The notes under the pieces were generated by a model. That model was given only the letters and a program-made list of their open reading frames with translations. It ran no database searches and was not told where the DNA came from. DNA of 64,000 bases, from the IMG/VR virus record IMGVR_UViG_3300012988_000016, positions 186,001 through 250,000 of that record, one strand, 5' to 3'. A program made the translations under genes and the position numbers. Of the stretch, positions 1-64,000 are shown piece by piece. How positions within the stretch are numbered: position 1 is the stretch's first letter; the number at the start of each line of letters is the position of its first letter.

Positions 1-1
1 C

Positions 2-523
2 ATGTCGCTAGGTATCTACGGTGGTAGCTTCGATCCATTCACCCTTGGTCATCTGAGCATCCTCAAGGGGGCGCTGAAGGTGTTCGATCGAGTCAAGGTG
101 GCGATCGGCATCAATTCGGACAAGAAGGGGATGTTCACGTTCGAGGAACGGAAGCAAATGATTGAGCAATACATCGATCTGTACCGCCTTCATGGGGTGA
201 CGGTCGATTGCTTCGAAGGTCTGCTGATTGACTACTGTCAGTCTCAAAGGACCGAGGAAGTCTACCCCACCATCATTCGTGGTTTGCGGGCCATCTCCGA
301 TTTCGAGCAAGAGATGAAGATTGCCGACATCAACCATAAGCTGGACCATACCATCCAGACGATCTTCATTCCTGCCGAGGCGGGACATCTTTACGTCTCC
401 TCCAGTACCGCCAAAGAACTGGCCAAGTACACCACACAGGAAGTTCAGCTGGCCGACTATGTGATCCCCAGTGTGGCGGTACAGTTGATCAACAGATCTC
501 AGCCCAGAAGCACCTTGGCCTGA
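2..523 (+). CDS. coaD: Phosphopantetheine adenylyltransferase (PPAT)
   Basis: GIYGGSFDPFTLGH (HxGH nucleotidyltransferase motif), IIRGLRAISDFEQE and YVSSSTAKELA match PPAT signatures. Confidence 0.93.
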   Translation: MSLGIYGGSFDPFTLGHLSILKGALKVFDRVKVAIGINSDKKGMFTFEERKQMIEQYIDLYRLHGVTVDCFEGLLIDYCQSQRTEEVYPTIIRGLRAISDFEQEMKIADINHKLDHTIQTIFIPAEAGHLYVSSSTAKELAKYTTQEVQLADYVIPSVAVQLINRSQPRSTLA

Positions 524-1245
524 TGTACCTGCGCAAGATCTACATCCGACACAGAGAACAATATCCAGACAGCCCCAATACTTTTGCGGCTTTGGACGGA
601 TTTACCCAACTAGGTGTTGAGGTACAGCCCTATTACGGTTTTGACGATATCCAAGCCTTGACCGATCTGGGCCCAGAGGTTGGGGTGACGGGCTTCGTAG
701 GAGATACGTGGGCCGCTCTAAAGGTCTTGGGTAAGCCGATGCCCATCCCCATCGATTACCCAGAGCAATTGACTCCTTGGTTGGGCCGTAAGATCTGGCG
801 AAGCACCCTGGGGGAGATACGGCGTTCGGTCGAGCAAGTGTTCATCAAGCCAGTGTCGGAAAAGCTCTTCACTGGCTTCATCTGGCGTTCCAATATGGGT
901 GACCAGATACGTATGGCGACTTGTGAGGACGATACCGAGATTTGGGTCTCGGAACCGATCTCCCTGGAGTCTGAGTACCGCTGTTTTATCCAAGATGGGG
1001 ATATTGTGGGAGTCCGCCACTACAAGGGAGATTGGGGCAAGGCGATCGATCGTCGAACCGTAGAAGCAGCGGTCTCAGCCTACAAGGACTGTCCCAGAGC
1101 ATTCTCACTAGATTTCGGGGTGACCAGCACAGGCCAAACTGTGTTGGTGGAAGTCAATGACGGGTATGCATTGGGGTCCTATGGACTCCCTTCCATCATC
1201 TACGCGAAGTTTATCGAAGCTCGCTGGGAGGAACTGACCCGATGA
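523..1245 (+). CDS. ATP-grasp domain protein (DUF4343/R2K-like)
   Basis: VFIKP, SEYRCFIQDGDIVG and FSLDFG...VLVEVNDGYALGSYG form the ATP-grasp pattern. Confidence 0.75.
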   Translation: MYLRKIYIRHREQYPDSPNTFAALDGFTQLGVEVQPYYGFDDIQALTDLGPEVGVTGFVGDTWAALKVLGKPMPIPIDYPEQLTPWLGRKIWRSTLGEIRRSVEQVFIKPVSEKLFTGFIWRSNMGDQIRMATCEDDTEIWVSEPISLESEYRCFIQDGDIVGVRHYKGDWGKAIDRRTVEAAVSAYKDCPRAFSLDFGVTSTGQTVLVEVNDGYALGSYGLPSIIYAKFIEARWEELTR

Positions 1246-1499
1246 ATGCCCTAACGATCGCCAGAGAAGAAGCGGCCAAGCTAGAGGTTAAGTTGGACGA
1301 CGCCACTCTGGAGTCCCTCGTCTGGGAGCAAACTGGATGGCCCGGCTTCTTTGCTGGTGACGATCCAGAGGCTGAGTTTCGGAGACAACTCCAAGCCGCC
1401 ATGCAGCCTATCGTCACAGCCCAGCGGTCTAGAGATCGACGAGAACTCCAGGAGAAACTCCCAACCAAATGGGAACTCCTCCTGGAGGACGATCAGTAA
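1242..1499 (+). CDS. Hypothetical protein with shared C-terminal motif
   Basis: ATGA-coupled to the upstream gene; ends LPTKWELLLEDDQ. Confidence 0.65.
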   Translation: MNALTIAREEAAKLEVKLDDATLESLVWEQTGWPGFFAGDDPEAEFRRQLQAAMQPIVTAQRSRDRRELQEKLPTKWELLLEDDQ

Positions 1500-1768
1500 C
1501 CTCGCATCATCTGCCACAAACGCATCACATCGCTGGCTCCGCCAAAGCCTTCGACAATACCTGAGCCCGCTTCCCTGAAGGCTTCGATGGTGGCCCACGC
1601 CACCTCGGCCGCACTAACGGCTTGTCGCTTGCGCCATTCGTCCTCGGTGCCAGCCTCGATGATGTGAAGCGGCACGCCGCCTGGCTTGAATAGAGGAGCC
1701 ACCTCAGCGGCAAAGACGGCCGCGTAGATGACTTGCTCTCCTTGGGTCAAGCGTTCAATCATCACCAC
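1493..1768 (-). CDS. Hypothetical protein
   Basis: 91-aa ORF coupled to the 1762-2949 gene. Confidence 0.55.
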   Translation of the reverse strand: MVMIERLTQGEQVIYAAVFAAEVAPLFKPGGVPLHIIEAGTEDEWRKRQAVSAAEVAWATIEAFREAGSGIVEGFGGASDVMRLWQMMRGY

Positions 1769-2949
1769 TTGCCTTCGCGAATGGTGTTTGGACCAACTAG
1801 CTTGACTTGATGAGGAGTGCCCACCATGTGAGTAACCTGGTCCAACTTGTTGAGATCGATCGACTCGTTCTCGGGCAAGAGGTTAAGCCCCTTCTGCATC
1901 CCATACTTGAGCATCGACATCACTCCTTTGAGCTTGTCGGTGCCTTGCAGGGCATGCAGGTCGTCCTTGTAGGTGTCAAACCAGGGCAACCCATAGCGAG
2001 CGTAATCGGCCGCAGTTTGGGGCGGGCTGGGCGGGTCCTGTTGGGTGACCGCTTTCCACACCAGGCTGTTGGCCAGGTGGATGAAGACCCGTTGGGTATT
2101 TTGAGTGTCCCAGTCGGAGATATCGAAAGGATCGGCGTAGATCTCCTGCTTCATCTGACCGCCAGCTGCCATCCCCATATCGGCAGCTGCCGCACCAAAC
2201 ACCTCTTCGTCAGAATCACAAACTGAACGGATCGCATCCGCACCCTTCGTTTCTGATCGACTCCGCATACCACGGCGTCTAGTGTCCGCATTGGTGGCAG
2301 ACATTGGACGAATGCCGCCAGATGACTTGCCTTCCCACATATCACCCCCCAAACTGGTGCTTCGCATGATTCTAGGTTGAGGCACCACACGAGGGAAGCG
2401 GCGGTTGAATACCTCCGACTTCATAGGTATCACCTCAATCTGGATACCGCCAAACTCGGCCTCTCCAGTGATTTGCTCCTCAGCCGTGACACCCAAGCCA
2501 AGTGGGGCGGCCACGAACTGTCGAACCAACCCTTTCTCCACCACGTAGCCGTCGATCCACGGCTGTTTGGGGACCGTCACATAGTCCTTTGGCGTCAAAC
2601 CAGCTGACCACCTCTCACCCGTCACCGCACTCACCTTACCGGCTGCGATCTTGACCGCGAAGGGGTAGACGCCTTGATATTGGACCTGATGGCCGCTGAA
2701 GCGCATCCACAGTGCTTCTGATTGGTATAGGGCCGTCATGATGCCGCCATGTTCCAACCACTTGGCCGGCACCCGATCCTTGAAGTCGTCTACCCGCCTG
2801 AGTGGGAAATGACCCAAATCAGGAGGTAGTGGATAGGCCTTTCCGTCGTCTGGGATCCGAAGCGTACGCTGAAGGCTGATCTTCATCTTCGCCTCCGGAT
2901 GCACGTCTGGAAGGCTGAATGAAAGTACGTTGTTGTATAGGTCTAACAT
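1762..2949 (-). CDS. Conserved hypothetical protein (RTLRIPDD...PPDLGHFPL family)
   Basis: 395-aa ORF; motifs QRTLRIPDD, QSEALW and QPWIDG...RQFVAAPLG recall a widespread uncharacterised bacterial/fungal family. Confidence 0.7.
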   Translation of the reverse strand: MLDLYNNVLSFSLPDVHPEAKMKISLQRTLRIPDDGKAYPLPPDLGHFPLRRVDDFKDRVPAKWLEHGGIMTALYQSEALWMRFSGHQVQYQGVYPFAVKIAAGKVSAVTGERWSAGLTPKDYVTVPKQPWIDGYVVEKGLVRQFVAAPLGLGVTAEEQITGEAEFGGIQIEVIPMKSEVFNRRFPRVVPQPRIMRSTSLGGDMWEGKSSGGIRPMSATNADTRRRGMRSRSETKGADAIRSVCDSDEEVFGAAAADMGMAAGGQMKQEIYADPFDISDWDTQNTQRVFIHLANSLVWKAVTQQDPPSPPQTAADYARYGLPWFDTYKDDLHALQGTDKLKGVMSMLKYGMQKGLNLLPENESIDLNKLDQVTHMVGTPHQVKLVGPNTIREGKW

Positions 2950-2964
2950 ATCGTTTTCTCCTTG

Positions 2965-3315
2965 TTACCAGTTTCCGTCTCTAACTCGTTGCTGTATCTC
3001 GACCAATTCTTGGTCCGGCAAATCTTTGATCTCGGCCAAAAGTCGAATGAAAAGCTCAGGCCGCTTCATCAACGCCTTCTTGAAGGTAGCCGATACTCTG
3101 CCGGTCATCGCCAATAGGAGGTCCGGACTTGCCCCCAAGTCTTGGGCGATAGCCAACACCACCTTCTCGGAAGGGTCATTGAACCGTCCCAGCTCCAATT
3201 TGGACAGATAGCCTGGGTCCACCCCCACCCGTTGAGCCACTTGCCGTAGCGAAAAGCTAGGATCTGTCGCTCTTTTGGCTTCTCGAAAAGCTTTGATGTA
3301 TTGCCCGAAATCCAC
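2965..3315 (-). CDS. XRE-family HTH transcriptional regulator
   Basis: SLRQVAQRVGVDPGYLSKLELGRFNDPSEKVVLAIAQDL is a cro/C1-type HTH. Confidence 0.88.
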   Translation of the reverse strand: MDFGQYIKAFREAKRATDPSFSLRQVAQRVGVDPGYLSKLELGRFNDPSEKVVLAIAQDLGASPDLLLAMTGRVSATFKKALMKRPELFIRLLAEIKDLPDQELVEIQQRVRDGNW

Positions 3316-3521
3316 TGTAGCATGGTATACAACACCATCTACAGAGGGTCAACGAAAATCGTCACCCATCACCAAATCGGCTGACAGCAACATGATGATC
3401 AGGGCCGTGATACCCAGCAACAGATTGGGACTGAGGCGGAAGAAGTCTAGGATCAACTGGAGCAAGTAGGCGCCTATGACGGTGAAGAGCAGGACCGTCA
3501 TCGCTATCAAGCAGCCCTCCT

Positions 3522-3809
3522 TCATCGACCTTTGAATTGGTCTTTCGGGATCCCGAACTCTTCTCCCACTCGCGTACTCAAGTAGGCGGCCACCCACCAA
3601 TCCATCGTGTAGTGCCTGTCTGGGTCCGGAGGATTTTCCTCGACATCGCCGTTTTGGATCTGCATCGCCTTCCGAAGCTCATACGACTCCTCGGGCGTCA
3701 ATCCCAGTTCTTTAACTAGCTCCAAGTCATTGCAACCATGGCGACTCAACTCTTCTGAGCAGACGCCAAGCATGTACTTGATCAGACGGGCTTCTAAGGG
3801 GGTTAACAT
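3522..3809 (-). CDS. Hypothetical protein
   Basis: 95-aa ORF; GGTGTA motif 10 nt upstream of the ATG (3820-3825, minus strand). Confidence 0.65.
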   Translation of the reverse strand: MLTPLEARLIKYMLGVCSEELSRHGCNDLELVKELGLTPEESYELRKAMQIQNGDVEENPPDPDRHYTMDWWVAAYLSTRVGEEFGIPKDQFKGR

Positions 3810-3810
3810 G

Positions 3811-4578
3811 TTAGGGTGTTACACCAATTCGTCGTTTGGCGCTATTGAACGCCTTCTGACTTTCTCTCACTCGAATTCGAAATTTTGCCTCCTCTTTTCG
3901 CTTATCTCGCGCAGCCATACCTGCACGGGCTTCAACGGACAATCTCCCTTCGTACAGAGTATCCCATTTAGACATCTGTGGTTTTTTCTCCGAGCCTACC
4001 CTAGTGTGATTTTCGCCAGGACGGTGACCGAAGCCACTACCGTTCCATACGGGATCAAATCTCTCTCTCAACACATCTTCTACTGCTTTTGCCATCCATT
4101 TCAAAGGAATAACCTTGAAGCTAAACTCAGACAGAGACCATATACCCTGAGACTTAGCTACTTCATCAATACTGCTATAGTGCTGACTGAGCCTCGCGGT
4201 TAAAGAATCCCCCTTCTTCCCAGAAGCACTCCCAATGTACAGAGGATATTGGTTGGTAGACACACCTTCATACAAGGGGAGCGACCCCGAATACTGTATC
4301 GCGTACACACCTTGATCTTCTAAGTGCTGGATTTCTGGAATTTTCAGAAATGAAATGGGAGGCATGCTGAAGAACGCCCTAATGAAATCACTTGGTTCGG
4401 GCTCCAACGACAGATAGATCTTCGAATAGTCCTTGTAATCCCCTAGCAAATCAGAGGGATGAACTTCAGAGTCGTCGAAATTAGTCAAGCTCATAAACTG
4501 CTCCAATGAATCGCCTTCTATGGGGGAAATAGGCTGAGGTTGAGAGTAGGTTGCCAATCTAGTACGTCTCGGCATCAC
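3811..4578 (-). CDS. Eco29kI-like GIY-YIG endonuclease
   Basis: GVYAIQYSG...PLYIGSA, RLSQH, EDVLRERFDPVWN.SGFG and SKWDTLYEGR match the Eco29kI family pattern. Confidence 0.75.
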   Translation of the reverse strand: MMPRRTRLATYSQPQPISPIEGDSLEQFMSLTNFDDSEVHPSDLLGDYKDYSKIYLSLEPEPSDFIRAFFSMPPISFLKIPEIQHLEDQGVYAIQYSGSLPLYEGVSTNQYPLYIGSASGKKGDSLTARLSQHYSSIDEVAKSQGIWSLSEFSFKVIPLKWMAKAVEDVLRERFDPVWNGSGFGHRPGENHTRVGSEKKPQMSKWDTLYEGRLSVEARAGMAARDKRKEEAKFRIRVRESQKAFNSAKRRIGVTP

Positions 4579-5182
4579 CAGTTCTCCACCGATCGAGAAT
4601 CGGACGAGCTTGGAGGAAAGCCAGCGAACGTGCTCGAAGGTTAGCCAGATCCCCGTTGTTGTGAATCAGGTAATCTGCATGAGCGATTGCTCGGCCGGGG
4701 TTCTGAGAGGCGATCCGAATCTTAGCCTCTTCTTCGGTCAGACTACTTCGAGCCATCAGGCGTTGGAGTTGAAGGTCAAAGTCAATATCAACCACCACCA
4801 ACGGTCGAAGCGACACCCAATAATTGGACTCCACCAATTGGCTTGCTTCGTAGCAGATCAGCCCATCCAGCTTCAACGATTTCTCGATGAAACGGCTGTG
4901 AATGTGCTCCCATTGGATACGTTCCAACCTTTTGAGCAGCGTATCCCTGAATCTGAAGACGAGCCTCCCGAGTTTCTTCCGATCGATCTGGCGATCTTCA
5001 GTCAAGAAGTCCTCACCAAATGTGCGAACGATCTCATCGTAACAGTCCTCCCCAGGCCTCATCACTTCTCTGGAGAGCTGGTCGGCATCAATCACATGTA
5101 CGCCCGCCTCAGCAAAGAATCGGGCGACTGTGCTCTTACCCGAGGCGATTCCGCCTGTCAGTCCAAACACATCTCTAATCAT
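4559..5182 (-). CDS. coaE: Dephospho-CoA kinase
   Basis: FGLTGGIASGKSTVARFF...VIDADQLSREV, IDRKKLGRLVF and ADYLIHNNG. Confidence 0.93.
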   Translation of the reverse strand: MIRDVFGLTGGIASGKSTVARFFAEAGVHVIDADQLSREVMRPGEDCYDEIVRTFGEDFLTEDRQIDRKKLGRLVFRFRDTLLKRLERIQWEHIHSRFIEKSLKLDGLICYEASQLVESNYWVSLRPLVVVDIDFDLQLQRLMARSSLTEEEAKIRIASQNPGRAIAHADYLIHNNGDLANLRARSLAFLQARPILDRWRTGDAETY

Positions 5183-5598
5183 AGAAGTCCTTTGAAGACG
5201 GTCTCTTCCTCAGCCGTCAGCTCGACATCAAAGAATCCCAACTGACCTTTGAGGGGCCGGAAGGGCAACGCAGTGATCGATTCCAGCTTGTAGCCGTACT
5301 GCTCTTTCATGTGCCATACCCCACCGTCCTCTGCCCCTCTTGGATAGATGTGGGTGATGACCGCTGCCCCTAGGATTCCGCCCATACGGTACACATGTGA
5401 GCTCAGCTTAGGCATCGTAATCCCACACCAACTTTCGGCGAAGGCTAGGTCAGCCTTTGTGAAGGTGCCGGCTGAATGGATCAGGAAGGGAAGCGGGAGT
5501 TCGAGCTTCGTCTTCCACTTGCGGTTCTCGATGCGCTTCGGGCCGTCAACAACAAGCCAAGCCCAGGGTTGTCTGAGGCTGAGAGCCTTGACGATCAT
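5179..5598 (-). CDS. ASCH domain protein
   Basis: ALSLRQPWAWLVVDGPKRIENRKW and PLKGQLGFFDV; start moved to ATG 5598, 9 nt downstream of a GGTGTA motif. Confidence 0.85.
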   Translation of the reverse strand: MIVKALSLRQPWAWLVVDGPKRIENRKWKTKLELPLPFLIHSAGTFTKADLAFAESWCGITMPKLSSHVYRMGGILGAAVITHIYPRGAEDGGVWHMKEQYGYKLESITALPFRPLKGQLGFFDVELTAEEETVFKGLL

Positions 5599-5607
5599 TT
5601 GGGACAA

Positions 5608-5623
5608 TACACCGCCTGGTGTA
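5608..5623. promoter_or_regulatory. Back-to-back GGTGTA motif pair (putative divergent promoter)
   Basis: TACACC-GCCT-GGTGTA; an ATG lies 9 nt away on each side (5598 minus, 5633 plus). Confidence 0.65.
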
Positions 5624-5632
5624 CAACAATCC

Positions 5633-5851
5633 ATGGAACCCACCGAAAAGCTCTATGTGGTGCGCTTGTTCGACATGTTCGATGGCTGGATCGACATCTC
5701 AAAGCCGTTGTCTGAAGCTGAAGCAAAGACGATTTGGAACGAGAGGACTAAGAACGGTACTTGCAAGACCCAATACGCAGATGGGGACTATTACAAGATC
5801 TTCCCCGCCGACACCAAAATGCTCATCACCCCTGAGACGACTGGCCGCTAA
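5633..5851 (+). CDS. Hypothetical protein
   Basis: MEPTEKLYVVRLFDMFDGWIDIS...; start 9 nt after GGTGTA. Confidence 0.6.
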   Translation: MEPTEKLYVVRLFDMFDGWIDISKPLSEAEAKTIWNERTKNGTCKTQYADGDYYKIFPADTKMLITPETTGR

Positions 5852-5869
5852 TGGTGTATAGTGGGCGTC

Positions 5870-6535
5870 ATGAAGTCAAGAATCATAGATGCTCACAGCG
5901 GCACTGACCATCAATTGGGCGAGCGTTCCTACATCCTCTGTTTGATGATGTGGGTCATGTTGGGCTTTGCCAGCACCGGTTTTGGAGCCAGTCTGACTTG
6001 GGGCACGCCGTTTTCGAAATGGGCGACCCTAGGTTTGGCTTTGATTACCTTCTTGGGGTGTTTCCTCGCCGCCATTGAGGCTCTGCCGATCGCCATTTTT
6101 GGATATCTGCTGATCACTTTCCCCTTTGGGGCCATGTTGGGGCCAGTGGTGGCGACCTACACCAAAGCCAGCCTGATCAATGTGTTGGGCACAACCGCCA
6201 TCCTGAGTCTTGGGATGGGCGGAATCGGCTTCATCTACCCCAAGAGTCTTGGTGGGCTGCATACTTACCTGTTCGGCGCCCTCTGGATGCTGATCTTGTC
6301 TCAGTTTGGGACAATCATCCTTGCTGCCATGGGTTTTCCTGTACAAGCTGCTTGGACGTGGATGGACTGGTTTGGGGTGGCGCTTTTCAGCGGGTTGCTG
6401 ATCTATGACGTCAACCAGGCGGTCCGAAGTGAGCGGACCTTGCTTAGCAGCCTGGGGTTCGCAGTTGCCATTTACTTGGATATCTTGAACATTTTTATCC
6501 GCTTGTTGGAGCTCACAGGTAAGAAGGACAAATAA
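5870..6535 (+). CDS. Bax inhibitor-1/YccA family membrane protein
   Basis: About 7 hydrophobic segments; LLIYDVNQ and AVAIYLDILNIFIRLLEL C-terminal signature. Confidence 0.88.
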   Translation: MKSRIIDAHSGTDHQLGERSYILCLMMWVMLGFASTGFGASLTWGTPFSKWATLGLALITFLGCFLAAIEALPIAIFGYLLITFPFGAMLGPVVATYTKASLINVLGTTAILSLGMGGIGFIYPKSLGGLHTYLFGALWMLILSQFGTIILAAMGFPVQAAWTWMDWFGVALFSGLLIYDVNQAVRSERTLLSSLGFAVAIYLDILNIFIRLLELTGKKDK

Positions 6536-6688
6536 TCCCTTCTGCCTGGGGCTTATGCTCAATCTGGATACCAAATACTACGAATACAGCACCACTGAGG
6601 TCAACACAATTGGACCAGTCAAGCCACCAGAAGGGGATGGCTGGTTCTTCGTCGCTATGAGTGGCGGACACCTGCACAACTATATCCT

Positions 6689-7495
6689 ATGGGCCCGACA
6701 GAAGAAGAGATAGCTAGGTGGGGGAAAGCAGCGTATCCAACGTTGCTGTTACCTCCAACTTACAGCACAGAAGCAGAGGCGCTGCGTAAAGCCGCTCAGG
6801 CGAGGGATTGGAACATCCATCGGGTCCTCAGATGCCAGACCCCCTTTACGGCGGGTCCAATAGCAGTGCATGGACCACTTCCCTTCTGTGACTCGGTCGC
6901 CAGTCGGATGATGCTGGGATTGCTGGACCCTCCAGATGATTGGTTGGGCCGACTTCCTCAGCATTTCCTTCTTCGAGATTTGTGGGTCGGCACTGTAGCG
7001 GATCTCCACCGAGTTAAAGAACGATCGTTCGTCAAGCCCGCCAACGACAAGGTGTTCCAATACGGAACCTATGAACGAGGCTCAGATGTGCCGGTCCGCC
7101 ACATCCAAGATTCATGCCCCATCATTGTCTCGGAGGTGGTGGCTTGGGATCTGGAGGTTAGACTCTGGATCTTAGATCGCCAGATTGTAGCGGCCGAGCA
7201 TTACCGCATCATTGGAGATCACGAACCAGAAGACGTGGCCAGACAAGCGGCTGAATTCGGCCAACAGGTGTTGGCCGATCCGTCCTATGATCTGCCCTCA
7301 GGGGTGGTGTTGGATGTGGGCCACATAGAGGAGCGGGGCTGGGCAGTCGTGGAGGCCAATCAAGCCTACGCCTCAGGCATCTACGGGGAACAGAACCATC
7401 AGGCTATCCTTGATGTAGTGCAACGCTCTAGCGATGGCTTGGAAGCCGTCAAGCCTGAAGATGTCAAGTTCGTTCGAAAGTATCTGACAACCTAG
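6689..7495 (+). CDS. ATP-grasp domain protein (DUF4343/R2K-like)
   Basis: SFVKPANDKVF, EVRLWILDRQIV and VVLDVG...WAVVEANQAYASGIYG. Confidence 0.75.
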   Translation: MGPTEEEIARWGKAAYPTLLLPPTYSTEAEALRKAAQARDWNIHRVLRCQTPFTAGPIAVHGPLPFCDSVASRMMLGLLDPPDDWLGRLPQHFLLRDLWVGTVADLHRVKERSFVKPANDKVFQYGTYERGSDVPVRHIQDSCPIIVSEVVAWDLEVRLWILDRQIVAAEHYRIIGDHEPEDVARQAAEFGQQVLADPSYDLPSGVVLDVGHIEERGWAVVEANQAYASGIYGEQNHQAILDVVQRSSDGLEAVKPEDVKFVRKYLTT

Positions 7496-7733
7496 CCAAA
7501 TGTTCGGCCATCGCTTGACGTTGCTCGATTGAACCATAGCGGCAACAGCGCCGACAACCACCACTCAGTCCAGGATAGGCGCAAGTGCAGGAGGAGCTGC
7601 AGGGATTGGTTAGCAGACAAGGGCAACCACGATCATCCTCGACATCAACCAAAGAAGTGGTCCTCAACGCTTCTTCTTGATTTCTGTCGTAGCAGCAATC
7701 AACACAGCAACATTCTTCCTTGTTGTGGTTCAT
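7464..7733 (-). CDS. Small Cys-rich protein
   Basis: MNHNKEECCCVDCC...CPC...CSSSCTC...CRRCC; ATGA-coupled to the 7730-8065 gene. Confidence 0.5.
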   Translation of the reverse strand: MNHNKEECCCVDCCYDRNQEEALRTTSLVDVEDDRGCPCLLTNPCSSSCTCAYPGLSGGCRRCCRYGSIEQRQAMAEHLARLSDTFERT

Positions 7734-8065
7734 CGCCCCACCACAGCCGTCTGCAACATTGCCTTGACCTGTTGGGTCAAACACTCTAGACGCAAACTCT
7801 GTACCCAATGTTCAGGGAATAGGGGTTGGTCGGTGGGGGTGAAGTTCCAGATAGAGCGCACAACGTAGGCCAGGTAGGTCTTACGGGTCGAGACGTAGCA
7901 AGCCATCGCCAGCTCTTCTTTGGTGGCTCGGCGGCACACTTCCGCCCAATTGGGGTTGGAAGTGAAGAAAAGAGCCTCACACTTGTCCCCTTCTATTTGA
8001 AGGATCAGAGCTAAATGCTCTTTACCATCATCGTGGATGGCCACCTGACCTGGAAGGAGCTCCAT
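7730..8065 (-). CDS. Hypothetical protein
   Basis: 111 aa; GGTGTA 9 nt upstream (8075-8080, minus strand). Confidence 0.65.
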   Translation of the reverse strand: MELLPGQVAIHDDGKEHLALILQIEGDKCEALFFTSNPNWAEVCRRATKEELAMACYVSTRKTYLAYVVRSIWNFTPTDQPLFPEHWVQSLRLECLTQQVKAMLQTAVVGR

Positions 8066-8127
8066 ACTCCAGTGTACACCAGGCTAGACGGCCGGGAAAG
8101 GAAATTCCTTATCGTTTTCCGTCTAGT

Positions 8128-8532
8128 ATGAGGAAACCGGACCTCCAAGGACCCCTGGGTCGAGCCTGGCGGATAAAACCAGTTGCGGAGGTTTCTTCCA
8201 AATACCTGACTAGTTGGCTGGTCAACCGGTCAGGCAGCGTATCCTATGGGTGGTGGCTCATAGCCGTCACCCGCACCACAGAAACGGAGCAAAGGTTCAT
8301 GATCATAACGATCGATACTGAGCAATCTTCGGAGCCTCAACCAGATCAGGAGCAATATCCTGTCTCATCCTACGAGGTGGTAGAGCTACTTCAAGTGGTG
8401 GAAATAGAGCAAGCGGACCGTCTCTGTGAGTTGGGGGTCAGGACCATTCTGTCGGGCGGGCTTGACCCCAAGAAAGATCATAGTTCTTATTGGCACCAGC
8501 TGGTCGTCAAAAATACTGTTTGGAAAGGTTGA
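8128..8532 (+). CDS. Hypothetical protein
   Basis: 134-aa ORF. Confidence 0.55.
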   Translation: MRKPDLQGPLGRAWRIKPVAEVSSKYLTSWLVNRSGSVSYGWWLIAVTRTTETEQRFMIITIDTEQSSEPQPDQEQYPVSSYEVVELLQVVEIEQADRLCELGVRTILSGGLDPKKDHSSYWHQLVVKNTVWKG

Positions 8533-8775
8533 CATCAGGACGGGAATTTAGATAATGGGTCGGATGAGGTTGACCCGACAGGGTGTGAGAGATCTGGGCG
8601 GCAATGACCGTCGCCCGCCTAGAAAGCACCGTTTTGGGCCACTCAAACAATGCCCGCATCGGAACTTCCGACCCTGTTGTTACCCTAGAAACTGTCTACA
8701 TTGGGAATGCCCAGATTGCAACCTAGGTTTGGATCTGGCCCACAATCCCCCAATGTGATGGTGTAGGACTGTCCT

Positions 8776-10029
8776 GTGAAGCAGAATGACCGACTTCAAA
8801 AGAAGGCGATGGCCGAGCTTGAACGTGCTCGCCGCAAGCAGAGAGCTGATCAGAAGAAGCAGGCCCAACGTGAGAGCGAGCTCAATTGCCTGCAGTCCAG
8901 AGAGCAGGCCTATCAGGAATCGCTCAAGAAGCGTTATGTCAGGACCGAAATAGCTCCTGATCTACGGAGCCAAGTGCTAGCTAGAGCGCCCAAGCTCAAG
9001 GAGATGATTTACCAAAAACCTCTTGAGCTTCTGAAAGATCATACGCTTGAAAAGGATTGGATCCGTCCAATCGCCGATTGGGTGCCAAGGGGTAAGTCTC
9101 GCGACACCCAATTTTTCAGCTTGGCCGAACACCTACTATCTAGGTACAAGACCCCACAGTTCCTGTGGTCAGCCTTCTTTGACTTTGAGCATGCGGAAAA
9201 GACAGTTCCGCTGGTGATTCATGTGGCAAGAGGAGGCAGCCTGTACGATAAGGTGAAAGACGGGTCTTTTCCCGTCCCTTTCACGAGAAAGCTGTGCCAT
9301 CAGTTTCTGTCGACTACTTCCGACTACACGTTCATGTCGGCTGTCCGTAAGACTCAGGTTGAGGCAGAAGGAGGGGACAGAAATCTTTTCCGGATCTGGA
9401 GTCAGAGCAGACACGCCCTGAGGCTTCAGACTGCTGAGGTAGAGGCCTTCTGGGCCACAGTGTTGCAGTTCTTTGCCAGGACCACCATGTTGGACCCTGC
9501 TCAGATCGGACCACTCATTGACTACATTCAGAATCGCTACACGGCCGACAAGACCTATTCGATGAAGGGTCGCTCGATCCTTGCTTTGATGCGTGACCGA
9601 GATGAATGGCATCAAGAATTGGCCGCCGTCAAGGTGTTCAAGAAGCGTAACTACGAACCATCTGGCTTCAAACAAGCCCAATATACCAAACAGTACCCAA
9701 ATCTAGGTAAGAGTGGTCATTACCAGGTCAACTGGTACATTTTTGAGATCCTGACCGCCACCGAGTTGGCCGATGAAGGGCGGTCGATGCGGCATTGTGT
9801 CTACAGCTACGCATCTAGGATCGAACGAGGAGATGTGTCGATCTGGTCCCTATGTGGTGAATCTAAGGGTCAAGATCTCAGATATCTGACCATCGAGGTC
9901 AATAATCGTGCCAAGGCGATCGTGCAAGTTAGAGGGATCTGCAATAGTCGAGGCAACGCTCCCGAGCTGGGGGTGGTGTCTCAATGGGCATCGGAGAACG
10001 GTCTGACGATGAGTCTATACGGATGGTGA
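8776..10029 (+). CDS. PcfJ-like domain protein
   Basis: C-terminal LTATELADEGRSMRHCVYSY...LTIEV...IVQVRGICN. Confidence 0.82.
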   Translation: MKQNDRLQKKAMAELERARRKQRADQKKQAQRESELNCLQSREQAYQESLKKRYVRTEIAPDLRSQVLARAPKLKEMIYQKPLELLKDHTLEKDWIRPIADWVPRGKSRDTQFFSLAEHLLSRYKTPQFLWSAFFDFEHAEKTVPLVIHVARGGSLYDKVKDGSFPVPFTRKLCHQFLSTTSDYTFMSAVRKTQVEAEGGDRNLFRIWSQSRHALRLQTAEVEAFWATVLQFFARTTMLDPAQIGPLIDYIQNRYTADKTYSMKGRSILALMRDRDEWHQELAAVKVFKKRNYEPSGFKQAQYTKQYPNLGKSGHYQVNWYIFEILTATELADEGRSMRHCVYSYASRIERGDVSIWSLCGESKGQDLRYLTIEVNNRAKAIVQVRGICNSRGNAPELGVVSQWASENGLTMSLYGW

Positions 10030-10045
10030 TGGTGTAGAAGTCAGG

Positions 10046-10210
10046 ATGGCTCTGAAGCTGAAAGCCTCGAAGAAGCTTAGTCTGGTGCGTTCTAAGACCA
10101 AACGGGTTAACCCTGATTTGGACGCTAGAGCGCTGGGAGCCGAAGAAGTGTCGACTGCAAAAGAATTCTGGGCTACGCATTGGGTTCTCCTTCGAAAGAT
10201 CCCCAAATGA
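10046..10210 (+). CDS. Small basic hypothetical protein (54 aa)
   Basis: MALKLKASKKLSLVRSK...; 9 nt after GGTGTA (10031-10036) and ATGA-coupled to the next gene; too short for the ORF track. Confidence 0.5.
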   Translation: MALKLKASKKLSLVRSKTKRVNPDLDARALGAEEVSTAKEFWATHWVLLRKIPK

Positions 10211-10569
10211 CCTTGGAGGTATGGTCCGCCAGAATCTCGACGGGCGATCGAGATGCGTTCAATGTGACGCGAAAGAGCGGCAATGGGGTGTTCGCCCCTA
10301 GTTGGACCATCCTCCGTCCCATCCTAGACCTGAATCGAGCCAAACAGCCCATCTCCAACACGGCTTGGCAAACCTACTGCAGAGCCTACCTGCTAGAAAT
10401 GTCCCAATCATATCGGATAAATAGGGGCGAGTGGGATTTGCTGTTGGCTCGTGAGAGGGTAGTGCTTTGCTGCTACTGCACCGACCCGACACGTTGTCAC
10501 CGCACTGTCTTGGGTAAGATCCTCGCCCACCTGGGTGGCGTCTATTATGGCGAGCTAGAGTATTTGTGA
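10207..10569 (+). CDS. DUF488-like protein
   Basis: FAPSWTIL, WQTYCRAYLLEM and VVLCCYCTDPTRCHRTVL. Confidence 0.7.
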   Translation: MTLEVWSARISTGDRDAFNVTRKSGNGVFAPSWTILRPILDLNRAKQPISNTAWQTYCRAYLLEMSQSYRINRGEWDLLLARERVVLCCYCTDPTRCHRTVLGKILAHLGGVYYGELEYL

Positions 10570-10581
10570 GGTCGTCTAATC

Positions 10582-11181
10582 ATGAAAAAGAAACCAGTTT
10601 GGTTCAGCGTTTGGGATGCAGTGACGATCGGTACTCCTGGTCTGGTGATGGCCGGTTTGACGATCTACATGATGGTTAGTGGGTTTGATGGACCCCGTCA
10701 AGCGATCCCACTCATGTGGACCGTCACCGTAGCGTTCATGGCCATCTGGCTTCGCTGGACGCTGCTCAAGAAGGCGGACATCGATAGCTTCGTCTGGTAT
10801 CCGACCTACGGCCTGATGCTCAAGCCAGAGCAATACGTGTTGCCACCCGCCCCAAAGGTGAATGAACTGGTCAAGCAAGTGATCGATAGTTGGACCCCCA
10901 TCTATCCCAATGCAGCTCAAATCATCACTGATGGGGAAGTCATCTGGGGTTTCTTCAAGAAAGACTTGGACGAGAACGACAAGAACCCCGCCCATCAGAA
11001 GGTCAAAGGTGTGACACTAGCGTACAGCTACACGATTGAAGTCGACTACAACCAGCCAAATGAGTCCATCTACGCCACTGCTTTGACGCATGAGTTGGGC
11101 CATCTGATTATCGGTCATGCGACCGGCAATTGGGATCAGACGTTCCACCATTCGATCATGAACCAACACAATTTGCTCTGA
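10582..11181 (+). CDS. Membrane-anchored protein with HExxH metallopeptidase motif
   Basis: Two N-terminal TM segments; ALTHELGHLI. Confidence 0.6.
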   Translation: MKKKPVWFSVWDAVTIGTPGLVMAGLTIYMMVSGFDGPRQAIPLMWTVTVAFMAIWLRWTLLKKADIDSFVWYPTYGLMLKPEQYVLPPAPKVNELVKQVIDSWTPIYPNAAQIITDGEVIWGFFKKDLDENDKNPAHQKVKGVTLAYSYTIEVDYNQPNESIYATALTHELGHLIIGHATGNWDQTFHHSIMNQHNLL

Positions 11182-11507
11182 TGGCCTCCTTCAAGCTGCT
11201 TCCTCTCAACAAGCAAGAACCTTTGACGGAATATCTAAAAGCGGCATTCCCGATCATTAGACGCGAGCCGATCCCTAATCCGTACGCAGGTGAACGATGC
11301 GTATACCAAGAGGGTATCTGCATGCGTGAGGCTTGTGGACAACCTAGATGGCAGGACCCTGAAAAGGGTGATTCGGTACTCTGCAGACGCCATACAGAGG
11401 AGGTGTATCGAGGCGAGGCCAAGGCTCCTCCTCTGCGGCGAGGAATTGACTACCAGGCGGTAGGACGTAAGACATTCCTTGTCTTTGACCTGCCAGACGA
11501 TACCTGA
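11181..11507 (+). CDS. Hypothetical protein (Cys/His-containing)
   Basis: Start overlaps the previous stop; C..C..C...CRRH. Confidence 0.5.
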   Translation: MASFKLLPLNKQEPLTEYLKAAFPIIRREPIPNPYAGERCVYQEGICMREACGQPRWQDPEKGDSVLCRRHTEEVYRGEAKAPPLRRGIDYQAVGRKTFLVFDLPDDT

Positions 11508-11525
11508 TCTGGTGTATTGCGTGGG

Positions 11526-11789
11526 ATGCCACACCCCACCACTCTTGATGGCCTGACTCCCAAGCAATTGGCTCAGGCCATTGGTCATTTCAGGTATGAC
11601 ACTCTGAAAGAGTTCCTCGATGAACTGGCAATCGCGTTAAATGATGAAGTGGCTGAGGGCGCTATTCTGGGGGAGGACGAATTGACCCGGGTTAAAACAT
11701 TGGCCATAGGTAACTTGAGTCTAGCTTCAAATCTCTTCGAAATAGCTTGGATCATGGTCAGACCGAATTCAGAATCCTCATCGGTGTAA
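11526..11789 (+). CDS. Hypothetical protein, paralog A of tandem pair
   Basis: GLTPKQLAQAIGHFRYDTLKEFL; GGTGTA 9 nt upstream. Confidence 0.7.
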   Translation: MPHPTTLDGLTPKQLAQAIGHFRYDTLKEFLDELAIALNDEVAEGAILGEDELTRVKTLAIGNLSLASNLFEIAWIMVRPNSESSSV

Positions 11790-11797
11790 TGGAGGGA

Positions 11798-12061
11798 ATG
11801 CACCCCTTACATATTGCGGGCCTTACCCCTGTCGAGTTGGCCCAGCAAGTGGCCAATTTACGTTATGACGCCTTGAAGGACTTCCTACAAGCACTCGCGG
11901 GTGAGTTGGGGGCTCAATCGATAGCTGATGGGGAACGGGGGCGGCCCAAACTGGCGAAAGCTTGTGGGATGGCCTCTCATAGCTTGGAAATGACCACCAT
12001 GCTGATCGAAACGGCTTGGCAAATCTCCGAGCCATTTATGCGGGATGAGCCTTCGGTGTAG
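11798..12061 (+). CDS. Hypothetical protein, paralog B of tandem pair
   Basis: GLTPVELAQQVANLRYDALKDFL; GGTGTA 9 nt upstream. Confidence 0.7.
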   Translation: MHPLHIAGLTPVELAQQVANLRYDALKDFLQALAGELGAQSIADGERGRPKLAKACGMASHSLEMTTMLIETAWQISEPFMRDEPSV

Positions 12062-12068
12062 GGACGGC

Positions 12069-12650
12069 ATGTCCCAAGATCCCCCCATCGCTCTCATCGA
12101 CCTAGACGGTTCGGTTGCCGATATGTCGACCGCATTGATCACCAATTTGAACCGGATGAGAAGTCCGAATGAAATGGTGGTATTTCCGGAAGACTTGGAG
12201 AACCCTCCTGAGTGGATGGACGCTAGGATGGATTACATCAAGCAACATCCTGGGTTTTGGCAGAATCTGGAGCGTATCCCAGAGGGGTTTTTGGTACTAG
12301 ACCTGATGCGACAGTTCGGGTTCTCGCTCAATGTTTTGAGCAAAGGGCCCAGGAAAGCGATCAATGCCTGGACCGAGAAGGCGATCTGGTGTCAGCAGCA
12401 CATCCCTGACGCTGGTGTGCAGGTGGTGACCAGCAAGCAACATACCTACGGCCGAGTACTGTTCGATGACTACCCTCAGTACATCGAACAGTGGCTCAAA
12501 TATCGGCCGCGAGGCACAGTGTTGATGCTGGACCAGCCTTGGAATCAGCATTTCAAACACCCGAACGTCGTCCGAGTAGGGAAAGGTTCTACCTGGCACA
12601 TGACGCTTCCGATCGTCACTGAAGCGTTGTACCAGGCGGCTAACCGTTAG
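12069..12650 (+). CDS. 5'(3')-deoxyribonucleotidase (NT5C, HAD superfamily)
   Basis: ALIDLDGSVAD (DxD), FWQNLE, EKAIWCQQHIP and VLFDDYP. Confidence 0.8.
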   Translation: MSQDPPIALIDLDGSVADMSTALITNLNRMRSPNEMVVFPEDLENPPEWMDARMDYIKQHPGFWQNLERIPEGFLVLDLMRQFGFSLNVLSKGPRKAINAWTEKAIWCQQHIPDAGVQVVTSKQHTYGRVLFDDYPQYIEQWLKYRPRGTVLMLDQPWNQHFKHPNVVRVGKGSTWHMTLPIVTEALYQAANR

Positions 12651-13888
12651 AGTTGTCCTGGAACAATCAGGAACCAATCTGGGGTACCTGAGAAGATGTC
12701 GCTAACTACGAATTCGTAGATACCGAACGAACCTACGCCTGACAGGTTGCCTAGCGATGCAACGCTCAAATTGCTTGGAGCTCCCGACCCTGAGAAGAGG
12801 GGCTTCCAAGCCGCCCCATTGTTGTTCTGGATAGCTAGTCGGAGGCGTTGTCCAATGAATAGCTTGGCCGGCATGGTGGCGGTGAAGCTGGCTCCATTGA
12901 CCCCCAATTCGGCTGTCTGGTAGCCAGAAAAAACACTGTGACTGGTTCCGATGCTGGTCACCCTATAGCTAGGCAACAGCTCGATATTCGAATAGCGATC
13001 AGTCAGAGTGGGAGGAGGAGATCCGAAGTTGATCGGATAAGCATTCTGATTGTACGTGTGATTCTTGCTCATCACGGTCGCACCAGCGGCCCAACCATGA
13101 GCGTACCACAATGTACCGGTCCCAGGATCGCCCGCAAAGTGGCAGTTAGTGACCACACAACGGCCTCCACCCGCGGTATAGATGAACGTGCCGCCCACAC
13201 CGCCTCCAGGACGCCCAATGAACGCACAGTTGTCGATCTGAGCGCTCGCGCCAGAGGCGGCTCGGATCTCAATCATCATCGTATTGGAAGTGCCAGGAGG
13301 TGAGAAGGCTGAATCTGACACCACCAAACGAGACCCCCCAGTGACGGTGCAGGAGGGGACAGCAGCCGCCACATTAAGGGTGCAGTTCTGAACCGTCACC
13401 GTCTGGTTGGACACGCCCGCATAGACGATGGTTCCTTGGACCAAACCAGCATCGGGGTTCAGGTTTGACATCACGTTTCGGATCAAGATCCTTTGAGGGG
13501 TTGATCCGACGGTGGTCGCACAATTGAACACCGTGCCGGAGTTGGCCTGAGCGGACGCTAGATAGAAATTCTCGAAACGAGTTGGGGTAGTGATGCTGCC
13601 AGTGATAGAGAACCAGTCTTTGGTCGGATGATCCATCCCTATCGAACAATTGCCAACCCCCACCAGCGATACTTTTCCGTTCCAAGTCAAAGTATCGGTG
13701 ATACGAAACGACCCATCAAGAATCACATCCCCGCCGTTGGGCAGCGACACACAATAGTCGTGGGCAGCTCGGATGGCAGTTGTGTCGTCCGCCACCCCAT
13801 CTCCCTTGGCCCCATAGGCTTTGGGCGAGACACGGCCTCCACCTTGAAATCCAGAGAAACATCGTACATTGCTTCTAAAATCGGGCAT
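12647..13888 (-). CDS. Right-handed beta-helix (pectate-lyase-like) tailspike/depolymerase-type protein
   Basis: SPKAYGAKGDGVADDTTAI...GGDVIL.G motif followed by Asn/Gly/Thr-rich coil repeats (IDNCAF, VTNCHF). Confidence 0.75.
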   Translation of the reverse strand: MPDFRSNVRCFSGFQGGGRVSPKAYGAKGDGVADDTTAIRAAHDYCVSLPNGGDVILDGSFRITDTLTWNGKVSLVGVGNCSIGMDHPTKDWFSITGSITTPTRFENFYLASAQANSGTVFNCATTVGSTPQRILIRNVMSNLNPDAGLVQGTIVYAGVSNQTVTVQNCTLNVAAAVPSCTVTGGSRLVVSDSAFSPPGTSNTMMIEIRAASGASAQIDNCAFIGRPGGGVGGTFIYTAGGGRCVVTNCHFAGDPGTGTLWYAHGWAAGATVMSKNHTYNQNAYPINFGSPPPTLTDRYSNIELLPSYRVTSIGTSHSVFSGYQTAELGVNGASFTATMPAKLFIGQRLRLAIQNNNGAAWKPLFSGSGAPSNLSVASLGNLSGVGSFGIYEFVVSDIFSGTPDWFLIVPGQL

Positions 13889-14031
13889 TTGGGGTCCTAT
13901 CTTGGCTATCTACCCTAGCTGGCCCGATAAGTGATTTTGAGACGGCCCAATTGGCCCAAGATATCGCCCGATTGGCCCGATTCTGGACCAGAGGTGTAAG
14001 GATCCCCCATCTGCTGACCGTAAGGAACCAC

Positions 14032-14625
14032 ATGATCCCCACCGAAGACCAACCCTGCAAAGATTGCCAACGAAACACCACCGATCGAGATTACCGAATT
14101 CAGACATTTACGGCAAATGGGGAATATCTGTACACCCTCTGCCAAATGTGTTCTAGAAATCGTAAAGACGAAGAATATGCCCGAACAGGCGTCATTACGA
14201 CCAGTTTGTGGATGGATCGCCACCTAGATCATCTGAGCGTCTCTCGTAAGAAGCCGTTGGAGGATCCCCTCTTGCTGGCAATGGAAGGGTTGCAGCAGTT
14301 GACCCGAAAGTTCGAGGCCGAGGTCTGGTTCAATGGGTTGCAAAAGATCATTCTAGACTGTGACAGTGGGGGGATGGAGCTCAAGTCGGGCGATCTGCAG
14401 ATCCTCACGCTCTGCACTGGCGGCCGTGTACTGATGACGTTGTCCAACCCAGCGAAAGATTCGATCAGCCTCATCACGACGGATGAAGATGACGCCAGAC
14501 CAAAGATGGGCATCCAGGGCATCTGCGCCACTGCTGAGGTGGCGACAGGTTTGATCGAGCAAGCCATCACTGCTTGGCAGGCGGGTGCCAGGCCAGAAGC
14601 CTCCAGAGAAGTGTATCTGGTGTAG
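14032..14625 (+). CDS. Hypothetical protein with N-terminal CxxC...CxxC
   Basis: CKDC...CQMC putative Zn ribbon. Confidence 0.55.
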   Translation: MIPTEDQPCKDCQRNTTDRDYRIQTFTANGEYLYTLCQMCSRNRKDEEYARTGVITTSLWMDRHLDHLSVSRKKPLEDPLLLAMEGLQQLTRKFEAEVWFNGLQKIILDCDSGGMELKSGDLQILTLCTGGRVLMTLSNPAKDSISLITTDEDDARPKMGIQGICATAEVATGLIEQAITAWQAGARPEASREVYLV

Positions 14626-14633
14626 ATCGATAG

Positions 14634-15119
14634 GTGTCGTCACCTGAGCTATCGTCTGAGCAGATCAAAGAGTTAAGGCAGACGATCCGAACCGTAGATA
14701 GAAGCTCAGACTACAGATGTCCTGATTGCGGAGGAAAAGTCTCCCTCCTGGCAGGCAAGTTCGGGCTGTTCTATCGCTGTTTGGACGGTTGGATCCAGTG
14801 GCGGAAAGCTAATTTTGACTTAACGGTTGAGACTTGCTCTGGCAAATTCAGCGCCAACAATGACGGAACCCCATTGGGGATCCCGGGCAATCGGGCCACC
14901 CGACAAGCCAGACAACGGATCCATCGTTTGCTGGAACGTCATCCTGATTTGTTTGATTGGCAGACCCTTGAGGCTGAACTGAGTGAAAAATTTACGGAAG
15001 CAGGCCGAACGTTCGGCCGTCTCTCGTGTATGTCGTTGGAGGACTGTCAACTAGTGCTTCGCCACCTCGAATACCGACCTACCATCTGGGAATTGCTGAG
15101 CGATTCTAGCAACCTATAG
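14634..15119 (+). CDS. Zn-finger protein (topoisomerase C4/DUF3268-like)
   Basis: CPDCGGKV.L..GKFGLFYRC...C and GTPLGIPG...RQARQRIH; ends RPTIWELLSD motif. Confidence 0.65.
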   Translation: MSSPELSSEQIKELRQTIRTVDRSSDYRCPDCGGKVSLLAGKFGLFYRCLDGWIQWRKANFDLTVETCSGKFSANNDGTPLGIPGNRATRQARQRIHRLLERHPDLFDWQTLEAELSEKFTEAGRTFGRLSCMSLEDCQLVLRHLEYRPTIWELLSDSSNL

Positions 15120-15127
15120 TTACGTTC

Positions 15128-15454
15128 ATGCAAGAGCCAAAGACCATTTTCACTGTCACTGTCGTCTGTTCCAGACACATCATCAATCATCGATGCTGGG
15201 GTTGGTATCACACCAAAGAGGACGCCTGGACCGACCTGACTCAAAATACCGATCTTTTCTTCGAAAGTGCGACGTTCGATTACGCTGTCATTGAAGAATT
15301 GGGGCCAGGTATCATGAGTGGCATCGACGCTCCCTCTGAACCGGAATGGATCCGAATCAAGAACTTTGACCCTACAGAGCACACGTATGAGCTCGAACGG
15401 CTGGAGCATACTCCTGAATTTGCCCAGGGGATGATCTGTTGGGGGATGGGCTGA
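15128..15454 (+). CDS. Hypothetical protein
   Basis: 108-aa ORF. Confidence 0.6.
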   Translation: MQEPKTIFTVTVVCSRHIINHRCWGWYHTKEDAWTDLTQNTDLFFESATFDYAVIEELGPGIMSGIDAPSEPEWIRIKNFDPTEHTYELERLEHTPEFAQGMICWGMG

Positions 15455-15882
15455 TGGCCGACCATCAATGGTCTTACTGTAACCATTGTCACCGTTGGAT
15501 GGTTCTCTGTGGGGACTGTGGCAACAACACCTGCAGTGGAGGTTACGGACGGATGTCAGACGGGAACCCTTGTCCCAGGTGTCCTTCAGCCTATCAGCTG
15601 GATGATCTGCTCTACAACACCCGCCATACCATCAATTTCTCTGAGCTGGAGGGGTTGTCCAAAGAAGACTACACGGACCGTCTCAAGGCCCTGACCCCTA
15701 TCCCGACGGAGCTCAAGTTGGCTCAGTTGGACGACCAGATCGTCGCCTACGAGGCCCAGCACGGCTTCTCTTCTGAAGAGATGTTGACTCGTGTCAGCTC
15801 AGGAGATCTGGAGGAGACGGAGCAGATTTGCGACTGGTTGCTGGACCTGGATTTGCGGGGCCGGTTGCGAAATTGTCGGTAG
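15454..15882 (+). CDS. Hypothetical Zn-binding protein
   Basis: CNHC...CGDC...C...CPRC at the N-terminus. Confidence 0.55.
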   Translation: MADHQWSYCNHCHRWMVLCGDCGNNTCSGGYGRMSDGNPCPRCPSAYQLDDLLYNTRHTINFSELEGLSKEDYTDRLKALTPIPTELKLAQLDDQIVAYEAQHGFSSEEMLTRVSSGDLEETEQICDWLLDLDLRGRLRNCR

Positions 15883-15948
15883 TGGGGGTTAAGTTGTCGA
15901 TTTTCTGTGCCGTCTAAGTAAGCAACACAACACGGTGTACAGAATCCA

Positions 15949-16797
15949 ATGACCGAAACTATTGAAGACCTCCACCGACCCATGACAGATCCGGCCATCC
16001 AACGGCTGAATCATCTCTACGGGACCGCCCACGAACGAGATCAAGCCCGCTTCATTCTAGGGCTTTTGACCATAATCCGTCTTTCCAACGGAAGCCAACG
16101 TTCTAGGAAAGATTTGACGGCCCCCTACACAAAGACCGGCAAGGAGGGGAAGGCGGTCAAAAAAGAGGCGATGGCCAAGGAATGGCACCGGCAATTCGTC
16201 GACCATTTGATTCAGCAAGGATTCGTCCAGCAAGTCAACCAGTCGAGGAACATCAGCTTCCAAGCGGTCGATCAAAAGGCTCAAAAAGACCTGTTCGACA
16301 TGGTGGAGGATGCGTTGTTTGAGGATGGCCAGCAGCTCAAGAAGCTGTTGTGGCCCTCCGACCATCTGGACCTGACCGAAGCCTTGCAGGAAGAGCATGA
16401 GGCTGAGACCAAGGGGGACGATCCGCCTCCTGTCGATGAGGGGTTGGATGCCGTCAAAGAGGTGGCGAGTCAGCTCAAGTTGGTGGCCGACCATCTGGGG
16501 CAGGTCTATCAAGGATTGACGACCCTGGACAAGCGGTTGGATGAAAAACTCACCGATCTGGAGACCCGATTGGGGCATCTCTCCGGTCTGGAGAAGAGGA
16601 TCGAGACCTCATTCAATCGGATAATTGAGGCAATCGAGAAAGATGAGCGCGTTCAGCTCAGCGTCTTGGCTGACAAGATGATTGAGATCGGTAGCCGTCG
16701 CACCTCCTTGTCCAATCAGCTGGAATCGGAAGGGCGTCGTCTCGACAAGACGTTGGAAGAAATCAAGACCTTGACGGCCAAAACGAGCAAGTCGTGA
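15949..16797 (+). CDS. Hypothetical protein with C-terminal coiled coil
   Basis: 282 aa; heptad-rich C-terminal half; GGTGTA 9 nt upstream. Confidence 0.65.
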   Translation: MTETIEDLHRPMTDPAIQRLNHLYGTAHERDQARFILGLLTIIRLSNGSQRSRKDLTAPYTKTGKEGKAVKKEAMAKEWHRQFVDHLIQQGFVQQVNQSRNISFQAVDQKAQKDLFDMVEDALFEDGQQLKKLLWPSDHLDLTEALQEEHEAETKGDDPPPVDEGLDAVKEVASQLKLVADHLGQVYQGLTTLDKRLDEKLTDLETRLGHLSGLEKRIETSFNRIIEAIEKDERVQLSVLADKMIEIGSRRTSLSNQLESEGRRLDKTLEEIKTLTAKTSKS

Positions 16798-17852
16798 AAA
16801 GAGACAAGACACCTCTTCATACTGAGGAAGCCTACCAGGCGGCTATCTTTGCCGCGCAGGTGGATGCGATCGATCTGATCGAGGAATACAAGAAAAATCC
16901 TCCCAAGACCTCTAGGGATAAAGCTCTGAGCGAAAACGCCATTTGGCTCAAGGTTGACCCCAAATATCGCAACATCATCATGGATATGAAGGGGTACGAG
17001 GCCAAGTGGTTGGCCTATGTGTTGGCCGATGGTGGGCCCTGCAGTCCTTTCAAAGCTCGTGCTCGTGCTCTAAAGGAGCTGCGCAAGGGTTTCAACGTGG
17101 TGCCTGCCTGGGAGGCCCTGGATGAAGGCATCAACCCAGAACATGTGTACGAAGCTTTCACCTCTGCCAGTACAGCCGCCAAAAATGCGGCGGATGGGGA
17201 AGCCCATCAACGATTCGAACAGAGTCTCACTGAGAGTATCGTCAAACCCATTCGAGACAGGAGACCGGTCAGTCCAAAGTCGATTTCACGTCGAGGGGGG
17301 AGAAGTAAGTTGAGTAGACCACCTAGGCAGCGCCCAGCACCTGAACAAACCGAAACTGCGATCGTAGCAGAACCTCCTCGATCCAGATGGGCCAAACCCT
17401 TGGATGAGATGACGACCGAATCCAAGGCATTGTGGGTAACCATCACCATGACGCTGGACAAGGAGATCCCAGCTTTCGTCGCCAGCCGTCTCAATGGTTT
17501 GACTGAACCTAGTCAGATCGAAGACATCTCTGACGAATTCAAGCTTGAGGTCAACGCTTGCTATCAGAATCTATTGGGCAAGATTCGCAATATCCGTGCC
17601 CGTGGGACCTCGAAAGAGATCCTGAATATCAAGCAAAGCGAGATCATTGAAGCGGCGGAGATCCTAGGATTCAAAGCTCCCTCTCGAAGTGCCAAACATT
17701 ACCGAACTTGGCGGCCGGATTTGGAATTGGCCAAAAAGGCCTATCTGAAACTTGCCTCACGCTTTCACCCTGACAAGAACCCCGATGATGATCGAAGCGC
17801 CCAACGCTTCGATTCGATCCAAAAAGCCTGGAACCTGCTGAAGAGTCTCTAA
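16794..17852 (+). CDS. Protein with C-terminal DnaJ (J) domain
   Basis: LELAKKAYLKLASRFHPDKNPDD...QRFDSIQKAWNLL (HPD motif). Confidence 0.85.
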   Translation: MKRDKTPLHTEEAYQAAIFAAQVDAIDLIEEYKKNPPKTSRDKALSENAIWLKVDPKYRNIIMDMKGYEAKWLAYVLADGGPCSPFKARARALKELRKGFNVVPAWEALDEGINPEHVYEAFTSASTAAKNAADGEAHQRFEQSLTESIVKPIRDRRPVSPKSISRRGGRSKLSRPPRQRPAPEQTETAIVAEPPRSRWAKPLDEMTTESKALWVTITMTLDKEIPAFVASRLNGLTEPSQIEDISDEFKLEVNACYQNLLGKIRNIRARGTSKEILNIKQSEIIEAAEILGFKAPSRSAKHYRTWRPDLELAKKAYLKLASRFHPDKNPDDDRSAQRFDSIQKAWNLLKSL

Positions 17853-17872
17853 ATCCAACATTAGGAAACCAA

Positions 17873-18400
17873 ATGACACGTAAAATTGAACTGATCCCAG
17901 AACGTTACGCTCAAGCCTACAAGCCGAATCCGGACCTACAGCCTGGAGTCCAGCTGGCCCAATTCCTCCTCAAGGCCGCCAAGGACATGCCTCAGGAATT
18001 CTTCCAAAAGACCGTCTTGGCTCGTATCGCCTTCAACATGAGCAAGACCCCGCAGCCGACCCACGAATACGTCAAGAAGCGCTTCGGCTACGTGCTCAAG
18101 TCGGCCGAGACCATCCTCGAACGTGATCACAATTGCACCGTCTACAGCGATCGTGTGGAGGGCTACCGTGCCACGACGAACGATTCAGATCGCGCCAAGA
18201 CCAAGCTCCGTGCCCAATCGGCCCGTTTGGTGACACATCATCAGCGGGTGCAGAAGACCGCCAATGCGATCGACATCAAGAATCTGCATGGGGCGATTCG
18301 TGACGAAGTGCTGAACGCCAAGCACGCCTTGAACCGGATCGGCGCCAGTTTGGTCAACCTACCTCAGTTGCCGGCCAAGCCGGAAGAGAAGAAGGTCTAA
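17873..18400 (+). CDS. Hypothetical protein
   Basis: 175 aa; AGGA SD-like site upstream. Confidence 0.65.
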   Translation: MTRKIELIPERYAQAYKPNPDLQPGVQLAQFLLKAAKDMPQEFFQKTVLARIAFNMSKTPQPTHEYVKKRFGYVLKSAETILERDHNCTVYSDRVEGYRATTNDSDRAKTKLRAQSARLVTHHQRVQKTANAIDIKNLHGAIRDEVLNAKHALNRIGASLVNLPQLPAKPEEKKV

Positions 18401-18404
18401 CCGG

Positions 18405-19397
18405 TCAGAACCGCATATCCAGGCCCGCCAATCGGGCCTGTTCCAAAACGCCTTGTTGCTCAGTCGACTCAAGGCGTTTTTGGATCTCGGCTGCCGATTG
18501 GGGGTTGATCTCAATCCCCAAATAGTCCCGTCCCAGCCGCTGTGCCTCCTGAAGAGTCGTCCCACTGCCGGCGAACGGATCCAGAACCAGACAAGGGTCG
18601 ATCTGATCCGTCTCACACTTGCAAGTCATTTGCCAACCCTTGGTCAGATATTCGGGGGGTTGGATGGACGGCATGCTGTATCCCTTGAAGGCGCCGGTCC
18701 CCACACTGCCGTAGCGGGTCGGGTGCCCTTCCCGCTCCGCCACTTCTGACAGGCGTTCCAACTGACGCTCCAGCGGGGCCCCACAGAGGCCACAGCAGCC
18801 TTTCTCGCTGGTGGAGAGGCGGATGCACCGGTTCGGTAGAGCGGTCGGGAATACGGCAACGTGGGCGCCTCCATAGCGTTCAGTCGGTATGTTCCAGCAG
18901 TTCCGCAGATTGGCGTTTGAGTCTTCTCTGACCGCCTCAGAGTCGTAATAGTAGTGCTTTTGCTTGGTCAGCAGGAACAACGGTTCGAATGCTCTGGAGG
19001 GGCGGTCATGCACGTTCTCCGGCATACCGTTTCCCTTGTTCCAGATGATTTCCGACCGAAGGAAGAACCCTATTTGGCGCAACCGGAGGACGAGCCGCCA
19101 GGGTATTCCCAACAGCTCCTTGTTTAGGTAGGTATCGTCGATGTTGAGCCAGAACGAACCGTCGTCCCTCAGGACTCGGTACACTTGTTGGCATATTTCG
19201 ACCATGTGATCCAGATACTGCTCTGAGGTCTTCTCATGGCCCAGCTGACCCTGCCAACCGTCCGGCCATTCAGCTGATGTGGGACCGTAGTCTCTTAGGG
19301 CATAATAGGGCGGGCTGGTGATGCAACAGTGGACGTGTTGATCGGGGAGCTGGTGTAGTTGGTCGAGTGCGGCGCCTAGGAGGATCTGATTTCTCAC
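18405..19397 (-). CDS. Site-specific DNA methyltransferase (N4-C/N6-A, beta class)
   Basis: CCITSPPYY catalytic motif precedes VLDPFAGSGTT (SAM-binding); start moved to GTG 19397, 10 nt after GGTGTA. Confidence 0.9.
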   Translation of the reverse strand: MRNQILLGAALDQLHQLPDQHVHCCITSPPYYALRDYGPTSAEWPDGWQGQLGHEKTSEQYLDHMVEICQQVYRVLRDDGSFWLNIDDTYLNKELLGIPWRLVLRLRQIGFFLRSEIIWNKGNGMPENVHDRPSRAFEPLFLLTKQKHYYYDSEAVREDSNANLRNCWNIPTERYGGAHVAVFPTALPNRCIRLSTSEKGCCGLCGAPLERQLERLSEVAEREGHPTRYGSVGTGAFKGYSMPSIQPPEYLTKGWQMTCKCETDQIDPCLVLDPFAGSGTTLQEAQRLGRDYLGIEINPQSAAEIQKRLESTEQQGVLEQARLAGLDMRF

Positions 19398-19443
19398 TGG
19401 TGGAGGATACACCAAAAATTCTTTTGCAAACTCTCAGATGGTC

Positions 19444-19449
19444 GGTGTA
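19444..19449 (+). promoter_or_regulatory. GGTGTA motif upstream of tracrRNA (putative promoter)
   Basis: Same motif as upstream of more than 30 genes; 12 nt before the anti-repeat; TTGCAA at 19424-19429. Confidence 0.55.
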
Positions 19450-19458
19450 TAGGAACAT

Positions 19459-19560
19459 CACGATCTAAAGGGGTCGCTAACCAGGTCCCCAGCTACCACC
19501 AAATATGCAAAGCTGGGCAAAGGGCCCCTAGGACCAACATCCTAGGGGCCTTTATTTTTC
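19459..19560 (+). ncRNA. tracrRNA
   Basis: 19462-19481 GATCTAAAGGGGTCGCTAAC pairs with repeat nt 1-19 (one U bulge, one G-U, one U-U mismatch); followed by CCCAGCT/AGCTGGG stem and GGCCCCTAGG/CCTAGGGGCC hairpin with T-rich tail; ends approximate. Confidence 0.85.
19521..19560 (+). terminator. Intrinsic terminator-like hairpin at tracrRNA 3' end
   Basis: AGGGCCCCTAGG-ACCAACAT-CCTAGGGGCCTT followed by TATTTTTC. Confidence 0.7.
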
Positions 19561-19572
19561 CAGGACATAGAC

Positions 19573-22500
19573 ATGACACTTACATTGGGTCTAGATATCG
19601 GTACCAACTCGATTGGGCACGCACTTGTTGAGACGGATGAACAGGGGAACGTCATCTCCCTGAAACACATTGGAGTCCGAATCTTCAGTGACAGTCGAAC
19701 CGATAAAGAGAAGAAGCCTCTCAACGAGGCCAGGCGAACGGCTAGACAAGCGAGACGACAACGCGAACGCAAGAAGTCGAGGATGAAAGCCGTCTTGCGA
19801 GTATTGCGAGAACACGGGCTAGACCCTCAAGATTCCCTTCTGGAGAGCCCTTACGCAGCCAGGGCCGCCGCCCTCACAGGGCCGCTCAGCAGGTCTCAGG
19901 TAGGGAGGGCTATCTGGCATATTGCCAAACACAGAGGCCCTCGACTGGTGCGAAAAGATGACAAGGAGCAAGGTGTCATCAAAGAAGGCATCCGCAGTCT
20001 CGAAACCGAGATGCTGGCACAGAAGGCTCGGACCTATGGTGAACTTCTTGAAAGAATCCGGCTGAATGGTGGGTCTGTACGTCTCCGAGCTAACAGTGAG
20101 GGCTCATACAATCGTTACCCGTCCAGACAGGTGATGGAGGCTGAGTTCAACCATCTGTGGGAATCTCAAGTACCGCACCATCCAGAGGTTATGACCGAGG
20201 CTCTTAGAGAGCGCCTCATAACGGCCATCTTCTATCAGCGTCCTTTGAAGCCAGTCTATCCAGGGCGATGTACGCTGGAACCAGATGAATATCGGATGCC
20301 AAAGGCGATGCCAATGGCCCATGAGTTCAGGATCCGATCGGAGGTGGCCAATCTGACCCTCAAACAGGGAGATGAGGTCCGAACCCTAACGGCCAATGAG
20401 CGTCAAATCGTAGTTGATGGTTTGTTGAACTCAGAGAAGCTGACCTTTACCGCTATCGCCAAACTGCTGGGATTTCGTGCCGGCGTGAAGTTCAATCTCG
20501 AAGGAGATGACGGTGATGGGGGCAAGGCCAGGAATTACTTGATCGGAGATCTGACTTCCAGCAAGATTCGTAGTGTGTGGCCCAATTTCTCTAAAATGCC
20601 GGAGAACATGAGACTTAGCTTGATCCTAGCATTGCTTGACATTGACGATGAGCTAGAACTCAAATGTAAGCTTCGATCCGATTTTGGGATTTCACCAGAG
20701 GTGGTGGATCAGTTGTCTAGTTTGATGCTGCCAGCCGGATACATCAATCTCAGCCAAAAAGCTGTGAGGGCCGTCTTGCCTTATCTTCAACAAGGTATGG
20801 GCTACGCACAAGCCTGTGCAGCTGCTGGATACCATCATTCCGATCATCGTCCAGAGGAATTGACCCCAATCCTACCCTTCTACAACGAACTCCCAGGAAT
20901 GAAGCGTTATCTGGGGCAGGAACAAAAGGGTAAACCTGGAAGGATCTCTAATCCAACAGTCCATGTGGCTTTGAATCAGGTTCGCAAGGTTTACAATACG
21001 TTGGTTGAGGTCTTTGGGGTGCCTGATTGTGTCAATATCGAGGTCACTCGTGAATTGAAACAGACGGCCAAGCAGAAGATCGCGGCCAATAAGCAGAATG
21101 CGGCCAACAAGAAGGTTCGTGACGCCTTCAAAGAGAAGTTCCCCGAGCGTGCCAACTCCGACCAAGACCTGGTACGTTGGAGGTTGTGGAATGAACTTCC
21201 AGAGGAGCGCAAGGTCTGTGTCTACTCTGGAAAAGAGATTACTCTTAACGACCTTTTCTCACCTAGGGTTGAAATTGACCACATTATCCCCCACTCGATC
21301 TCTTTCGACAACAGCCCGTCTAATCTGGTGCTTTGTGCTCAAGGGGCTAACCGTCTGAAGACCAATAAGACTCCTCATGAAGCCTTCGCCCCTGGCCTAC
21401 ACAAGGAGTTCAACTGGTCAGCCATTGAGCAACGAGTGTTTGAACTGGCAGCTGACAAATGCGGCACCTGGGCTAAAAAGAAGCTTCGCTTCAAGCCAGA
21501 TTATCTAGATGTAGGAGGGGATTTCGCCACCAGGCAATTGAACGACACGGCTTACTTGTCAAAAGTTGTCCGTATCTACCTAGGACACTCCTGTCCAAAG
21601 GTGTTAGCCGTACGGGGTGCCGTTACGGCCATCTGCCGCAAAGAATGGGGCCTCGACCGATTGTTACGAGACACAGTTTCCGATCATGCCGATCTGTTCT
21701 GCCTATCCTCGGTCAAGAGCACGGGGGTGTTTATGGCCCCTCATCATGTGACAGGAGGGTCGCACGACATTCGGGAAGATTGCTCGGTCAATAAGCTGCT
21801 CAAATTTGGAGCTGAAGTAGTACGTGTAGATCCTATCGGGAGGTTCCAAACGCCAGGTGAGATTCGCAGGATCGAGCCAAGAGGTCCAAAGGTTAACTTC
21901 CAAAATCTTAGAACCACAACTAGGAAGCCGTTGACTAGCCTTACGGCGAACAGTATCTCACAGATCAAAGATGATGGGTTGAGAACCAAAATCACAGCCC
22001 ATATCAAAGAGGTCAATCCCAAGCTCCTTACCGACACTCTGAATCGAGAGGCTAAGGTAGAATTGTCCAGGCTGTTGGGAGAGTTTGGCCAGAAGCACTC
22101 CGTTGGAAGGGTCCGGATTGTCGCCAACAAATCTGGAGTCATCGTTCGACACGGAGCCGCTAACCAACACACAAAGGTGTTGATAGCAGATACGAATCAT
22201 CATGGAGATGTGGTGGTAAGAGACGGTAAAGTGAAGATGCTCCTGACCACGTATGCAGAACTCAACCATCCACCAGAAGTGGAAGCTGGATGGACGCTAA
22301 AGATGCGACTGCACAAGGGCGACATGATTCGTGTGCCAGGATACGTCTACAACAAATACCCAAAGAAGCCGAATTATGGGAAGGACAGATCTGACCACCG
22401 GCATCATGCGGTGGATGCTTTCGTGATAGCTTGCATCACACCAAGTCTGTTGCGCAAGATCAGTCGTTCCATCGCCTTGTCCAAGTACAACCAGTTGCAC

Positions 22501-22635
22501 GAGTTCCCAGAGCCGTACGAGAGGTTCAAGCAAGAACTGAAGACACATTTGAGGAAACTCGTTGTGTCCAATAAATTGGACCATAGCATCAGCGCCCCCA
22601 TTTTCACCGAAACGAACTACGGCTTCACAGCCTGA
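19573..22635 (+). CDS. cas9: Type II-C Cas9, 1020 aa, with rearranged C-terminal domain order
   Basis: RuvC-I LGLDIGTNSIG (D8), Arg-rich bridge helix, REC, RuvC-II NIEVTRE (E490), HNH EIDHIIP...N (H570), RQLNDTAY, RuvC-III DHRHHAVDA (H945/D948); flanked by tracrRNA and array. Confidence 0.97.
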   Translation: MTLTLGLDIGTNSIGHALVETDEQGNVISLKHIGVRIFSDSRTDKEKKPLNEARRTARQARRQRERKKSRMKAVLRVLREHGLDPQDSLLESPYAARAAALTGPLSRSQVGRAIWHIAKHRGPRLVRKDDKEQGVIKEGIRSLETEMLAQKARTYGELLERIRLNGGSVRLRANSEGSYNRYPSRQVMEAEFNHLWESQVPHHPEVMTEALRERLITAIFYQRPLKPVYPGRCTLEPDEYRMPKAMPMAHEFRIRSEVANLTLKQGDEVRTLTANERQIVVDGLLNSEKLTFTAIAKLLGFRAGVKFNLEGDDGDGGKARNYLIGDLTSSKIRSVWPNFSKMPENMRLSLILALLDIDDELELKCKLRSDFGISPEVVDQLSSLMLPAGYINLSQKAVRAVLPYLQQGMGYAQACAAAGYHHSDHRPEELTPILPFYNELPGMKRYLGQEQKGKPGRISNPTVHVALNQVRKVYNTLVEVFGVPDCVNIEVTRELKQTAKQKIAANKQNAANKKVRDAFKEKFPERANSDQDLVRWRLWNELPEERKVCVYSGKEITLNDLFSPRVEIDHIIPHSISFDNSPSNLVLCAQGANRLKTNKTPHEAFAPGLHKEFNWSAIEQRVFELAADKCGTWAKKKLRFKPDYLDVGGDFATRQLNDTAYLSKVVRIYLGHSCPKVLAVRGAVTAICRKEWGLDRLLRDTVSDHADLFCLSSVKSTGVFMAPHHVTGGSHDIREDCSVNKLLKFGAEVVRVDPIGRFQTPGEIRRIEPRGPKVNFQNLRTTTRKPLTSLTANSISQIKDDGLRTKITAHIKEVNPKLLTDTLNREAKVELSRLLGEFGQKHSVGRVRIVANKSGVIVRHGAANQHTKVLIADTNHHGDVVVRDGKVKMLLTTYAELNHPPEVEAGWTLKMRLHKGDMIRVPGYVYNKYPKKPNYGKDRSDHRHHAVDAFVIACITPSLLRKISRSIALSKYNQLHEFPEPYERFKQELKTHLRKLVVSNKLDHSISAPIFTETNYGFTA

Positions 22636-22700
22636 TTTGCGAGAGCCTCTATCGAGAGAGGCCTCATCTGCTCTTTGACAACCGAACCGCTCGCAAACCG

Positions 22701-22735
22701 TCGTGCAAGTACTCAATATTAATGTGCTTGCACGA
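22701..22735. repeat. Inverted repeat in CRISPR leader
   Basis: TCGTGCAAGTAC-N11-GTGCTTGCACGA, ending 5 nt before repeat 1. Confidence 0.75.
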
Positions 22736-22740
22736 ATAGG

Positions 22741-23717
22741 GTTGTGACCCCTTTTGATCTCTCGATCCATTCTCCCGTCTTGGCCATCCCCAATCTCACC
22801 GCCGGATCCGCGTTGTGACCCCTTTTGATCTCTCGATCCATTCTCCCACCCAGGCAACCAGTTTGTCCGCGCACCCCTAGAATGTTGTGACCCCTTTTGA
22901 TCTCTCGATCCATTCTCCCAGTCAGGCCAATGTCTCATACTACCTAAAGAGAGCTGTTGTGACCCCTTTTGATCTCTCGATCCATTCTCCCGGTGAAAGG
23001 ATGATGTCAGAATGACTTGGTCAATGTGTTGTGACCCCTTTTGATCTCTCGATCCATTCTCCCAGCCAACAGCTTCGCTGCACAGATGCAGTTTGATGCG
23101 TTGTGACCCCTTTTGATCTCTCGATCCATTCTCCCCGAGCCAACTGACGTCAGCGAACCACGCCCCCTGGTAGTTGTGACCCCTTTTGATCTCTCGATCC
23201 ATTCTCCCTCGACGCCCGAGATCGTCACCAAGTACACGCACACGTTGTGACCCCTTTTGATCTCTCGATCCATTCTCCCTACGTGCCGAGACGCTGTTCG
23301 ACTGTTACAAGGAGGTTGTGACCCCTTTTGATCTTCCCGATCCATTCTCACTACGCTGCTCAAGTAAGAAGGCGTTTCCGATCTGTTATGACCCCCTTTA
23401 TCTTCTAACCCATTCCACCACCCCTCTTGGTGCTGGTGTCTCCGCGTGAAGTTGTGACCCCTTATCGTCTTGTCCTTTCACACCAACTCGTCGCCAACAC
23501 GAAGTTGTGACCCCCTTCTGATCTTCTGATCCTTTCTCACAACAAGAGAACCGTTACTCAACACGGAACATAAGGTTGTGACCCCTTTTAGATCCCTTCG
23601 AGACATTCTCCTCTATCGTAAACACCTCGGCGTTGTAACCCCTTTTGATCGTCTGATCCTTTCTCACGTTGTGAGATCAACTACAACGAGCTCGCCAAGT
23701 GTTGTGACCCCTTTTGA
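22741..23717 (+). CRISPR. CRISPR array: 36-nt repeat GTTGTGACCCCTTTTGATCTCTCGATCCATTCTCCC, 8 identical plus 7 degenerate copies
   Basis: Identical repeats start at 22741, 22812, 22884, 22956, 23028, 23100, 23173 and 23244; degenerate ones at 23315, 23385, 23451, 23504, 23575, 23632 and 23701; first 8 spacers 35-37 nt; orientation taken from tracr pairing and trailer decay. Confidence 0.97.
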
Positions 23718-23803
23718 GTACGTCGAGTGACCTGAAACGTCAACGATACGAAGGCCGAGCTCCTCAGGGGGTTCGGCCTTTGCCGTTTGGTGTATCGATC
23801 CCC

Positions 23804-24421
23804 ATGCCTCCGCCCGACCCTCCTGCTTCAAGCCTACAGATAGACCTGAATGGCCTGATCACACCCTTCGGCGGGGGGCTGACCGGTCTCCCGCCTGGAG
23901 AGTTGTGGAACCTGTCGGGCGTCGGTAGTTTGGTCTATTCGGGGGAGTTCACCCAGCAGGTGTTCGATAGAATGATCGCCAGATGTGTTGGTGGGGTCAG
24001 GCCTGCCTTTGCGATCATGAATCGAACCGCCTACAACGAGTGTGTGATGAATGGCGGGTGTCAGAACACCATCACTCCGATGCCCTCAATCGAAGGCACC
24101 CACACTACTTCAGTCAGCTACGCGGGGATCCGTCTCTATGTCAACAATGAGACGTCCAATGTATCGATATTGCTGAGCAGTGACTTTGTTCAGCTGAGTA
24201 TCGCCCAAAGGATCGACCCGCCCTTCACCTCTGTCCCGATCACTGGATTCACCCGTTTACAATTGGAGTGGATGATACCATCCGGGGCTAGAGACGGCTT
24301 CGATGATAGTGTAGCGTTCCTCCATTCTCCTCAGGATTTCACCAAAATCATGTCTGAGCCGGTCCGACAGAGCAGGCTACAGATCCTGCGTGACGGTGAT
24401 GGGTTGAAAGCACAGGAATGA
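23804..24421 (+). CDS. Hypothetical protein with shared C-terminal motif
   Basis: Start moved to ATG 23804 (9 nt after GGTGTA 23789-23794); ends VRQSRLQILRDGDGLKAQE. Confidence 0.7.
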   Translation: MPPPDPPASSLQIDLNGLITPFGGGLTGLPPGELWNLSGVGSLVYSGEFTQQVFDRMIARCVGGVRPAFAIMNRTAYNECVMNGGCQNTITPMPSIEGTHTTSVSYAGIRLYVNNETSNVSILLSSDFVQLSIAQRIDPPFTSVPITGFTRLQLEWMIPSGARDGFDDSVAFLHSPQDFTKIMSEPVRQSRLQILRDGDGLKAQE

Positions 24422-24424
24422 CGT

Positions 24425-24955
24425 ATGCCCCCTTCTAGACCCACCATATCTCTAGCGGCAGATCGAGACGGCAACCTACTGATCACATCTATCAAGTACT
24501 TGAGAGAAGAACATCTGTGGCATTTGGGCGGCTTCACCCGACAAGTGTTGGAACAGCTGATCGATCGTAGCATCGATATCCCAGCATTTGTTTGGATCAC
24601 TCCAGAAGCATACAACGAATTAGCCAGTGATTCGGGGACGAATCCAAGCACTTACCGAGGTATGCCTATCCATGTCAACAGTGCGATAGATGAAGACAAC
24701 GTTACCGCCGTGTTGATGTCGACAGCCTACTGTCCGTTGGCTGTCGCCCACAGAAGAGATCCCCCACCTATTAGGCAATTCAATTTTCTCAGATCCAGTC
24801 TAGAGTTGGGGAGACCGCCATCGGTTCAAGAGGATTTGTTGAACCTACAAGCAGAAGCGACGCACTCGGAAGCGGTTGTCAAGCAAGCATTTGCTGAAGT
24901 GGTGCGTCAGAGCCGTCTACAGATCTTGCGTGATGGGGACGGTCTGGATGGCTAA
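24425..24955 (+). CDS. Hypothetical protein with shared C-terminal motif
   Basis: Ends VRQSRLQILRDGDGLDG. Confidence 0.7.
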   Translation: MPPSRPTISLAADRDGNLLITSIKYLREEHLWHLGGFTRQVLEQLIDRSIDIPAFVWITPEAYNELASDSGTNPSTYRGMPIHVNSAIDEDNVTAVLMSTAYCPLAVAHRRDPPPIRQFNFLRSSLELGRPPSVQEDLLNLQAEATHSEAVVKQAFAEVVRQSRLQILRDGDGLDG

Positions 24956-25595
24956 GCCCCACAAGCATTTCCGCCAACATCCAAAGCGTCTGGTGGGCAC
25001 GTTCTGGGTCAATGAGCGAGTACTAAAGGTCATCAAGATTTCCAAGCAGCGGGCTTGGTGTGTGGTGGTGCCTGGGCTGGAGATCATGCGGATAGATATC
25101 CAGGATCTGTTGCTCCAGTCGACCTACGTGGGACGAGAGATCCCCGATCGCAGTCGGAACAAGTATGTGGTGGCAAAGAATGGGGGATCCATTTCCGAAA
25201 TCTTGGGGATTACCGGTAATGAAGTTACTTTATCGGTTGTGCGTGGAGACTTATCTCAATTGAGCCCGCAGAACCTATGGGAGGGTTACCACATCTACCC
25301 TGTAGTAGGCTTCTTCGATGAATTCCGACATCCCACCGAAGCCGAGATACAAGATGGAGAAACTGTTTACCAACGATGGATGTTGTGGATACGAGCTGGT
25401 ATTCTAGAGCATGAGACGGAAATCAGAGAATTCTGTGACACCAGCTGGACAGCTCCTGAGGAACCCCCTGATGATAAGCCGGAACGAGCCCCAATCGTCG
25501 AAGTCCCAATTTCCCCCATTAGCCGTCAAAGCAGCTATCAGATCCTTCAGCAAGGGGACGGCCTAGACCCTACCAAGAAAGCCTCCGATGACTAA
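24948..25595 (+). CDS. Hypothetical protein, member of local paralog family
   Basis: PKRLVGTFWV N-terminus resembles the 32448 gene; ends SRQSSYQILQQGDGLD. Confidence 0.65.
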   Translation: MAKPHKHFRQHPKRLVGTFWVNERVLKVIKISKQRAWCVVVPGLEIMRIDIQDLLLQSTYVGREIPDRSRNKYVVAKNGGSISEILGITGNEVTLSVVRGDLSQLSPQNLWEGYHIYPVVGFFDEFRHPTEAEIQDGETVYQRWMLWIRAGILEHETEIREFCDTSWTAPEEPPDDKPERAPIVEVPISPISRQSSYQILQQGDGLDPTKKASDD

Positions 25596-26106
25596 GACCG
25601 GAATAGCCGCGCTAGATGATATGTTGCCCGATGGGATCCCTACCGGTATCACGACCGTGACAGGTGGTGGATGCAGAAGGTTCGCACAATATCTGCATGA
25701 CAGCGATCTTGCAGTTGAGAAAATCTGGAAGGACTACACGGATCTAGACTTCAAAAGTGCGGCACAGGATCTTAAGAGTTCGATTCAGCACGACTTCGAT
25801 GGGATGTTGTTCTGTAACGGATTGGTTGGAACCATTGCCGAATGGGTGAGCCTGCTCCCATCCTTGATAGTCAGGTCTAAGCACGGTTCTATTCTGATTG
25901 CAACAGAACGAACCTACAGGGCCAGCACCTATTATGCCAATCTATGGTTGAAAGTGGATTCTGGTGACGACAACACCTCTCTGATCACCATCAGAAAAAA
26001 CAGGAGCAGTGGGGTAAATGGTGAACAAGCTACTATGACCTATAGGAAACGTCTCGTTATCGAAAGAGTGTCGGCATGGTCCCGCTTTGATGAGATGACG
26101 ATCTAA
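25588..26106 (+). CDS. Degenerate RecA/KaiC/DnaB-like ATPase-fold protein
   Basis: TGIAALDDMLPDGIPTG opening and ITIRKNRSSG..GE ending, but the Walker A position reads GGGCRR. Confidence 0.5.
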   Translation: MTKTGIAALDDMLPDGIPTGITTVTGGGCRRFAQYLHDSDLAVEKIWKDYTDLDFKSAAQDLKSSIQHDFDGMLFCNGLVGTIAEWVSLLPSLIVRSKHGSILIATERTYRASTYYANLWLKVDSGDDNTSLITIRKNRSSGVNGEQATMTYRKRLVIERVSAWSRFDEMTI

Positions 26107-26129
26107 CCTATTTGTGACTCTGCAGAGTC

Positions 26130-27158
26130 ATGAAACGCTTCCTCCTTGCATTGATTCTAGCTGCACTGTCATGCAGCACCTCTAACCCTAGTTTGGTGGT
26201 CCAGCCCAATGGTGTGGGTGGGGTGGGCGGAACTCTCAACACTACAGCTGGCTCGGCGGGCTTGTGGACCCTAGCTCAGGCAGGTCTGATGCTAAATGTG
26301 TCAGATGGTGGGCAAGCAGGTCAAGACGCCGGCACTAAGCCGATCGAGATCATCACTGAGTTGCCAGACGGATTCACCTCTACCGAGATAGGGGGATACC
26401 GGTTGGGAGATCCGTTGGATGTGGGACAGTCGGGCGCCCCTTCCTTGCCCGATGACGACTGTGCCAATGTGATCACTGGTGTGTCGAGAGACTTCCGTTC
26501 CGATCGTCCAAACAACCACCCAGACTTTGAAGTGTTCGCCGGTAAGACGGTCTCTAGTGGGATGGTGGCACCCAACCTGGGGGACGACCAGAAGCCGGTC
26601 TATACGGGTGTGTGCGAGGTAGGGGCTCAGCCTACATGTCTGAATGGTCCGCAGACCACCAGCCAAGCCAACTTTGACCAATGGTACCGATCTGCCAACG
26701 GCTTGAACCAGCCCTACTTGGTGCGGATCTGGCTCGCCCCTCAACCATCCGGCCTGTTCAGCTTCGAAAGCTTGTTCTACTACCCCCTAGATGGGGCAGG
26801 GTTCAAAGACACCGGCCTGGCGGATGACCAGAAGCAGCACAACTTTGGCTTCACGACCGAGATCCACACACAGTTCCTCTACAAGGGTGGCGAAGTGTTC
26901 CAGTTCAAGGGGGACGACGATGTGTGGATCTTCATCAACCAGAAGCTTGCGGTCGATCTGGGCGGTTTGCACCACGCTCAAGCGGCCACCATCAGGCTGG
27001 ATGATGCGGCCCCTCAGCTGAGGATCGAGACAGGTAAGGTGTACAGCTTAGACCTGTTCCACGCCGAACGACACACCAATCAGTCGACTTTCCGCATCGA
27101 TTCGAACCTGTCGTTCGTCAATTGTGGGACGGTCGTTCCTGAACCCCCACCCAGGTGA
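26130..27158 (+). CDS. Fibro-slime family (PA14-domain) lipoprotein
   Basis: Lipobox-like LAALSC; RDF...HPDFE, NFDQWYR, HNFGFTTEIHTQF and FKGDDDVWIFINQKLAVDLGGLH. Confidence 0.88.
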   Translation: MKRFLLALILAALSCSTSNPSLVVQPNGVGGVGGTLNTTAGSAGLWTLAQAGLMLNVSDGGQAGQDAGTKPIEIITELPDGFTSTEIGGYRLGDPLDVGQSGAPSLPDDDCANVITGVSRDFRSDRPNNHPDFEVFAGKTVSSGMVAPNLGDDQKPVYTGVCEVGAQPTCLNGPQTTSQANFDQWYRSANGLNQPYLVRIWLAPQPSGLFSFESLFYYPLDGAGFKDTGLADDQKQHNFGFTTEIHTQFLYKGGEVFQFKGDDDVWIFINQKLAVDLGGLHHAQAATIRLDDAAPQLRIETGKVYSLDLFHAERHTNQSTFRIDSNLSFVNCGTVVPEPPPR

Positions 27159-27176
27159 TTGGTGTAATTAGGGGAG

Positions 27177-28532
27177 ATGACCCAGAATGTCTCCCAATAC
27201 GCCCATCTGACCTTCGTTTCCCTGCTCAAGGCCTATCAGCAGGAGAACCCTAAAGAATCCGTACATGTGTGGATGGTAGAGGGTTTGACGACGGCGTTCC
27301 GGAAGCCTACCCTCAAAGGGGTCGCTCTAACACGTATCAAAAAGCTGATTCGAGATGTGATTCTCGAAGACCCTACATGGCTTTTGTTCAATGTGCTGCA
27401 CAACACACCTTTTACTGGAAGGTTGATGTATCTAGCACAGGGCGCCGAACCACCAGCCCCAAAGTCCAAGGCCCCTTCTTGCGGTAGCGAGTGGTTCATC
27501 GATACTCTGGCGAGCTTCTTCGAATGGTACGGCCAACCTCCTAACGAATTCAATCTAGCACGTGTCCACAAGCTTTTGGCCAATTGGGCTGAGCAGTACA
27601 CCATCTTGGTTGGCCAAAAGCCCGACCATAGCGTCTACATGTCGAGGTTCAAAGAGGCGTTTGAACCGATCAACCGGCACTATGGGAGCCGAATTCGGAT
27701 CAGCTATCAAAGGAAAGCACCAAAGCCCGAGCAGTTGAGCCTGGCGTTGCCTGACCCTAAAGATGCTCATCTGGTTATCGAACCGATCGATGACGGCCCA
27801 TTACCGGTTGAGGAAATGCCCATCATCGATTCGGCGCCTGTTGAGTATACGTTGCTGTCTATTGATCAGCAGCCAGATTACCAAGCATCTCTAGCCAAAG
27901 CTTGCGACAACATCTCATCTGTCAGTATCGTCAAAAAGAAGGGGCAGGTGTTGGCTCCCGACGAATACGACATCTTCCTAGGTCAGACCAAGCTTTTGGA
28001 CCTCTTGGTCAATGGTCCGATCGAGTTAGATCGTCAGCAGGACGAGAATGGGGAGTTCTACGATTGGCGAGATTACGCCCCCATCTTCACCAAATGGCCC
28101 ATGGTGGGGATCCGTGGCAATTACTTGATCTTCTGCTCGGTCAACCACCATGACGAAGAAGGACGGATGGTCCATCTGGGCGGCCAGATCCAGATTGAGG
28201 GAGGGAAGCCGATCTCTCAACGCAGCTTGGACAACATCCTGCACATTCAAGCTGTCACAAATCCAAAGCCTCACTGTTACGTTAACCGAATCAAGCTTCA
28301 GCCTGGCATTACTGGCAAATGCTGGATCAATACTGAAGGGTTCCGAGACATGGAGGGTTCACACAAGTGGTTTGTCGTCACCCGAAGGGATGATCCCAAA
28401 CCAGTGCCGGGGAAGATCGCTCTCGGGATGAACCCCGAATATGTTCTTTGGCTGGTACCGGAGTTCGTCCATTTGATGCATGTGGCGGAGTTGAAAAAGG
28501 TCCAATCGGCTGTTATGATCCGTCTCCCATGA
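27177..28532 (+). CDS. Hypothetical protein (451 aa)
   Basis: Long ORF; GGTGTA 10 nt upstream. Confidence 0.7.
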   Translation: MTQNVSQYAHLTFVSLLKAYQQENPKESVHVWMVEGLTTAFRKPTLKGVALTRIKKLIRDVILEDPTWLLFNVLHNTPFTGRLMYLAQGAEPPAPKSKAPSCGSEWFIDTLASFFEWYGQPPNEFNLARVHKLLANWAEQYTILVGQKPDHSVYMSRFKEAFEPINRHYGSRIRISYQRKAPKPEQLSLALPDPKDAHLVIEPIDDGPLPVEEMPIIDSAPVEYTLLSIDQQPDYQASLAKACDNISSVSIVKKKGQVLAPDEYDIFLGQTKLLDLLVNGPIELDRQQDENGEFYDWRDYAPIFTKWPMVGIRGNYLIFCSVNHHDEEGRMVHLGGQIQIEGGKPISQRSLDNILHIQAVTNPKPHCYVNRIKLQPGITGKCWINTEGFRDMEGSHKWFVVTRRDDPKPVPGKIALGMNPEYVLWLVPEFVHLMHVAELKKVQSAVMIRLP

Positions 28533-29176
28533 CGATCAAATGGTCTGAACTTTCGGTCACCGAGCTGACTCACGCCCTGAGAACGTTGCCTCGCATGATG
28601 CTATACAGCTGGATCGTGCGAGAAGAGGGATGGACCAGAGCCTCGGTTTGGGAGTATGCTGAAGAAGGTCAGCGCCCGCCACTCATCATCAAGGACGGTG
28701 GATTATTTAGGTCCTATTGGGACAAGGATGGTCTAAGGTTCGAGTCTCTCAATGAAGCACAGGCCCATTGGGATGCTGAATGGATAGAAATTGGATGGCA
28801 GCTGATCGACTCAGAGGACGGATCTTCCACCCCGTCTCCGCCGCCATCGCTTGATTGGGCTAGTCTGAGCCCTATCGAGCTAGCAGGAGCCATCCGGACC
28901 ATCCCACGCCTGATTGCCTATGCCTGGACGGTGGACCGACAGGGGATGTGGGTCAGGTGGGACGTCGAGGAATACGGATGTGCTCAGGCGGCCTGTATCG
29001 TGGAAGAGGACGGCCTCTTCAGGGGGCCTAGCCGTGACCATCTGACGGGCCTCGAATATCCCAAATTCGAGACGTTGGAGGCCTGCAAGCAAGCTTGCGA
29101 CAGAGAATTGGTCAGCCGAGGCTGGCTATTGAACGATTTGGAAGCGAGGCCGCCCGATGCCCAAACTGACGATTGA
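28529..29176 (+). CDS. Hypothetical protein with internal two-fold domain duplication
   Basis: WSELSVTELTHALRTLPR...GWQLID is repeated as WASLSPIELAGAIRTIPR...GWLLND. Confidence 0.7.
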   Translation: MTIKWSELSVTELTHALRTLPRMMLYSWIVREEGWTRASVWEYAEEGQRPPLIIKDGGLFRSYWDKDGLRFESLNEAQAHWDAEWIEIGWQLIDSEDGSSTPSPPPSLDWASLSPIELAGAIRTIPRLIAYAWTVDRQGMWVRWDVEEYGCAQAACIVEEDGLFRGPSRDHLTGLEYPKFETLEACKQACDRELVSRGWLLNDLEARPPDAQTDD

Positions 29177-29519
29177 GATCGACTACCCGCCGAATCTTTC
29201 TGCACATAACGCTGATGTGGTGGTTCAATCGCCCCTCTTCCGAGCTTACGTGAACGATGAGCTGTTGGCCTGTATCAAAAGCCTTCAGCTCAGTGTGGGG
29301 CCTTTGTCAAACGTCCCGACTGTGATGGTTTCCACCACTCATGAGGATTCGTTGGAAGGCGTCAGTGAAGATCTAAAGGCTCGCCTTGGCCGCTACAGGG
29401 AGCTGTTGGAAAGCCTGGGTCCTTATGTCATGCTGGCCTACGACGGCTTGACTCCTAGCGCTCCGCTAGAACCAGTGGAGCGTCGATCGGCCTGGCAGCT
29501 GATCAAGGATGGGGACTAA
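29157..29519 (+). CDS. Hypothetical protein with shared C-terminal motif
   Basis: Ends VERRSAWQLIKDGD. Confidence 0.65.
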   Translation: MPKLTIEIDYPPNLSAHNADVVVQSPLFRAYVNDELLACIKSLQLSVGPLSNVPTVMVSTTHEDSLEGVSEDLKARLGRYRELLESLGPYVMLAYDGLTPSAPLEPVERRSAWQLIKDGD

Positions 29520-29595
29520 TCCTTGATCAGCCAGTCAGCTCGACCTTTCGGTCACTCTTCACGTCCTTGACGGGTCTAAAAGGGGTTTAGAGCGT

Positions 29596-30369
29596 TCACG
29601 GCAGGTATGACAGCCCATATTGGACCCGACGGGACCTCAGGACCGAGAAATCGACCGGCTTGTCTTCTTTCTCCAGATACCTTTTGGTGATGAGAAAGTC
29701 TGCCAATGAACGGTCAATTTGACTCTTTGACATCCCATTGAAGTATGGGATGATGGCTTGCAGGAGATGGGTTGGCAGGAAGGAATCTCCTTCGAATCGG
29801 TCAGTGATGTGCTTTAGATAGGCGGCCGCATCTTCCTTCTGAGAGTCGCGTTCATCCAACACATCCATACGATCTCGCAGGCGTGGGGGAAGCTGCGGTA
29901 GCTCTGACAAGCCGATGAAGATCATCTGGAAACACTGTTTGTCGTTCCAGTCCCTGAGGTCCAGAAGTTTGCTGGTCAGCAGTTGGATCTTCGGATCGGC
30001 AAGCAACATATCGCCATTGGGGATGACCAGAAAGCACACGTCTTGACCAAGATCTCTGGTCAAAAAGCGCTCCAACACCTGAGACAATTCAACCGTGCGA
30101 AGGACGTTATGTTGACGATCTTCAGAGAGAGATTCTTTGTAGACCCCTCTCTTGCCCAGTTCTGCCGATTCCCTCAAATATTCGGCTGTCGTCAACTCCC
30201 CAAGATAGACTGAAGCCATCAACGGGTGTTCGCAAAATACCCTGAAGGGGTTGTTACTCATCTTGAGGGTCTCATCCAGATGCTTGACCAACGCCACTTC
30301 GTCGAAAACCCTCACATAGGAGGCAGGGTTGAGGGTTCGGATCACATGTTTGAGTTTTTCGTATGCCAT
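29596..30369 (-). CDS. Possible inactive AAA+ (Ycf46 N-terminal-like) domain protein
   Basis: YVRVFDE..., CFLVIPNGDMLLADP and MIFIG...LPPRL..MDVLD pattern; no Walker A. Confidence 0.4.
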   Translation of the reverse strand: MAYEKLKHVIRTLNPASYVRVFDEVALVKHLDETLKMSNNPFRVFCEHPLMASVYLGELTTAEYLRESAELGKRGVYKESLSEDRQHNVLRTVELSQVLERFLTRDLGQDVCFLVIPNGDMLLADPKIQLLTSKLLDLRDWNDKQCFQMIFIGLSELPQLPPRLRDRMDVLDERDSQKEDAAAYLKHITDRFEGDSFLPTHLLQAIIPYFNGMSKSQIDRSLADFLITKRYLEKEDKPVDFSVLRSRRVQYGLSYLP

Positions 30370-30377
30370 CTGGATCC

Positions 30378-31004
30378 TTACACCGGATCAGATCCTAGGT
30401 GTTGCCAGAGGGTTGGACGGTCGATTGGTGCCGAGGGAGCGGCCGGTACGACCGCCCTAGTGGGGGCAACAGGGTATGCTTCGTCGTCAGCATCCGTCGC
30501 CATAGAGTCATTCCTGTGGTCATCCATAGGGATAGGGCTACCGCCCACATGTTGGATAAACGCCTGCATAAGGTCGTCTCGAAGACGCTCCTCAACAGCG
30601 AGCGACGGATCGGTCCAGCCATGTGTGAGGATCGGGTTACGGTTACGGATCCTTCGTCTCAACGCCATTTCAAAGTACTGGACCAATAATGAGGGGTCAT
30701 CGACGGGCCTTTGGAACAGCCTACCCCCATCTCTGAACTGATAACGCCACATACCATCATCACCCAGAAACACCCCCACCTCCCTTTCATCAGAGGAATT
30801 TTGGACCGTTATCCGAAACCTAATCTGACACCCATTATTGACTATGTGGAATCCGTTTCCCTCCACATTCTCAAGAGGGACCCCCATCCTGACCACTACT
30901 TCTTGCAGCAACGCTTCCACCTGTGGTCGGCACCTAGCTTCAAGCTCGGTTGAGCGTTCCATACGGAATTTGGCCAATTCATCCAGATCGGTAAAAATAC
31001 TCAT
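30378..31004 (-). CDS. Hypothetical protein with shared C-terminal motif
   Basis: Ala/Pro linker, then IDRPTLWQHLGSDPV. Confidence 0.65.
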   Translation of the reverse strand: MSIFTDLDELAKFRMERSTELEARCRPQVEALLQEVVVRMGVPLENVEGNGFHIVNNGCQIRFRITVQNSSDEREVGVFLGDDGMWRYQFRDGGRLFQRPVDDPSLLVQYFEMALRRRIRNRNPILTHGWTDPSLAVEERLRDDLMQAFIQHVGGSPIPMDDHRNDSMATDADDEAYPVAPTRAVVPAAPSAPIDRPTLWQHLGSDPV

Positions 31005-31228
31005 CAGATCTCCAGGTCCGCTGGGCGTTGTCGATACACCAACTGGCAGGATTCACAATGCCAGCCAAGGATGTGGTGCTGTTGTGGGGGCCCTCCATAT
31101 TTGGGACCTAGCGGGCCATGCCGGATCCCTATCGTGGCCACCACTTTTCCGCTACAGAGGCGGCACACGCCTGGTTTGGGGGCGTACTGGCCACGTAGGC
31201 GACGTCGGTCCTCCATATCGTTCTTCAT
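31004..31228 (-). CDS. Small Zn-ribbon protein
   Basis: CRLC...CESC. Confidence 0.55.
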   Translation of the reverse strand: MKNDMEDRRRLRGQYAPKPGVCRLCSGKVVATIGIRHGPLGPKYGGPPQQHHILGWHCESCQLVYRQRPADLEI

Positions 31229-31818
31229 GGGATTGGAGTCTCAGGAGCGATTAATTGCCAGAGGGATGTCCGTGAGGGCGTTTCTGTTTGTGCCTCAGGT
31301 GCGACTTCAGGTTGAAGATCTGCCACCGCTACTTCAAACTGTTGTTCTTCCAACAGTTCTTCAGGAGTGGCACGGCGGTAAGTTTGCAAGAATTCAGAGA
31401 TTGGCGGTCGATCTACCGACATTTGCTCAACGCCTTGTCGTTGTCTGGACTCTAGACTGATACTGCCGATTGCGACAAAGTTGATTCTCCACACGCCATT
31501 GAGGGAGGGGTCTTCTGACGGCACCCTCCGCACGACAGGCATTCTAGGTCTCAACCAAGCCATTTCTTCAAAAGTACCCAAATACTTGGCACCATACAAC
31601 AAAGCTTCAATTGGCTCCCACCAATGATTGGGGGGATGACGGGACTGCGGTTCCAGTGCCTCGTAACGAATGACATGCACCTCACGTTCTCGGACATCCA
31701 ATATCTGGACATTATCCCACAGAAATGCAGCCTGATTTTGCCTCAACATGGCCCAAATCGTATCCACCAACGTTTGTGGGTCATCCGAGAAGCCTTGAAG
31801 ACGTTCATTCAGTGGCAT
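31225..31818 (-). CDS. Hypothetical protein, local paralog family
   Basis: PQTLVDTIW...VQILDVRERE; ends SRTSLWQLIAPE. Confidence 0.7.
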   Translation of the reverse strand: MPLNERLQGFSDDPQTLVDTIWAMLRQNQAAFLWDNVQILDVREREVHVIRYEALEPQSRHPPNHWWEPIEALLYGAKYLGTFEEMAWLRPRMPVVRRVPSEDPSLNGVWRINFVAIGSISLESRQRQGVEQMSVDRPPISEFLQTYRRATPEELLEEQQFEVAVADLQPEVAPEAQTETPSRTSLWQLIAPETPIP

Positions 31819-32410
31819 GGGGTTCCTTCAGCAAATCCCATGCAGATATTCGTGAGATGGGTGATGATGGTTCAAGGCTTTCTGGAGGGATTGGTCCTGA
31901 ATCTGGAGAGGGCAAGGGCCGTGCCAAAAATTGGTTTAGGTGCTCTCGGTAAGCGAGGTGTTCCTCTCTAGTAGCCGGCCTATATGTCGTCAGAAATAGA
32001 TGCGTTCGACAATTTGCGCCCAACAAATAGTCTCTACCAGATGGTTTGTCTCTAAACCATACTGAATTTCCGTGGACACCTTCGATCTGCCAGGTTCGTC
32101 GAAGTTCATCCTCAGTAGCTACTATAGTAGTGACCATAGCGCCTGAAATAACCCACCCTGCTTCCTGATGGGTTCCTATATAGACACCACCCCATACGAT
32201 CGATTCGACTACAACCCACCAATGAGTAGGCTCAGTACGAAAATTCCAATGGACAGCCGTCAACACCACATGAGCTCGACGCTCTCTAACGTCCACTATC
32301 TTGACATATTCGGTATTCAGGCCGTCGCCCACATTGACCACCCAATAGGTATCGACCAATGTCTGAGGAGTGTTCAAGAATTGGTGACGTTGCTCTTCAC
32401 TCAGGGGCAT
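31805..32410 (-). CDS. Hypothetical protein, local paralog family
   Basis: Start moved to ATG 32410; PQTLVDTYW...VKIVDVRERR; ends SRISAWDLLKE. Confidence 0.7.
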   Translation of the reverse strand: MPLSEEQRHQFLNTPQTLVDTYWVVNVGDGLNTEYVKIVDVRERRAHVVLTAVHWNFRTEPTHWWVVVESIVWGGVYIGTHQEAGWVISGAMVTTIVATEDELRRTWQIEGVHGNSVWFRDKPSGRDYLLGANCRTHLFLTTYRPATREEHLAYREHLNQFLARPLPSPDSGPIPPESLEPSSPISRISAWDLLKEPHATE

Positions 32411-32421
32411 GAACCAACATC

Positions 32422-32437
32422 TACACCGCTCGGTGTA
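32422..32437. promoter_or_regulatory. Back-to-back GGTGTA motif pair
   Basis: TACACC-GCTC-GGTGTA between divergent starts 32410 (minus) and 32448 (plus). Confidence 0.65.
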
Positions 32438-32447
32438 GGGAAGCTGG

Positions 32448-33173
32448 ATGAAGGTCCGTTCCAATCTGTCGATTGACGAACAGGTAGAGCTACAGTTGCG
32501 AGCTAGCCCAAAGAGGCTGGTGGGGTCTTGGTGGGTGGTGTCGGGCACCTTGAGGAAGGTGGTACATCTAACTAAGAAGCGAGTCATCATGGTGATGGCC
32601 AGCAATATAGAGGCTGAACCTTTGAAGATCCCGCTGCATCAGCTCTTCACAGATGAATGTATCTTCCTAGGATATGGTTTCATCCGTCCGCACCAGTTCG
32701 TGACCGATGTCAGAAATGGCTGGATGTTTCGAACCGATAGATACGATCCCGAGACCATTTGGCTAGATCTGGTTAGCAGCAACGCCACCTCAACTTTGCT
32801 CCAGCAGTCTAGCTACGATCTGCCAGGGGTCTATTGGGTACGTATCATGGATTTCGTGCAGTTTTTTAGAACCGTGCCAAACCAACTGGATGGGGTCAAC
32901 CAATGGGAAAACATCCGTGCGGCATACGCGGACCGATTAGGGAACTTGGATCAGCTATATAGCCAGGATCGAGATGCGACGACATCCCAGCGGACTGTCA
33001 CCTATTATGCGTATTCAATCCCTATTCAGGTGTCGCCACCATTGACGTCTGTGCCGACGCCCGCTACCCCTACAGAACCAGCCTCAGAACTGGTCAGACC
33101 TACTTTTGCGGATCATCTGTTGGGGACGGAGAGTGCGTGGTTGGTTCCTCATCAGGATGGATCAAACCCATAG
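32448..33173 (+). CDS. Hypothetical protein, local paralog family
   Basis: SPKRLVGSWWV; Pro/Thr linker, then VRPTFADHLL. Confidence 0.65.
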   Translation: MKVRSNLSIDEQVELQLRASPKRLVGSWWVVSGTLRKVVHLTKKRVIMVMASNIEAEPLKIPLHQLFTDECIFLGYGFIRPHQFVTDVRNGWMFRTDRYDPETIWLDLVSSNATSTLLQQSSYDLPGVYWVRIMDFVQFFRTVPNQLDGVNQWENIRAAYADRLGNLDQLYSQDRDATTSQRTVTYYAYSIPIQVSPPLTSVPTPATPTEPASELVRPTFADHLLGTESAWLVPHQDGSNP

Positions 33174-33269
33174 GGTCCACCATTTTGGACAGCGTTTGAG
33201 CTAGAGGAGGTAGGCTATCGAACATCTCTTCTAAGGTCTGAAATGCTCTAAGTCTCTCATATTTGTCCA

Positions 33270-33572
33270 TCAGTCCTCCACCTGCACCAAAAGGCCGAAC
33301 ACGTTGTCGGCACGGCACCAACCGTTGACGTGACCCTTGTTGTTGCTGATCTGATATCGGCCGTCACTTCCGACGGCCGACACTAGGTGGAGCCATTGTT
33401 TGCCAGCAACCTTGCACAGCACCACGTCTCCCACCACCAGCTCACGGTTGACCGGACACAACGTTACCAACTGACCTGATTGGATCAAGGGCTGCATCGA
33501 ATTGCCCCGAGGGCGAAACTTGACGGTCTCGCCTGCTTGAAGCTTCTGGATATAGGGTGTGGCCCAGCTCAT
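33270..33572 (-). CDS. S24/S26 peptidase-like domain protein
   Basis: PRGNSMQPLIQSGQLV...GDVVLCKV...HLV. Confidence 0.7.
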   Translation of the reverse strand: MSWATPYIQKLQAGETVKFRPRGNSMQPLIQSGQLVTLCPVNRELVVGDVVLCKVAGKQWLHLVSAVGSDGRYQISNNKGHVNGWCRADNVFGLLVQVED

Positions 33573-33880
33573 TGTGGCTTGAAATCCGACATCACAACCG
33601 AAACCTCATGATTGATCCCTAAGCTCCAATGTCGACGGATTTCGTATGGGGGCCAAAGTTTGACCGCTACGAGTGAACGTCCGACCAAGATGTAGTACTC
33701 GTCCAGCGAAAGGTCTGTCACTGAGACATTCCAAAGACGAACTTCTGAGGATTCTTCAGCCACCATCTCGAAAGTCAACCCCTCACCACCAGTGACATGG
33801 CTCGATTGGATCAACAGCCTGGTGGGCACCTCCGGGTCCACTACCCAGGCTTTTAGGGATTCGAAGAATCTGAGAATCAT
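33569..33880 (-). CDS. Hypothetical protein
   Basis: GGTGTA 10 nt upstream (33891-33896, minus strand). Confidence 0.6.
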   Translation of the reverse strand: MILRFFESLKAWVVDPEVPTRLLIQSSHVTGGEGLTFEMVAEESSEVRLWNVSVTDLSLDEYYILVGRSLVAVKLWPPYEIRRHWSLGINHEVSVVMSDFKPQ

Positions 33881-33900
33881 GCTTGACCCCTACACCGCCG

Positions 33901-36900
33901 TCATTCCTCATTGATCAACGCCCAGAGCTGGCGACCGATCGACATACCGCTGTAGTGCTGAGTCCCCACACCAGCAGCCGCCAGCATGCTCTCATTGTCG
34001 AGACCATCTGTCGAGACCGCCACCTCTACCTTGCGCATCAGCAGATCATACAGCTGTTGTTGGAGTGAATCCATGTAGACAAGGAAATGGATCCTGGTGT
34101 CGAGCTTTTGACCGACACGATCCACCCGACCAACCGCCTGACGGAAAATGTGGGGACTGCATTGGGGGTTCTCCATCCAAATCTCAGTGGAGAAGTAGGT
34201 CAGAACGTTGAGACCGGTGCTGATCCCCTGGGGGTTGGCGACCAACACCCTAGCCTGTTTGCTGACAATCTGTTTCTCGATCCATGCTTGTCGTTTGCCA
34301 GGAGGGACCGCATCAGCGTACAGGACGGGAGCCTTGACGCCCAAATGTTGCTCAATCAGGCGGCTGATTCGTTGCAGCAAATTGGTGTGCCAGCCAAACA
34401 CCATAGCGTTTCGACCCTCAGCCAGCTCGGCTTTGAGGAGCTCCAACATCTTCTCTTCCTTGGCCGACAACATCTCGGCTGGGAATTGCTTGCCGGTCGC
34501 CACCAGCTCTCCCCCAACTGATTCAGGGTAGCGGATCTCGTACATTCCCTCAGCATTGTTGCCCACATCAGCCGAGCTGCGATCCAGGTAGCTGGGCAGT
34601 TCAGACAATTGCCCGAACAGCTTGCCCGATAGATCGGGCTGAAACTGATCTTTCTTAATCTGCTGTTTGAGTGCCGAAAGCAGATCCTTGTAACTGCCCA
34701 ACAGCTCAGCCGAAGCCTCCACCGCGTGTTTCTCAACCCTGCAGGGCGGGATATCGATCGCCAGGTCGGCCTTGTGGAGTGTGACCGCAATAGGCAGCAG
34801 GTGACGGAATAGGAACAAGGGAAGGATGCCAGGAGCATCACCGGCCGTCCGTTCATTCCGTTGAACACGGTCCGATACTGCCCCAAACGCCACCACCTCA
34901 CCTGTCTCACGATCCTTGTCAGAGAGGACTCGCTTACGGTAGCCATATCGGTCAACGAACCGTTGCTTATCTGCTCGGCCAAACTCCTGACGGAAGCTAG
35001 GCGAAACGGCCCACATGTTTTGGTAGAGCGATGTGGCGTAACCGTTCATCGCACTGCCGGTCATGAGAATCGAAGGGATCCCTAGACCGGTTAGACGGTG
35101 CGCCGCCATACCTTGTGCGGACGAATCAGAGCTGTATTCGTGACTTTCGTCAAGTAACAACAGGTCAAAGAAATTGGGCCGATACTTGGCCAAATGGTTG
35201 GCCAACGCCACTCGACGAGGCTCAGGAACCGCCTGATAGAGCCGTCCCTCGCAAGCAGGCAAAGACGATACCTTACCGGCTACAATCAGCTTTCGGAGAA
35301 TCGCCTCCGCCAATGTCAAACTGTTGGGTTCCAACCCATCAAGCTGAAGCTTGCCATCAACCCAAGTGATCTTGCCCAATCGGCACGTATATCCCCAAGA
35401 TTGTTTGGTGCTGGAGTAGAGGGACGCCCAACTGGCGTTTCGGAACGTATCGTCTTGCTCAAACGATAGCTGCAGGTCTGAACCTTGCTCCAACAACATC
35501 ACCAAACTTCGGGCCGCGTCTGAGAGGGCATAAGACTCCCCCGAATCGGCCGCCAATTGGCGAACCATGCGGGCAATCCGCTCTGGATTGTAGTCGGCCA
35601 GCATCAGCCGGCCAAACAATTTGAGCAAATTGGCATCTTCGGGGTCTTTCAGAAGCCGGCTGTAGACCTTGGGCAACAAGGCTTCGACCCATTCGGATTC
35701 GAACCGCCACTCAGGTTTCGGTTCCACCTTTTGCAGCTGATCCAGGATCCGCTGGGAATGTCGACTGGGCAACATGGTCCTGACTTGATGATTGTCAGGA
35801 CTGTAGGACATCAACCGAACAGCCAGCTTCTCGGCTTCGAAGCCCAGCCGCCCTTTGATCACGATGCCTTGATGTTGGCAAGTCAACCGCTTCTTGACGA
35901 TATCTTCCTTGGGAAGCGGAGCTCCGCATTTGGGACAACTACCCTCCACACTAGCCCAGCCATGACCCAACTTGGCCGCCTCACGAGACATGATGGCGAT
36001 CAGCTGTTTGTCGGCTGGGACGGTCGACAGATCGTCCAAATCTTGGAGATCAGCCAATACCCTCACCTCAGCGTCAGGCAGATTTAGTGCAGTTTCTTTC
36101 CGCCATGAGGCCAATAGATGGGGCGGGCAGATCACAAGGGTCCTATGGGCGATCGTTTGACTAACGGCCAACGCCACACTGGTCTTACCAGACCCGATTT
36201 CCCCCAACAGCTTACCATTCTTGAAACGGCGATTCTTGCACTGATTACCCCCCAACAGCATGATCAACGCTTTGGCGGTATGTTGCTGAGCACTAAATAG
36301 GGGGCGAGCTGTGGGCTTGAGTTGCACCCGATCAGCGTCCCGCTTGGGGTCATACAAGACAGGGCACTGCTGAAGCATCACCTGCATTAAGCTTGGCCCG
36401 TAGTGCTCCAACAAATCCTCGATCGACATCTGCTCGACATCAAGCGAGCTGGTCTTACCTAGCTTGGTTAGAGTTGTGTACTTCTTAGTCTTCAGATCCA
36501 AGATTGTGGTCACCAACTTGGGTTGCTGAACCTGTGTCACAGAGGTAACTTCCCCTGATTTGTTGGTTTTTTCCTCAACCGTCACAAAGTCTCGGTCGAA
36601 CACCCCCTTGACCAATAGGTCCGGCAGCCCCTGTGTGATGGGGGCAACTCGCCTGCCATTGAACAGTCCGCTAGCAATGCCGGCTGCAATGTGGGCGGGC
36701 CGTGGAGGAGTAGCGAGCTGATAGGTGCGGAACATCAGCTCCGATAGGGGCAGTGTGGGCATGATATGGGGGACCGCACTAAGGCCTCCCACCCTAGCGC
36801 TTTGCTGCCACGGACGGATCTTCCGCATCAATCCCAGGCGATCAAAATCTCGCATCCGCCAGTCGATCACATGATAGCCGCCCGTCTGTGGAGGGGTGAA

Positions 36901-37575
36901 GAGAACTTTGGTTGGCTCCCCCAACACTGGCATCAACTCAACCGATTCCGCCCACGTCTCTACTTTGCGCAAAAGCTTGGGATCTGAGCGCAGCTGTGTC
37001 TCGCCCTTGACCCCAAACAGTACCACTTGCTTGTAGGCATCGAAGTCCTCATCAGGGAAGCGGAAGCAGACCAGGTCGGTGAATTGGGTGGCAAGCGTCT
37101 TGGCCGATGCCTTGAGGGCATAGAACGGCACAACGAATACCAACACCCCACCCACCACCAAGGCGCTTTGGAAACGGTCTAGGAACCGTTGTTCGAGTCG
37201 GCCATGGACTGGGTCCAGATCATAGGGCGGATTCAGATACAGCAGGTCTCCAACAGGCTTCTCAAACGCAATCTGGAACGCATCCCCCTGTAGGGTGGCC
37301 ATCGGGCTACGCCAGTGACATCGCAGATCTTTGATCGTTTGCTCTAGCGTTTGGAAGCGGGTCTTCTCTAGTTCGCACGTGTAGACGGAGAGCGTCGACA
37401 ACGATCCAGCGAACGCCTGACGGGCCAAATCAGCAATCGCCCTACCCTCACCCGCACACGGATCCATGAGGACATACCCCGCATGATCAGCCGTATCCAA
37501 CAGACGGGCGATGTGTGAGATAATGTGTGGAGGAGTGGGGAAGTACCCTCCACTGGCAATCGCTTCGAGTCTCAT
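33901..37575 (-). CDS. N6-adenine methyltransferase-SF2 helicase fusion (DUF6094/DarB-like)
   Basis: GYFPTP, DPCAGEG and LYLNPPYD MTase motifs; GEIGSGKT Walker A, LLLDESHE Walker B, MTGS and FRQAVGRVDRVGQ helicase motif VI. Confidence 0.88.
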   Translation of the reverse strand: MRLEAIASGGYFPTPPHIISHIARLLDTADHAGYVLMDPCAGEGRAIADLARQAFAGSLSTLSVYTCELEKTRFQTLEQTIKDLRCHWRSPMATLQGDAFQIAFEKPVGDLLYLNPPYDLDPVHGRLEQRFLDRFQSALVVGGVLVFVVPFYALKASAKTLATQFTDLVCFRFPDEDFDAYKQVVLFGVKGETQLRSDPKLLRKVETWAESVELMPVLGEPTKVLFTPPQTGGYHVIDWRMRDFDRLGLMRKIRPWQQSARVGGLSAVPHIMPTLPLSELMFRTYQLATPPRPAHIAAGIASGLFNGRRVAPITQGLPDLLVKGVFDRDFVTVEEKTNKSGEVTSVTQVQQPKLVTTILDLKTKKYTTLTKLGKTSSLDVEQMSIEDLLEHYGPSLMQVMLQQCPVLYDPKRDADRVQLKPTARPLFSAQQHTAKALIMLLGGNQCKNRRFKNGKLLGEIGSGKTSVALAVSQTIAHRTLVICPPHLLASWRKETALNLPDAEVRVLADLQDLDDLSTVPADKQLIAIMSREAAKLGHGWASVEGSCPKCGAPLPKEDIVKKRLTCQHQGIVIKGRLGFEAEKLAVRLMSYSPDNHQVRTMLPSRHSQRILDQLQKVEPKPEWRFESEWVEALLPKVYSRLLKDPEDANLLKLFGRLMLADYNPERIARMVRQLAADSGESYALSDAARSLVMLLEQGSDLQLSFEQDDTFRNASWASLYSSTKQSWGYTCRLGKITWVDGKLQLDGLEPNSLTLAEAILRKLIVAGKVSSLPACEGRLYQAVPEPRRVALANHLAKYRPNFFDLLLLDESHEYSSDSSAQGMAAHRLTGLGIPSILMTGSAMNGYATSLYQNMWAVSPSFRQEFGRADKQRFVDRYGYRKRVLSDKDRETGEVVAFGAVSDRVQRNERTAGDAPGILPLFLFRHLLPIAVTLHKADLAIDIPPCRVEKHAVEASAELLGSYKDLLSALKQQIKKDQFQPDLSGKLFGQLSELPSYLDRSSADVGNNAEGMYEIRYPESVGGELVATGKQFPAEMLSAKEEKMLELLKAELAEGRNAMVFGWHTNLLQRISRLIEQHLGVKAPVLYADAVPPGKRQAWIEKQIVSKQARVLVANPQGISTGLNVLTYFSTEIWMENPQCSPHIFRQAVGRVDRVGQKLDTRIHFLVYMDSLQQQLYDLLMRKVEVAVSTDGLDNESMLAAAGVGTQHYSGMSIGRQLWALINEE

Positions 37576-37640
37576 GCTGTTTTCTTCTTGGGACTATTGG
37601 GAGGTGAATCTGTGAGTGGGTATTACTCGAAACCGTAGGT

Positions 37641-37976
37641 TCACTCGCGATTGTCGCTGCGGCAAGTATTGGGGTAACGGTGAGCGAGGACGAAACGGTG
37701 AATCGTGAACTCGGGAGTCTCTTGGTTCTTTTCCATCTGCTCCAAAAGACCGTCCAAACGAGGAGAGTAGGTCATTCGGTATAGCGGAGATTGACGGAAC
37801 TCGACCAGGTCTTTGGCCATCGACATGAAAACGTCTTTGAAGACAATCTCATGACGGTTTAGTTCGGACTTCTTGGGGCGGGTACGCCGACATTCGTCCA
37901 CGTACATCGAAAGGGTGTGCTCAAGCAGCGTACGCAAATTCTGGAGCGTAAACAGATGATCGGTGAAAGTGAGCAT
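37641..37976 (-). CDS. Hypothetical protein
   Basis: 111-aa ORF. Confidence 0.55.
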   Translation of the reverse strand: MLTFTDHLFTLQNLRTLLEHTLSMYVDECRRTRPKKSELNRHEIVFKDVFMSMAKDLVEFRQSPLYRMTYSPRLDGLLEQMEKNQETPEFTIHRFVLAHRYPNTCRSDNRE

Positions 37977-38005
37977 GCTGATAGAACGGAAGCCGTTCCC
38001 AACAG

Positions 38006-38845
38006 TTAAGGCTGGACCGATATATTTCGCCGCCCCTTCTTGGGTTCGGTCATTTCGAAGAACAACTCCACCTGCTCGGCTAGGAATTTCTCAAACGGCT
38101 CATGGGCCGATGAGAATGAGATCCCCAATGCAATCCCCGCATCTTCCAAGCCGTCAGCCCTACAAGCGTGTTTGGGGTTATGGCCCCAATCTTCACGATA
38201 GCTGGGGTGATATCTCAAATTCCCCTCGATGATCCGGCTAGCCAGACCAGATTCGAGCGCGGCCAACAAGAGCTGCATGTAGAATCGATTGTCGGCCAGC
38301 AGGGGGCAACGGGTGCGACGATCCAGATAGGCGGCAAACAGGTAGGCGGACGGAGCATAGAGTTTGAGTGCCGCCTCATCAAGTGGATGTTTGAACCGCT
38401 TGGCGTGTTGGAGCATCGGCCGGTCATCGATCTGTTGAGCCTGGGCCCAATCGCGAGGGACCAGCATCATGAATCGAATGGCGGTCGGGTCTACCATCCC
38501 AGGGTCAAGCCGGAACAACTCTGGATGGTACAAGGTGGCGATGCTGCCTTCTGGCTCACGCTGCCAAGCCGTATAGAAGTTGTCGGATTTGAGGAATTCC
38601 AACCGTTCTCCAGCATTGGATCGACGGTAGCCGCCTTTGGCCGGTTCAGCCTTGCGACCCAACCTCAGATTGGTGACAAATGGCCTGAGCTCACTCTCAG
38701 TGCCGCAAAACATCGCCCACACGGGACGTATTTCGTTACCACCGCCCCCACTTTCCCACAAGCCGTTCGCCACCACAGCAGCGATGCAATAACCAGAGAA
38801 AGAGCGTCCTTTTTTGCCCTCTTTGGGCTCGATTGTGTAATCCAT
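38006..38845 (-). CDS. Conserved hypothetical protein upstream of MTase-helicase
   Basis: 279 aa; PVWAMFCGTESELRPFVTNLRLGRKA. Confidence 0.65.
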   Translation of the reverse strand: MDYTIEPKEGKKGRSFSGYCIAAVVANGLWESGGGGNEIRPVWAMFCGTESELRPFVTNLRLGRKAEPAKGGYRRSNAGERLEFLKSDNFYTAWQREPEGSIATLYHPELFRLDPGMVDPTAIRFMMLVPRDWAQAQQIDDRPMLQHAKRFKHPLDEAALKLYAPSAYLFAAYLDRRTRCPLLADNRFYMQLLLAALESGLASRIIEGNLRYHPSYREDWGHNPKHACRADGLEDAGIALGISFSSAHEPFEKFLAEQVELFFEMTEPKKGRRNISVQP

Positions 38846-38920
38846 TGACTATGCCACAGTATTTGAACCCCTGTGTAGGTGTTGAGCTATATAACGGTCC
38901 GTCCGTCAAAAGGTTAAGGG

Positions 38921-39079
38921 TTAACCTTTGAGGTAATCCTCCTCTTCACTACACCACTCTTCTAGGCGTTGCCTGGTTTCTCGGGACACTTTCTTTCCCA
39001 ACACATCCAGGCCGGCCCGCAAGACCTCAATCACTTCATCTAGGTGTTCTTCAGGAACAGCCAGAACTTCGGTCGCCAT
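38921..39079 (-). CDS. Small hypothetical protein (52 aa)
   Basis: MATEVLAVPEEHLDEVIEVLRAGL...; 8 nt after a GGTGTA motif. Confidence 0.55.
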   Translation of the reverse strand: MATEVLAVPEEHLDEVIEVLRAGLDVLGKKVSRETRQRLEEWCSEEEDYLKG

Positions 39080-39087
39080 GCGGAGCT

Positions 39088-39103
39088 TACACCAATCGGT
39101 GTA
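39088..39103. promoter_or_regulatory. Back-to-back GGTGTA motif pair
   Basis: TACACC-AATC-GGTGTA between divergent starts 39079 and 39114. Confidence 0.65.
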
Positions 39104-39113
39104 CTGGAGTGGT

Positions 39114-39587
39114 ATGAAGCACGCAATCGAAACCCTCCGCCGTGAGGCTATGGCGCTCTACAGGGCGTTGCCTGGCGAGGGTTGGGCAGACACTAGAGAG
39201 CTACGAGAGTCGATGCTGCAGTCGATTGCTCAGCACTACGAGGCCGCCACCATCCTGGAATCTAAAGTCATAGCTTCGAGCCAGGAAACATTGACGCTAG
39301 ATATAGGTACCTTCTTAGGACTGAAGCGGCGAGATCCCTACCAAGACGTTGAGGCCTACTACGAGGGGCAGGACGCCTTGGCTAGACACAAAGATCCTGA
39401 GGTGACAGGTCCGATATGCAACTGTGGGGAATATTTCCGCCAAGATAGGCGCCACATGCCTGACTGTCCGATGCTACCTCGGACTCCTGACGGCCGCATC
39501 AACAACTGTTCGCTGGCCAACCACGACCTTGAAGCCAACTGTCAGATGTGTGATGGAAAGTGCCCTGATCGGGCTAATTTGCCATGA
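39114..39587 (+). CDS. Hypothetical protein with Cys/His-rich C-terminus
   Basis: CNC...H..DC...C...H...C..C...C. Confidence 0.6.
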   Translation: MKHAIETLRREAMALYRALPGEGWADTRELRESMLQSIAQHYEAATILESKVIASSQETLTLDIGTFLGLKRRDPYQDVEAYYEGQDALARHKDPEVTGPICNCGEYFRQDRRHMPDCPMLPRTPDGRINNCSLANHDLEANCQMCDGKCPDRANLP

Positions 39588-39835
39588 ATGCCGTTTTGGA
39601 GCAACTCATAGGAGAGCGGGACCCAATGGAAAACGTCTACGTTTGCTACAACGTTTTCGGCATGAGTAGAAGAGATGGCCCCTATACGTGGGAGCAAGCG
39701 CTGCGGGAGATGCAGGACATCTCCACCTACCTGGGTGTGTCGGATTGTACCTTCTTGATCGAAGGTCCTCAGGTGAAGCAAAATACCATCCACATTCCAA
39801 CCTTTGCCCAGCGGTTGGACGAACCGTTTATCTGA
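39584..39835 (+). CDS. Hypothetical protein with shared C-terminal motif
   Basis: Ends IPTFAQRLDEPFI. Confidence 0.6.
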   Translation: MNAVLEQLIGERDPMENVYVCYNVFGMSRRDGPYTWEQALREMQDISTYLGVSDCTFLIEGPQVKQNTIHIPTFAQRLDEPFI

Positions 39836-39996
39836 AATAGCCCATGAAAAAGCAAGAATTCAACATCAAGCCGCTGGTGGCGGCCGTGTTCAGGAAGATA
39901 GCCGCCAAGCTACCGGCTGGCCGGATCGTTGGGCCTAGAAAAAAGACTAGAGTCAAACGGGCTTAATCTTTGGTCCATGGATCCGTTCTAGCAGCC

Positions 39997-40356
39997 ATGG
40001 CCGACAAGCTAATAATTCACGCTGCAAACAACTACTTCTTCTACCTCCAATGGGAAGTCACATTGGAGGATGGAGAGATCGATCTGGGCGCAATCCTTTG
40101 TGAATCCGCCGATGATGGTCTGGGCGAACCGCCGGCCGATCGTGGCAATTGGGAACACTGGATCGCCTGTAAGACCGTTCGAGAGCTGGAAGGCGTGGTG
40201 ATCGACGATCGTGGTGCCGCTTTCGAGACTCAGGCTCAAGCCAAGAAGGCTCTACAGGCCGTCAAGTTCGCCTGGACTCAAGATCGACCGCTGCCGGAGT
40301 GGGCCAAGACGGCTCTTGCTGAGGGATGGAAGGCTCCGAAGGGGTGGAAAGCTTGA
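39997..40356 (+). CDS. Hypothetical protein
   Basis: Ends LPEWAKTALAEGWKAPKGWKA. Confidence 0.6.
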   Translation: MADKLIIHAANNYFFYLQWEVTLEDGEIDLGAILCESADDGLGEPPADRGNWEHWIACKTVRELEGVVIDDRGAAFETQAQAKKALQAVKFAWTQDRPLPEWAKTALAEGWKAPKGWKA

Positions 40357-42241
40357 ACAAATTCAGCTACATGGAAAGCGTCAATGCCACCGGCACCAGT
40401 AGGTGGCATATCCGTCAGATCCCCAACGGTGAAAATCGAAAGCTAGGGGGAGGGATCACCACCCCCAGTCTCTGTGAACGAATCCAAAAGGGCTGGGATC
40501 TGAAAACAGAGGTCACCCAAGTCTTTGACCCATTCACCTGCAAAGAGTGTTTGGCTCAGTACCTTTCGCACACAGAAAAGCCATCTTCCACTTAACTCTT
40601 CCCACCCCCATCCGTTCTATCCTGCATGACCAACCTCACCCTGCACCCCCTCCTCAATCGTGCCGTCACCATCACCAAGGGCTGCGATGGTTTGCAGCTC
40701 CGCAAGAACCAAAAGGCCATCGTGATGGGCATCACCATGTTGGGTGCTGAGTACAGTCATCAGGTCAAAGTGACCCTCAATCTGGGCGGGCGTCAAACCA
40801 GCCTGTACGCTCGGCACATCAATCGTCTGTCCGACCCCACCTTCAACCTCAATAACGGCAATCCGCTCAAGCGGGTCACCATTCGGGCCTGATGGCACGG
40901 GCTAGAACTCTCCAACATCCAAAAGACTGGGTCTATGATCCAGTCTTTGACCTCCGTTGGCTCAAGCTAGTGTCCAACCTCTGGTTCCGTCGATTTCCGG
41001 TCAAGGTGATCCTCAAAGCAACCGGTGAAGAGGTTTGGATACTGGGCTGGCGTCGAGATTGGTTCGGGCCGACATTGCGGCTCAAGTTCTCCGACGGCTC
41101 AATCGGTCACGGATACGACCCTGCCACCATCCGACTCCCCCGACTCTCATGAAGCATTACAAGCAAATGTTGGCCGATAGAGACGCGGCCACCAAACGAG
41201 CCTTGGAAGCTCTTGAAACAACTCTTCAAGAGTGTCGAGCTATTTTGGACCAGACCCACCGGCAACTGGGACACCAACAATTGTTGGTAAACGATTGGTA
41301 TCCAGAACTGGGCTACGAATGGTGGCCAGCCATTAACCCCACGACCAATCGGCCGTAAGGAACAGGCATGCACCTAAATACCATGATCGAAGAAATGACC
41401 CAAGATCTCAAGGGTCTTCGTTTCGCCTTTCCGGTTCGATGCACTATCGATACCCCCAATCCAGAAGACGCTCTAGACGATACGGTTCTTCATGCGACCT
41501 TTCGGATGGGGGAACGGATCCTAGCTGGCCTGGAAGTCATCAAGCAGGATGCCATTCAGCCGATCGATGTTGAGAAGGGTGTGACCCTCAAGGTCGTATT
41601 CTACGGCACCTGTGAGACCGTGATCATCAGTGAGGCTCGCATCGCACATCATGTGGTGGGGTTGGTGCTGGAAGTGGCCGGCTTCTTCGAAGTAGCGGTT
41701 CACGGCCGAGTTTTCGAATCATGACCTTCGCCGAGTGGAAGACCGCCTGTATCCAGGAAGTCAGGGATCACGGCCTCAGCTTCGATGACTTGTGGGATGA
41801 CGATGACCCCTACGAGCTCTTTGAAGTGGCGGAACCGATGTTCAAGAACGGGGTTAGCCCTGCTGAGTTCATCGAAGAAGTGTTCGAGGAAGATCTGGCC
41901 CATCTGGCCGGCGTCGAACAAGAACAGGAAGATTCCTTGGAAGGGGAATTCGAATTTGAGGAGGAAGACTGATGCCTCTTTACGGTCAGTACGGCGGCAA
42001 GCTCAAGATCCTCAGAGTAGCGACGGTCGAGGATTTCAGACATCTCGAAGGGGTGGACCCGATCGAAAAGGATCGCCTAAATATCGAAGCCGGCCTATAC
42101 GTGGTGATCGAATTCGACGGAAGTGCTGGCAGGGAATGCATGTATCCGAAGTCTCAGATACGGATCAAAGGGGATCCGACTGAAGTGGATCAGACCCTTC
42201 AAGCATTGAAGCGGCCTGTTCAAGGGCAGCCGAGCATCTAG
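40326..42241 (+). other. Run of about 7 small overlapping hypothetical genes (40326, 40626, 40892, ~41149, 41388, 41721, 41972)
   Basis: Coupled stop/start overlaps on the plus strand, typical of phage accessory operons; no recognisable domains. Confidence 0.55.
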
Positions 42242-42463
42242 CGTCCTCAATAGCGCAGATTTGATCTATGACACTAGATTGACGGCGTTCCATACCTGGC
42301 ACTCCAGGGAAGTACCAATGGGTCAGGAGGAGGCCGATTGTTTTACCATCGGAGAACCGGACTTCTGCCAAGTCAGATCTGGTCTGGCTTATCCGAACTT
42401 CACAAGGTGTTCCGGCCTCATAGATCAAGTGCTTGACCCGTGTCATGTAAGGATACCAACTGC

Positions 42464-43054
42464 TCATGCAGACCTCTCAGGTAGCAGCTCCTCAGCTCCC
42501 GCTATCCTGTACGCCACAGCCGTATTGTTGCCTCTAACTGCCGCTCCCATCGGATACGGGGAGAGGCCTCCTGGGGTAGAGATCAGTAGGCTATGGTGAT
42601 CATCGAATACGCCAATCACTTGATCGAAAGGAACGTACTTGGATAGGTAAACCGGACGATCAATGAATTTGGCCCAGTATCTCAGATTACTGGGAAGCGT
42701 GTATGCCCAGCACTTGGCCATAAAATGGTGTTCAACTGCATCTTGAACCGCTTCTAACAGGAGAGGGTTGAGAACAACGGCCACGGAGCTTTTTAGCTTC
42801 CTCCCGATCAACCCTAGACGATGGGTGGTAGGCTTTCCTGCCGCTCGAACCAAAAGTTTGGCCAACCCCTCTTGAACTTCCGACTCATCTCTGATGTCGT
42901 ATGTGATCATGATGCGGTATGAAGGCCCCGGGCATTTGCGAGTGGGCTCTATACCCCCTGCCCTCAGGACCAACCCTTGTTCTTCTGTATCGTACAACCC
43001 CGCATGATGGAAGTGGTCCGTCAGGAACAGGCCACGTAGGTCATAGTGAAACAC
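42464..43054 (-). CDS. Hypothetical protein
   Basis: 196 aa; GGTGTA 9 nt upstream (43064-43069, minus strand). Confidence 0.6.
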   Translation of the reverse strand: MFHYDLRGLFLTDHFHHAGLYDTEEQGLVLRAGGIEPTRKCPGPSYRIMITYDIRDESEVQEGLAKLLVRAAGKPTTHRLGLIGRKLKSSVAVVLNPLLLEAVQDAVEHHFMAKCWAYTLPSNLRYWAKFIDRPVYLSKYVPFDQVIGVFDDHHSLLISTPGGLSPYPMGAAVRGNNTAVAYRIAGAEELLPERSA

Positions 43055-43071
43055 TTAGGTCAATACACCGT

Positions 43072-43593
43072 TCAGGTGTGGATGACGTGGAAAGGGGCTC
43101 TGACACAATTGGTATGGTGCTCTGCCGCTTTCAAGGCGCTGAGGATGCGTTTCCTGGGGGACGAATACCCTTTCCGCTTCTCTGATTCGAATAACGAGCC
43201 ATTGGCTGCGTCGGCCGTCCCAATAGCGTAATAGTTGTTCCTGATCCGCCAAGGGATCCCGTCCCCCTCAGCCAAGTAGAGGGTTCCGCCTATGCCGATC
43301 AAGCAAGCCACCTCACCCACATCTTCCTTAGGTACAGATTTTTCAATGGCAGCCTTGAGGACATCGGTCAAATAGGACTTGACCCATCTATTTAGATCCG
43401 TCCCAGGAGGGTCTAGCTCTAGACGTTGCCACATCGACTCCCATGGGGTGGTGCCGCAACAACCCACAATGAGGGGTCCACATCTAAACACCTTGGGCTC
43501 CGCTTGAGTAAGAACCGCATCCTCAATCGTCACTGCCGAATCCCCACCCATCCAAACTCGGCCAGGCTCAACAATCGCAGCGATGCATGTCAT
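43072..43593 (-). CDS. HslV/ClpQ-like Ntn-hydrolase (proteasome-type peptidase)
   Basis: N-terminal M-T-CIAA, MGGDSAVT, PKVF, YAIGT and ALKAAEHH...VRAPF. Confidence 0.75.
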   Translation of the reverse strand: MTCIAAIVEPGRVWMGGDSAVTIEDAVLTQAEPKVFRCGPLIVGCCGTTPWESMWQRLELDPPGTDLNRWVKSYLTDVLKAAIEKSVPKEDVGEVACLIGIGGTLYLAEGDGIPWRIRNNYYAIGTADAANGSLFESEKRKGYSSPRKRILSALKAAEHHTNCVRAPFHVIHT

Positions 43594-43703
43594 GGGGAAC
43601 CTCCAATAGCTGGCCTTTCACAAGAGCAAAACGACATCCCCAATCTTGGTGTACTTTAAGGCTTGGATCCACTCGCTGGTTTGATTAAAGTATAGGTGTA
43701 AAA

Positions 43704-44189
43704 ATGTCCCACATCCATCCTCTGCTGATCATCTATGTTGTTCTGGCGTTGGGGGCGGTATCTTGCTTCTATGCTGCAGACAGACTGTTCTTCCACGGCT
43801 TCTTTGGACCCAAGGTGAAGGTCCCTAAGAATGTGGGTCGGAAGCACTACAGCGACCTACGTATCGTCTTTCCAAGAGCGGTGTTAGACGCCAATACATT
43901 CACCCAGATGCGTCTCAGACGGGCCCGAGCAGATGTCAGAGCTCCTTCGGAAGCTCAAGAACAATGGCGACTACAGTACTCTACCGTTCCGACACAATTT
44001 GCAGTGCGGACTGGACAAGAAATTCATGACGCCATCCAGACTATGTTGGCGGCTGAGTTGGGTACGGATCAACATAGTCTGCAGACCAACCCTTCGAATC
44101 CAGAAGTGAAGGTAAAAGAACCTCCCGAACCTCCCAAATCCAAGCGTTCGGCCGACCACTTGTTGGACAATGATTGGAAGATCAAGTGA
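43704..44189 (+). CDS. Membrane-anchored hypothetical protein with shared C-terminal motif
   Basis: N-terminal TM segment; ends PPKSKRSADHLLDND. Confidence 0.6.
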   Translation: MSHIHPLLIIYVVLALGAVSCFYAADRLFFHGFFGPKVKVPKNVGRKHYSDLRIVFPRAVLDANTFTQMRLRRARADVRAPSEAQEQWRLQYSTVPTQFAVRTGQEIHDAIQTMLAAELGTDQHSLQTNPSNPEVKVKEPPEPPKSKRSADHLLDNDWKIK

Positions 44190-44677
44190 CACAAGAGAAG
44201 GTTGAGCGGCCCACTTACTTTAGCCTAGAGGTATCGACTGAGGTGGCGGCAGAGGTGTGGCGTTCCCTGAAGGATTGCGTTGATGTTAGTGAAAAAGAGC
44301 AATTCCTCGATAGTTTGGCCCACATTCTCAGCTCTAAGCTGGAAGACGCTTTCGAGATTGGGGTCCTGTTGGCTAGACACAATTTCTATGTTGACGAAAA
44401 CCTGATCGTGGGCTTGGTCAATGCCGACATTTACCACACTAGGAAGAGAGTACTGTCGTGCATGTTGAGCTGGTGGGTCCACTACCACGCTCCAAAGCCT
44501 ACCCTATCGGTAGGGACATGCGTGATCTACAAGGGAGATGTCAGGGTTGTGGATCGCTACGACCTAATTCGAAATCAGAACCAAATCGTATCGATCGACT
44601 ATGATCGAGCCGTCTATGTGTGTAGTGACGGGCGTCAACTGCTTTGGGAAGACACCAGTTATCTGGTGGTTGGCTGA
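44174..44677 (+). CDS. Hypothetical protein
   Basis: 167-aa ORF. Confidence 0.55.
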   Translation: MEDQVTQEKVERPTYFSLEVSTEVAAEVWRSLKDCVDVSEKEQFLDSLAHILSSKLEDAFEIGVLLARHNFYVDENLIVGLVNADIYHTRKRVLSCMLSWWVHYHAPKPTLSVGTCVIYKGDVRVVDRYDLIRNQNQIVSIDYDRAVYVCSDGRQLLWEDTSYLVVG

Positions 44678-45048
44678 CCGATAGGGTCTTCCGTCAGATG
44701 ATCCCAAGCAGACCTAGGCTCAGTTGTTGGTCCGGCGATTGGAACCAATCTTGAGACCTGTAGTTGTGGGGGAGGCACGAATGGCATCCACATCCCTCTA
44801 GAGTTATCGCAGCTCAACGGTCTGAGAGGGGAGGTTGGACTGTAGATAGGTACGACTCGGCCAAAGCTAACAGCTATTGCGGTAGCACTAACCTGCATAT
44901 TGGTGAAAGAGGGGTAGGACCCCTCTTGATGGATCTGAGCCAAATGGTCCGTCAGGCTCAGAAAGGCGGCCGTCAGCCTAGTGACACTGTCGGTCAACTC
45001 CGACACCTGGGCTTCCAATACCCTGATCCGTTCTTCTTCGTGGGGCAT
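44659..45048 (-). CDS. Hypothetical protein with shared C-terminal motif
   Basis: Start moved to ATG 45048 (overlaps upstream stop); ends EPRSAWDHLTED. Confidence 0.6.
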   Translation of the reverse strand: MPHEEERIRVLEAQVSELTDSVTRLTAAFLSLTDHLAQIHQEGSYPSFTNMQVSATAIAVSFGRVVPIYSPTSPLRPLSCDNSRGMWMPFVPPPQLQVSRLVPIAGPTTEPRSAWDHLTEDPIGQPTTR

Positions 45049-45566
45049 CAGTCGTCCAAGAAACGGTCCAGCAGTTGCTTGAAAATAGACGGTTTGGAAG
45101 CTAGGCGCTTCTGTTCTTTGGCTTCCCTTAGGCGAACCCGCTTCTCGGTCTTCTCTATCTGTTGCTTGACTGCTGAGGGGTTGACGTGAGGGTCCACTCG
45201 CCAGAGTTTCCAAGCTGATTCGATCTGCACCAATACAAAGCTATCGGTCTGCATTTGACTCAGCTTCTTGAGACTCGTATGATGCAATGTTTGCCCTTGT
45301 CGAGGGTGTGGGCTATCCACCAATCGACGCTTGTACCAATAACTAGAGGAAGCGTCTAATGCGATGCTGAATTGATAGCTAGGCTCGGGTCTAAACCTCT
45401 TCCGGAAGTTAGGCCTATAGGGTTCTATCACCAAAAAGCCTTTTTCGAAGCTATCGATCAAGTGTCGAGGGATCTCCAAAACCAGCGTCTCCGAATCACG
45501 CTCAATAACGGTTCGAGGAGCTCCATATTCTGGCGGAGCTTTGGAGAGTGGGATCAGGTAGGACAT
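45048..45566 (-). CDS. Hypothetical protein
   Basis: Ends KPSIFKQLLDRFLDD. Confidence 0.6.
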   Translation of the reverse strand: MSYLIPLSKAPPEYGAPRTVIERDSETLVLEIPRHLIDSFEKGFLVIEPYRPNFRKRFRPEPSYQFSIALDASSSYWYKRRLVDSPHPRQGQTLHHTSLKKLSQMQTDSFVLVQIESAWKLWRVDPHVNPSAVKQQIEKTEKRVRLREAKEQKRLASKPSIFKQLLDRFLDD

Positions 45567-45774
45567 TTGGCTTTCTTGGCCCCCTCGGCCATCATCACCA
45601 AAGCGGCCTCTTCATACTGTTGACGCCGCTTTTCGGGCAGTTCTGGCCACCAATCGAAAGGATTGGGGCCGTCCGGTTGGACGTATTTGCCGTAGTTTAG
45701 TTCAATCCAGAGTTGGTGGCCAGGGGTCATGCTGACAATACACCAATCAAGAGGAGTTTTGTGGTGTATCTCCT

Positions 45775-46068
45775 ATGATGTTGCAAGTAGGTCAGCGGAT
45801 CGTCGATGGGTCAGAAGAATGGGTTGTGACGGAACTACTGAATCAGAAGAACCATACACCTAGGGTTAGGATCTTGGTCGAAAAAGCAGGTGAACATATG
45901 GCGACCTACTTGACCGTAGGGAAATCATATGTTCTTCGTCGAGGAATGCAGCTGGGAGATGAGGAACACCACGTTTGGGTCGTTCCAGCCAAGCAATGCA
46001 AGAGGACTAGCTCCCAGGTGATCTTGTACGACTTTAAGAGCGGGCCAGGTATTGAGATCGACTCCTAG
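45775..46068 (+). CDS. Hypothetical protein
   Basis: GGTGTA at 45763-45768. Confidence 0.6.
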   Translation: MMLQVGQRIVDGSEEWVVTELLNQKNHTPRVRILVEKAGEHMATYLTVGKSYVLRRGMQLGDEEHHVWVVPAKQCKRTSSQVILYDFKSGPGIEIDS

Positions 46069-46095
46069 CAGGCATGATGCTATATAGGGTATCCA

Positions 46096-46347
46096 ATGGC
46101 TTTTTGCGATTTCTGTGAATGCCCTGCCTGTCAGAATGGGCATGAAATGCTGACCCACGCCCAAACCGAAGCCGGAACCTGGATCTGCGAAGTCTGTTAC
46201 GACTACGAGGTCTGTATGACGGCTCAGAAGAAGGCAACGGGCCGACACAACGGCCCCTGTGAGACCGCGTGCGATCATCGGCCCAAGATCACGTCTCCGT
46301 GGATCCTGTGGGTTGACCCCAACGCGCCCGCTACCCCACCATGTTGA
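46096..46347 (+). CDS. Small Cys-rich protein
   Basis: CDFCECPAC...H...WICEVC. Confidence 0.55.
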   Translation: MAFCDFCECPACQNGHEMLTHAQTEAGTWICEVCYDYEVCMTAQKKATGRHNGPCETACDHRPKITSPWILWVDPNAPATPPC

Positions 46348-46835
46348 CCCCCAAATTCCTCAAGCGGGCTTATGACCGTCTGCTTCGGCAGGATCAACTA
46401 GACAAGGATCCACCATCGCCAGTCAATCTAATGGATTCTCCTGTCAAGGCATTGGTACCTCCAGGATGGGTAGTCTACATCTCCGAACCCGAATACATAG
46501 GGACGTTGCCAATTCAACAACACATCCACGTAGGAACCATTGACGAAATTCAGCCTAGAATCGGAACGTCATTGGGAGAGCGGGAGTTCCAGGAACATGG
46601 CAGTATTGCTCTAAGGATTCCGACTTCTACATTCAACGAAGCCGACAACACCATCGACGGCACCTGGACCCTAGCCGTCAAGGGGACGGTTCTTGTCCGA
46701 GCCAAGCGAGGAGGGTTCTACTGGACCTCCCTGGAGAAGAGGCGAGACACTTGGTTCGTCCGTTGTGGCAGATCAAAGCTTGATGTCACCTTCTGTGATG
46801 TCCGGAAGCTGTGGGTCGTCCGAAAGTTGCCCTAA
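46341..46835 (+). CDS. Hypothetical protein
   Basis: 164-aa ORF. Confidence 0.55.
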   Translation: MLTPKFLKRAYDRLLRQDQLDKDPPSPVNLMDSPVKALVPPGWVVYISEPEYIGTLPIQQHIHVGTIDEIQPRIGTSLGEREFQEHGSIALRIPTSTFNEADNTIDGTWTLAVKGTVLVRAKRGGFYWTSLEKRRDTWFVRCGRSKLDVTFCDVRKLWVVRKLP

Positions 46836-47051
46836 GGTAGGGTGTCGCTCCCGCCACTGACGTTCCAAGTCTTGACTCAGCAGATCAATCTGGAGGTCCG
46901 TCAACCACTCTGCACCACACTTGAGGCAAGTGGGGATCACCAGATCTTCGGGGATTTGATAGTTCGGCTCCCCACGATAGCTTCTAAGGCGCTCCAGCCC
47001 TTGCTTGAGGCAAAGCACATTCCCACACCCACCACACGTGCGATCCATCAA
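46773..47051 (-). CDS. YgiT/MqsA-type Zn-finger protein
   Basis: CGGCG...YRG...IP.CLKCGAEWLT. Confidence 0.55.
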   Translation of the reverse strand: MMDRTCGGCGNVLCLKQGLERLRSYRGEPNYQIPEDLVIPTCLKCGAEWLTDLQIDLLSQDLERQWRERHPTLGQLSDDPQLPDITEGDIKL

Positions 47052-47299
47052 CTGACTCCAACCTGCAAAACCGGCTTGTGATTGTACCGGTAAAAGCGTT
47101 CGATGTAGCGATTCTCTGCCTCGGTAAGAGACGCCTCAACCAGCACATCGAATCTGCAGATGAAGTTGCCTACGCACGGCTGAAAGGCTGGCACTTTGCA
47201 GCAAGGACAGGGCTCCAAGGCCGTTCGATTGGTGTTGTAGGATGGGGCAGGCGGGCTGTAGGAATCTAGGATTTGGTATTGCGACATGGCTAGCCTCAG

Positions 47300-47315
47300 T
47301 ACACCAGATGGTGTA
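47300..47315. promoter_or_regulatory. Back-to-back GGTGTA motif pair
   Basis: TACACC-AGAT-GGTGTA between divergent starts 47287 and 47327. Confidence 0.65.
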
Positions 47316-47798
47316 AACCCCCAAGTATGAACCTTCGCCTTGCGACTGAACTTCAGCTTTATTTGGATGGGTTGGTACCCTTGGATGCTCTAAGCAATGT
47401 AGCTCACGAGGTTTTGGCCCATGAGGTGGACGGAGACGCCATACCTCACCCAGATACGAACACCATTTGCCACCTGATCGCCGACTACAACAAAGGAGCG
47501 ATCACCGAGGCTTGGCTAAAGATCCAGCTGCCAGCCGTCCCAGAGATTGAGGTGGTGCGGGATACGATGCCCCACCATCAGATCCCCACCCCTCCACCAT
47601 CGTTCCCCACGGATAACGAACCATGAGCCTTTCAACAGTTTTGGAACAAATCATCTGCTTCGGCCTAATCCTTTGGGTTATCGAAGCCTTCGTCCCAATG
47701 GGCGCTGGAACCAAGAGGTTACTGCAAGTAGTGGTCTCCATCTTCCTGATATTGTGGATCCTTCAAGGATTGGGGTTGGTTCACACCAACGTCAGACT

Positions 47799-48068
47799 AT
47801 GAAAGTATTGGAAAAAGGCAAACCCCCAAGTCGAAACCTTGTCTGTACGGGACGAGGTAACGGAGGGGGCGGTTGTTCGGCCAAATTGGAGGTTGAGAGG
47901 TCGGATCTGTTCCAGACAAGCCGACACAGCTATGGGGATCAATACCCTGATTACTTCATCACATTCAAATGTCCTGATTGTGGTGTTTTGACCGATATCG
48001 ACGACTTCCCTGGAGTGATAAGAGCCACGGATCTCCCTAAGCAGCGCCGTGATGACGGTGGCCTCTAA
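47799..48068 (+). CDS. Small Zn-ribbon protein
   Basis: CTGRGNGGGGC...FKCPDCG. Confidence 0.55.
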   Translation: MKVLEKGKPPSRNLVCTGRGNGGGGCSAKLEVERSDLFQTSRHSYGDQYPDYFITFKCPDCGVLTDIDDFPGVIRATDLPKQRRDDGGL

Positions 48069-48071
48069 ATA

Positions 48072-48101
48072 GAAAAAGGATCCCAATTGGGATCCTTTTC
48101 T
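48072..48101. terminator. Bidirectional intrinsic terminator
   Basis: GAAAAAGGATCCC-AATT-GGGATCCTTTTCT between convergent genes. Confidence 0.8.
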
Positions 48102-48123
48102 CGACTTGCTAGAGATATTTGGT

Positions 48124-49116
48124 TCAGAATGCTGAGCTCTGGATTACCCAGAAATCGCTAGCCAGTTTGGTGTTTTTGAGATAATCGTAACTCACCCAGT
48201 AGTAGCCAGCCAAGCCCCAAGCTGATCCCCAGCTGTTACGAACCAAGAATGCGCCCTTGGAAGCTGAATTGAACGGGTTAACCATTTGGTCGTCATACCC
48301 GACCAAGCATTGAGCGTGACCGCCCTGCAGAGTTTCTGACTTGCCTGGGATGTTCAGGAAGCCGTTCTTGGCCATATCAGCCGACATGAAGTAGCTGTAG
48401 ACCTGGAAGCCGTAGCCAACCAAATAGCCGGCAGCTAGTGTGGCTTTCATGGTCGCCAAGTCACCATCTGCGATCGAATGATACGATGTGACCTTGTGCG
48501 TCAGAGCTGTGGTCCACAAGGCAGCTGGCGGGTTGGTGGCGAACTTCGAGATATTGTACGGCCATGAGGCTTCATCCACCACACCGTATTGAGCCGCAGC
48601 TTTGACGGTATCGCGGATGGTAGCTCCGGAATCCTCAGAGACGGTCCCCTCGATCTTCCGCGTGGCGTAGTACTCAAACAACCGGCTTACTTGCACCAAC
48701 TTGGCTGGCGTCGGAGTTGGGGAGGGTGATGGGGTTGGAGCTGGAGTGGGAGCTGAGGTGGTCTTGATGGTAGTGGTGAAGGTAATGGTGCCATCAGCCG
48801 CTACTGAGACGTTCGAAACACTGACATTGGCTGTGGCGGCACCCAACTGAGCCAACGAAGTTTTGGCCAACCCACGGTTCTCATTGGCTTCCACCATACC
48901 AGCCAACATGTTGGCCGTACAGCTGCCTAGGTCGCCCTGATCTTCAACTGGACTACAGATGGAACGCAAGTCTACCGAGGCGGGAGCGGCACCAAACACT
49001 CCTGAGGGTAGTTTGAGGCGATAGTCTTCATCTCGGGTGTCGGTAGGCTGTTTCTTCCAACCACCTAGGTGAACCTGGCGTGGCGAACCATTCGCATGAT
49101 GAGCTGTCTTGAGCAT
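48124..49116 (-). CDS. C1 (papain) family cysteine peptidase
   Basis: VDLR...VEDQGDLGSCTAN (Gln/Cys), GGHAQCLVGYDD (His) and VRNSWG (Asn). Confidence 0.92.
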   Translation of the reverse strand: MLKTAHHANGSPRQVHLGGWKKQPTDTRDEDYRLKLPSGVFGAAPASVDLRSICSPVEDQGDLGSCTANMLAGMVEANENRGLAKTSLAQLGAATANVSVSNVSVAADGTITFTTTIKTTSAPTPAPTPSPSPTPTPAKLVQVSRLFEYYATRKIEGTVSEDSGATIRDTVKAAAQYGVVDEASWPYNISKFATNPPAALWTTALTHKVTSYHSIADGDLATMKATLAAGYLVGYGFQVYSYFMSADMAKNGFLNIPGKSETLQGGHAQCLVGYDDQMVNPFNSASKGAFLVRNSWGSAWGLAGYYWVSYDYLKNTKLASDFWVIQSSAF

Positions 49117-49230
49117 ATTTGATTCCTCCGCTAAGAGGAATCAAACAAGAACAAGTTACGGGTCAAAAAGGGCCAAAAGGCGCCATAAACCACACATTTG
49201 GAAACAATTGGTTAACGTCTAGTTAACGAA

Positions 49231-49818
49231 TCATTCAAAGGCATACCAACTGAAGGCCCACTCATACCCACCATAATTTCGCAATTCTGTATACGAGACC
49301 CAATGTGCCCCCACCAATGGGAACGGATCTAACACCAGATAGCTATACTGTCCGTCTATTTTTCGATATCCGGAGACGATAAAGGCGTGCGGTACAGTAG
49401 CGGCCAACACCGGAGAACCCGCATCTAACCAGGCTCTCAGCTGAGCAGATGAGAGGTAAGAAGGTTCGTAGATGCTTTGAATCCCATGTGCCTGCAAGGT
49501 AGTGGTCACCGTTTCAGGACTGTTGGCTCCCTGGTTACATCCTCCATAGCAGGCAGCCGCTGCACAACAGCTAGGGTCTTGGAAACGAGCTGCCACTACC
49601 CCACATTGAGTGGTAGGTTGTCCGTACTTGCCGCTCAGCATCTCGATATCGGCAGCCCAACACCAATTGCTGCAAGACTGATAGACGATCCGAATGCCAG
49701 TATCGACCACCACGGGTTTCTCACCCGCTTCCCTCGACATTGCCCGCAAGGGTGTAGGAGTACTGTCTAGGGCCAGGATCCAAACCAGCAGTAGGAGCAG
49801 CTTCCGCATGACATCCAC
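49231..49818 (-). CDS. Secreted papain-like cysteine peptidase (C39/C70-like)
   Basis: Signal peptide; YQSCSNWCWAA, HAFIVSGY and VLDPFP. Confidence 0.75.
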   Translation of the reverse strand: MDVMRKLLLLLVWILALDSTPTPLRAMSREAGEKPVVVDTGIRIVYQSCSNWCWAADIEMLSGKYGQPTTQCGVVAARFQDPSCCAAAACYGGCNQGANSPETVTTTLQAHGIQSIYEPSYLSSAQLRAWLDAGSPVLAATVPHAFIVSGYRKIDGQYSYLVLDPFPLVGAHWVSYTELRNYGGYEWAFSWYAFE

Positions 49819-50078
49819 AAGATATCAGAAAAAGGACAACTCGGATCGGCTGGCCGACCGATATCAAGCTAAATCTTGGTGGGTCCGACGATGGCGAGAC
49901 AGGTGGCTGCTCACCATCCCCTACACGGCTCTGAGGCTTTGGTTCGGAACACGAACCAAGCAGGCCTTGGCCCGTCCAGATCTGTACGTCACTCGGGAGT
50001 CTCTACCCAATTGCTGGAGCGTCGCTTGTGGGATTGTGGACGGCCGTAGGGACTATTGGTACACAGCAGAGGAGGTGT

Positions 50079-50468
50079 TCACGAGGCTGAGGGAGCGGCT
50101 GAAGGAGAAGACTTGTGATAAGCCATGAAGGATTCGACTAATTCCCGCAACTTTTTGACGGCTTGTTCAGCGTTGGAACCGACCCCCACGCCGAACACTT
50201 CATCTTGGTCTTCGACGTAGGCCTCATACTGCCTGGCATCTACCCGTTCGATGAACTTGCAATGTTCTTCCAGCAAATCTGGGGTCTTGAGACCCTTCTT
50301 TTGCCTTCTAGCCTCCTCCAAAAAGGTGTGAGCTTCCTCACAAATCAGCCTGACGGCTCTGGTGGTGGGAGCTCCTCCTCCAGCAGCATAACCCTCTAGA
50401 CGACGCAACATCTTGTGTAGTGCGGCATTCTCCAGTTGGAGTTTCTCCAATTCGGTGATGCGGGCCAT
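50079..50468 (-). CDS. Hypothetical protein (possible HicB-like C-terminus)
   Basis: YEAYVED...GVGSNAEQAVKKLRELV. Confidence 0.45.
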   Translation of the reverse strand: MARITELEKLQLENAALHKMLRRLEGYAAGGGAPTTRAVRLICEEAHTFLEEARRQKKGLKTPDLLEEHCKFIERVDARQYEAYVEDQDEVFGVGVGSNAEQAVKKLRELVESFMAYHKSSPSAAPSAS

Positions 50469-50497
50469 GCTGCTAGAACGGGTCGACCATCCAGGAA

Positions 50498-50932
50498 TTA
50501 AGCCGCGCCTTTGCGCTTGTTGCGGTTCCGTTCGGTCTTGCCGGTTCGCTTGGTCTCTTTCTGGCCGAACCCTGCCTGCTTGGTCTCCTTGACGATTCGT
50601 GCTTCGATATCTTCATCGTGACGAGCCGCCATATCGGAGGTGATCCATTCTTCGGCTTCCTCCAACAAGGTAGTCAGGATGGTGACGAACGGGGTCTCCA
50701 ACCCTACATGCACCATCGAGCTGCGGTCCTTGTGGGCACGGATGTGGGGAATGAACTTCTCTGGGCCGGGAGCCTGGCCGGTGCCTTGCTGCTTGACCAG
50801 ACGGCCGATTCGGAATGAGTATTGAAGCTCATTTCCGCGGGCGGGGGCAGTGCTGATCTCAACAGCGTAGCCGGTCACGGTATCTTTGCACGTATGAGTG
50901 AGGGTCCAAACGGTCTGATGATTGTTGGTCAT
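50498..50932 (-). CDS. Hypothetical protein
   Basis: 144 aa with basic tail. Confidence 0.6.
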   Translation of the reverse strand: MTNNHQTVWTLTHTCKDTVTGYAVEISTAPARGNELQYSFRIGRLVKQQGTGQAPGPEKFIPHIRAHKDRSSMVHVGLETPFVTILTTLLEEAEEWITSDMAARHDEDIEARIVKETKQAGFGQKETKRTGKTERNRNKRKGAA

Positions 50933-51013
50933 GTACTACCTAGCGGCCCAAATGGCGAAAGCTTTAGAGGCTGTCGGAAAAAATGACCATGGTCGGTGTA
51001 ATGGTACAACATC

Positions 51014-51304
51014 ATGAGTAAAACCCAACTGATCAGTGACCTGGCCCAAAAGACTAACCTCGCAAAAGGGCAGGTTTCTGACATCTTGGAGGCTTTGGCT
51101 TCCCTCGCCACCCAAACCCTCAAAACTGAAGGAGAGTTCACCATTCCTGGATTGGTCAAGATCACCAGCAAGGAGAAACCAGCTACAGCAGAACGTCAGG
51201 GACTGAACCCGTTTACCAAGCAGCCGATCGTCATCCCAGCCAAGCCGGCTTCAAAGAAGCTGGCCGCCAAGCCGATCGCTGCTTTGAAGAAGGCGATCCT
51301 CTGA
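51014..51304 (+). CDS. hup: HU-family DNA-binding protein
   Basis: MSKTQLISDLAQKT, FTIPGLVK and RQGLNPFTKQPIVIPAKPA. Confidence 0.9.
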   Translation: MSKTQLISDLAQKTNLAKGQVSDILEALASLATQTLKTEGEFTIPGLVKITSKEKPATAERQGLNPFTKQPIVIPAKPASKKLAAKPIAALKKAIL

Positions 51305-53486
51305 TGAGTCGATCGACCATGTATTGCGTCCGGCAGGACGGGTTTGTTGCGCCTTACCTGTATCTTCAGAACAGTAATGGTACTGGCCCCGTTGTGTGGA
51401 CCACATTGGTCGAACGTTACGGGTTACGTCCTCTACCAGGAAAATGGGACCCATGGGAAACCCTATTTCAAGTGGTAGAGGACGGCTCCCTAAAGCTAGA
51501 GTGGTGGGAACACAATACCCTCTGGTGGACTTACGATTACGCGATGCTGAGACGGGAAGACTTTCAAGCGATGGCCGATTCGTTTCGGATTTTTGCTGAA
51601 CGTCAGAAACAAGACCGTATCTCGCACGGCCCTGAGATGGCGGAAGCGCTTGAGAGGATGCTGATGTTCGAACCTGATATCTTGGCAGCCTGCATCCGAG
51701 TCACCGATCTGTCGGACAATTTATGGGTCAGCTACAACCCAGAGACCGATGAACGAGATCTTAATTACAACCTCCACACAGGCAACAAGCATCAATACAT
51801 CGAGGTTCGACGTCCGTGAGTGATGAGGACGATACGGAAGAATTGAATTCCAAAGCCCGTCCCGAGACAGGGCCAATGAAGTTTCTTGGAGACTGGTGTG
51901 GGACCTTCATTCGAGGTGATGCTTCGTTTGCCTACGCTCGTTCACTTGAAGTTTTGATGGATCCGAAGGCAGATGAGATCTCACTAACGATCGCCAAAAT
52001 GGTGTTGGCCAACCTTCTCCAATCCCTGAATGATTCAGACGAATCTAGATTTGCGCCAATGCAGCAGATGTATGAATACCATCGCTGCAAACGTCAAAAA
52101 CGATGAAATCCTTCACGCCAGGACAATTGGTCCAAGTGCAGCGTCAGCCAGCCGCCAAGTGGGAACCGGCTACCTATCTAAGACCACACGAGGATTGGCC
52201 TGGTAGCCATTTGGTTGATCTGCCTGATGGGGCGGAACGGTGTATTGATCGAATGTTGGGTGGCGATTGTGACCCCAATCACCCCCGAGCCTGTAAAGTC
52301 AAAGTGCTGATGGTACCTGCCCGACGAATCCGTAATCCCACATGACCGATCAACACATACCCTGTCAAAGATGTGCCGACTACAGATCCAGAGCCATCTG
52401 GACTATGGCGCTAAATTGCAAGTCCTGCGAAGGGACTGGAATCGTCCGAAATCCAGCCTCATATGTGTGCAACCAATGTGGTGGAGGGTTGTGTGAGGAC
52501 AGTGAGGGTCAGTGGCCTAGCGGATTGACCGACGCCACCGTCTCAGGCGGCTATAGCTCCTTCCACCTCATGGACTGCACCCGCTACCGTTTCTCCCTAT
52601 GCGAGAAATGCCTGAGAAACTTCTTCACGGCCTTCAAGATCCCTCCCGAGGTTTTTTGCCACATAGGCGGGGGAATCGAGACGTACGAGAGTGACTTGGA
52701 TCTCTACCACCACCGTCTTTGGGAAAAGGCTGGGGGCGACATCAAACGATTGCTTGAGGGCGGATGTAACTGGCGAGAGAACTGTCAGGAACCAGCCATC
52801 TACCGTCTGATGGGCTTAGGTGGCAACTTGCGGTCGGAGGCCCGCTGTGAGGCCCATAAGTGGTGCAGTGTAGGGCTATGCGACCGTGTGGCACCGTTCC
52901 AGATGGTACCCTTCCTCGAAGCTGTCACGGAAGAACAACAACAGGCGGTCAGCCAAGCATGGGGATCGGGAGAAAAGATACCAGATGAGCCGGAGTTATC
53001 AGAACCAGACTAACATCTTGGCCGAGCTGTCTTTCCTCAAACCGGAACCAGGTGTGAAGAAGGTAACCGAGTACGGTACTGAGGAGTTGCGTCAATTCGC
53101 CCGTGGATTGTTGGTTAGACAGTGTCCAGAATGCGGGTCAAAAGCGTCAATTCCTCATTACCAGAACGGACGCAACACTTGTTTGGATTGTGATACCATC
53201 TATCGCCCCGAAGATGTGGTGGTGATTGCCTTGCTGAAAGCTTTCCAGTCCGGCGCTGAAGATGAGGCGGAACGGCTCAATCCGTCGGCTTAAGTTCGCA
53301 GGCCTCTAAGATCTCGGCCTTTTCTTCCACCACAGACACCACGTGAGCGTATATCTGCTGGGTGTAACAAAGGCCGCTGTCATCCATCACCAGGCCTAGG
53401 TGGATTGCAGTTTTGCTGCAGATGGGGCAGCAGACCAACGGCATCCCTTCAAACGTCTCACCAGGCTCAAGGTCTCGTAGATCCAT
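51304..53486 (+). other. Run of small hypothetical genes (51304, 51816, 52103, 52342 and 52985 plus; 53277 minus)
   Basis: Coupled ORFs; 52342 and 52985 contain CxxC pairs. Confidence 0.55.
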
Positions 53487-53526
53487 CCCCCATCATATCA
53501 CGGTTTTTAGATACTGGAAATCCTAG

Positions 53527-53781
53527 ATGTCAGCCCCAACTAATCTGCGGAACCTAAAGGTAGGAGATCAGGTGGTGGTGACTTGTCCAGAATTTGAGAA
53601 GAGTGAGTTCTCTGTTCTGGGAGAAATAGTCTCGGTCCACCGCCTAAATAGCGGCTACAAGGTTCGTCCTATGAGTCATCAGAATATCAAGTTTTCGTGG
53701 GGGTACTCAGAACTGAGACTCCCCACCAGAGAAGAGGTCTACCGTCCTAGCTTCTCTGAACGCCTATTCGAGAGTTTCTGA
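53527..53781 (+). CDS. Hypothetical SH3-like protein with shared C-terminal motif
   Basis: LKVGDQVVV...ELRLPTREE; ends YRPSFSERLFESF. Confidence 0.6.
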   Translation: MSAPTNLRNLKVGDQVVVTCPEFEKSEFSVLGEIVSVHRLNSGYKVRPMSHQNIKFSWGYSELRLPTREEVYRPSFSERLFESF

Positions 53782-54120
53782 TAGCTTGCAGCCGAAGCAC
53801 CGGAACCGGCCATTACGGTCTGGTTCCGCATAAGGGAACGGTTGTTCACAACCCTGGCAAAGCAAGCTGTTGTTGCCGTCTCGACGGGCCACGTTCTCAC
53901 GACGGTAGACCGCATCCTCATGACAGAGGTTGCAACCTGCACAGAATTTCTCTTGGCTGACAATCTTGTATTCTTTGCCGCTACACCAAGGACAAGGGTC
54001 TCCTGGGATCGTCACCTGATGACCACTGACGGTAGCGCCGACAACTCCTTGATGGGCGACGGTCTGAGCTGCTCCACCGTAAAATCTAGCCAAAGGATTT
54101 AGATACGGACCAATTGCCAT
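53764..54120 (-). CDS. Zn-ribbon protein
   Basis: CPWC, CAGC, CQGC and CFGC; start moved to ATG 54120. Confidence 0.6.
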   Translation of the reverse strand: MAIGPYLNPLARFYGGAAQTVAHQGVVGATVSGHQVTIPGDPCPWCSGKEYKIVSQEKFCAGCNLCHEDAVYRRENVARRDGNNSLLCQGCEQPFPYAEPDRNGRFRCFGCKLSETLE

Positions 54121-54159
54121 GATGATCAATACACCGAAATTTCGGTGTATTGATCATCA
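54120..54159. repeat. Perfect 40-bp palindrome containing two GGTGTA motifs
   Basis: TGATGATCAATACACCGAAA|TTTCGGTGTATTGATCATCA, checked base by base. Confidence 0.95.
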
Positions 54160-54161
54160 AA

Positions 54162-54437
54162 ATGTGGCGAATCCCTGACCCCAATGAATGCGTCGGCCCT
54201 ACCAGCTGGATCAAGATCGACCATTGGGTGTGTAGATGCCTACACGAGTTCACAGGAGAGCGTCGATCTTGTCCACGCTGTAATGAAGAAGATGATGTGT
54301 TTGCCAAAAATGACCTGTCATGGCCTTGTGCCGATCCTGAATGCAGCAATACGGAAGGCGGAGCCAATTACAGTCGACGCATCACCTACATGTATTGCTG
54401 GAAATGTGCCATGTCCAAACTACCTGAGGATTTATAG
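54162..54437 (+). CDS. Cys-rich Zn-binding protein
   Basis: CRC...CPRC...C...C...YCWKC. Confidence 0.6.
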   Translation: MWRIPDPNECVGPTSWIKIDHWVCRCLHEFTGERRSCPRCNEEDDVFAKNDLSWPCADPECSNTEGGANYSRRITYMYCWKCAMSKLPEDL

Positions 54438-54944
54438 CTTCTGAAAGCGTTTGACGAACTGACGAGCGATCGATCTAGGCATCGGCATCATCCCCACTGC
54501 GGTGACGGATCCAGGAGTTAGCTCGGTTCTCCCTTCATCGATCACTAGAGCGGCATGATACCCACCCTCAAGCAATCGCCCATGCAGCTTCCTAAGGTCT
54601 TTCTCGCTGCCGGCTCGGAGCATGATCTTGGGGTAACTGTGGCGATTCCAATCGTCTTCCCATCTCCCATGCTCAGCATTGTCCAAAGGTCCCTTGAGAC
54701 CTAGGTGAACCGCATGGCCGATCTGGGCTCCTTGCTTGCCTGGGCTCATCTGCAGGTCGGTTCGGACCACCACATACATGACGATTTCGTCGGTTTGTTC
54801 GACAGGTGACTCAATTGTCGCCTCTACAGGCACTTCGGCGGACAAGCCACAAGTGTGTTCACCGTCCCATACCCCTTCTGCAACCTCAATATTGGGGTCA
54901 CAAAATGCTGCTATACTGGCGCAAACTCTACACTTTTCGGACAT
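54432..54944 (-). CDS. pth2: Peptidyl-tRNA hydrolase, Pth2 type
   Basis: MYVVVRTDLQMSPGKQGAQIGHA, PKIMLR and VIDEGRTELTPGSVTAVG. Confidence 0.9.
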   Translation of the reverse strand: MSEKCRVCASIAAFCDPNIEVAEGVWDGEHTCGLSAEVPVEATIESPVEQTDEIVMYVVVRTDLQMSPGKQGAQIGHAVHLGLKGPLDNAEHGRWEDDWNRHSYPKIMLRAGSEKDLRKLHGRLLEGGYHAALVIDEGRTELTPGSVTAVGMMPMPRSIARQFVKRFQKL

Positions 54945-55163
54945 AACCTTTTCCTGGTAGCTGGTCAGGGAAATCGGCCGTCACCCAATCACCTGCCACC
55001 ACATCGTGATGAGTAGGCTCGTAGAGACTGACATGACCACTGGGCCATTCCCTGAATATTTGGGTCACCTCGTCATCCAAGCAAATGACCGTCATCATGT
55101 GCAGCACACAAGTCCAATCGGCTCGGCTAGCTAGCCCCCCAGTTCGAAGGGCTTGATCGAACG

Positions 55164-56138
55164 TCAAACTGTTATCTCCAACCCCTCATAGGCGGCCAGG
55201 GTTTCGATCCCACAGAGGTCTTGCACCTGTTGAGCGATGATCCGGATCTGAAAATCGTCCGCCTCTGGATCGTGATGAGTGGTCACCACCTTCTTGGGCT
55301 TGGCCTCGGCCGCCACTTCAGAGATGTACTCAGGGAATGAATGCCCCCAACCATATTTGGCGGGTCCGTTCTTCTTCCCCTGATAGGTGTGTAGATCGTA
55401 TTGACAATCGGTGATCCACACGTCAACTCCCTGCACCAACTCAAGTAATCCAACAGGAGTGCCGCCGCGGTAAGGTTCATGGTCGGTCGTAAAGGCGATG
55501 CTTTGCCCCTGATGTTCGATCCGGTAGCCAAACGTGTCTTGAGGGTGAAACAGTTTTCTAGCCATCACCGTGACGCCAGGATCGGCCAGATCCTTAGAGT
55601 CGTTGAAAATACGTATCCAGCCATCATAGACGCTATTGGAAGTCATATGCATGGCTATCTGTTGAAGTTCTTCCAGATTTACTGGAGAAACTGGGGGATT
55701 CATTTGACCTCGGTATACCCGATCCAGCTCGCTGTCCCAGCTCTTGCCACCAAAGAACTGAAAGTCACATTGAAAACGCTTCCGAGGCAAGTATAGGGGC
55801 TTCCAGAAGGGCATACCTTGGATGTGATCCCAATGGACGTGAGATTGGAGGATCGTTCCTTTGAGGGTTTTTGTTACCATCAGCTGTTTCATCTGATGAT
55901 TGCCCAGCTCTCTGAGGCCGGTCCCCATGTCGAGGATGAATAGCTGTCCACCTGCCTGAACCTCCACACAGGTGGTGTTACCTCCGTAGGTGCTCGATTC
56001 TTCAAAAGACAGCATATCGAAGCTGTCACCACGCTCAGCTGCCTCAAAGGCCCGTCTGACCTTGTCGCTAACCTGAGCGGGGGTCAACGGAGTGGGGACC
56101 GAACCTCGGACGCCCCAGAATTTGGTATTGATGGTCAT
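55164..56138 (-). CDS. MBL-fold metallo-hydrolase (RNase Z/phosphodiesterase-like)
   Basis: FWGVRGSVPTP, YGGNTTCVEV, SHVHWDHIQG, TDHE and HHDP. Confidence 0.88.
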   Translation of the reverse strand: MTINTKFWGVRGSVPTPLTPAQVSDKVRRAFEAAERGDSFDMLSFEESSTYGGNTTCVEVQAGGQLFILDMGTGLRELGNHQMKQLMVTKTLKGTILQSHVHWDHIQGMPFWKPLYLPRKRFQCDFQFFGGKSWDSELDRVYRGQMNPPVSPVNLEELQQIAMHMTSNSVYDGWIRIFNDSKDLADPGVTVMARKLFHPQDTFGYRIEHQGQSIAFTTDHEPYRGGTPVGLLELVQGVDVWITDCQYDLHTYQGKKNGPAKYGWGHSFPEYISEVAAEAKPKKVVTTHHDPEADDFQIRIIAQQVQDLCGIETLAAYEGLEITV

Positions 56139-56148
56139 TGGGGGTCAA

Positions 56149-56163
56149 TACACCAGCGGTGTA
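56149..56163. promoter_or_regulatory. Back-to-back GGTGTA motif pair
   Basis: TACACC-AGC-GGTGTA between starts 56138 (minus) and 56173 (plus). Confidence 0.65.
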
Positions 56164-56172
56164 GAGACATGG

Positions 56173-56688
56173 ATGGAAAGACGTGATTTTCTAAGTCTGG
56201 TGCCGGCTGTGGGGTTCGTGCTGTTGGCTCCCAAATTGGCGTTTGCCAACGCTATTCCGTTACATGGCGGCCTCTACAAAGAGGTCCTGCTTCAACGAAT
56301 CCTTCACTCAGAGGCTTTGGCTGAAAGGAATTTCAATCTTCGTCAAGAGACGGCCGATTCCAAGATCTGGCCGGTGATCCTGCAACACTCTGAAACCTTT
56401 GATGGCCGTCAGAAGGTCCACATAGCCCATGAGAACGTGTCCCATCAACGTCTAGGGTTGCTTGAGTACAATCCACCGAATCCAACAGATGCTTGGTTGA
56501 TGGAAGGCCGAAATAATGCGATGAGATTCTCGATAAAGGATCTAGGTGTCTACTATGAGTGGCGACGGGCCTTATCCTTTCTGAAATTTGGGCTACCAAA
56601 CTTGCGTCAAAGTAAATCGTTCGCACTAACTTGCTACCTCTACACCCAGATGGGTTGGGAACCCCTCCAGAAGGCGCTTCACATCTGA
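56173..56688 (+). CDS. Hypothetical protein with twin-arginine (Tat) signal peptide
   Basis: MERRDFLSLVPAVGFVLLAPKLAFA; start 9 nt after GGTGTA. Confidence 0.6.
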   Translation: MERRDFLSLVPAVGFVLLAPKLAFANAIPLHGGLYKEVLLQRILHSEALAERNFNLRQETADSKIWPVILQHSETFDGRQKVHIAHENVSHQRLGLLEYNPPNPTDAWLMEGRNNAMRFSIKDLGVYYEWRRALSFLKFGLPNLRQSKSFALTCYLYTQMGWEPLQKALHI

Positions 56689-56945
56689 TGCCCAAACCAC
56701 TGGACCCAAAAGTCATAGAGGCGCTAGACGCCGTCAGGCGAGCCGAGCGGACCGCCGAGTTGGCCGAAATACGAGCCGACAATTGGACCATGTCGATCTG
56801 GTTGGGGATTCTTGGGTCAGTTTTGCTGATAGGAGCTTACTGGTTCTGGCCACTGTTGGCCCCCATCCCCTACGTGATGTTGATCTGGGGTTTGCTTTGG
56901 ACCAACAACCGTCGGGATATCCGTCGGCTCAGCGAAGAAGAATGA
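56688..56945 (+). CDS. Small two-TM membrane protein
   Basis: Hydrophobic hairpin. Confidence 0.55.
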   Translation: MPKPLDPKVIEALDAVRRAERTAELAEIRADNWTMSIWLGILGSVLLIGAYWFWPLLAPIPYVMLIWGLLWTNNRRDIRRLSEEE

Positions 56946-57181
56946 CGTCCCGACGTGAACGGATCAGTAGCTCGGGACAAGTTACAGTCCTATGTTGCTT
57001 TCATCGTGAAAAGACCCCTTCTCTGACCATCTGGCCAAACGACAAATTCTTATGTCACGGCTGCCGTCATTCAGGGGACATGAAGGATTACCCAGAATTA
57101 TCCCAACGGGTCAACACCATCCGAAGATATCGGAATGGATCAGAGCAACTGTCTTTCCCTTGGTTCAACGCCGAAGATTGA
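56942..57181 (+). CDS. Stand-alone CHC2 (primase-type) zinc finger
   Basis: CCFHREKTPSLTIWPNDKFLCHGCRHSGD. Confidence 0.8.
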   Translation: MTSRRERISSSGQVTVLCCFHREKTPSLTIWPNDKFLCHGCRHSGDMKDYPELSQRVNTIRRYRNGSEQLSFPWFNAED

Positions 57182-57467
57182 CGCCCGTCTTGGCAATCTC
57201 GGCCGAGAAGGTCTCAATCTTGTGTGTGGTTCGGATCCAGTCTACCAATCCAGCCAACGGGCACAGCAACGATACCGAGCTGGCCAACAGGGCTCTTGAC
57301 CAAGACAATCCGACCAACAATCCGGTCACCAGAAACAAGATCAGGTAGGCAAGAGTCCAAAGCCCGTAGCGTCTCAACATCCCTTTTCGGATACGGGTGT
57401 AGTAATCCCTCAGGGTGTGAAGGTCTGCGATTCTGACCCACTCAGGTTCCGGCAATTCTTGCATCAC
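57165..57467 (-). CDS. Small two-TM membrane protein
   Basis: Two hydrophobic segments. Confidence 0.55.
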   Translation of the reverse strand: MMQELPEPEWVRIADLHTLRDYYTRIRKGMLRRYGLWTLAYLILFLVTGLLVGLSWSRALLASSVSLLCPLAGLVDWIRTTHKIETFSAEIAKTGVNLRR

Positions 57468-58303
57468 TTGACCAAGCGTAGAAAACGACTACTGCCGTCT
57501 TGGGGGCGAGCATGGAGATAGCGGGAAGTGGTGGCGATGTTTTGATGCCCCAACGTCTTTGAGATAAGGATGAGAGATGCGCCGGATTGCATGGCATGAC
57601 TGGCGTGACAGTGTCGGAACAGATGTGGCCAAGCCTTGACTCCTGCCTCCAGGCCAGTTCTCTTCACAATACGGCGGGCATCCCTGGTGCTGAGTTGGCG
57701 GCCCCGCAAAGACTTGAAGATAGGGGCGTCATCCTTGTCTTGCTTCTTGCGCAAAGCCCTCAGTTCGTCCGCAATCGTGCTAGGAAGCATGATGGTTCGT
57801 GTCCGGCGGCCTTTCCCATGAACCGTTACTCGGAAGTCCTGCAGGTCTTTGAATCGGAGGCCGACCGCCTCGGCGATCCGCACCCCAGAAGCGTAGAGGA
57901 AGCGGATCAGCGTCTTGTTACGCCCATGGTCAGCTGCATTGATGACTTGCTCCACCCCCTCTTCCTCAATGATCCGCTCGTTCAACGTATCTGGCACCTT
58001 GGGGGCCTTGAGGATCAGCCCAATATTGAAAACCAGGTAGCCAGTCCGATGGCCGAAACTGAGCAAACTCTTGATGGTGCTGATCTTCCTCGCCACGGTG
58101 GCGGGCATCCCATTCAGCGACTCGGCCCATCCCAACACCTGAGTGGCTGTTGCCCCCTGGAGGCCGTTAGGTAGCTCTTGGAGGAACTTTAGTGCTACTG
58201 GACGGTAGGCCGTCTTGGAGGCCGGAGGGCGACCGCTGAGCCACAAATCCAGCAACTGCTCATCAGAGGTGGCGCCGGATAGATTTTGGGGCAGGTGGTT
58301 CAT
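57464..58303 (-). CDS. Tyrosine recombinase/integrase (XerC/D-like)
   Basis: YASGVRIAE (R), GKGRRTR (K), HLFRH (HxxR), LGH and TSRY (Y). Confidence 0.93.
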   Translation of the reverse strand: MNHLPQNLSGATSDEQLLDLWLSGRPPASKTAYRPVALKFLQELPNGLQGATATQVLGWAESLNGMPATVARKISTIKSLLSFGHRTGYLVFNIGLILKAPKVPDTLNERIIEEEGVEQVINAADHGRNKTLIRFLYASGVRIAEAVGLRFKDLQDFRVTVHGKGRRTRTIMLPSTIADELRALRKKQDKDDAPIFKSLRGRQLSTRDARRIVKRTGLEAGVKAWPHLFRHCHASHAMQSGASLILISKTLGHQNIATTSRYLHARPQDGSSRFLRLVK

Positions 58304-58582
58304 GATTGAACAAACGACCCATCTGTAGGGAAATTAAGGAGCTTTGATCGCTGCCCGCCCCAAATTGGTGATCTGATAGGTTGGGTCGGCTTTTCCATTC
58401 CCACAGATCACATTGGCTGTCAGCAAAGATTCGAGCATCGGCCTAGTGACCTTGGAGATGGATCTACCCTCACACAAGACAGGATGTTGTCCGTGACAGG
58501 AGTCGTTGTCGATGTAGAAAATTGCGGCTCCTCTGGCCATAGCCTCCAAGATTTGGAGTGCGCGGCGAGTCAGAGGCATGGT

Positions 58583-58828
58583 TCAGGGCAACGCCGAAAG
58601 GGCCGTGTGTTGGATCACCATACAGGACCAGGGATAGTAGGATTTGTCCAACCCTTCCGCAGTCTCAATCTCGACGATCCACATGTCGACCAGATGTCGA
58701 GAAGACAGGCCTCGAATTTTGCCCGTACCTTTGACTGTCCCCAGGTCGAAATTGACCTTCTTTCCGTCAGCATAGAAGGGTTTGATCTTGCCCGATAGGT
58801 CGAGCTGCTGTTCGAATGATTGTGCCAT
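58583..58828 (-). CDS. Hypothetical protein
   Basis: Probable start ATG 58828, downstream of GGTGTA (58843-58848, minus strand). Confidence 0.5.
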   Translation of the reverse strand: MAQSFEQQLDLSGKIKPFYADGKKVNFDLGTVKGTGKIRGLSSRHLVDMWIVEIETAEGLDKSYYPWSCMVIQHTALSALP

Positions 58829-59081
58829 GGTGGGTCCTACGGTACACCAAACCAGAAGGTTAAGGCCGGTGTATCGCACCCAGATGAAAATCATCGAATC
58901 ATCAACTGATCTAATGACATGGAAACCCTTCATCGGCCCTGGACCAGACGAACAAGTTGAAGCTGCTTGGCAGGAGGTTCAGTTGTGGATCCAGCAAGAG
59001 CAACCCTTCGGGTTCTTCCGCATGGTCGCCTTCATTCCACCGGAGGTGTAAACTCGTCCGACAAAACACCTACTAGACAAG

Positions 59082-59486
59082 GTGCGTCAAAGCAAGTACG
59101 TTCCCCACATGAAAGATTTCTCATTCGACTACGAGAAACTTTACCGTCTAGGCACCTCACAAGCCCTAGACTACCTCTACGAAATGATGGAGGAATTCCT
59201 GTTTGCTGGCCGTTATGACCTAGCCGAGCAAATCATGGTCAACATCGACCTGGACCGAGGTCAGACTGCGTTGGCGTGTGGGATCCTGACCGTCACGCTA
59301 ATTTGGGATGAGGTGTTGCCCAGTCGGCCTGCGTTCTACCAGCGGGCCTACGAGTACTACCGAACCCGAGATAAGGATGCCGACGCTATCTTGGACGGAT
59401 TGGAAAGGTACGAACCGTTTCCGGGAGTTCCGAGTCTTCGGGACTTTCGTGTGACGAGGTGGCAGGGGGCTTCAAAAGCTCAGTGA
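59082..59486 (+). CDS. Hypothetical protein
   Basis: 134-aa ORF. Confidence 0.6.
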   Translation: MRQSKYVPHMKDFSFDYEKLYRLGTSQALDYLYEMMEEFLFAGRYDLAEQIMVNIDLDRGQTALACGILTVTLIWDEVLPSRPAFYQRAYEYYRTRDKDADAILDGLERYEPFPGVPSLRDFRVTRWQGASKAQ

Positions 59487-59843
59487 TCTTGGCTTGAGCC
59501 CTAACATCTCGCCGGCTCAATCGGATGTGACGGTGTTCCCGAACATCCAGGTAACCATCGTAGTGATTGAATGACATTTAGTGTCCTTTCAAAATCCTAG
59601 TCACAAGCCTCAGCCGGCTTGCTCGTGATCGCTTTCGAAAGCGTCGCAAGATAGGGTAGATGTCTTCCGACACCCCGTCTAGCTCGGAAGTGATCTTCAG
59701 CTTATTTCTTACCCCTTCCACGCTCAACAGATCTACCGTCACTTCGGGTGTGATGGTGTGGGTCAGCTGCTTGACTTGACACAAGTATTTGATCACCGCC
59801 CAAGTGAATAGGCGATAGAAATCCTGGTCTACTTTCGCCGACA

Positions 59844-60293
59844 TCAGGGCAACCACCATGATTCCCGATCTTTGAACAACGGCTTGATCAAGTCGGCCTG
59901 GGCTTGACCATCTTTCCAACGTTGGATGAAGCGTTGGCGGTCTGCTTCGTCCTTGGCGTAACTGCCGCCACCCTCTTTCTGACCGTCCACCCGACACCAA
60001 GTCGCATCAGCTTGTTCGAAGGCGGCTTCCAAGCCGGCCCCTTTGCGGAGTGCTGATAGGAAGTCCAACGCACTGTAGACACATCCCCCAGAGCCAGGAA
60101 TCAGCCTTGAGGCGACCGCTTTGGGGGTGTTGTCCCCATACGGTTTCTCGGTAGCTTGTTCGAAATTGTCGAACGCCTTGAGGATGCAGAAGGCGATCGT
60201 CACTGGATGCCCTGGGTAGAGGGCGTGATCCGGAGTGATGCCGTATTCTTGAAATAGTTCCCGATCAATTGTCATACCCATCCTGACGGCCAT
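59844..60293 (-). CDS. Hypothetical protein
   Basis: 149-aa ORF. Confidence 0.6.
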   Translation of the reverse strand: MAVRMGMTIDRELFQEYGITPDHALYPGHPVTIAFCILKAFDNFEQATEKPYGDNTPKAVASRLIPGSGGCVYSALDFLSALRKGAGLEAAFEQADATWCRVDGQKEGGGSYAKDEADRQRFIQRWKDGQAQADLIKPLFKDRESWWLP

Positions 60294-60312
60294 CAGATGT
60301 GGAAGTTAAGGG

Positions 60313-61257
60313 TCAAAAACGGGCTATACCAGCCTCATAGTAGATAGGCTGGAGCTCTGCCCCAAAGGCTCGACGGCCTAGCCGTTTGGCAGCCAGCGAG
60401 CCACTGAACAGGCCGCCAAAGGGTTCCCACACCACATCCCCTGGGTCAGATGAAGCTTCGATCAGGCGACTCATCAGGTCGAGGGGCTTCTGATTGGGAT
60501 GCAGCATTTTGGTCCCCACCTTGACCCTCTCATGCCCATTGACTGGACCTCGGTTCCAACAATTGGTCACCCCATGAGGGCAGTTGAACTTAGCTCTCAT
60601 CAGTTTCCACTCAGATGGGGTGACGGGATGCTGACCATCAAGTGAGAAATAGGGACGTCCCTCGGGTCTACCATGTTGATTGGCATGATTGACCATCAGT
60701 TGCATCGCCTGCACTGGGGGAAAGTACCAGAGTCGTCCTTGATTGAGGTACTTTCGAGTAGCCGCATCCTTGACCCCACAAGCCTCGTTGGCTGATTTGA
60801 GGGTCAGTCCAGTACGCCTCCATTCCCGCAGCAACCACTGTTTGAGCGTGGAACAGGCAACCTTTGGCTCAAACACGTACTGACAACATATCTCGGTCAC
60901 GACAGGGAAGCGGCGTATTTTCTTCGTATCTACGTTGCCTGCAATGTGCTGAAGTCCCTTGTTCCACACATTGAGGTTTTGATACCGCCAGCCATATCGC
61001 TCCAACAATGGGTGAGCGGACGCCCACCCTATCTCGGTATTCCAGAACCAGAGGGTAGTTTGGGGCAAGGCTAGCTCCGACCAAAGCCTCACATGAGGCT
61101 CATACCAAGGCGGTATGCTGAGATGATCGGAGGTGTCTCCTTCGAAGCCCAATAGACCGTACGCCCCATCTGAGATGATGACGGTTGGCTTGGGCCAATC
61201 TCTGTAGAACTGCAGACTGTCCCCAAGATAAAGGGAGGCTTGCCCCTCAAGCATCAT
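60313..61257 (-). CDS. DNA methyltransferase (N4/N6, beta class) with atypical catalytic motif
   Basis: IISDGAYG in place of DPPY; HPNQKPLDLM and VWEPFGGLFSG. Confidence 0.8.
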   Translation of the reverse strand: MMLEGQASLYLGDSLQFYRDWPKPTVIISDGAYGLLGFEGDTSDHLSIPPWYEPHVRLWSELALPQTTLWFWNTEIGWASAHPLLERYGWRYQNLNVWNKGLQHIAGNVDTKKIRRFPVVTEICCQYVFEPKVACSTLKQWLLREWRRTGLTLKSANEACGVKDAATRKYLNQGRLWYFPPVQAMQLMVNHANQHGRPEGRPYFSLDGQHPVTPSEWKLMRAKFNCPHGVTNCWNRGPVNGHERVKVGTKMLHPNQKPLDLMSRLIEASSDPGDVVWEPFGGLFSGSLAAKRLGRRAFGAELQPIYYEAGIARF

Positions 61258-62153
61258 GGGGATGGTTGGTAGACCGTAAAATTGTTCACGAAGGAGCTCT
61301 TCTTAGGGTCCAACACATCATCCAACAACATGGTGAAATCCCCATTCTTGGTACGATTCCCATTGTTGATGAACCCACCTCTAATCCCAGAAGTGAACAT
61401 CCATCGATGCTCGGCAGGGATCATTCGATCCAGCTTATCCCCTATACCGGCACCCAGTCTCAGTTGTTCGGCTCGCTTGGAACCAAAAATCAACGTATGG
61501 TCACGACGAACCAAATTATCCAATCGAGGCGGGCGTCCGTCATGAGCGTCGATCGCAGGAGCGAACAATGTGTTTTCAAAGCCGGCCCTAGGACGGTACC
61601 ACCAGAATATCGGATCGGTGCTTTCACCCCGCATATCCTGCATATCAAAGCAACAAATGGCGATTGGCCATTCTGGATATAGACGCCCCAATTCGTCCAA
61701 GAAAGCCTCAGGGATATGGGGGCGTTTGTTGGACGGAACTTCTTTCAACGCTAGATTCAAACCAGCCGCTGAATTGGACAGCGCTACCGTATAGGCACCG
61801 GAGTCAATGATCTCGAAGGCTACTGCACCCAACACATCTTCGTCATCGTCTTCACTCAAAGAGAAGCTTCTGGAAAAGCTTTTCTGCTTGGGTTTAAGAT
61901 GCTCGATCGCTTGATGGTATTCAGACAAGATGTCTTTGAAGCCGCTCGCATCCACCACATTAGCCGGACCCAATGAACCCAGGGCAGGGATGGGTAGGAT
62001 CATGGCATTCGGGCCTCGCCTGTAGGCCGTCACACTATTTTGATAACCCAGGACGTGGACTGTCTCAACCCCATCTTCTGTGGGATGATCCACTTCAGCT
62101 GAATAGATGACGGTGTTGGAAAGCTCAGTACCAGATTCGATGACACAACACAT
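61254..62153 (-). CDS. Conserved hypothetical protein
   Basis: 299 aa; YQN...NAMILPIP, SGAYTVALS and APAIDAHDG. Confidence 0.65.
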   Translation of the reverse strand: MCCVIESGTELSNTVIYSAEVDHPTEDGVETVHVLGYQNSVTAYRRGPNAMILPIPALGSLGPANVVDASGFKDILSEYHQAIEHLKPKQKSFSRSFSLSEDDDEDVLGAVAFEIIDSGAYTVALSNSAAGLNLALKEVPSNKRPHIPEAFLDELGRLYPEWPIAICCFDMQDMRGESTDPIFWWYRPRAGFENTLFAPAIDAHDGRPPRLDNLVRRDHTLIFGSKRAEQLRLGAGIGDKLDRMIPAEHRWMFTSGIRGGFINNGNRTKNGDFTMLLDDVLDPKKSSFVNNFTVYQPSP

Positions 62154-62159
62154 GACAGG

Positions 62160-62648
62160 TCATACACCACCGAAAGGGACCTTGTGCGGGGGTTGCCAAT
62201 AGTTTGGCCAGTTCTCGATCAGTCGGGTAAGACAGTAATCCATGTGCTCAATCACACTAAGAGGTACTTGATGCACATTCCTAGCATGGCTGACCTCTAC
62301 CGGACATTCCAGCAACACCAACTCTGGAAAATGCCCAAAAGCCGACGCTATCTGAACGTAAGGCGCAAGATCGTACAACATCACATTGGTGTTATCGACC
62401 ACAACCGTCGATTCTCTAGACAATGGAGTGGTGGTCCGATAATAGTGCATGGGGGTGGACACCAGATTGACGAACTTGCGCAAACAAGCCCCATGAGCCA
62501 AACTCCGATCCTCTATTTCAAAGCTGTATCCACCTGGACCTTCATGCCAATGATCGGCACTGCAAATCGAAACGTCCCCCCAAGTGTTTCGCTTGATCCA
62601 AGTAGATTTCCCAGCGCCTGGTAGCCCAATCAAAATCACCACTCTCAT
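62160..62648 (-). CDS. P-loop kinase (AAA_33/polynucleotide-kinase-like)
   Basis: LIGLPGAGKSTW, CSADHW, VVDNTN and RNVHQVP. Confidence 0.85.
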   Translation of the reverse strand: MRVVILIGLPGAGKSTWIKRNTWGDVSICSADHWHEGPGGYSFEIEDRSLAHGACLRKFVNLVSTPMHYYRTTTPLSRESTVVVDNTNVMLYDLAPYVQIASAFGHFPELVLLECPVEVSHARNVHQVPLSVIEHMDYCLTRLIENWPNYWQPPHKVPFGGV

Positions 62649-62675
62649 GGTGAGGCATTACACCAAATCCTGGAC

Positions 62676-62975
62676 TCAAGGCTTCGGAAGTGGGTCTGCT
62701 TTGACGAACCAGCTGACACCCCAGCAAGAGTAGTGATCTCCCGAACAGGTGCAGTAGTAGGCCAGCGGGTCACCCGAACTATCTAGCGGCACAGGAGTGT
62801 TGTGGGCACCGAACGCACAGGTGTCAGCCGTCTGAGGGTCACACTTGAAAGTGCCGTAGTTGAAATCAGCCGCATCATGCAGATAGCAGGAGTCTGGGAC
62901 GGCTGGCTTCTGGTCAGGATCCTGACCTGAACATGAGGTTAGTACTAGGAACGCTAAAATGATGGTTTTACACAT
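62676..62975 (-). CDS. Small Cys-rich lipoprotein
   Basis: Lipobox LVLTSC; additional Cys residues. Confidence 0.6.
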   Translation of the reverse strand: MCKTIILAFLVLTSCSGQDPDQKPAVPDSCYLHDAADFNYGTFKCDPQTADTCAFGAHNTPVPLDSSGDPLAYYCTCSGDHYSCWGVSWFVKADPLPKP

Positions 62976-63031
62976 ACCATCTAGAACGGAGCAAGGAAAT
63001 GAAAGTTAAGGTCCCTGCTCCGTTCTCAACG

Positions 63032-63823
63032 TCAACTTTCCCAGGTGGGGGTCGACCAGGCTTCGGGCCACGAACGTGTGGCGGGGGATGCTTGGTTCTT
63101 ATCCTTGGTCAAACCTTGATCCCGCATCTTCGCAGCAACCAGGCGGTCGGCCTCCACATCTGAGCCGTTGTAGCGTGAGACCTGCTCCTTATTGGGGTTC
63201 TTCTGACCTTCCTTGAGGGTCAAAAAGCCGCATTCGATCGCTCTCTCAAGAGCAGCGATCTTCATAGGAGATCCGTTCCGTAGGATGACCTGTTCCTTCC
63301 CATCATAGTAGATCTCAGAGTCTTTCAAAAAGGTCAGCTGAGAGTGGGCGGCGGTTCCAGTTACCCAGGAATGAACAAATTCTCTGGCTACCAGATAAAT
63401 GGTATAGACGGCACTCTGGGTTCCCTCTGACCTCTTAATCTGGGTCCAATCGACATCACGTGGGTACATGAACCCCGCTTGAGAGGTACGATCTTCGGAC
63501 AACCATCTCCCCTGATATACCTCTCCGTACAGTTTTACCGTACCATGCAGCTTATAGTTTCCAGCATGAGTCCTGACCACCGTACCATCTGGCAGGGTTT
63601 CGGGGAGTTTGGTAGGTTGTTTACCGTAGAAGCCTGCACGACGGGCTCGGATGCGTCGACCCAAAGCCACTACGACTTCTGGATTCTCGGCCCTGGCTCC
63701 AGGCGCACATGCATACGAGATAGCGGCCAGATGTAGGTCTTGAACACCATAACTGGGGCAGTCGGCCCATCCAAGGATTTGACCATCAGCGTCTTGTTCA
63801 CCACAACATTCGCATTTAGACAT
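63032..63823 (-). CDS. Hypothetical protein
   Basis: Start moved to ATG 63823 (9 nt after GGTGTA 63833-63838, minus strand). Confidence 0.6.
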   Translation of the reverse strand: MSKCECCGEQDADGQILGWADCPSYGVQDLHLAAISYACAPGARAENPEVVVALGRRIRARRAGFYGKQPTKLPETLPDGTVVRTHAGNYKLHGTVKLYGEVYQGRWLSEDRTSQAGFMYPRDVDWTQIKRSEGTQSAVYTIYLVAREFVHSWVTGTAAHSQLTFLKDSEIYYDGKEQVILRNGSPMKIAALERAIECGFLTLKEGQKNPNKEQVSRYNGSDVEADRLVAAKMRDQGLTKDKNQASPATRSWPEAWSTPTWES

Positions 63824-64000
63824 GATGACTCCTACACCAATCAGTTGACCCAAGTACTGGCCAATATGGCGGTACAGCTCCTTGTTACAAATCTCGTCGA
63901 CATATAGAAAGGATGTCCAAAGTCGAATCGACCTTTACACCCACAATGTGGACATGTGTGCTCCACTATTGTCTCGGTGACCCTAATTGGTTCATGCTCG

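Follow-up and report, generated by a model that had tools for sequence, protein, structure and literature searches.

Can the nuclease lobe of a Cas9 be threaded in another order in nature? To our knowledge, RuvC-III stands before the target/PAM-interacting C-terminal region in all known Cas9 and IscB proteins; it has been regarded as fixed, with protein engineering as the sole source of new connectivities. The question is raised by a cas9 gene on a 308,895-bp contig listed in IMG/VR as IMGVR_UViG_3300012988_000016, of which we analyzed a stretch of 64 kb (hereafter the window). A first-pass annotation of this DNA had proposed that the C-terminal blocks of the encoded protein are all present in one ORF and follow one another in the order C-B-A. 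The features discussed below are listed in Table 1.

Table 1. Features of the cas9 locus, with positions in the window
Feature	Position	Strand	Residues	Description
tracrRNA candidate	19462..19560	+		anti-repeat 19462-19481, then two hairpins and a T-run
cas9 ORF	19573..22635	+	1-1020	1020 codons plus stop, unbroken; product of 1020 aa
Block X	19573..21666	+	1-698	RuvC-I, bridge helix, REC, RuvC-II, HNH, first part of RuvC-III; ends WGLDRLLR
Block C	21667..21861	+	699-763	last part of PI, reaching the native C-terminus of the family, with the VRVDPIGR motif
Block B	21862..22335	+	764-921	native post-YG hairpin, WED, first part of PI; ends MRLHKGDMIRV
Stretch PGYVYNKYP	22336..22362	+	922-930	nine residues, the only stretch without an assigned native counterpart
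Block A	22363..22632	+	931-1020	second part of RuvC-III, catalytic H945 and D948
CRISPR array	22741..23350	+		8 identical 36-nt repeats, diverged ninth at 23315; 8 spacers of 35-37 nt
Spacer 6	23136..23172	+		2 mismatches to a contractile-tail phage contig from the same metagenome

Domain content and block order

Judged by its sequence, the product of the ORF is a type II-C-like Cas9. Pfam matches were found to HNH_4 (aa 549-602, 3.9e-22), which lies between RuvC-II and RuvC-III, to RuvC_III (aa 934-971, 1.6e-20) and to Cas9_a (5e-11), and the arginine-rich bridge helix and the REC lobe are present. The RuvC-I, RuvC-II and RuvC-III motifs with their catalytic Asp, Glu, His and Asp are all there. 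In an alignment with 98 relatives, D8, E490, H945 and D948 occupy invariant columns, as do K937 and R939 of block A and R54, R58, R61, R66 and R70 of the bridge helix; H570 is nearly invariant and N593 is conserved. The earlier statement that D8, E490, H570, H945 and D948 are intact was borne out by this alignment. The most conserved residues of block B (the R of RKP, VR, NH, DG and GD) and the VRVDPIGR motif of block C are also retained. The public JGI gene call for cas9 (P0001) begins only at codon 126, and relatives align from residue 1 of the 1020-aa ORF, i.e., upstream of the JGI start. The truncated N-terminus of this call, together with a C-terminal third that colinear aligners misalign, is a warning for annotation.

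A profile HMM built from 142 full-length normal-order relatives matched the protein in four non-colinear pieces. Residues 1-701 correspond to hmm 1-720, residues 738-762 to hmm 1002-1026 (domain E 0.013), residues 779-921 to hmm 819-955 (E 3e-18; WED plus the beginning of PI), and residues 931-1019 to hmm 718-810 (E 2e-28; the half of RuvC-III that is catalytic, with the phosphate-lock loop). Block X is colinear with all relatives. For block C, a sub-profile covering the C-terminal end of the family matched aa 717-763 with E 4e-8, and residues 932-993 of a normal-order relative (P0040) paired with aa 699-756 at 44% identity (E 2e-10); overall, aa ~699/717-763 correspond to profile positions ~961-1026, the last part of PI, which the relatives hold at their extreme C-terminus. 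Block B aligns cleanly with 30 relatives, and its profile matches Nme1Cas9 857-1023 and CbCas9 1177-1340. In a comparison with PDB chains, the best sequence match was NmeCas9, whose residues 12-715 align with aa 4-697 (E 1e-61); the HHAxDA segment (aa 941-973) aligns separately with Nme 719-751, some 240 residues beyond its expected place. The KDRxDHRHH segment is thus absent after WGL and lies at the protein end, as had been noticed at first sight.

Instead of the canonical C-terminal order RuvC-III, WED and PI, the protein carries the end of PI, then WED with the start of PI, and then the end of RuvC-III. On the strength of these alignments, we confirmed that the order is X-C-B-A in place of X-A-B-C, with every block in frame and oriented as in the relatives. 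The block coordinates first proposed were correct to within a few residues and have been refined in Table 1. Every relative retrieved places RuvC-III ahead of the target/PAM-interacting C-terminal region. No second protein with the C-B-A order was found among 5.8 billion clusters or 1.84 billion representatives, so that the protein is a singleton there, and our literature search brought up no naturally occurring Cas9 with a reordered or permuted chain, in agreement with the first-pass annotation, which knew of none.

Nearly all residues of the protein can be assigned to native segments, and almost nothing has been lost or gained at the junctions. The segments originally described as new linkers proved to be mostly native loops: EIRRIEPRGPKVNFQNL aligns with the hairpin that comes after the YG strand in relatives, and KKPNYG aligns with the loop ahead of KNRxDHRHH. 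What remains is PGYVYNKYP, for which neither side gave a significant profile match and MAFFT gave inconsistent placements. At the C|B junction, the native C-terminus (...DPIGRFQTPG) passes directly into the native post-YG hairpin. Block C starts with the equivalent of the PAM-reading strand of Nme1Cas9, and E1013-T1014 of block A are the equivalent of the phosphate-lock loop (E845/T846 in the published Nme1Cas9 paper), with the protein ending six residues after T1014. The first-pass view that this is not a simple circular permutation holds for the whole protein and for the whole C-terminal region, where no cyclic rotation turns A-B-C into C-B-A. The arrangement is most simply described as a circular permutation of the WED-PI module alone, in which C (profile ~961-1026) stands before B (profile ~809-955).

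Short stretches that might be a duplicated overlap lie at the breakpoints (DTVS versus GDMI and GYVY versus LFCL). They are suggestive of a tandem duplication in one pairwise alignment, are too short for significance and were not seen by the profile. Separately, one tblastn match crossed the stop codon, and a fossil of the old A-B continuation was sought beyond it. Joining block X to the read-through did not raise the profile score (16.9 versus 17.6 bits, with a mean of 18.2 for shuffled tails), and the similarity of the post-stop DNA to the gene was not above that of shuffles; a fossil continuation was rejected.

Predicted structure and surrounding locus

Since piecewise MAFFT alignments of X, A, B and C spread or misplaced B and C, AF2 was run with clean alignments only, using block B rows for aa 700-935 and X plus A rows for the full length; the docking of C and B lies outside both models. 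Block X was predicted with pLDDT mostly above 90. In the aa 700-935 model, block B reached pLDDT 89-98 at aa 780-849 and fell to about 70 around aa 850-879, and the top 41 Foldseek matches of this block were all Cas9 structures; its confidence was low in the full-length model, which had no alignment rows there. Block A had pLDDT 70-95 for aa 940-1000, the last 17 residues of the protein were below 50, and block C was of low confidence in both models. The best fold matches in Foldseek were to catalytic or post-cleavage states, with TM 0.47-0.52.

The tracrRNA candidate and the CRISPR array adjoin cas9 on its two sides. Local alignment against the reverse-complemented repeat shows that the anti-repeat pairs with repeat positions 1-20. 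The candidate has a predicted folding energy of -43.9 kcal/mol (z -3.9), and its terminal hairpin of 14 bp precedes UUUAUUUUU; no Rfam family scored above threshold in the window. Degenerate repeat copies run beyond the array to about 23733. Besides spacer 6, spacer 7 matches a contig, in this case from another sample; the spacer matches to target DNA carry 1-2 mismatches, and the 3' flanks of both protospacers start with GGG, an indirect hint at PAM-dependent cleavage. Exact 24-mers of spacers 1, 5 and 7 had no match in IMG/VR beyond the array itself, and the flanks of the spacer 6 and spacer 7 protospacers are absent from IMG/VR. A tblastn search of the window with a relative's proteins detected neither Cas1 nor Cas2, and there were none among the called genes around cas9. 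The arrangement typical of a type II-C locus, i.e., cas1 and cas2 beside cas9 with no csn2 or cas4, was thus not found here. The phage signals in the window are weak, consisting of a tail-spike-like N-terminus, an integrase and methylases, and the carrier may instead be a large plasmid, as a PcfJ domain on the contig might hint.

Interpretation and alternative explanations

We favor, with somewhat better than even confidence, a real and probably functional Cas9 of a soil phage of ~309 kb, with a circularly permuted WED-PI module inside a RuvC-III loop. Three breakpoints, all in loops, would have swapped A (the second half of RuvC-III) and C (the last part of PI) around B. The permuted module would be inserted in the RuvC-III loop between WGLxxLL and KxRxDHRHH. 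The chain would leave RuvC-III after the WGLDRLLR helix, enter PI at its last sheet (C), and run to the native C-terminus, where WED (B) would follow directly, from its native start onwards. Having passed through WED and the start of PI, it would return to RuvC with the H945/D948 helix and the phosphate-lock loop (A), and end there. An ordinary Cas9 shape with altered connectivity appears most likely. Together, Cas9, the adjacent tracrRNA and the array without cas1/cas2 would constitute an RNA-guided DNA endonuclease directed against competing phages. For this C-B-A Cas9 we infer a native-like fold, nuclease activity and PAM reading. The fuller proposal is of a naturally evolved, active Cas9 with the WED-PI module circularly permuted through the RuvC-III loop, the PAM-reading strand tethered to RuvC, the phosphate-lock loop placed C-terminally and, possibly, altered PAM licensing (candidate 3' GGG); here we consider the chances evenly balanced. 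Altered PAM reading, evasion of anti-CRISPRs and engineering use, all raised in the initial annotation, are speculation.

The most serious alternative, which we regard as doubtful, is that the rearrangement is real and the product is crippled or repurposed, having lost PAM reading or RuvC activity (e.g., a nickase or a binding-only protein), or that the gene is decaying. The PAM-reading strand and the phosphate-lock loop adjoin new ends or junctions, one just past X|C and the other close to the new C-terminus, and function could be impaired. The C-B-A order is also confined to one lineage. On the other side, 1020 codons without a stop or frameshift and the retention of all catalytic residues and of the conserved B and C motifs argue against this alternative. 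Measured against X, blocks B and C have scores toward the low end of the family (7/71 and 3/71 held-out family members, respectively, score lower), which would fit a crippled product, but they are no worse than in the equally divergent normal-order proteins P0024, P0025 and P0040. Similarly, the array has degenerated in its distal half, yet the tracrRNA with its terminator and the eight identical repeats are intact, and the spacers match co-occurring phage DNA. Finally, the missing cas1/cas2 could also point to a defective locus; however, Cas9 systems without them are known from huge phages, where systems lacking cas1/cas2 are the rule (PMC7162821).

It is very improbable that the C-B-A order is an assembly artefact from a chimeric or misjoined contig. 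All three junctions are spanned by the JGI assembly and by an independent Logan assembly; positions 19500-22740 are identical from two different assemblers, with an even depth of 23.6. In two other soil samples, short contigs with zero differences run over 21708-21892, 22208-22400 and 22323-22512, and thereby cross both C|B and B|A. No repeats or microhomology that could mislead an assembler were found at the three junctions, and it would be very unlikely for three misjoins to fall in loops and leave the frame intact in every case. In favor of an artefact, the junction evidence consists of contigs, and X|C (21666/21667) is covered only by the two assemblies, possibly of one sample.

The reading of B and C as an unrelated insertion into a C-terminally truncated Cas9, to which the short block C with its weak match to the full-length profile might point, is refuted by the separate alignment of both blocks to the family's WED/PI (3e-18 for B and 4e-8 for C), by the matches of B to Nme1Cas9 and CbCas9 and of C to P0040, and by the exclusively Cas9 structures at the top of the Foldseek list.

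If the permuted Cas9 is active, it would be the first natural proof that the nuclease lobe tolerates such rewiring, and a case of altered chain connectivity in a natural Cas9. The lobe would then be re-threadable in evolution, and nature would have validated sites for new termini, loops and inserted domains. Because PAM recognition, the phosphate lock and RuvC activation involve direct sequence neighbors here, the protein also offers a test case for their coupling.

Comparison with known Cas9 systems

The canonical type II-C proteins Nme1Cas9, ThermoCas9/GeoCas9 and HpaCas9 have the same domains (RuvC-I/II/III, bridge helix, REC, HNH, WED and PI), a similar size and, like the C-B-A Cas9, a 36-nt repeat with a tracrRNA. 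The C-B-A Cas9 differs from them in that it ends at the phosphate-lock loop, has another C-terminal order and is not accompanied by cas1/cas2. Its nearest metagenomic relatives are 37-39% identical to it, and solved structures about 27%. Huge-phage CRISPR-Cas systems (Al-Shayeb et al. 2020, PMC7162821) include a type II Cas9 on a genome of >200 kb, without Cas1/Cas2/Cas4 and with spacers against other phages, which the present system probably resembles; the available part of that article does not mention a reordered effector.

The closest normal-order relative is the P0040-type Cas9 of mobile elements (1032 aa), which ranks first or close to first among the matches of blocks X, A and C. It likewise lacks cas1/cas2 and lies beside a CRISPR array among orphan ORFs. 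It differs in its normal A-B-C order, in its repeat sequence and in the position of its array upstream of cas9, and its block B is only 28% identical to that of the C-B-A Cas9.

Engineered circularly permuted Cas9 (Cas9-CP) reportedly tolerates new termini and re-joined native ends, including at sites in RuvC-III and in the C-terminal domain. In Cas9-CP, the whole protein is permuted by design and an artificial linker connects the native N- and C-termini. In contrast, the rearrangement in the C-B-A Cas9 is natural, local and nested, with a permuted module placed in a loop and native ends fused almost directly.

Reordered blocks in the Cas9 of a probable phage

Canonical Cas9 proteins place the second half of RuvC-III (block A), WED with the first part of PI (B) and the last part of PI (C) in this order behind the region from RuvC-I to the first part of RuvC-III (X). 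In the Cas9 of this probable soil phage, the order is X-C-B-A (see table). The first-pass annotation had proposed reversed C-terminal blocks with new linkers and intact catalytic residues. The reversal was found to be real at the sequence level by BLASTP, profile HMM, sub-profile and alignment with P0040, the closest relative, and its interpretation is supported with corrections, one being that the supposed new linkers are largely native loops according to the profile, sub-profile and alignments.

Pfam searches detected HNH_4, RuvC_III and the Cas9 alpha-helical lobe. A search of PDB chains aligned NmeCas9 12-715 colinearly with query aa 4-697 (E = 1e-61), and the catalytic RuvC-III helix (DHRHHAVDA) was matched separately (Nme 719-751 to query aa 941-973), so that ~240 query residues stand where NmeCas9 has four; only 80 residues follow this helix. 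BLASTP against two normal-order relatives, P0005 and P0015, placed query 937-1019 on their segment directly after WGL, ~783-919 on the next segment, and 714-756 on the final 50 residues of both. Four non-colinear matches came from a 1029-position profile HMM built on 142 full-length relatives. Moreover, aa 717-763 matched a sub-profile of the family's C-terminal end (E = 4e-8), and P0040 932-993 corresponded to query 699-756 (44% identity, E = 2e-10). When the insert alone was searched against 1.84 billion representatives, no internal B or C parts were found; the B part lay at positions ~835-1000 of roughly 1040-1080-aa proteins, and in a 1032-aa protein the C part occupied 939-993, in both cases the ordinary C-terminal place.

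Features of the cas9 locus, profile HMM matches and breakpoints (nucleotide positions in the window unless marked aa)
Feature	Position	Strand	Description
tracrRNA candidate	19462-19560		anti-repeat to repeat nt 1-20, two hairpins, terminator
cas9 ORF	19573-22635	+	1020 codons, unbroken
Block X	aa 1-698		
Block C	aa 699-763		strand following GDxIxV up to the native end of the family, ...VRVDPIGRFQTPG
Block B	aa 764-921		starts with native post-YG hairpin (cf. EIDGKRYNLVSRKP in P0015), ends MRLHKGDMIRV
PGYVYNKYP	aa 922-930		assigned to no block
Block A	aa 931-1020		starts with native loop before KNRxDHRHH, ends YGFTA
Profile match	aa 1-701		profile 1-720, E = 2.7e-210
Profile match	aa 738-762		profile 1002-1026, E = 0.013
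Profile match	aa 779-921		profile 819-955, E = 3e-18
Profile match	aa 931-1019		profile 718-810, E = 2e-28
Breakpoint			loop after WGLxxLL
Breakpoint			few residues past the YG strand that comes after the phosphate-lock loop
Breakpoint			loop after the GDxIxV strand in PI

Each of the three breakpoints falls in a loop of the normal protein, and almost no material was lost or gained. Judged by sequence, the WED-PI module is circularly permuted, from B-C to C-B, its native ends having been joined, and the permuted module sits inside RuvC-III, in the loop that separates the WGL helix from the catalytic helix. The true cas9 start has AGGA 9 nt upstream, and relatives align from residue 1; the public JGI gene call (P0001, 895 aa) begins at codon 126, and thus, missing the stretch at window 19573-19950, lacks RuvC-I with D8.

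That the C-B-A order is an assembly artefact is very unlikely. The source contig (JGI 3300012988 Ga0164306_10000002, 308,895 bp) agrees with a 215-kb contig from an independent Logan assembly of a soil run, which is identical over 19500-22740 (depth 23.6); part of the CRISPR array alone is collapsed in it. Short contigs without differences came from two further soil samples: C|B is bridged by 154 and 31 nt (21708-21892), and B|A by contigs 22208-22400 and 22323-22512. Coverage of X|C comes only from both assemblies of the first sample. No repeats were found at the three junctions. In the Logan contig from soil run X1, position 22740 is followed directly by 23244, so that seven repeat-spacer units are missing; either the assembler collapsed them or the population contains a variant with a shorter array.

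Structure prediction and conservation

An AlphaFold run on aa 700-935, using B-C rows from 30 relatives, gave B a block-mean pLDDT of 89-98 over aa 780-849 and ~70 at aa 850-879; C, which had no aligned rows, remained <50. The best 41 Foldseek matches of this model were all Cas9 structures (CbCas9, HpaCas9, Nme1Cas9, Cas9d; top probability ~1). A full-length run with 98 X+A rows reached a mean pLDDT of 76.6 and a pTM of 0.66, with X mostly >90, aa 940-1000 at 70-95, and the insert and last 17 residues low. Because A rows were part of the supplied alignment, the high values for A do not count as independent evidence. The best fold matches, with TM 0.47-0.52 over ~740 columns, were catalytic-state or post-cleavage structures of ThermoCas9 and Nme1Cas9.

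The B-C profile of the relatives matches Nme1Cas9 857-1023 and Nme2Cas9 861-1063. In Nme1Cas9, E845/T846 form the phosphate-lock loop, and Q981, H1024, T1027 and N1029 read the PAM (bioRxiv 10.1101/2023.01.17.524369). By alignment, the equivalent of the H1024-N1029 strand is query ~aa 712-719, just past X|C. We take E1013-T1014, six residues from the new C-terminus, to be the probable lock-loop equivalent, using an alignment with Nme1Cas9 that was checked against the paper's residue numbers. Thus, two elements that license DNA unwinding would adjoin the new chain ends.

Across the query and 98 relatives, D8, E490, N593, H945, D948 and the arginines of the bridge helix never vary, and H570 hardly does; the query also keeps the most conserved B residues and the C motif VRVDPIGR. 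In a hold-out test, its X/A/B/C blocks scored 653/85/71/18 bits. Relative to X, A is normal, and B and C lie at the low end of the distribution (among the 71 held-out members, 7 score below for B and 3 for C). Normal-order members of like divergence score alike (for example P0024, 645/87/67/27; P0040, 754/105/66/14), so there is no sign of extra decay. Together with the unbroken frame, the tracrRNA candidate and the spacer matches described below, these features favour a working enzyme, and the reordered Cas9 is probably functional.

Guide RNA locus and genomic context

The array begins 105 nt past the cas9 stop and comprises eight identical 36-nt repeats, eight spacers and a ninth repeat that has diverged. 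Beyond the identical repeats, a run of about eight increasingly degenerate and irregularly spaced copies (window 23315-23733) looks like an old, decaying trailer end, and this run extends into the start of ORF 23714-24421. Directly behind the cas9 stop, the 105-nt leader contains an imperfect hairpin (GAGAGCCTCT ... AGAGAGGCCTC; window 22641-22667).

Spacer 6 (window 23136-23172) matches positions 3158-3194 of L004 (Ga0164306_10002763; 8,087 bp), a contig from the same metagenome, with 2/37 mismatches. Genes for tail sheath, tape measure and baseplate on this contig suggest that the presumed huge phage targets a phage or prophage with a contractile tail. Spacer 7 (window 23209-23243) matches, with one mismatch, a Logan contig (1,239 bp) from another sample, soil run X3. 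The protospacer 3' flanks are GGGAATGTGGAT and GGGTTGGCGCC, respectively, both opening with GGG; with n = 2, a 3' GGG is only a lead as candidate PAM.

The contig is listed as a viral genome in IMG/VR, and the window, dense in orphan ORFs, also encodes methyltransferases, a DnaJ-domain protein, an integrase and a tail-spike-like protein. Cas1/Cas2 were undetectable in the window or among the genes around cas9, which is usual in huge-phage CRISPR systems, Cas9 types included, according to PMC7162821. Three consecutive orphan ORFs (23714-24421, 24425-24955 and 24876-25595) share a C-terminal motif (QSRLQILRDGDGL / SSYQILQQGDGL) and had no Pfam match. A divergently oriented N6/N4 DNA methyltransferase gene (18405-19415, minus strand) adjoins the tracrRNA candidate, and a 1224-aa methyltransferase-helicase fusion (DUF6094, ResIII, Helicase_C; 33901-37575, minus strand) lies 11 kb downstream; both may serve self-protection or anti-restriction.

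Relatives and origin of the order

The nearest relatives share only 37-39% identity over aa 1-700, and the whole lineage is therefore an orphan. P0040, closest to the query in X, A and C, is likewise encoded on an element that lacks cas1/cas2 and carries an array. This array (L006:6580-8000), upstream of cas9, has 13-14 repeats. On either side of it stands one of two 51-nt copies, 88% identical to each other, with an anti-repeat-like stretch; they are possibly two tracrRNA genes. P0042, another of the nearest normal-order relatives (37% identity), belongs to a cas9-cas1-cas2 locus (L001) in a Mu-like prophage (Portal_Mu, Mu_F, Gam, GemA, Mor).

Block B (window 21862-22335) is closest to P0028, P0005 and P0013, whose ranks by similarity in the N-terminal 700 aa are 124-136 among 144; in the relatives nearest in X, B similarity is barely detectable. 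This points to mosaic ancestry of the WED-PI module, and would fit the exchange of such modules reported between Cas9 lineages. Since rotating A-B-C does not yield C-B-A, the change would have taken two or more steps of duplication-deletion (or excision-reintegration). One route would be A-B-C to B-C-A to C-B-A. The native C-terminus is fused directly to the WED start, as would be expected from tandem duplication of the B-C unit; no DNA-level trace of the rearrangement steps remains. The protein is best classed as a Cas9 that has all defining parts in a unique domain order.

What the first reader, a model, noticed from the sequence alone, without database searches (positions are those of the whole stretch)
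22777..23314. Spacers of 35-37 nt, unusually long for a Cas9 array
Seen: the 8 leader-proximal spacers are 35, 36, 36, 36, 36, 37, 35 and 35 nt. Established: type II arrays usually have ~30-nt spacers of tight length, whereas variable 34-38 nt spacers are typical of several type I/III adaptation machineries. Inference: with no cas1/2 here, a host class 1 Cas1-Cas2(-Cas4) may feed this array, which would be cross-type adaptation.
Basis: partly seen in the sequence, partly recalled or inferred. Interest (0 to 1): 0.6.

Follow-up and report, generated by a model that had tools for sequence, protein, structure and literature searches.

The report
Long-spacer Cas9 array in jumbo phage
A giant soil phage carries a Cas9 gene, its helper RNA and a CRISPR array but no spacer-inserting genes, and its 35-37-letter spacers are longer than any of 1,205 spacers in related bacterial Cas9 systems, so a different, probably borrowed, insertion machinery filled the array.

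Summary
Nine 36-nt repeats start at 22741, and the eight spacers between them are 35, 36, 36, 36, 36, 37, 35 and 35 nt.

The locus reads tracrRNA, cas9, leader, array. It lies in a 309-kb phage record (about 65% complete) with no Cas1, Cas2 or Cas4.

The length is a real anomaly:
- 69 arrays beside the nearest II-C Cas9 relatives hold 1,205 spacers of 25-32 nt, 83% exactly 30 and none 33 or longer.
- The only two other long-spacer arrays (31-38 nt) sit beside the two closest Cas9 relatives. Both are on contigs of related jumbo phages, and no cas1/cas2 was found on the fetched parts.
- Two protospacers found in the same soil metagenomes match spacers 6 and 7 over their full 37 and 35 nt, so the extra letters come from the target.

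A non-II-C integrase is the best reading. It need not be class 1, because three II-B arrays (Cas9 plus Cas4) have 33-39-nt spacers. No host or matching repeat was found, and a third of the phage genome is unseen.

Separately, this Cas9 has its last three segments in the order C-B-A instead of A-B-C. Only one other protein among 1.84 billion representatives shares that order.

The parts
19440..19560 (+). Candidate tracrRNA. The anti-repeat is at 19462-19481, followed by a hairpin and an intrinsic terminator (stem 19520-19553 plus a T run).
   Evidence: This is the only repeat-complementary stretch next to cas9 (14 nt with 1 mismatch; sequence). The fold has z = -3.8. Cofolding pairs repeat positions 1-19 with it. 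The two sister loci show the same layout: anti-repeat ending in AAC, hairpin, terminator, then cas9. The 5' end was not determined.
19573..22635 (+). cas9, 1020 aa (P0001), II-C-like. The catalytic residues D8, E490, H570/N593 and H945/D948 are present.
   Evidence: Family matches are Pfam HNH_4, RuvC_III and Cas9_a and TIGR01865 at 522 bits. Residues 4-697 are colinear with NmeCas9 structures. The database gene call (P0002, 895 aa) starts 125 codons too late and loses RuvC-I.
21664..21912 (+). Cas9 aa 698-780, segment 'C'. It is homologous to the extreme C-terminal part of the PI domain of ordinary II-C Cas9, but here it sits where RuvC-III normally begins.
   Evidence: BLASTP of this piece hits the last ~60 residues of ordinary Cas9s; the median distance to their C-terminus is 4 aa.
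21910..22341 (+). Cas9 aa 780-923, segment 'B' (WED and the first part of PI), in its usual relative position.
   Evidence: There are 69 BLASTP hits at about residues 836-975 of ordinary Cas9s.
22342..22632 (+). Cas9 aa 924-1020, segment 'A'. This is the RuvC-III catalytic segment (DHRHHAVDA ... TETNYG), moved to the C-terminus.
   Evidence: There are 144 BLASTP hits at about residues 733-815 of ordinary Cas9s. The invariant K, R, HRHH and DA residues are kept. In the model it docks on D8, E490 and residues 680-698.
22636..22740 (+). Presumed leader between the cas9 stop codon and the first repeat.
   Evidence: The identical repeats lie on this side and the decayed repeats on the far side. No sigma-70-like promoter was found.
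22741..23351 (+). Intact part of the CRISPR array: 9 repeats and 8 spacers of 35-37 nt. The spacers of the finding span 22777-23314.
23136..23172 (+). Spacer 6 (37 nt), with a protospacer in a 7.1-kb contig of soil run X1.
   Evidence: record 2: the match covers 23136-23173 with 2 differences, and the flanks are unlike the window. The 3' flank reads GGGAATG.
23209..23243 (+). Spacer 7 (35 nt), with protospacers in contigs of soil runs X3 and X4.
   Evidence: records 11 and 15: the match covers 23208-23244 with 1 difference. The 3' flank reads GGGTTGG.
23352..23717 (+). Decayed trailer part of the array: about six further units (start-to-start 69, 67, 53, 71, 57, 69 nt) and a final 17-nt partial repeat.
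23751..23790 (+). GC-rich hairpin followed by a T-rich stretch after the last partial repeat. It is the likely terminator of the array transcript.
   Evidence: Read directly from the sequence. It did not pass the strict scan.

Best explanation
This is the CRISPR array of a phage-borne type II-C-derived CRISPR-Cas9 locus that lacks an adaptation module. The layout is tracrRNA, cas9, leader, array, all on the + strand. The spacers are real target-derived sequences over their full 35-37 nt. Spacer length is fixed by the Cas1-Cas2 integrase and not by Cas9. The array was therefore filled by an integrase with a ruler of about 36 bp and 1-2 nt of slack. That is unlike the 30-bp ruler of the Cas1-Cas2 that accompanies every related II-C Cas9, and like the Cas4-associated modules (I-B/C/D, II-B, some type V). 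The most likely source is a host or a co-resident element acting in trans. The trait is inherited in a small lineage of related jumbo phages. Inferred, not shown: the pre-crRNA pairs with the tracrRNA, RNase III cuts the duplex, and the 5' (PAM-distal) surplus of each spacer is trimmed, so Cas9 uses about 20-24 nt and the extra length has no role in targeting. Shown: the anatomy, the lengths, the contrast with relatives, the protospacers, and the absence of cas1/2/4 in 309 kb. Inferred: who inserts the spacers, how the crRNA is processed, and the PAM.
For: Lengths and boundaries are. My own rough estimate of chance matches of this quality is about 1e-5 for the sequence scanned. Among relatives, 69 arrays with 1,205 spacers measure 25-32 nt; cas1 is detected in the loci of 65 of them, and none reaches 33 nt. 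Cas1-less viral II-C loci with 30-nt spacers exist (L082, and L083 in a 98%-complete provirus), so lacking cas1 does not by itself give long spacers. One genome (L064) has a type I-like array with 32-36-nt spacers about 7 kb from its II-C array, which keeps 30 nt, so II-C arrays are not normally cross-fed. The two nearest Cas9 relatives also have long spacers: L001 with 35, 38, 31, 36, and L108 with 36-38 plus two truncated units. No cas1/cas2 was found on the fetched parts of their contigs by tblastn. Those contigs share other genes with this phage, and the three Cas9s group together (SH-like support 0.996). L108 also has a TnpB/Cas12f-like gene with a mini-array of 35-nt spacers, which fits one external integrase serving both arrays. 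The record holds no Cas1, Cas2, Cas4 or Csn2 (the Csn2 search rang in none of its control genomes, so it carries no weight). Eight identical leader-side repeats indicate acquisitions by ordinary repeat duplication after the older repeats had diverged. Literature: almost all huge-phage CRISPR systems lack Cas1/2/4 and may use host proteins (PMC7162821). Type I-D Cas1-2 alone sets variable 35-36-bp spacers, whereas I-E and I-F are fixed at 32 (PMC5896167). Type IV-A3 acquires spacers in trans (bioRxiv 10.1101/2023.06.23.546257).
Against: No host or donor integrase has been identified. The repeat is unique to this record in IMG/VR and the JGI metagenomes. No other array carrying this repeat appeared in the four soil runs. 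The record is an estimated 65% of the genome, so phage cas1/2 genes could lie in the unseen part. The sister array is identical in three samples, so no ongoing acquisition was seen. Both protospacers have GGG on the Cas9-PAM side, which suggests Cas9-coupled selection as in true type II adaptation, or selection afterwards (n = 2). The three phage Cas9s are only 33-36% identical to each other, so their grouping could be affected by long branches.
Confidence: 0.55

Rival explanations
1. One reading: a host class 1 (type I or III) Cas1-Cas2(-Cas4) feeds the Cas9 array, which would be true cross-class adaptation.
For: Lengths of 35-37 nt with 1-2 nt of slack match I-D and I-B style integrases (PMC5896167). 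Class 1 systems are, from general knowledge, the commonest in soil bacteria. No adaptation genes are in the record.
Against: II-B arrays, which are class 2, show the same lengths (33-39 nt), so length cannot tell the class. No 5'-adjacent motif is shared by the two protospacers (CGT versus TTC), while the 3' side shares GGG. In L064 a type I-like array next to a II-C array does not cross-feed it. The integrase would also have to accept a foreign leader and repeat.
Confidence: 0.25
2. The phage lineage has its own dedicated adaptation module with a ~36-bp ruler, encoded away from cas9 in the part of the genome that was not assembled.
For: The record is about 65% complete. A related huge phage is 485 kb. 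The Cas9 cassette sits at different places in related phages, so the locus parts are not tightly linked. A 3' GGG next to both protospacers would fit Cas9-coupled acquisition.
Against: Cas operons are usually contiguous. None of the three phage contigs shows cas1/2 near cas9. Almost all huge-phage CRISPR systems lack Cas1/2/4 (PMC7162821).
Confidence: 0.15
3. The array is a frozen heirloom. Cassette and spacers were captured together from an unsampled bacterial type II variant with its own long-ruler Cas1-Cas2(-Cas4), and nothing has been added since.
For: The sister array is identical in three samples. Many repeats are decayed. No donor was found.
Against: Eight identical leader-side repeats after diverged older ones indicate later acquisitions. 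Two spacers match elements that co-occur in the same soils with only 1-2 differences. No such bacterial variant appears among 582 confirmed genome matches (80 loci examined), 676 word-search relatives or the exhaustive profile search.
Confidence: 0.12
4. Artefact: the repeat is really longer (about 42-44 nt) and the spacers are about 30 nt, or the array is an assembly error.
For: the repeat finder extended the family to 44 nt at 82-95% identity, because several spacers begin alike.
Against: The protospacers cover the full 35 and 37 nt. The similarity at the spacer 5' ends is reached by 353 of 2000 shuffles. An independent Logan assembly of run X1 reproduces both flanks exactly, though it collapses the identical repeats.
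Confidence: 0.01

Closest known systems
Chromosomal type II-C CRISPR-Cas9 (Neisseria meningitidis type; alphaproteobacterial and gammaproteobacterial relatives)
   Same: Cas9 residues 1-697 are colinear with NmeCas9 (E 1e-61) and 31-38% identical to many II-C Cas9s. The repeat is 36 nt and starts GTTGT. A tracrRNA with an anti-repeat, hairpins and a terminator is present.
   Different: There is no cas1-cas2. Spacers are 35-37 nt instead of 30. The array is transcribed in the same direction as cas9, whereas in the relatives the repeat reads antisense to cas9. The repeat lacks the TAAACT/TACAAT-like -10 box at its 3' end that II-C repeats carry (PMC5965381; read from the sequences). The C-terminal Cas9 segments are reordered.
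CRISPR-Cas systems of huge phages (Al-Shayeb et al. 2020, PMC7162821)
   Same: The carrier is a jumbo phage, the system is Cas9-based type II, Cas1/2/4 are absent and the array is compact. Use of host proteins has been proposed for such systems.
   Different: I found no report of a spacer-length shift relative to the effector's own family, or of a rearranged Cas9. The library does not hold every paper.
CampyICE1 Cas9 (Campylobacter integrative conjugative element, PMC8743540)
   Same: It is a II-C Cas9 with arrays and a tracrRNA on a mobile element without cas1/cas2, aimed at competing mobile elements. Co-option of chromosomal Cas1-Cas2 was proposed for it.
   Different: In that case the proposed helper is a same-type II-C module in the host. 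Here the spacer length argues against a II-C helper.
Type II-B arrays (Cas9 of the Csx12 family with Cas1-Cas2-Cas4)
   Same: Spacers are variable, 33-39 nt with mode 35.
   Different: The repeat is 37 nt with a ...CTGAAAC end. Cas9 belongs to another family: P0001 matches TIGR01865 and not TIGR03031. Cas4 is present there and absent here.
In-trans spacer acquisition by systems without their own integrase (for example type IV-A3 using type I-E Cas1-Cas2, bioRxiv 10.1101/2023.06.23.546257)
   Same: An effector plus array on a mobile element without cas1/cas2, filled by another system's integrase (abstract).
   Different: That case has been demonstrated, and from my own knowledge its repeats and leaders resemble the donor's. 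Here the donor is unknown and no matching repeat was found.

Membership tests
Type II CRISPR-Cas (Cas9 systems) | Cas9 with RuvC-I/II/III and HNH catalytic motifs | tested here: met
   D8, E490, H570, N593 and HRHHAVDA are present.
Type II CRISPR-Cas (Cas9 systems) | tracrRNA with an anti-repeat complementary to the CRISPR repeat | tested here: met
   The computational candidate at 19440-19560 is supported, and the sister loci have the same layout. Expression was not tested, and no RNA run holds the locus.
Subtype II-C | cas9-cas1-cas2 operon without csn2 or cas4 | tested here: not met
   The 308,895-bp record has no Cas1 or Cas2. The record is about 65% complete.
Subtype II-C | Cas9 sequence clusters with II-C Cas9 | tested here: met
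   The best structural and sequence matches are II-C Cas9s. The tree agrees.
Subtype II-C | 36-nt repeats with spacers of about 30 nt | tested here: not met
   The repeat is 36 nt, which fits. The spacers are 35-37 nt against 25-32 nt in 1,205 spacers of relatives.
Subtype II-C | Canonical order RuvC-III, then WED, then PI at the C-terminus | tested here: not met
   The segment order is C-B-A instead of A-B-C.
Subtype II-B | Csx12-type Cas9 (TIGR03031), a cas4 gene and 37-nt repeats | tested here: not met
   The NCBIfam scan lists TIGR01865 and no TIGR03031 match. No Cas4 is present. The repeat is 36 nt.
Subtype II-B | Variable spacers of about 33-39 nt | tested here: met
   Lengths of 35-37 nt fall within the range seen in three II-B loci. 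This is a likeness in length only.
Adaptation-less CRISPR-Cas of huge phages | Encoded on a phage genome larger than 200 kb | tested here: met
   It is an IMG/VR virus record of 308,895 bp. The helicase is 45% identical to that of a 485-kb uncultured phage.
Adaptation-less CRISPR-Cas of huge phages | Effector and compact array present, Cas1/Cas2/Cas4 absent | tested here: met
   within the sequenced 309 kb.
In-trans (cross-system) spacer acquisition | A donor integrase in the same cell that accepts this leader and repeat | not testable with these tools
   The host is unknown and no matching repeat exists elsewhere.

The most novel reading that the evidence does not exclude
A lineage of soil and freshwater jumbo phages carries a Cas9 whose array is loaded in trans by a heterologous, Cas4-type (possibly class 1) host integrase. 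That would be the first case of cross-type adaptation feeding a type II effector. In two of the three known members the Cas9 is also a natural, non-circular rearrangement (PI tail, then WED/PI, then RuvC-III) that still assembles a working RuvC site.
Probability: 0.3. Interest if true: 0.8.

Novelty: new variant of a known kind. Interest (0 to 1): 0.66.

Why it matters
Spacer length is a fingerprint of the integrase. A Cas9 array whose fingerprint differs from its whole Cas9 family suggests that effector and adaptation modules can be mixed across subtypes, or even classes, in nature.

This gives a concrete test of how phages that lack Cas1-Cas2 keep their arrays current. Take this leader and repeat, supply candidate integrases, and measure the length of what is inserted.

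The reordered Cas9 shows that the RuvC-III, WED and PI segments can be reconnected in another order. That bears on Cas9 evolution and on engineering compact or split enzymes.

Tried and rejected
- **Repeat in public collections.** It was not found in IMG/VR. In the JGI metagenomes the only real hit is the source contig, plus three chance single hits inside genes.
- **Protospacer searches.** The whole array found nothing in INPHARED phages or PLSDB plasmids. The 3' halves of spacers 1, 2 and 8 and the flanks of both protospacers found nothing in IMG/VR. There is no self-target in the 309-kb record.
- **More members of the rearranged Cas9 clade.** A word search on residues 690-1020 gave only ordinary Cas9s. 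An exhaustive profile search found only P0003 and the window's own protein. A search from P0004 found only ordinary II-C Cas9s at 35-41% identity. A single-protein scan of IMG/VR found nothing.
- **Full-length AlphaFold2 models.**
  - The first job failed.
  - With full-length relatives as the alignment, residues 692-779 and 913-1020 had pLDDT below 50 because those segments are misaligned.
  - With relatives trimmed to their N-terminal part, the relocated RuvC-III helices reached pLDDT about 67-73, but segment C and the linkers stayed below 40.
  - The overall topology is therefore not settled. Aligning relatives as separate pieces failed because MAFFT smeared the fragments.
- **Alternative anti-repeat.** The best duplex energy outside the array is at 40051-40110 (+). 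I rejected it because it lies inside an ORF, pairs with the 3' half of the repeat and has no terminator.
- **Shared motif at the spacer 5' ends** (GCC at positions 6-8 in four spacers). It is not beyond chance: 353 of 2000 shuffles reach it.
- **Spacer turnover.** The P0004 array is identical in three samples. The Logan assembly collapses the window's identical repeats. Both results are uninformative.
- **Rfam.** No family matched in the window.

Full report
**1. What is there**

The window is bases 186001-250000 of a 308,895-bp IMG/VR virus record. It is linear and CheckV estimates it at 65% complete. Its contig name is Ga0164306_10000002, and it is found in soil metagenome runs. Tail-spike, tail-fibre and helicase PHROG matches fit a jumbo phage. 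So does a helicase 45% identical to that of a 485-kb uncultured huge phage.

The locus has five parts, all on the + strand:
- A candidate tracrRNA lies at about 19440-19560. Its anti-repeat is at 19462-19481, followed by a hairpin and a terminator with stem 19520-19553.
- cas9 occupies 19573-22635 and encodes 1020 aa. It matches HNH_4, RuvC_III and Cas9_a, scores 522 bits on TIGR01865, and is colinear with NmeCas9 over residues 4-697.
- A 105-bp presumed leader follows, at 22636-22740.
- Nine 36-nt repeats with eight spacers span 22741-23351.
- About six decayed units and a partial repeat extend to 23717, followed by a terminator-like hairpin.

**2. The observation**

The eight spacers are 35, 36, 36, 36, 36, 37, 35 and 35 nt, exactly as reported. 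The boundaries are firm because the bases flanking the 36-nt repeat vary.

The boundaries are also confirmed independently. Logan contigs from the same soil studies match spacer 6 over 23136-23173 with 2 differences (a 7.1-kb contig in run X1). They match spacer 7 over 23208-23244 with 1 difference (contigs in runs X3 and X4). In each case the contig continues into unrelated sequence on both sides. These are protospacers, so the full 37 and 35 nt come from the target.

My rough estimate of chance matches of that quality in the amount of sequence scanned is about 1e-5. That figure is my own arithmetic, not a tool result.

**3. Is the length unusual?**

I fetched 80 bacterial loci and 21 IMG/VR loci that encode Cas9s 25-38% identical to this one and measured their arrays.
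- Across 69 arrays in 68 loci there are 1,205 spacers. After normalising to a 36-nt repeat they measure 25-32 nt. Of these, 999 are exactly 30 and none reaches 33.
- cas1 is detected in the loci of 65 of the arrays.
- Three Cas1-less loci still have 30-nt spacers: L067, L082 and L083. L083 lies in a 98%-complete provirus without Cas1. Losing cas1 is therefore not what makes spacers long.
- One genome (L064) has a type I-like array with 32-36-nt spacers about 7 kb from its II-C array, and the II-C array keeps 30 nt. II-C arrays are therefore not routinely cross-fed.

**4. Who else has long spacers?**

Only the two nearest Cas9 relatives do.
- P0003 is 36% identical to P0001 and colinear with it from end to end. 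It sits on a 19.9-kb contig (L001) laid out as array, tracrRNA, cas9. Its repeats are 36 nt and its spacers 35, 38, 31 and 36 nt.
- P0004 is 33% identical. It sits on contigs L108-L110 laid out as tracrRNA, leader, array, tracrRNA, cas9. Its spacers are 36, 36, 36, 37, 37, 38, 36, (23), 36, 36, 37, 36 and (19) nt.
- No cas1/cas2 was found on the fetched parts of either contig.
- Both contigs share several non-CRISPR genes with this phage at 45-67% amino-acid identity. All three are therefore related jumbo phages.
- The Cas9 cassette sits at different genomic positions in them. The two gene blocks that flank it in L108 are adjacent in this phage at 95-98 kb.
- A FastTree of the N-terminal 720 aa groups the three (0.96 and 0.996). 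With only 33-36% identity, and with P0004 being 38-41% identical to ordinary II-C Cas9s, long-branch effects cannot be excluded.
- The next group out has adjacent cas1-cas2, and the one array found there has a 66-nt period, meaning 30-nt spacers.
- L108 also carries a TnpB/Cas12f-like gene followed directly by a three-repeat mini-array with 35-nt spacers.

**5. Is "long means class 1" justified?**

It is not. I located three type II-B loci, each with a Csx12-type Cas9 (two of the three above the TIGR03031 cut-off) and Cas4 between cas9 and the array. Their arrays have 37-nt repeats and 33-39-nt spacers with mode 35.

The length distribution here is that of Cas4-associated integrases in general. 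Kieper et al. showed that I-D Cas1-2 alone sets variable 35-36-bp spacers, while I-E and I-F are fixed at 32 (PMC5896167). The data therefore support "not the II-C integrase". They do not discriminate class 1 from II-B-like or type V-like modules.

**6. Where could the integrase be?**

The 309-kb record has no Cas1, Cas2 or Cas4. Csn2 and TnpB domains were also not found, but the Csn2 search rang in none of its control genomes, so it shows nothing. About a third of the genome is unseen.

The repeat occurs nowhere else in IMG/VR or the JGI metagenomes. No other contig carrying it appeared in the four soil runs. There is therefore no candidate host array.

[quoted passage not shown] CampyICE1 is a comparable Cas1-less II-C Cas9 on a mobile element (PMC8743540). 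Type IV-A3 systems acquire spacers in trans.

I therefore rank supply in trans by a non-II-C integrase first. A phage-own module in the missing part comes second. A frozen inherited array comes third. The third is weakened by the eight identical leader-side repeats and by near-exact protospacers in the same soils.

**7. PAM side**

Read on the crRNA-sense strand, the 3' flanks are GGGAATG for spacer 6 and GGGTTGG for spacer 7. The 5' flanks end in ...GCATCGT and ...GCATTTC.

The shared GGG is on the side where Cas9 reads its PAM. No motif is shared directly next to the 5' end. With n = 2 and a GC-rich target this is only a hint, but it does not favour a type I-style PAM on the opposite side.

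**8. The Cas9 itself (outside the finding, but the most unusual thing here)**

In ordinary II-C Cas9 the region after residue ~700 has three segments in a fixed order:
- A, the RuvC-III catalytic segment (HRHHAxDA ... ETxYG).
- B, the WED domain and the first part of PI.
- C, the PI tail ending ...VRVDPIGR.

In P0001 the order is C (698-780), B (780-923), A (924-1020). Each piece hits the corresponding place in 13, 69 and 144 ordinary Cas9s respectively. P0003 has the same order.

A profile of this C-B-A region was searched against 1.84 billion representative proteins. It found only P0003 (685 bits) and the window's own protein (612 bits) as single colinear matches. The next hit scores 153 bits in three separate stretches.

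The relocated segment keeps every invariant residue. Linkers rich in K, P, N, G and Y join the pieces.

I folded residues 1-700 and 922-1020 as two chains:
- Residues 941-956 dock onto D8, residues 13-19, E490 and residues 680-698.
- The score (ipSAE) is 0.79 against 0.00 for the best of three controls. That mark was reached by 58 of 80 solved complexes and 2 of 110 mismatched pairs.
- The runs agree in at least 65% of contacts, and the partner's pLDDT is at least 57.
- The tool warns that such a pass can come from memory of solved Cas9 structures. It shows likeness, not function.

Full-length AlphaFold2 models were confident only for residues 1-690, with moderate-to-good confidence for part of B. 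The relocated helices reached pLDDT of about 70 at best, so the overall topology is unresolved. I found no paper on a natural rearranged Cas9, only engineered permutants.

**9. Verdict**

The broad sense of the interpretation, that a different integrase probably supplied in trans filled the array, is the best explanation. The specific sense, that the integrase is host class 1, is unproven and not required.

Phage Cas9 systems without adaptation genes are already known. New here are the long-spacer signature shared by a small phage lineage and the reordered Cas9.

Noticed in passing
window 21664-22632 (Cas9 aa 698-1020); L001 646-3903: The last three Cas9 segments are in the order C-B-A (PI tail, WED/PI, RuvC-III) instead of A-B-C. 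Only P0003 shares this among 1.84 billion representatives. The relocated RuvC-III segment keeps all invariant residues and docks on the RuvC site in a two-chain model (score 0.79 against 0.00 for the controls).
   Followed up: yes
window 19440-19560 (+): Candidate tracrRNA directly upstream of cas9. Its anti-repeat pairs with only about the first 19 nt of the repeat, with one bulge. The three phage loci share an 'AAC-[A/C]AG' junction after the anti-repeat.
   Followed up: partly
window 23136-23172 and 23209-23243: Protospacers for spacers 6 and 7 lie in low-depth contigs (depth 5-7, against 23 for the phage) of the same soil metagenomes. Both have GGG on the 3' flank and GCAT at positions -7 to -4 on the 5' flank. 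The targeted element could not be identified, because only 30-nt flanks were visible and IMG/VR has no match.
   Followed up: partly
window 23315-23717: The trailer part of the array is heavily decayed. Repeats are 64-94% identical to the consensus, and two units are shortened to 53 and 57 nt. The sister array in L108 shows two repeat sub-families, which suggests long-lived, slowly growing or fused arrays.
   Followed up: no
window 22777-23314 (spacer 5' ends): Several spacers begin alike: AGYCAGGC, AGCCAAC, and GCC at positions 6-8. This made repeat finder extend the repeat to 44 nt. A shuffle test finds it within chance (353 of 2000).
   Followed up: yes
window 40051-40110 (+): This is the strongest duplex with the repeat outside the array (-38.5 kcal/mol). 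It lies inside ORF 39970-40356 and pairs with the 3' half of the repeat. I judged it to be chance and not a tracrRNA.
   Followed up: partly
window 18405-19415 (-): An N6/N4 DNA methyltransferase gene sits immediately upstream of the tracrRNA. L001 also ends in an N6_N4 methyltransferase that matches it by tblastx. A possible link between self-DNA modification and the CRISPR locus was not examined.
   Followed up: no
window 19573-19947: The public gene call for this Cas9 (P0002, 895 aa) starts at an internal GTG 125 codons downstream. It omits the RuvC-I motif DIGTNSIG, which is in frame upstream.
   Followed up: yes
L108 236-1888 and 8180-9560: The sister phage contig carries a 490-aa TnpB/Cas12f-like gene followed directly by a three-repeat mini-array (36-nt repeat, 35-nt spacers). 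It also has two tracrRNA-like copies flanking its Cas9 array.
   Followed up: partly
G000 95077-97947 versus L108 7053-18925: The two gene blocks that flank the Cas9 cassette in L108 are adjacent in this phage, whose own cassette lies 110 kb away. The cassette has therefore moved within the phage lineage.
   Followed up: partly
window 23810-24393: A 217-kb contig at depth 23 in soil runs X3 and X4 is 97% identical over this stretch only and diverges on both sides. It is a mosaic relative of this phage. Whether it carries a CRISPR locus is unknown.
   Followed up: no
L064 6799-7881 and 14625-15649: An Opitutales genome has a type I-like array (32-nt repeat, 32-36-nt spacers) about 7 kb from a II-C array with strict 30-nt spacers. 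It serves as a natural control showing no cross-feeding.
   Followed up: partly
L082, L083 (IMG/VR): These viral or proviral contigs carry a II-C Cas9 and an array but no Cas1, and keep 30-nt spacers. They are presumably served by a host II-C module.
   Followed up: partly
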